From the NCBI RefSeq assembly GCF_006345805.1, contig NW_021836691.1:1-23027 (forward strand): a stretch of 23,027 nucleotides of DNA, in the 5' to 3' direction. The DNA comes from Octopus sinensis. Lineage: Eukaryota. Position numbers and translations under genes: made by a program. Below are positions 1 to 23,027 of the stretch, one piece after another; position 1 is the stretch's first letter, and each line of letters begins with the position of its first letter. The notes under the pieces were generated by a model that saw only the letters and a list, made by a program, of their open reading frames with translations, did not search any database and was not told the DNA's origin.

Positions 1-196
1 TTTTCCCCTTCAAAGCTCTTTTAACAACTCTATTGATCTACCCGAATTCTATATATACAAAACACTGTAAAATAACTCAATATTTTATCATACTTTCATT
101 TATTAAAATCTATAAACTTAGTCCAAAATAATAGATGAAACCTTCCCATCATTCACGTTAAATTAACGATATATGATGGAAACAATGCATTTATTT

Positions 197-212
197 ACTA
201 CACACACATATA

Positions 213-258
<46 letters not shown>

Positions 259-398
259 ATATATATATATATTTAAGGAAACTGAAATATAGTGAAACAT
301 ATAACGAAATAATGTATACGCATATATACAAACGTATGTACATACATAGATACATACATATACATACGTATGCATACATATGTATGTGTGTGTGTGTG

Positions 399-443
<45 letters not shown>
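197..443. repeat. Compound microsatellite (CA/TA, TACA, TG)
   Basis: Direct reading: (TA)n ~217-271, (TACA)n ~338-380, (TG)n ~385-443. Confidence 0.95.
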
Positions 444-445
<2 letters not shown>

Positions 446-577
446 TAGAAACCGGGAGACCGGCTTTATACTCCTTGCAGAGTAATGCGAACTAACTTAA
501 CAACCCCACACGCGTACACACGCACACACATACTTTATTTTTGAGTTAACAAGGCTGCCAGTAGTTTCAAATAAGAT

Positions 578-660
578 ATTCCTTACAATTGTTCAAGTGT
601 ACCAAAATGGAGACGCATACAAACGTTTCCATGTGCTGCGCTTGAATAATTGTAAGGAAT
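578..660. repeat. ~83-bp imperfect hairpin
   Basis: attccttacaattgttcaag (578-597) vs cttgaataattgtaaggaat (641-660), 1 mismatch; inner atggagacg/cgtttccat also pair around an ~8-nt loop. Confidence 0.85.
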
Positions 661-1602
661 CTACAAGTAACCTATAATGACTACTCGAAACAACTGTAAG
701 TCAAATTTACTCCAATAAAGGAAAAATATATAATGACAATTCTTTCTTTCTTTCACACACGCACGCACGCATGCACGCATGCATGCACTCACGCACGTAT
801 GTACGCAGCAGCACCACGCACGCACTCACAACACACACACACACACACAATATATTTATATATTTATACCTAGTATATCACTCTATATAAAACGGTGAAC
901 TATAACCTCGGACCCTGCCATAATTCTATATTGAAGTATTTTTCCCGGATTGGTAATCCCTTACCAATACACACACACACACATAAATAAACTAATATCG
1001 AACACACCACCCACTCACATGCATGCATATATCTGCTTGACTTCCATTTCACCCTATGTTGCTTAGGGCTATATCAGTTCTTCTAACAGGTTGCTGTCTC
1101 GGTCGTTTGACCATTCTCTATTTCCTGAGATGGGGAAGTTGTGAGAGGCACATTACAACTCTTCTCCAGACCAACGTACAGTATGGTGTGGAAAGTAACT
1201 CATGAAGTTTATCTTTTGTCTCATTTTTACTTAAACACCATTGTATAGTCAATATATAATCTAATAAATTTATTTTAACCAATGAGATCACAGGGTGTTA
1301 TTTACTACATTCGTGAGAATACAATTTCGACTAGTAGCAAGTAGTTTTGTTTTTGCACCTCTGATAGGTCTTTCAGAATTGATAAAAATAGTTGTCAAAT
1401 GTCGTTTAAATAACAATTAAATCAGGACCATGTATTACCCACACGCACATACACACATATACATAGCTTCCTATATATACATTTATATTTATGAGACAAG
1501 ACAACACTTTAGATGGTAGTTAGGTCAGATAGTAGTAGCAGCCATATCTCACTCAATTACTCCACTGACATGAATACATAAATACTACATAAACTGAACA
1601 CA

Positions 1603-2015
1603 CATGCACGCACACGCACGCATGCACACGCACGCATGCACACGCACGCATGCACACGCACGCATGCACACGCCCGCATGCACACGAACGCATGCACACG
1701 CACGCATGCACACGCACGCATGCACACGCACGCCTGCACACGCACGCATGCACACGCCTCATGCACACGCACGGCGATGCACACGCACGCAACGCACGCC
1801 ACGCACACTCACGCACGCGCACGCACGCACCGCCGCACGCACGCACAACGCACGCCGCGCACTACGCACGCGCACGCACGCACGCGCACGCACGCACGCG
1901 CACGCACGCACGCGCACGCACGCACGCGCACGCAACCCCACGCACGACGCACCACTCACGCACAGGCAAGCACGCACACGCACGCACGCACGCACACGCA
2001 CGCACGCACGCACGC
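1603..2015. repeat. GC-rich minisatellite: 14-bp unit gcatgcacacgcac degrading into (CGCA)n
   Basis: About a dozen near-identical 14-mers to ~1780, then irregular cgca/cgcg repeats; source of the HAR/CVR ORFs. Confidence 0.92.
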
Positions 2016-2124
2016 CATCGCAAACACATTACATAAGATCATTCATAATATCATTAATCTTATAGAAGTTTGTATGGGTGAATATTTATAGATATGATAT
2101 ATGCATACATAAATATAATCTTTA

Positions 2125-2226
2125 TATATATACATATATATATGTATATATATATATATTATTATATATATATATATATAGTATATATATATGTGTGTGT
2201 GGTGTGTGTGTGTTGTGTGGGTGTGT
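2125..2226. repeat. (TA)n/(TG)n microsatellite
   Basis: Direct reading. Confidence 0.9.
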
Positions 2227-2451
2227 GGTAAGAAGTATAAAAAGGAAGAAGTCAGTCATTTTACTACAGCTGTTAAGAGCTCAGCTGTCTATTAGATACA
2301 TTTTGAAATCTGATGATTACTACGAACATTGAAAAGCGATAAGTGAACTTTATGAACATTACAAAATATATTTTTTAATGTTTAACCACTTCAACATTGT
2401 AAAAAAATTTACTTTTGAAATACCATAATTAAAAAGCGTGAAAACCAGGTT

Positions 2452-2507
2452 TATATATATGTAATATATATATATATTATATATATATATATTATATATA
2501 TATATAT

Positions 2508-2551
<44 letters not shown>

Positions 2552-2600
2552 CTATAATAGATAGATAGACAGCAGACAGACACACGCACAGACACATATA
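2452..2600. repeat. (TA)n with GATA/GACA tail
   Basis: Direct reading. Confidence 0.9.
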
Positions 2601-3025
2601 ACCAAAGTATACCAAATTTTTCTGACTTTGGTGATGTTCTTGTACATATATATACATGTATATATATGTATGTATACATACATTCATGTATACAACCATA
2701 TGTATTGTAAAGTTTACAAAGGTTATGCAATCTCTGGTGATTTGATAATGTAATCCGCTGATAAGGTTTTTCTATGATGAATTAGCTTATGAATAAAATG
2801 TGTGTGAGATAACATAACTAAAAATGCATGAACAAACTCTCTTGTTTTCCACCTTCTGTTTCTTTCTTTCGTTCTCTCTTTATGTATGTGTGTGTGTGCA
2901 TGTGTATGCCTATATGTTTGCATGTGTGTATGTATGTTGTAAGTTGATAAAGTTCATTGCATAATCATTTGACATCTCTTTTTTCTTATGTATGTGACAC
3001 ATTAAGTAGACAGAAGTGAACACCA

Positions 3026-3040
3026 GTGTGTGAATGTATG

Positions 3041-3093
<53 letters not shown>

Positions 3094-3126
3094 GTGTTTG
3101 TGTGCGTGCGTGTATGTATGCATGTA

Positions 3127-3164
<38 letters not shown>

Positions 3165-3176
3165 CTCCACACACAT
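3026..3176. repeat. (TA)n(TG)n(CT)n compound microsatellite
   Basis: Direct reading. Confidence 0.93.
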
Positions 3177-3254
3177 ATTACAATGAAAAATTCGGACGCA
3201 TGAATGTTAATATTCTTAACTTATTACACCTGGAAAAGTACAGAACAAGATTCG

Positions 3255-3326
3255 TACAGTAGAATTTGCCTATTACGTCACCAGTAAAGGAAACTAAAAA
3301 GTACTTAAAATTAAAATTCTACTGTA
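3255..3326. mobile_element. Mini Tc1/pogo-type MITE remnant (TA-CAGTAGAATT...AATTCTACTG-TA)
   Basis: Perfect 12-bp inverted ends tacagtagaatt/aattctactgta including TA flanks. Confidence 0.6.
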
Positions 3327-3574
3327 CTTAAAATATTGCAACCGAAAATAACATTTTAAAAATTTACTATATTTTATAAAAACAAAAATTATAAGAACAT
3401 TACTGGGTTTTTCCAAAAATACGCCCATCTGATTTTAAGCCGATGAGTTTATATACAGACATTCCTGTCATGTATAGCCCCAGCAAGTTTTATTATTTTC
3501 AGAAAAAAAAAAAAATTATTTGGGCTTAGATTTGGAAAAAGCCGTATTTTAAAAATGAAATAATATAAAATTAA

Positions 3575-3679
3575 TACAGTAAATTTCGCCTCATTAGTTA
3601 TCCCTAGAAGAAAATTGAAAGTGACGAATTAGGTGAAATAACGAATTAGCCAAAGACGAACTAGACTAATTCTACTGTA
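3575..3679. mobile_element. Tc1/pogo-type MITE remnant with repeated subterminal motif
   Basis: tacagtaaattt...aattctactgta ends; internal gacgaattagg/aacgaattagc/gacgaactaga repeats. Confidence 0.65.
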
Positions 3680-4123
3680 TTAATGTCAACTAATAAATTT
3701 TACTTATGATTTATTTATCAAATTACTTTACTTATGATTTATTTGTCAGATTAATTAATGTGGACGAATTGACTGAGCATGTAGCTTATCTGAAACCGTT
3801 CTACAGCAATCAATGATTATTTTGTAATGGCATTTCAATTTAAGTGAAAAAAATCTTGCGCAATATTATTTAGAACTTCATATTTTATTGTTTGTACTTG
3901 CTACAACTAAATAAAATGACTATTTTAATTGTATACATCAAAAGATGTGACTTAAAAAGATTTTTTTTTTGTTTGAGTTTATTTTTGATTATTATTGTAC
4001 CATGTTTTTAAAGATTCACTTGTTTTCTAGATTCATATAATAAATAAAATAAATTATCTCAAATTTACCTAATATAATATATTTTAATTTTAAAAATGTT
4101 ATTCTCGGATGCAATATTTTAAG

Positions 4124-4195
4124 TACAGTAGAATTTTAATTTTCAGTACTTTTTAGTTTTCTTTAGAGGTGATGAATTAGGCAAATTTTACTGTA
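4124..4195. mobile_element. Inverted counterpart of the 3255-3326 mini-MITE
   Basis: tacagtagaatt...aaattttactgta within the right arm. Confidence 0.6.
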
Positions 4196-5241
4196 GAAAC
4201 CTTATTCTGTACTTCTCCTGGTGTAATAACTTTAAGAATATTAACTTGCATTCACTCGCATTTTTCATTGCAATCCACATTTTTCCAGGCAATGCAATAA
4301 AACTAATAAATATTCTTTTGTTAAAAAATATTTGAATTATTTTTCATTGTTGATGATTGAATTAAAATAAGAATTTTATGTTGTGTTTTCTTTTAATCGT
4401 CACATATTTTTTCTTAAATTCTAAAAATAAGAACAAGTTTTCTGGACAGAGTTTCGTTGCATTGGCTAATATAAAAATGACTTTAAAAAGCCAATGCATC
4501 CATCGTAAAGCACGAAGAGTTACCTGCCCTTTTGCTTTTTCTGAACAGCATTACTAAAAACTTTCAAGTCTGCCCATTGAAAGAAAGAAACAATAATTTT
4601 GTTTCATTAAATTTTGAGGAATAATTTTTTTTTAAATGAAGCTTTCATATATATGCTAAAATTCTATATTATAATCCAGTTTTCATAAACTAATTTAAAA
4701 CTGCAATTTGTATAAATAAAATATAATCCACATATTTAAAAATGCAAAAATAGCCAAAACATCTACCGTAAGGTAGGAGGATCCACCTGCCCTTGTAAGG
4801 CAAAGTTAGTTTGTTAGTCGAAATTCATGCAAAAACATATAATAATAATAATAAAGCCTGCAATTCAGCTACAGTTCTTGTCAATTTGCCTGAAAAAAAA
4901 ATCTGAATTCTGCTCCTCCGAAAATCCAATCATACTATCTGAAAGCAAAACCCTTGTCAATTTACCCTAAGAAATAATAATCTAAGTTCTGCTACTCTTA
5001 ATATTGAATTAAAGTTTAAAAGCAAACAAAAAACTTATTGAAATTTTAGAAGTTCTTACAACCTTGATCTTCGTAATTCTTTGTTTTCGTTTGTTTAATA
5101 AAAATTCCTCCTCGTATAATGATTTTGCTTTCATTTTGTGATAGACAACTAAAATGCAGAAATTGTCAGCTCTTAAATTCTGTTTTCTGATTAGATGAAA
5201 ATGATTAAACTTTAAACTTCAGTAATATTTTTTTGCAATAA

Positions 5242-5345
5242 GTATGTATGTATGTATGTATGTATGTATGTATGTATGTATGTATGTATGTATGTATGTA
5301 TGTATGTATGTATGTATGTATGTATGTGCGTGTGTCTGTGTGTGA
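5242..5345. repeat. (TATG)n microsatellite
   Basis: About 21 perfect units followed by a TG tract. Confidence 0.97.
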
Positions 5346-5897
5346 GTGTTTACGATGAACAGCAGAGAAGAGTTCACTTGTCATTAATTGTTGTCAACTT
5401 GCCACCTCTCTTCTTAAAACTACGTATTTGTCACACTAACCTTTGTTTCCCTTCATGGACGTTTTAAAAGTTACTTAAGTGTATGTGCGTGTATGTGTGT
5501 GCATTGTGTGTGTGTGTGCGTGTATTTACGAAAGTATGCATGCTGTGTCATGTGTATATCCCTGAAGTCGATTTTAGGCGTTATTTTCCCCTTTTTGACT
5601 TCACATATTTGAAATGTCAACTTTTTTTCTACTGAACCAAATTCGAAGTTTTGTAGTTCAATATAGATTAGGAGGTGACCAATCTAAAAATATATAAACA
5701 TCATCAAATTTGGTAAAAACCTGAATTAGTGACAAAGAGTAGAAGTGGTCGCGAGTAAGTAAATGTTGACCTTTAGAATATTATTCACACACGGCAGTGT
5801 GTGAATGATATTTATTATAATATAGTGCATTCTATGAATATGAGATAGATCTTTGCAAGATACCTAAATACTGAATTGAATCAAACATTTTGCAATA

Positions 5898-6091
5898 TTG
5901 GTTTCCAATTTTGGCAGATGGCCATCGAATCCGGAGGGGGCGGAAGCTGATTACATCGACCTCAGTGCGTAGCTGATACCCATTTTAACAGATAAAAGGC
6001 AAAGACGACCTTGGCGCATTTTGAACTCAGAATGTAGAGACAGGCGCGATTTCACCATGCGTGTTAACGACTCTACCAGCTCGTCGTCTTA
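5898..6091 (-). mobile_element. tRNA-derived SINE, family A (diverged)
   Basis: Minus strand: A-box-like gagctggtagagtcg, B-box-like gagttcaaa, then gtcgtctttgcctttta; homologous to 14370-14586. Confidence 0.8.
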
Positions 6092-7128
6092 GTACTGTAA
6101 TAAGTAATAATTTTACTTGAAAATTGTTTTTACGTACTTTCAGTACATTTAGCTTATATAATAACTTTTTTCATTTTGAATATTTTTTGAAAAGATTAGC
6201 ACCACGACATTCGTCTTGATGAATTCTATCTTATGAGCTAAGCAAAAACAAGATTTATACACAAAAACAAAATGTTGAGGTTTTGAATTTGATTTTTGGC
6301 GTTAGCACATTTAAAATTTTTTTTATATAAATAGCATAATGGGATTCCTATAGTCGAGATCTATCTCCTTTTTTTCGCCTTAGTACTTTTCTTCCTCGGT
6401 ACTTTTTACCTCATTATTTCTTTTTTCTACTGAATATTTTTAAATATAACTAACATAAATAGATTCCGATCGTCGAGATCTATCATATAGATTTATTAAA
6501 AATATATATATATTTGGGCTCAAAGTCGATTTCAGGTGTTGTTCTCCGGTTTGTGTCCCCACATATTTGACTCAAACTTTTTTCTACTGAACCCATCTTC
6601 AAATTTTTTAGCTCGAAATGTAGCTCATGATGTGATCAAACTAAAAACGTAAAGATCATCTTATTTGGTTAAAAACTGAATTAGTGACCAAGTCTAGAAG
6701 TGGTCGTGAGTGAGTAAATGGTGACCTTAAGAATATTATTCACACACTACCGTGTGTGAATGATGTTTTTTGAAAAGATTAGCACCACACCTTGATGAGT
6801 TCTATCATATAAAGTAAAAACAAATTTAGGTGCTGAATTTATTTTAGGCGTTACCATTTTTTTCGGCATATTTGGCCCCAGTATTTTGATATAATTGGCA
6901 TCATCGGATTCCTCTAGTGGAGATCTATCAGAAAAGTTGAATTTAAATATAGTTTTCTTTTGAAATAAGAATAATATTTGGAGTGAAAGTCGATTTCAAG
7001 CGTTAAGCTCCTTCTTTTTTTTCGCCGGTTTTTACTTCAGTGCTTTTTTCTACTGAATATTTTTGCATATAAGTAACATGGATATGTTCCTCTCCACGAG
7101 ATCTACATATAAGCTACAATAAAATATA

Positions 7129-7392
7129 ATAAAAATAAAATAAATGTTCCTTCTCGAGCCATGCCAGGTTCATAAGGGCCTGTTTCCCGGTTTCAGTGGC
7201 GTAGGAATTCCCCACCTGGACGGGACGCCGGTCCGTCGCAGGATTACTCATTTTTGCCAGCTGAGTGAACTAGAGCAACGGGAAATGAAGTGTTTTGCTC
7301 AAGAACTCAACGCATCGTTCGGCCCAGGAATCGGAACCACAACCATACGATCATAAGTTCAAGACCCTAACCACTAAGCCACGCGCCTCCAC
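7129..7392 (-). mobile_element. tRNA-derived CORE-like SINE, family B1, full length with 13-bp TSD
   Basis: A box tggcttagtgg, B box ggttccgattcc, CORE-like ttcttgagcaaaacactt, (TTTTA)n tail; TSD acaataaaatata at 7116-7128 and 7393-7405. Confidence 0.88.
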
Positions 7393-7696
7393 ACAATAAA
7401 ATATAGATTTCTTTTTTAAAATATTTGGTCTCAAAGGCAATTTCCCGTGTTTGACCGCACGTATTCTACTGAAACATTTTTCTACTGAACCAATTTTCAA
7501 ATTTTGCAGCTGAAAATGTAGCTTAGGGCGTGGCCAGTCTAAAAACGTAAACATCATCTAATTTGGTTAAAAAGTGAGTTAGTGACAAAGCCTAGAATTG
7601 GTCGCGTGTGAGTAAATGTTAACCGTAAGAATATTATTCACACACGGTAGTGTGTGAATGATAATATAATATGATATATGATATAATATCTAATAT

Positions 7697-7892
<196 letters not shown>

Positions 7893-8118
7893 TGTATAGC
7901 AAAGCATGCTTGATAATTAGATATTTTGTCTCTGTGGAACTATACTGTGAATAGTTCATAAAAATCTCCGATAATTAGAGCTGAAAGAACACAGACATGC
8001 GTTTCGTTTTCTCAAAAGCCCATCAGGGCGCTTATACCAATTTCCAGTTCATGAAGTTAGAACGAATAAATGTAGTTGTCACTCCTTGCGAGCAATTTTT
8101 TTCAAAACAAATCAGTCG

Positions 8119-8455
8119 TCTTTTACTTGTTTCAGTGATTGGATTTCAGCCATGCTGGGGCATCGTCTTGAAAGAATTAATCGAATCATCGATCTCAGCA
8201 TTTATTCTTAAGTCTGCTCCTTATTCTATTGAACTCCATTTGGCGAATCGCTAAGTTACGGCGACGTAAATAAACTAACCAGTTATCGAGCGGTGGGAGT
8301 GGCAAACAACAAACATAGAAACACGCATATATATGTATATGTTCATATAAGATGAGCTTCAGCACAGTTTCCATTTGCCAAATCCTCTCAGAAGGCTTGA
8401 CTGGCCCGAGACTATAATTGAAGACGCCCAACATATCATGCAGTAGGACCGACGA
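8119..8455 (-). mobile_element. SINE family C (internal microsatellite), old 5'-truncated copy
   Basis: Colinear with 8472-8970 and 9193-9604: ttttacttgtttcagt...catgctgggg...gctaagttacgg...ggcccgagactata...gcagtaggac. Confidence 0.85.
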
Positions 8456-8471
8456 TGAAAACACAATCTTG

Positions 8472-8640
8472 TTTTTACTCTTTTACTTGTTTCAGTCATT
8501 TGACTGCGGCCATGCTGGAGCACCGCCTTTAGTCGAGCAAATCGACCGCAGGACTTATTCTTTGTAAGCATAGTACTTATCATCGGTTGTCAATCGATGT
8601 TGGTGGGACAAAACACAAAACACCACACAACACTATTGTG

Positions 8641-8673
<33 letters not shown>

Positions 8674-8970
8674 TATATAATGTGTATATATATATATATC
8701 TATATATATATATATATATAGTTATATATATATATATAATATATATATATATAGTATATTGTAGTAATATATATATATATATATGATATATATACTATAC
8801 ATATTCTATATACGACGAGCTTCTTTCAGCTTCCGTCTAACAAATCCATCCACAAGGCTTTGGTCGGCCCGAGGCTACGCAGAAGACACTTGCCCAAGTG
8901 GCCACGCAGTGGGACTGAATCCGGAACCATGTGGTTGGTAAGCAAGCTACTTCCACACAGCCCTCCACGC
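8472..8970 (-). mobile_element. SINE family C with expanded internal (TA)n and an internal deletion
   Basis: Minus-strand head ggctgtgtggaagtagcttgc...ggttccggattcagtccc, CORE-like cacttgggcaagtgtctt, (TA)-rich tract ~8641-8812, tail gactgaaacaagtaaaagagtaaaaa. Confidence 0.9.
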
Positions 8971-9149
8971 AATGTAAATAATTTTTCAAAAAAACAGTAA
9001 CTCTTCAGAAAACTCACAACATGGCAATGATAATAGTCCTCGTCATTTTTTTTTATGAAGATGAAATATGAGTATTACTTTAATTGTTAACTGTCAACAG
9101 TACATATTTGAGTACTGAGAATATGTTTATCAGACATATATTATATAAT

Positions 9150-9182
<33 letters not shown>

Positions 9183-9192
9183 TCATATGATA

Positions 9193-9604
9193 TTTTTATT
9201 CTTTTATTTGTTACATTAATTAGATTGCGGTCATGCTGGGGCACCGACTTAAAGGGTCTTAGTCGAAGAAATCGATCCTAAGTCTTATTCTTTGTAAACC
9301 AAGTACTTATTCTATCGGTCTCTTTTGTCAAGTGGCTAAGTTACGAGTGACATAAACAGACCAGCATCGGTTGTCAGGCGATGGTGGGGGTACAAACACA
9401 GATAAACACACACACACTCATATATATATATGTATACATACGACGGGCCTCTTTCAGCTTCCGTCTGCCAAATCTACTCACAAGGCTTTAGTCGGCCCGA
9501 GGCTGTAGTAGAAGACACTTGCTCAAGGTGTCATGCAGTAGGACTGAACCCGGAACCATGTCGTTTGGAAGCAAGCTTCTTACCACACAGCAACGCATGT
9601 GCCT
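9193..9604 (-). mobile_element. SINE family C, near full length
   Basis: Minus-strand aggcacatgcgttgctgtgtggtaagaagcttgc...ggttccgggttcagtcc...ccttgagcaagtgtctt; same body as the two upstream copies. Confidence 0.9.
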
Positions 9605-9617
9605 ACATGTACATATG

Positions 9618-9674
<57 letters not shown>

Positions 9675-9791
9675 GTGTGTGTGTGTGTGAGGAAAAAGGA
9701 CAACAAAAACCAAGGCAGGACGAGTATCTCAAGTCATTTAGAATATTTAATTAGAATAAGGTGAATTTAAAGTAATTAATTAATTATTGGA

Positions 9792-9875
9792 TCTTACAGC
9801 TGTTTCGCTGTTTCTGGGATATGCTAAGTGATAGGTTAGCGTCTCCATACATTGGATATTCCGTCGTCAGAGACA
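9792..9875 (-). ncRNA. Type I hammerhead ribozyme motif (left arm of palindrome 1)
   Basis: Minus strand: tgtct CTGACGA cggaatat...atatccca gaaacagc GAAA cagctg TA aga; intact core boxes, palindromic stem III acagctgt, GUA site; 8-bp duplication and shortened stem I. Confidence 0.65.
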
Positions 9876-9976
9876 AGGTGAGTATATACTGCTCTACTGT
9901 TTTACTCTTTATTATTTCTATTTTATTCTTTTACAAACTGTGAATTCCCTGTCTAGAACTTTCTACATACTCACAT

Positions 9977-10054
9977 TGTCTCTGTTGACGGAATATCCAG
10001 TGTATGGAGATGCTAACCTATCACTTCACATATCCCAGAAACAGTTGTAAGACA
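9977..10054 (+). ncRNA. Type I hammerhead ribozyme motif, core-mutated (right arm of palindrome 1)
   Basis: tgtct CTGTTGA cggaatat...atatccca GAAA cagttg TA agaca; 5-bp stem I tgtct/agaca; A6 replaced by U. Confidence 0.6.
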
Positions 10055-10166
10055 TCCAATAATTAACTAATTACTCCAAATTCACCTTACTCTAATTAAA
10101 TATTCTAAATGACTTTGAGATACTCGTGCTGCCTTGGTTTTTGTTATCCTTTTTACCTCTAATATA

Positions 10167-10214
10167 ACTCGGAAACCTACTCAGAAACTCGGAAACCTTA
10201 CTAGGAAACCTACT
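10167..10214. repeat. Short tandem repeat of ~actcggaaacct (4 degenerate units)
   Basis: actcggaaacct actcagaa actcggaaacctt actaggaaacct act. Confidence 0.75.
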
Positions 10215-10325
10215 ACGAATCTGTAGCTCTAGACTTAGCTGTGAACTTGGAACCTAACGGATGACCAATTATAGCACTTACACAGTGTACCTATTCGTTT
10301 AGATCACCAGTGAACTAACTCTTCA

Positions 10326-11365
<1,040 letters not shown>

Positions 11366-11574
11366 ACAGCCATATATAATAATAATATTTGGGCCCACCA
11401 CCACCCACGACTCCATTCCCATTCTCATGTCTCACGTCTGAATGAGTGAGTGGGTCTCGTTTAAAACCTCTCTTCCTCCATCTACCTTGAAGCAGCAATA
11501 TATATTTTTAGACACAAATGCAGCAGCTAGCACCGTCCGCTACAACTGCAGTCACAATTGCACCATCGAGACCA

Positions 11575-11685
11575 GCAACTGCAACAGCTATATAACAGCA
11601 CCAACAGCAACAGCAACAACAATAATAACAACATCAAAGAAAACACTAACAACAAAAATAACAACAACAACAACAACATCAATCA
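11575..11685. repeat. Degenerate (CAG/AAC/AAT)n trinucleotide tract
   Basis: cagcaacagcaacaacaataataacaac...aacaacaacaacaacaac. Confidence 0.85.
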
Positions 11686-12037
11686 CAAGGCCCAGTATGT
11701 CTAATAGGATTTGACGTCTAAAGTAGCTGGCATGCATCATCTGCTTGTTGCACGGGTGCAGTTAAGCAATAGCTTTTCGGCATTATACAATAAATAATAT
11801 TGCACACGCCTCTCTTGCTACCCCGCTCCACTACTGTTTCTGTTTGTCTTTCACCGTGTCGTCCCCTCTCCTTCCTTTTGTCCCTCCCTTTCTCCCGCCC
11901 TCTCCCTCTCTTCCTCTCTCTCTCTCTCACTATCGCTCTCTCTCTCTCTCTTCCCTCCTCTATCAGCTCTTTCATACAGCTATAGCAACATACACCTGTA
12001 CGTATTTCAATGTAATCTAAAACATGCGCATATTCAT

Positions 12038-12931
12038 TCACACACACACCTCTGTGTGTGTGTGCGTGTGTGCGCGTGTGCAGTGTGTGCGTGTGTATGA
12101 CGTGTGTGTGTGTTTAAGATTATATTATACGTATATACATGTAATGTGTGTGTGTACATGTATGTAAGTATATATAATATATACATATACTATTATATAT
12201 ATCTATATATTATATATATATATATATACATATATATATGTATGTATATATTATGTATTTGTGTATGTATACACACACACAAACACACACATACAATATA
12301 TATATATATATATATCTATGTACGTGTACGTATTTGTGTCAGCTTGCATATGGATTTCTGAATTGTTCATATATCATGTTTGCCTTGTATGTATGTATGT
12401 ATGTATGTATGTATGTATGTATGTATGTATGTATGTATGCATGTATGTGTATGTATGTATGTATGTATGTATTATTTATGTATGTATGTATGTATGTATG
12501 TATGCATGTATGTGTATGTATGTATGTATGTATGTATGTATTTATGTATGTATGTATGTATGTATGCATGCATGTATGTGTATGTATGTATGTATGTATG
12601 TATGCATGTATGTATGTGTGTATATACGTACATATGTATGTATGCATGTATATATGTATGTATGTATGTATCTATCTATCTATCTCTGTGTGTTGGTATG
12701 AATGCTGCATGCATGGATACACACACACACACACACCTCATATATAATATATAATATATAATATATAATATATAATGTATATATAGAAAGATAGATACAT
12801 ACATACATACATACTTACATACATACATATGCACACATACATACATACGCACATATATATATAATTATATATAAATACACGTATACATATATATAATTAC
12901 ACATACACACTCACATACACACATATGATTA

Positions 12932-12981
<50 letters not shown>

Positions 12982-13117
12982 ATAGAATATACTATTATAT
13001 ATGAGTCTGTCTATTCATGCACATTTGTATAAACATCTGAATAAGTGTATATCTAGTTTCATAAGCGTGTTGCCCGTCTATTGTGTCGCAATATCTTAGT
13101 AGATCACACAACCATAG

Positions 13118-13207
<90 letters not shown>

Positions 13208-13710
13208 TTGTATAAGTAAATTCTATTGTAATGTATGTTGTGAAATAAATTTGGTGATGTATTTCATATTTGGTAGAGAAGAGAGCGAAAGATCAAACAA
13301 TTAGGACACGTGTTGTGACATATGATTTCACTTTTGGATTACTATGATGGAGACATTTACATCAGATAGTGGTCTATGTATGTGTGTATAAGTGTACGCA
13401 TATATGTGTGTGCATATTTATTTGCTTATATCTGTGTGTGTGTGTATGTATATATATAAATATACACACACACACATATATATATATAATTATATATTTA
13501 CATATACATATATATACATATGCATACATGCAAGTACACATGCATACATGCATATGAGTGGGGTATGCATGTCAGTATATGCATATATATATATATATAA
13601 ACATACATACATACATACATACATATTTTACAGACAAGAAAGTAATGAAAGTTTGTTAACAAAATCACATATACACGCACATATGTATACATGATATAAT
13701 ATATATATAG

Positions 13711-13745
<35 letters not shown>

Positions 13746-13819
13746 TATATCCGTGTGTATGAATAGATATACGTCTATATTCTTATTTATACATGTGTAT
13801 AACATATATATATTTATAA

Positions 13820-13885
<66 letters not shown>

Positions 13886-14070
13886 GCATATAGAGATATA
13901 TGTATATCTATATATGTATATTATGCACATACATTTGTATAACAATATAATAGAAATATATATGTATATATAAAAATCACATATACATGCATACACACAT
14001 ACACACACTCAAACACATACACACAAGCACACGTAAACACACGCATACGCACGCACGCACACACACAAAC
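12038..14070. repeat. Microsatellite field (TG, TA, TATG, ATATA, TACA, CA) with short unique spacers
   Basis: Direct reading; long interrupted (TATG)n ~12386-12670. Confidence 0.93.
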
Positions 14071-14369
14071 AAAAGTATGACATGTTAGCATAGTAACAAA
14101 TACAACATTTGTTTTAGATGGCGCGCTTTCAGAGGATCCACACTTAATGTGAGAAAAATCAATACTTGAAACTAATGTATTGTTCAAGTATGTAATATAT
14201 TACTTAAGAGAAAATAAAACAATGTCTATCAGTATTTACGAGAATTTATCTACATCCATATTGAATCTTATATCTTGACATCTATTAATATAAATTGTAA
14301 AATAAGTCAGTGTGCCGCAAGGAGAAACGAGTTCTAATGTTATGGACGGCGCCCTTCTTTGAAATAATA

Positions 14370-14586
14370 ACAGTTTCAAATTTGGGCACGAGGCCAACAA
14401 TTTTGGGGAAGCAAGTAAGTTGGCTACAGTGACCCCAGTGCTCAACCGGTACTTAATTTATCGACCTTGGAAGGATGAAAGGCAAAGTCGACCTCGGTGG
14501 CATTTGAACTCAGAACGTAAAGACGGATGAAATACCGTTAAGCATCATGCCCAGTGTGTTAACGATTCTGCCAGATCACGGCCTTA
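14370..14586 (-). mobile_element. tRNA-derived SINE, family A, full length with perfect 16-bp TSD
   Basis: Minus strand: tggcagaatcgtt A box, gagttcaaatgcc B box, gtcgactttgcctttcatccttcc...gataaattaagtacc; TSD cttctttgaaataata at 14354-14369 and 14587-14602. Confidence 0.93.
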
Positions 14587-14630
14587 CTTCTTTGAAATAA
14601 TATCTGCTTTCATTTTTATCGCTTTCATAT

Positions 14631-14751
14631 CCCGTCGAGGTTAACTTTATTCTTTTGCGTTCGATAAAATAAAGTACCAGCAACTGGGATCGATGTAATC
14701 AACTAACTCTTCCCTCCAAAATTGTTAACCGTGTGTCACAATTTGTAACCA
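14631..14751 (+). mobile_element. SINE family A, 5'-truncated diverged copy
   Basis: cgtcgaggttaacttt...cgataaaataaagtaccag...ctgggatcgatgtaatc...ccaaaattg...aatttgtaacca aligns to the reverse complement of 14370-14500. Confidence 0.75.
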
Positions 14752-15535
14752 CTTCACCGCTTATATTATTTATTTGTCTTGTTCTTCCTTTCTATTGTGT
14801 TTATTTGTTAATCGTAAGTTTGGCAAGGCATTAAACTCTATCCAGTGGTGAGGTTTCAGCTCAAGAGTTCCGAAGTTTTGAAGAGTTCAGAATTACTCCT
14901 TAGTCACCAGTACTCCTTGCTCCGGTCAGTCTAGAGGTGTTAGTTTCTGTCAAGGAATACCAGTTATGGGTCACATAATGATGAATGAGCCTGTGACTAA
15001 AGTATACAGGACTCGGAGATGAGCTGGATCCTAGACACGTCTCACAGACGCCTACCGGTGTATGGACATACTCTGATGTCACGTGAACTAGTGTCCTTGC
15101 CGAAGAGTTAAATAGGTCTTGTACATCAAGGATCGCCCAGAGAGAGTACGCGACTATGAATAAACCGGTAGAAGTCAACAGGAAATTGTTGCTGTGTCTT
15201 AAGAAAAAATCATGAATCTTCAGTCGCTATAGCTTTCAGCAAATTTGTGTGCTGTATATAACATCATTTTATATCAATGTATAAAAATCAAAACATCAAT
15301 CTGGATAATCTTTGCCCTTCTCCTGCCGTTGTTGATTAATGAAACACTGCAGAACATATCCCAACACTTGCAGGAAGTAATGACTTTATTTCCCAGAGAA
15401 AAGATTATCCTTAAGAACTCGGTTGATCCAAGAGTTTTACTGAACTCTAAGAGCATGTTTTTTTGTCTTTGTTCGCATGAGCGGAATACATATAGTTAAA
15501 TGATTCGGATCCATCTTAGTAGTAGCGCATACTGT

Positions 15536-15537
15536 AT

Positions 15538-15581
<44 letters not shown>

Positions 15582-15636
15582 ATTATATATACATGCGTAT
15601 ATATATGTATATGTATCCATCTATCTTCTATCTTTC

Positions 15637-15695
<59 letters not shown>

Positions 15696-15704
15696 CATCT
15701 TATA

Positions 15705-15740
<36 letters not shown>

Positions 15741-15762
15741 GGTCGGTCGGTTTGTCTGTCTG
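15536..15762. repeat. (TA)n,(TCTA)n,(TCTG)n,(TCGG)n compound microsatellite
   Basis: Direct reading. Confidence 0.95.
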
Positions 15763-16301
15763 TAAATCAGGTGATAAAAGGACTTGCTCACTCCATTTTC
15801 CTTGCTTTTGTAATTGTAAAATCTCTGCGGATACTTGTGGATTTTCAGGTATGTGCTTGATCAATCTCCGGATTACCTTCCGTCTGATAGCTGTCCCCCG
15901 GAATGAGCATAGTAAGGTAAACTCCAGGGTTAACACCCGAATGAAATTATTACATATACACGGGTACGTATGTATGTGGATGGGTGTGTGTGTATGTGGG
16001 TGGGTGGCGTATGTGTGTTTGTGTGTATGTGGGTGGGGGCGTATGCGGGTGGAGCGTATGTGTGTGTGTGTGCAAGTGTATGTATGTATAGATACGTGGA
16101 TGTGTGCGTGTGTGTGTATGTATTTATATATATATATGTGTGTGTGTGTCAGTGTGTGTCTCTGTATAGCTTTTCGACTGCGAATGATCTGTGTGTCTTG
16201 TTTTTGTCCTGTATGCCGTGTGTTATGCTATCGTCCTTTTTCCAGCATGTGTTTTGATGGTTTCCGTTTGTAGTGTTCATTCTGTCCTACCTTTGATTTT
16301 A

Positions 16302-16373
16302 TACATACATACATACATGCATACATACATACATACATGCATACATACATACATACATACATACATACATACA

Positions 16374-16409
<36 letters not shown>

Positions 16410-16415
16410 TATATA
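16302..16415. repeat. (TACA)n(TA)n
   Basis: Direct reading. Confidence 0.95.
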
Positions 16416-16417
16416 AT

Positions 16418-16930
16418 TTTGGGACAAGAACGCAAAACATCCAGAAAGGGACAACAAAAGATGCAGATAGACGATACAAAGAAAACAAGGACGGGTTATT
16501 CGGAGTTTTCTTTCTTCAGTCGAGTTCCAGATTATCTTTGCAATTTCGGCTGGTTATACTCCAGATTGCTCCGATCTGGCCAGCTCCAAGGAAAAAAGTA
16601 AGCTAAGAGCATTAGATTCATTAGAAGAAAGTAGCGAATGTATACGAAAACAAGGACGGAAAAAGAAAACGAAGACTGTTACACAAATACACATAACAGG
16701 ATATAACAACAGGTGTCTTTCGACTAAGGACGAATTAAATTAAGCTGGCGTGTGTGGAAGTAAAGCCTTACAGCAGGGATAGAAGATTTTACAGGCACAG
16801 GGATGTTGCTCGGATGGCAGCCGAGTCAAGAAAGAAAGGTCAGGCTTGGCCGAAAACCGGTCACGTGGGGAGAGAAGAGTGAGAGGTAGAGGCCGAGGTA
16901 GAGGGACAGAAGAAATAAGGAGGGGTGAGA
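16418..16930 (-). mobile_element. Interspersed repeat family D (possibly Penelope-terminal-repeat-derived)
   Basis: Reverse complement of 16420-16616 aligns to 22036-22205 (ctaatgctc.tagctta...gctggcc.gatcggagc.atct...cagccgaaattgc...gactgaaga...cccgtcc...gttttgcgttcttgtccca); right boundary and strand uncertain. Confidence 0.65.
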
Positions 16931-17699
16931 TATATATTTACGCTAACATAAATGATTGTGAGAATAACTACTTAAACAGCTATGTATGGTGGTGGGGTGG
17001 TTGTTTGCGTGTGTGCATATGTGTGTGTATCTACATATGAACATAAATAGCTATGTGGTTATATAAGATTACATAAGATAATTGTATAACCACTAACAGA
17101 TATGTACATAGGTGGGTTTGTTGACATAAACTGAAATTCTTTTAGAAACATTCACCGACATACTTCCATATACCTTCCCCTCCACACACACACACACACA
17201 CATACACGCACACACACACAAGCAAATATAGACAATGTGTGTATGTATATCAGTACGTATGTGTGTATGTATGTCTGTGTTTGTGTGTGTGTCTGATTGT
17301 CTGTCTGTCTGTGTGTATGTATGTATGTATGTGTGTATGTCGGGTCACTTGTGAGTTTTCTCATGAATGCTACTGGTAACATGGAATTCTGTACAACCTG
17401 TTGCGTGGTTGGGTCGTCGTCGACTAAACCGGCACCCCGCATCAGGCTAGCCTAATGAAGAAACCCAGTAGGATTAAAAACACGACCAAAGGAAGGATGA
17501 ACACGACCAAAAGGAAGGATGAACTCAGCGTAGTTTCAACGACTATGAAGCAATAGGACGGGCACTCAGAAATTTCGGGAGATGTCCTGCGTGCTTTTGT
17601 CCCCTCAGCTTTTGTTAAAGCGTGTCTCTCGGAGAGGATCACTCTAATATAATGCTGGATATACAGGGACTGACAGTAGACATTTTTGGGGGTCTTTTG

Positions 17700-17895
17700 C
17701 TTAAGTTTGAGATCATGGGGTTCTCACACTCCTGAATCTGTGATCCATATTGGCTAGATATCTTGTCTCAACTTGCCTCAAGATCATGTCAATAGCGTGG
17801 AAAGGATTTATAATGTCATGTAAGCCTTTTTGGATCAAAAATTTTGTACAGGTATTGCTTTGTCAGGAATGGTGATACTCGTCTACGAGTTGAAA
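17700..17895 (-). pseudogene. Relic GIY-YIG endonuclease C-terminus of a Penelope-like element
   Basis: 17774-17700 translates KLRQDI*PIWITDSGV*EPHDLKLK, fitting the spacing RxxxExxWIxxLxTxxPxGLN (tag<gag, tca<tta, gat<ggt, aaa<aay are single-base changes); hammerhead-like motif ~90 bp downstream. Confidence 0.5.
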
Positions 17896-17965
17896 GCTAT
17901 CACGTATGTATGTATGTATGTATGTATGTATGTATGTTATGTATGTATGTATGTATGTATGTATG

Positions 17966-17998
<33 letters not shown>

Positions 17999-18000
17999 GT

Positions 18001-18324
18001 GAAGGCGTGTGACTGAGTGATTAGGGCATTCCGCTCACGATTGTAAGGTCGTGAGTTCAATTCCTGGCGACGCGTTGTGTCCTTGAGCAAGACACTTTAT
18101 TTCACGTTACTCCGGTCCACTAAGCTGGCAAAAATGAGTTGTGTCTATATTTCGACGGACCGGTCTTGTCACACTCTATGTCACGCTGAATCTCCCCGAG
18201 AACTACGTTAAGGACCGCACGTGTCTGTGGATTGCTCAGTCACTTGCATATTAATTTCACGAGCGAGCTGTTCCGTTGATCGTATCAGCTGGGACCTTCG
18301 TCGTCGTAACCGATGCAGTGCTCC
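18001..18324 (+). mobile_element. tRNA-derived CORE-like SINE, family B2, between two (TATG)n tracts
   Basis: A-box-like tgactgagtga, B box gagttcaattcc (18053-18064), CORE-like ttgtgtccttgagcaagacact; 5' half homologous to 7129-7392; (TATG)n at 17905-17998 and 18325-18452. Confidence 0.88.
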
Positions 18325-18847
18325 TATGTATGTATGTATGTATGTATGTATGTATGTATGTATGTATGTATGTATGTATGTATGTATGCATGCATGTATG
18401 TATGTATGTATGTATGTATGTATGTATGTATGTATGTATGTATGTATGTATGTGCGTATGTTCCGTAACGTGTTTTAGGTAGCTTGACCTGTTATGATCT
18501 TCCCAGTTGTTAAATTTCGCCACAAAATCCCGTAGTCATTTACTGGATCTCGGTCTTTAGACTTAAAATTGCTATGTTCATTATCTTTGACCTAATTTAT
18601 TTTGCATGTATTACCTTTTACTGAAGGACAAAGACTATTGATTGAAGTTTTAAGCCTCACTTTTAACGCTTACATCTGTCTTGTATATTTTGTTGTTAAC
18701 ACATGCATGTCTATGGTCATTAAACATTTCACTGAGCAATCAGCTGTCTCTGCGTTCAATCTCGCTACGCAGAACCTTGGGTAAAGATTATCAACCATAG
18801 TATCAGAGTGTGAGTGGAATATAATAAACAATGATCATAAAACCAAC

Positions 18848-18848
<1 letters not shown>

Positions 18849-18935
<87 letters not shown>
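18849..18935. repeat. (TCTA)n microsatellite
   Basis: Direct reading. Confidence 0.97.
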
Positions 18936-18968
18936 GTCTGGGTGTTTGTATGTCTGTGTGTATATGTG

Positions 18969-19054
18969 TATGTGACTTGGAACTTTCGCAGGTCCCGGTT
19001 GTGTTCAAACCGTCATTTTGAACACGACCAGTGATGAAATTTCGAAGTCACATA
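18969..19054. repeat. ~86-bp imperfect palindrome (mini-MITE-like)
   Basis: tatgtgactt/aagtcacata outer stem; ggttgtgttcaaa (18997-19009)/tttgaacacgacc (19017-19029) inner stem. Confidence 0.8.
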
Positions 19055-19425
19055 TATATTAGACTTTGGACATGCACTAAACTTATTACTCGATCAATGT
19101 CTGTTGTCTTCATGCATTTAGAAACATTTATTTTTTATAACACACACATACACACACGCACACACACGCACACTCATATATATGTATGCACACAGAAACA
19201 CATACGCGTATACACACATACCCACATACGCATGCACACACATGGATACAGGCATCTATTAATACATTTCTATTGAACATCTTTCTCCTGTTAATATCAC
19301 GTGATCGTTAAAGTAGTACAACTAATCGTGCTAAGAAGTTATTTTAGTTTTCTTTATAAATGCTTCCCTGCACTCAGACATTTATAAATGTTATATCAAA
19401 ATAACTATCGCTTTCTAATTCCTAT

Positions 19426-19543
19426 TCTCCCCCTCCTCCCCTTCTCTCTCCGCTCTCTTTTTTTCTCTTTCTTTCTCCTTCGTCTTTCTCTCTCTTTCTC
19501 TCGCCCTCCTTCTTCACTATTTCTCTTCATTTCTTTCCCTCTC
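19426..19543. repeat. Polypyrimidine (CT-rich) tract
   Basis: Almost purely C/T on the + strand. Confidence 0.85.
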
Positions 19544-19758
19544 ATATCTTTAAACGTTTTGCTTTGACATCACGTGTGAGCTGCAGACGATGTAATCGGT
19601 TACTATTATATATTGCTGATTCTTAGCCAATTCTAAATATAACTAGGAGAGTACATTCGGAAAATTGAACCACTGGAGGATTCGAAATTACGAATATAAA
19701 TTATAATATATCGTCATGTGCACGATGGACGGCGAGAATCGGGACGATGACATGCATG

Positions 19759-20026
19759 TTCATTCTTAATAAGTTCTGGTAGATTCCAATGTAAATATGC
19801 TAATCGTTGCTGTAAGCTTAATTTATAAAGAAGAGTCATTGGTCTGATGCCGCTTTGACCGAGAAGACACAACTATGTCGAAACATCGGGTGCCCCAAAG
19901 TTCTCTTACGCTCATAAACTGTGTTATGAACACATGTTCGTGTGAAAGGAATTGTTATGCAATGAAGAAACAAAACAGCGATTAGCATATTCACGTTCGA
20001 ATCTGTCGGAACGTATTAAGAATGAA
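19759..20026. mobile_element. Element with 51-bp inverted termini enclosing a decayed hammerhead-like motif
   Basis: 19759-19809 vs reverse complement of 19976-20026, ungapped, about 8 mismatches, mostly transitions. Confidence 0.65.
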
Positions 20027-20528
20027 TAAATATAATTATATTCCCTAAAAATTTCCATCTTATTTGTTTTGGTTACTTATTTGTTTCATTATTAGAATGC
20101 TTTGGCTGTTCCGGTATCTGGCTTACTTATTGATGGAAAGTACCTACAAGTTTTCCTTTATCATTTATTATTAGAAGTCATATTGATCTTTCCTTTACTC
20201 CACTCTGTGCCTTTCTCTCTACCCTTCATTATCCATTTTCTTTCTTTCCTCTCACCCTTCGGTAACACGTGACCATCCTGTTTCGCCTTCACTTCCTTTT
20301 CCTACTTCCCGTTGACTTCTTCAGTTATTCTTTTTGGTTATCTCGCCTTAGCATTCAATTTCAACCCCAGGATCGTCTTATTTTTCCTCTTTCGTTCTAT
20401 ATTTCCCTCCATTTCTTTCATCCTTCAACCTTTCATTCTGTCTTGCTGCCTCTCTACTTTTATTCTCGAGTTTGATAGAACATTTCTCCATTAGCGTTAC
20501 TTCTGTAGATGTCTTGTCATATGATGTT

Positions 20529-20546
20529 TCATAGCCGAAAGGCCTT

Positions 20547-20578
<32 letters not shown>

Positions 20579-20680
20579 TGTATGTATGTATGTATGTATG
20601 TATGTATGTATGTATGCATGCAGGTATGTACGTATGCATGCATGTTTGTATGTATGTGTGTGTGTGCAAGTGTGTGTTTG

Positions 20681-20760
<80 letters not shown>
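20529..20760. repeat. (TATG)n,(TG)n,(CT)n,(TA)n compound microsatellite
   Basis: Direct reading. Confidence 0.96.
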
Positions 20761-20761
<1 letters not shown>

Positions 20762-20836
20762 GAGTGTGTGGACAAATGAAAGAAGGGCACTCAATCAATT
20801 TATTGGGAGTTATATGTATAGATCAAAACAGTTTGA

Positions 20837-20901
20837 TTCAAATTCGTTGGTACTTTTGAGTTTCAAGCATAATGCTAGTCGTCAGCCATTTTGACTTTGA
20901 A
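20837..20901 (-). ncRNA. Type I hammerhead ribozyme motif (left arm of palindrome 2)
   Basis: Minus strand: ttcaaagtc aaaa tgg CTGACGA ct agca tta tgct t GAAA ctcaaaag TA cca ac gaatttgaa; one stem III and one stem I mismatch. Confidence 0.68.
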
Positions 20902-21563
20902 TGACAGAAGTTGATTGTTCTTACTGTATGGTGGGATGCGATTGGTCGACGAAGGTCACGCGGTGTCGTGGTTTGATGTTGCTATATGGGTTACAGTTAG
21001 TTGGAAAATACCGCTTGGTGAATCGGAAATTGACTACGTGGAGGACAGGAAATAGACTACGTGGCAATTAAGAAATCGGGCAGCTTGTTGGGGGAGTTGT
21101 AAGAGGGCGGCATGTGCAAGTATATAGTTTTGTATGTGGGTGAGTAGACACGCTCGTATAGTTTTGCGTGCATGTGTATAGTGATGTGAGCGTGTGCATT
21201 TGTATATGGGCGCGCACGTGTGTATGTATGTGTGTGCAGACGTGCGCGTGCGTGCTCTTATACAGATGTGCACGCTCGCATCAATATACACATGCACGCA
21301 AAACTATATGTGCCTGTCTACTCACTCACATATAGAACTATATACTTGCACATGCCACCTCTTCCTAGTCCCCCCAACAACGTGACTGATTTCCTAATCG
21401 CCACATAGTCTATTTCCTGTCCTCTATGTCGTCAATTTCCTGTTCACCATGCAGTATTTTCCAACTAATTGCTACCCATATACCAACGTCAAATCACGAC
21501 ACCACCTGACCTTCCTCGACCAATCGCAGCCCACCTTACGGTAATAACAATCAACTTCTGTTG

Positions 21564-21628
21564 TTCAAATTCAAAATGGCTGACGACTAGCATCACGCTT
21601 GAAACTCAAGAGTACCAACGAATTTGAA
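21564..21628 (+). ncRNA. Type I hammerhead ribozyme motif (right arm of palindrome 2), best-preserved copy
   Basis: ttcaaattc aaaa tgg CTGACGA(21580-86) ct agc atcac gct t GAAA(21601-04) ctc aa gag TA cca ac gaatttgaa: stem I 3 bp + internal loop + 9 bp, stem III actc/gagt, predicted GUA cleavage after 21614. Confidence 0.78.
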
Positions 21629-21641
21629 TCAAACTGTTTTA

Positions 21642-21642
<1 letters not shown>

Positions 21643-21718
<76 letters not shown>

Positions 21719-21763
21719 CCTACCTACCTACCTACCTATCTACCTACCTACGTACCTACATAC

Positions 21764-21832
<69 letters not shown>

Positions 21833-21877
21833 CATCCATCCATCCATCCATCCATCCATCCATCCATCCATCCATCC

Positions 21878-21957
<80 letters not shown>

Positions 21958-22016
21958 GTCTGTCTGTCTATCTATCTATATCTATATCTATATCTATATC
22001 TATATCTATATATATA
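21643..22016. repeat. (TCTA)n/(CCTA)n/(TCCA)n/(TATATC)n compound microsatellite
   Basis: Direct reading. Confidence 0.97.
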
Positions 22017-22210
22017 TGCTCGTAGCTTAGTTTTTCTAATGCTCGTAGCTTAGTTTTTCCTTGGGGCTGGCCGGATCGGAGCGATCTCAAGATTAATCAG
22101 CCGAAATTGCTACGATGATCCGGTTCTTGACTGAAGATTGAGGGCTTCGAATGTCCCGTCCGTGTTTTTTGTATCGTCTTCTATGTGTTTTGCGTTCTTG
22201 TCCCAGTCTG
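22016..22210 (+). mobile_element. Interspersed repeat family D, second copy, inverted relative to 16418-16616
   Basis: Alignment as above; begins with tandem duplication atgctcgtagcttagtttttc (22016-22036, 22039-22059). Confidence 0.7.
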
Positions 22211-22344
22211 TACTTTTCTACATATAATAATTATATATATATACACACATACATATACCATCTACCTGTGTCGTTTTCCATTATGTCTTGTCCTTATTCT
22301 ATCTTCGTCTATCGCTTGTTTATGTTTTCGCCATCATCCTTTAC

Positions 22345-23027
22345 GTTCGCTCACTTATTCCAGCAGTTTTTTGCTGTTGATGCTGCCAGAACGAACAATC
22401 TTATCAGTAATGGCGGGAAATTGTGATGAATTTTGGCCGGTGACTACTGAGGGATGAGCATGTCCAAGTGATTTTTCATGTGTTCCTTTACCGTCCTTCA
22501 GTGCAATTTGTTTTACTTATATGCATATGTATGATGATAATCTGATATCTGACATCAAGTATCAGATATCGTTTTGATAGAGGACTCTTAAACATGGTGA
22601 AGCTTCGATCAAGGAATCTCTTCAGTATCAAGCAAATCTCAGAACTCCAGTACGCCGATACAACGTGGCACTCAATCGCTTGTGATTAGAACTGCAACAA
22701 GCTGTCAATAATTTCACCAATGTTTATCGCCGTAAATAATCGAAAATATCAAGTCCTCACATAACCAGCCCCGAATTTTGCCTTTCCGGACTTTAACATC
22801 ATTATTTTGGTAACATCACTGAAGCAATTAATCATTTTGTATACCTTGGAAGTATGCTCTCCGTCAAATGCAATTCTAAGAAAGATGTGCAACGAATCGG
22901 ATTAGCTTATTCAGCTGTCGGTAAACTAACAGAAGCGTGTTTTTAAAAACAAAGACTTAACTTTGAAGACGAAGATTATGGGCTACAAAGCTACTGTTAT
23001 ATCCACGCACTTATATGGTTATGAAAC
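22345..23027 (+). pseudogene. Decayed RTE-clade non-LTR retrotransposon reverse transcriptase, running off the window
   Basis: Frameshifted pieces: YRFDRGLLNMVKLRSRNLFSIKQISELQYAD (22567-22659), HFVYLGSMLS (YLGS 22842-22853)...RIGLAYSAVGKL, RVFKNKDLTLKTKIMGYKATVISTHLYGYE; these match RTE RT motifs YR.DG.LFN, (F/Y)ADD, YLGS, TK..VY...LLYG.E; left boundary approximate. Confidence 0.92.

What the first reader, a model, noticed from the sequence alone, without database searches (positions are those of the whole stretch)
20818..21647. 830-bp DNA palindrome with an outward-facing hammerhead ribozyme at each end
Seen: two ~400-bp arms with a ~20-nt loop. Near each outer end is a full type I hammerhead layout (CUGACGA, GAAA, GUA, three stems, stem I with an internal loop). 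Established: type I hammerheads with very short stem III occur in Penelope-like element terminal repeats and retrozymes, and Penelope elements form inverted terminal arrangements. Inference: this is an ORF-less fold-back retroelement. A transcript from either strand would carry one sense ribozyme at its 3' end, competing with a ~400-bp hairpin that would sequester it.
Basis: partly seen in the sequence, partly recalled or inferred. Interest (0 to 1): 0.8.

Follow-up and report, generated by a model that had tools for sequence, protein, structure and literature searches.

The report
Mirror-image stub of Penelope-like retrotransposon
This palindrome is two head-to-head copies of the ribozyme-bearing end of an old jumping gene of the Penelope type, a layout these elements leave at many sites in this genome, likely built during a single insertion and likely dead rather than a self-copying fold-back element.

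Summary
The palindrome and both type I hammerheads are real. The arms (20818-21218, 21247-21647) are 348/402 identical; a hammerhead descriptor finds exactly these two motifs in the window. Each arm is the 3' terminal repeat (pLTR) of an old, high-copy Penelope-like retrotransposon family. Other copies join the same repeat to reverse-transcriptase and GIY-YIG remnants with Hydra-clade motifs. The left arm carries the 60-nt Penelope 'tail' (20760-20819); the right arm lacks it. The palindrome is not a replicating unit: copies occur as single arms or as head-to-head pairs of 0.2-3.5 kb with different centres, nearly always with one tail. This layout is published for Penelope elements. The arms have decayed like unlinked copies, and in a read-through RNA the hairpin would suppress the ribozyme fold by about 89 kcal/mol. 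Extra value: a young sister family with about 2,400 identical hammerheads shows one tail in 25 of 25 resolved pairs, both arms from one source, and arm ends piling up to an edge 17 nt before the catalytic core. This favours two-ended priming and makes the Penelope integration mechanism testable. Verdict: new member of a known kind.

The parts
20760..20819 (-). Penelope 'tail' (start of the element's 5' UTR), present on the left arm only
   Evidence: Shared by many copies after the pLTR end; runs straight into the ORF in L102 and L098
20820..21220 (-). Left arm: 5'-truncated pLTR/3' end of a Hydra-type Penelope-like element (family A)
   Evidence: 40 differences in 390 columns from the column-wise commonest letter of other copies
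20837..20902 (-). Left type I hammerhead; core intact, one mismatch each in stem III and outer stem I; predicted cut after 20851
21215..21246 (.). Head-to-head junction: self-complementary CACGTG, then about 27 nt of family sequence that belong to the right arm only
   Evidence: crossed by short-read contigs with 0 differences
21217..21644 (+). Right arm: 5'-truncated pLTR/3' end of the same family, without tail
   Evidence: 29 differences in 390 columns
21563..21628 (+). Right type I hammerhead: stem I with internal loop, CUGACGA at 21580, 3-bp stem II, GAAA, self-complementary stem III, GUA; predicted cut after 21614
   Evidence: its 41-nt core occurs exactly 17 times in the genome, reversed control 0
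20683..20758 (.). (TC)n and (TA)n microsatellites at the left end (likely target)
21642..22003 (.). (ATCT)n microsatellite at the right end; no target-site duplication can be read

Best explanation
The palindrome is two 5'-truncated copies of the hammerhead-bearing terminal repeat of an old Penelope-like retrotransposon joined head to head, one with the element's tail and one without, likely made in one insertion event and likely inert since. Shown: family identity, ORF-bearing relatives, tail asymmetry, variable centres, neutral decay. Inferred mechanism: the element's GIY-YIG endonuclease cuts both strands in a (TA)n tract; each free end primes reverse transcription on the element's RNA, one at the tail-distal and one at the tail-proximal start site, on RNA not yet cut by the hammerhead; both cDNAs here stopped about 335-365 nt upstream of the catalytic core and were joined at their 3' ends through a few self-complementary bases. 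The ribozymes face outward only because each arm reads towards the element's 3' end. The hammerhead is a passenger at this locus: constrained in the active parent, predicted to need dimer or protein help, and predicted to be masked by the hairpin in any read-through transcript.
For: Family: 1,362 candidates, 40 scored, 84-89% identity. ORF link: GIY-YIG and RT remnants directly upstream of the arm; hammerhead, tail, then ORF with RWK and DKT motifs in L102/L098. Architecture, family A: 14 of 48 loci have a head-to-head pair, 0 tail-to-tail, spans 651-3465 bp, 13 of 14 with exactly one tail (p=0.0009 against 0.5), 7 of 14 with ORF remnants between the arms; in 41 hammerhead-selected loci 19 have a partner within 1.5 kb, 17 of 19 with clearly one tail. 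Young sister family B (intact 727-aa ORF; 2,397 exact hammerhead matches): 22 head-to-head pairs against 1 tail-to-tail among the first 100 listed matches (counted by eye); 25 of 25 resolved junctions in 41 loci have one tailed and one tail-less arm, 12 of 25 overlap by 1-4 nt; both arms agree at a polymorphic site in 25 of 25 pairs called on both arms (chance 1.8e-5). Where arms differ by 10 nt or more at the centre, the tailed arm is longer in 7 and shorter in 5, so often neither arm is a subset of the other; the window is of the second kind. Decay: window arms 85% identical against 82.5+-2.5% for 554 unlinked pairs. Literature: inverted 5'-truncated copy and one-sided tail are typical of PLEs (PMC8557442, passages; PMC3846280, passages); a PLE protein cuts and extends both strands and starts RT at two sites that bound the tail, on uncleaved RNA (PMC11167929, parts 1-2 of 4).
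Against: The mechanism is inferred from genome anatomy; no intermediate was observed. A hairpin intermediate followed by endonuclease trimming of one tail could give the same products. No target-site duplication is readable. 34 of 48 loci show no full partner arm (some have mini-inversions missed by that filter; others may have decayed or be single-ended). One pair has no tail (L148) and one has two (L225). 8 of 25 family B junctions carry 1-40 extra bases. The in vitro work is on a Poseidon-clade element, not a Hydra-clade one. Clade placement rests on motifs, without a tree.
Confidence: 0.8

Rival explanations
1. Same parent element, but the mirror arm arises by self-priming: the first cDNA (or an antisense template) folds back at a short palindrome and copies itself, and the endonuclease trims the tail from one end. 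This is the published reading of head-to-head Penelope junctions.
For: Junctions often sit on self-complementary words (12 of 25 overlap by 1-4 nt; CACGTG in the window); both arms share alleles; proposed in PMC3846280 (passages).
Against: A simple fold-back makes the second arm a subset of the first, yet in 5 of 12 informative family B pairs and in the window the tail-less arm is longer at the centre while the other has the tail; centre offsets reach 514-2319 nt, too long for a priming loop.
Confidence: 0.12
2. A non-autonomous fold-back retroelement that is transcribed and re-inserted as an 830-bp palindromic unit, using one terminal hammerhead per strand.
For: Similar-sized ORF-less palindromes of the family exist (651, 711, 831 bp; L259); in family B some mini-palindrome centres recur exactly.
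Against: Every long palindrome has its own centre; no second copy of this centre among 40 scored candidates; recurring mini-centres lie on self-complementary words and carry the tail on either arm; arms are no more alike than unlinked copies; 0 compensatory changes in 633 stem cells; the ribozyme fold costs about 89 kcal/mol inside the hairpin.
Confidence: 0.04
3. Two independent insertions, or a later local inversion or assembly fold-back, brought two copies together by chance.
For: The arms are 13% diverged and share only 5 derived changes in 390 columns; the family targets (TA)n, so neighbours occur.
Against: 14 head-to-head against 0 tail-to-tail pairs, with one tail in 13; no microsatellite or host DNA at the join; short-read contigs cross the centre; 13% divergence excludes a read chimera.
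Confidence: 0.04

Closest known systems
Hydra clade of C-terminal EN+ Penelope-like elements (Craig et al. 2021, PMC8557442; section 11, passages and supplement part 2 seen)
   Same: RWK and DKT motifs, CxCx5C linker, no CCHH, (TA)n targets, short type I hammerhead with a mismatch before stem II and a self-complementary stem III. Repbase Penelope-13_HM is listed with a 5'-truncated inverted copy and a hammerhead on both strands.
   Different: The hammerhead differs from that of the one cephalopod family listed (Hydra-1_Obim) and from all other rows of that table (compared by eye). The tail is 50-60 nt in this family and about 70 nt in family B, against the 30-40 bp cited.
Penelope insertions with inverted pLTR and tail in Adineta vaga (Arkhipova et al. 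2013, PMC3846280; passages seen)
   Same: Head-to-head inverted pLTR, palindromes at the junction, tail on one of the inverted pLTRs, Inr-like motif in the pLTR.
   Different: There read as self-priming on few copies; here many insertions are ORF-less stubs and the counts fit two-ended priming better.
PAc Poseidon element of Anolis (Frangieh et al. 2024, PMC11167929; parts 1-2 of 4 seen)
   Same: Hammerhead in the pLTR upstream of two RT start sites that bound the tail; AT-rich target; both strands cut and extended in vitro.
   Different: Different clade; in PAc the ORF begins inside the hammerhead, here after the tail. The parts read do not derive inverted insertions from the two start sites.
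Non-LTR retrozymes (bioRxiv 10.64898/2026.07.22.740005; part 1 of 5 seen)
   Same: ORF-less, pLTR-derived, type I hammerhead.
   Different: Retrozymes are head-to-tail tandems with two or more same-strand ribozymes; here the copies are head to head with one sense ribozyme per strand.

Membership tests
EN+ Penelope-like element | pLTR linked to an RT plus C-terminal GIY-YIG ORF | tested here: met
   Met in other copies of the family (L102 aligns to the intact family B protein at E 1e-98); the window copy itself has no ORF
EN+ Penelope-like element | [quoted passage not shown] | tested here: met
   20760-20819 on the left arm only; 13 of 14 pairs
EN+ Penelope-like element | Inverted 5'-truncated copy adjoining the 5' end | tested here: met
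EN+ Penelope-like element | Type I hammerhead in the pLTR | tested here: met
   Descriptor hits; Rfam models give none
Hydra clade PLE | RWK motif and DKT in place of DKG | tested here: met
   Translations of L098 (both motifs) and L102 (DKT); both in family B
Hydra clade PLE | CxCx5C linker; CCHH absent; CxxC and CxH around the conserved E and N | tested here: met
   Open-frame pieces of L048, L062, L063, L067
Hydra clade PLE | Insertion into (TA)n | tested here: met
   Left flank (TA)n; most copy ends run into (TA)n or related repeats
Hydra clade PLE | RT phylogeny groups with Hydra elements | not tested
   No reference proteins in session; Pfam gives no hit for the intact relative; Atlas neighbours are unnamed clusters, with GIY-YIG on at most half the members of some
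Hammerhead ribozyme (type I) | Core CUGAnGA, GAAA, UH with three stems | tested here: met
   Both arms; stem II 3-4 bp without closing G-C; the hammerhead fold is 5.1 and 3.0 kcal/mol above the predicted minimum
Hammerhead ribozyme (type I) | Self-cleavage at the predicted site | not testable with these tools
   Needs an in vitro assay
Hammerhead ribozyme (type I) | Covariation in stems | tested here: inconclusive
   0 two-sided changes, 47 broken, 15 one-sided, 571 unchanged cells in 36 family A arms, as expected of dead copies; stems keep pairing with other sequences in families B and C (by eye)
Non-LTR retrozyme | Head-to-tail tandem with two or more same-strand hammerheads | tested here: not met
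   Head-to-head here; 1 direct duplication in 48 loci
MITE or foldback DNA transposon | Fixed unit with terminal inverted repeats that recurs whole, with a target-site duplication | tested here: not met
   Variable spans and centres, solo arms, RT-linked

The most novel reading that the evidence does not exclude
Hydra-clade Penelope elements integrate by default from both ends of a double-strand cut: one cDNA starts at the far end of the tail, the other at its near end, both from one source RNA, and the two are joined head to head. The commonest template is the transcript's own 5' end, which begins 17 nt before the hammerhead core, so the genome is seeded with thousands of 200-250-bp ribozyme palindromes; the window's 830-bp palindrome is the longer product from the 3' repeat. 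A young family with intact ORFs in the same genome makes this directly testable.
Probability: 0.45. Interest if true: 0.55.

Novelty: new member of a known kind. Interest (0 to 1): 0.3.

Why it matters
The locus itself is an ordinary dead transposon stub in a published layout. Its value is as a pointer. How Penelope-like elements make inverted repeats and one-sided tails is stated as open in PMC8557442, and this genome holds a young family with intact 727-aa ORFs and about 2,400 identical hammerheads whose junctions can be read base by base. The counts here (one tail per pair, shared alleles, either arm longer, a hard edge at -17 in two families) narrow the models. Such insertions are also ready-made long hairpins if transcribed; Penelope was the heavily edited LINE-class repeat in lizard (PMC5625713, passages), though nothing here shows transcription or editing of this locus.

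Tried and rejected
Rfam: no hammerhead match on either arm at E<=10 or among the rows shown for the window; the miRNA hits are repeat artefacts below gathering scores. Pfam: nothing at threshold for the endonuclease piece or the intact relative. Expression: no RNA holder listed; two runs guessed to be RNA gave only diverged family pieces as contigs, which says nothing on expression or cleavage. A-to-I editing imprint in copies: rejected, A>G 3.6% against T>C 4.0% at non-CpG sites. Selection or gene conversion keeping the hairpin: not seen, arm identity is within the unlinked range. Unit propagation of this palindrome: no second centre; the one full-length hit, L259, is another palindrome with its own centre. 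Identity with Hydra-1_Obim: hammerheads differ. Loose ends at 21564 were not used, because the window has its own two mismatches there. The -17 Inr-like motif is not evident in family C. Lunse et al. 2017 was not held; its dimer result is cited second-hand from PMC6466107 (passages). Earlier scan notes: none in this genome or by sequence. Literature searches that found no account of two-ended priming in PLEs: 'Penelope-like + twin priming', six-term search from 2021, 'Penelope + head-to-head + self-priming' (only PMC3846280), 'Penelope + hammerhead + pseudo-LTR + transcription start'; subscription papers, unread parts of PMC11167929 and bioRxiv supplements may hold it.

Full report
Observation. 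The two arms, 20818-21218 and 21247-21647, match at 348 of 402 columns. A generic type I hammerhead descriptor finds two hits in the window, at 21580 (+) and 20885 (-), against a mean of 0.02 in 200 shuffles. Rfam does not detect them. The centre is not a designed loop: the 26-28 nt between the arms continue the right arm's family sequence, and the join lies on CACGTG at 21215-21220. Short-read contigs from two runs cross it with no difference; they may be the assembly's own sample. The window is one contig of a 2.7-Gb, microsatellite-rich animal genome; no call names the organism.

What the arm is. A 311-bp piece of the arm has 1,362 candidates in the genome; the 40 scored are 84-89% identical. 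Copies end at a fixed point after the hammerhead, and many carry a further 50-60 nt before running into (TA)n. In the window this tail lies at 20760-20819, on the left arm only. Upstream of the arm, other copies hold the end of a GIY-YIG endonuclease and, further up, reverse transcriptase. In L102 the order is hammerhead, tail, ORF, and L098 shows tail then ORF, so the tail is the start of the 5' UTR. The motifs RWK, DKT, CxCx5C, CxxC and CxH, and the lack of CCHH, match the Hydra clade as defined in PMC8557442 (section 11). The published Hydra hammerheads have the same short layout, and Penelope-13_HM is listed with an inverted 5'-truncated copy and a hammerhead on both strands (supplement). 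The sequence differs from every row there, so this is an unlisted family ('A'). No tree was built.

Is the palindrome a unit? Of 48 loci (47 extended stretches around the hits, plus the window), 14 have a head-to-head pair and none a tail-to-tail pair; spans run from 651 to 3465 bp, 7 enclose ORF remnants, and 13 have the tail on exactly one arm. That sample favours long arms and its filter missed short partners. In 41 distinct loci chosen on the hammerhead alone (16 and the first 30 of 71, 5 duplicates dropped), 19 have a partner within 1.5 kb, many as 150-250-bp mini-palindromes, 17 with clearly one tail. A search with the window's centre found no second copy among 40 scored of 299 candidates; the one full-length hit is a different palindrome. 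So inversion is common, but each one is built anew.

A young sister family as test bed. A protein search turned up family B: intact 727-aa ORFs, copies 96-99% alike, every one of four full-length loci examined with an inverted copy. L091 begins with an 880-bp palindrome with outward hammerheads, the same geometry as the window. Its hammerhead has 2,397 exact matches; among the first 100 listed I count 22 head-to-head pairs and 1 tail-to-tail within 4.1 kb. In 41 loci (first 30 hits plus 20 stretches picked from the listing, mostly because they looked paired; 9 duplicates dropped) 25 junctions were resolved: all 25 join a tailed arm to a tail-less arm; 12 overlap by 1-4 nt, 5 are blunt, 8 have 1-40 extra bases. 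At a polymorphic site both arms agree in 25 of 25 pairs called on both sides, 6 of them for the minor allele; over three sites 23 of 27 pairs agree against 728 of 1,458 unlinked pairs. Where the arms differ by 10 nt or more at the centre, the tailed arm is longer in 7 and shorter in 5.

An edge at the ribozyme. Arm 5' ends pile up between -17 and -4 relative to the C of CUGA: 30 of 50 in family B against 2 in the next 14 nt upstream, and 20 of 38 against 3 in family A (alignment ends are good to 2-3 nt). In both families position -17 is the A of a YCATTC word that resembles an initiator (consensus recalled, not from a call) and the first base of the hammerhead's long stem I. The simplest reading is that the transcript starts there and that most cDNAs primed in the 5' tail run off its end. 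This is inference; family C does not show the word. The window's arms go 335-365 nt beyond this edge, so they must come from the 3' repeat of a longer, uncut RNA.

Mechanism. Shown in the literature: a PLE protein cuts and extends both strands of AT-rich DNA, starts RT at two sites that bound the tail, and uses RNA not cut by its hammerhead (PMC11167929). Inferred here: both target ends are primed, one at each site, from one source, and the two cDNAs are joined head to head. This accounts for orientation, the single tail, shared alleles and independent arm lengths. The published self-priming model (PMC3846280) accounts for the first three only with added trimming, and fits poorly where neither arm is a subset of the other. 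It is not excluded.

The ribozyme here. Across 34 other arms the hammerhead region differs from the column's commonest letter at 91 of 2,005 non-CpG cells against 639 of 7,324 upstream, a sign of constraint in the parent lineage; cells are not independent and the search may favour this region. Among 36 arms no stem pair changes on both sides and 47 of 633 cells are broken, as in dead copies. The hammerhead fold lies 5.1 (right) and 3.0 (left) kcal/mol above the predicted minimum; the right stem III strand can pair with itself (-7.1 kcal/mol), the left no longer can. PLE hammerheads with short stem III are reported to work as dimers in tandem (PMC6466107); a head-to-head pair offers no same-strand partner. 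Forcing the fold inside the full palindrome costs about 89 kcal/mol on either strand. The arms are 85% identical, within the range of unlinked copies (82.5+-2.5%), with no A>G excess.

Verdict. Observation confirmed; interpretation partly supported. The locus is a decayed, doubly truncated insertion of a new Hydra-type Penelope family in a published layout. A second such palindrome of a third family lies at 9689-10320 in the same window, which shows how ordinary the layout is here. Three earlier AI notes from other genomes, read after my own counts, say similar things and are not counted as support. Interest 0.3, mainly for the testable integration model offered by family B.

Noticed in passing
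window 9689-10320: A second head-to-head palindrome of a third family ('C', 1,245 candidates) with a long-stem-II type I hammerhead (core intact on the left arm, decayed on the right); sequence beyond the right arm is shared with other copies and looks like the tail.
   Followed up: partly
L091-L094 (e.g. L093:2509-4689, minus strand): Young Hydra-type Penelope family B with intact 727-aa ORFs, many near-identical copies and 2,397 exact hammerhead matches; may still be active. No Pfam hit.
   Followed up: yes
L116, L117, L206 (also L164, L165): Family A mini-insertions in which the two arms are joined through the hammerhead's own stem I repeat, so the ribozyme stem serves as the joining homology.
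   Followed up: partly
L160 about 5660-5960: A near-perfect family B mini-palindrome with one tail sits in (TA)n directly upstream of a truncated family A hammerhead.
   Followed up: no
window 16404-16616 and 22035-22243: Two 75%-identical copies of another repeat with decayed CUGAAGA-type motifs, possibly a fourth hammerhead-bearing family.
   Followed up: no
window 3177-4274: About 1.1-kb AT-rich element with 200-bp terminal inverted repeats (85%), MITE-like.
   Followed up: no
many loci, e.g. L066, L067, L089, L142, L186, L189, L210, L243: At least eight further distinct type I hammerhead-like motifs in flanks of fetched loci, suggesting many Penelope families in this genome.
   Followed up: no
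L125 (L008/L019): Direct duplication of a family A arm with 903-bp period and 96% identity, including flanks; a local tandem duplication rather than a retrozyme array.
   Followed up: no
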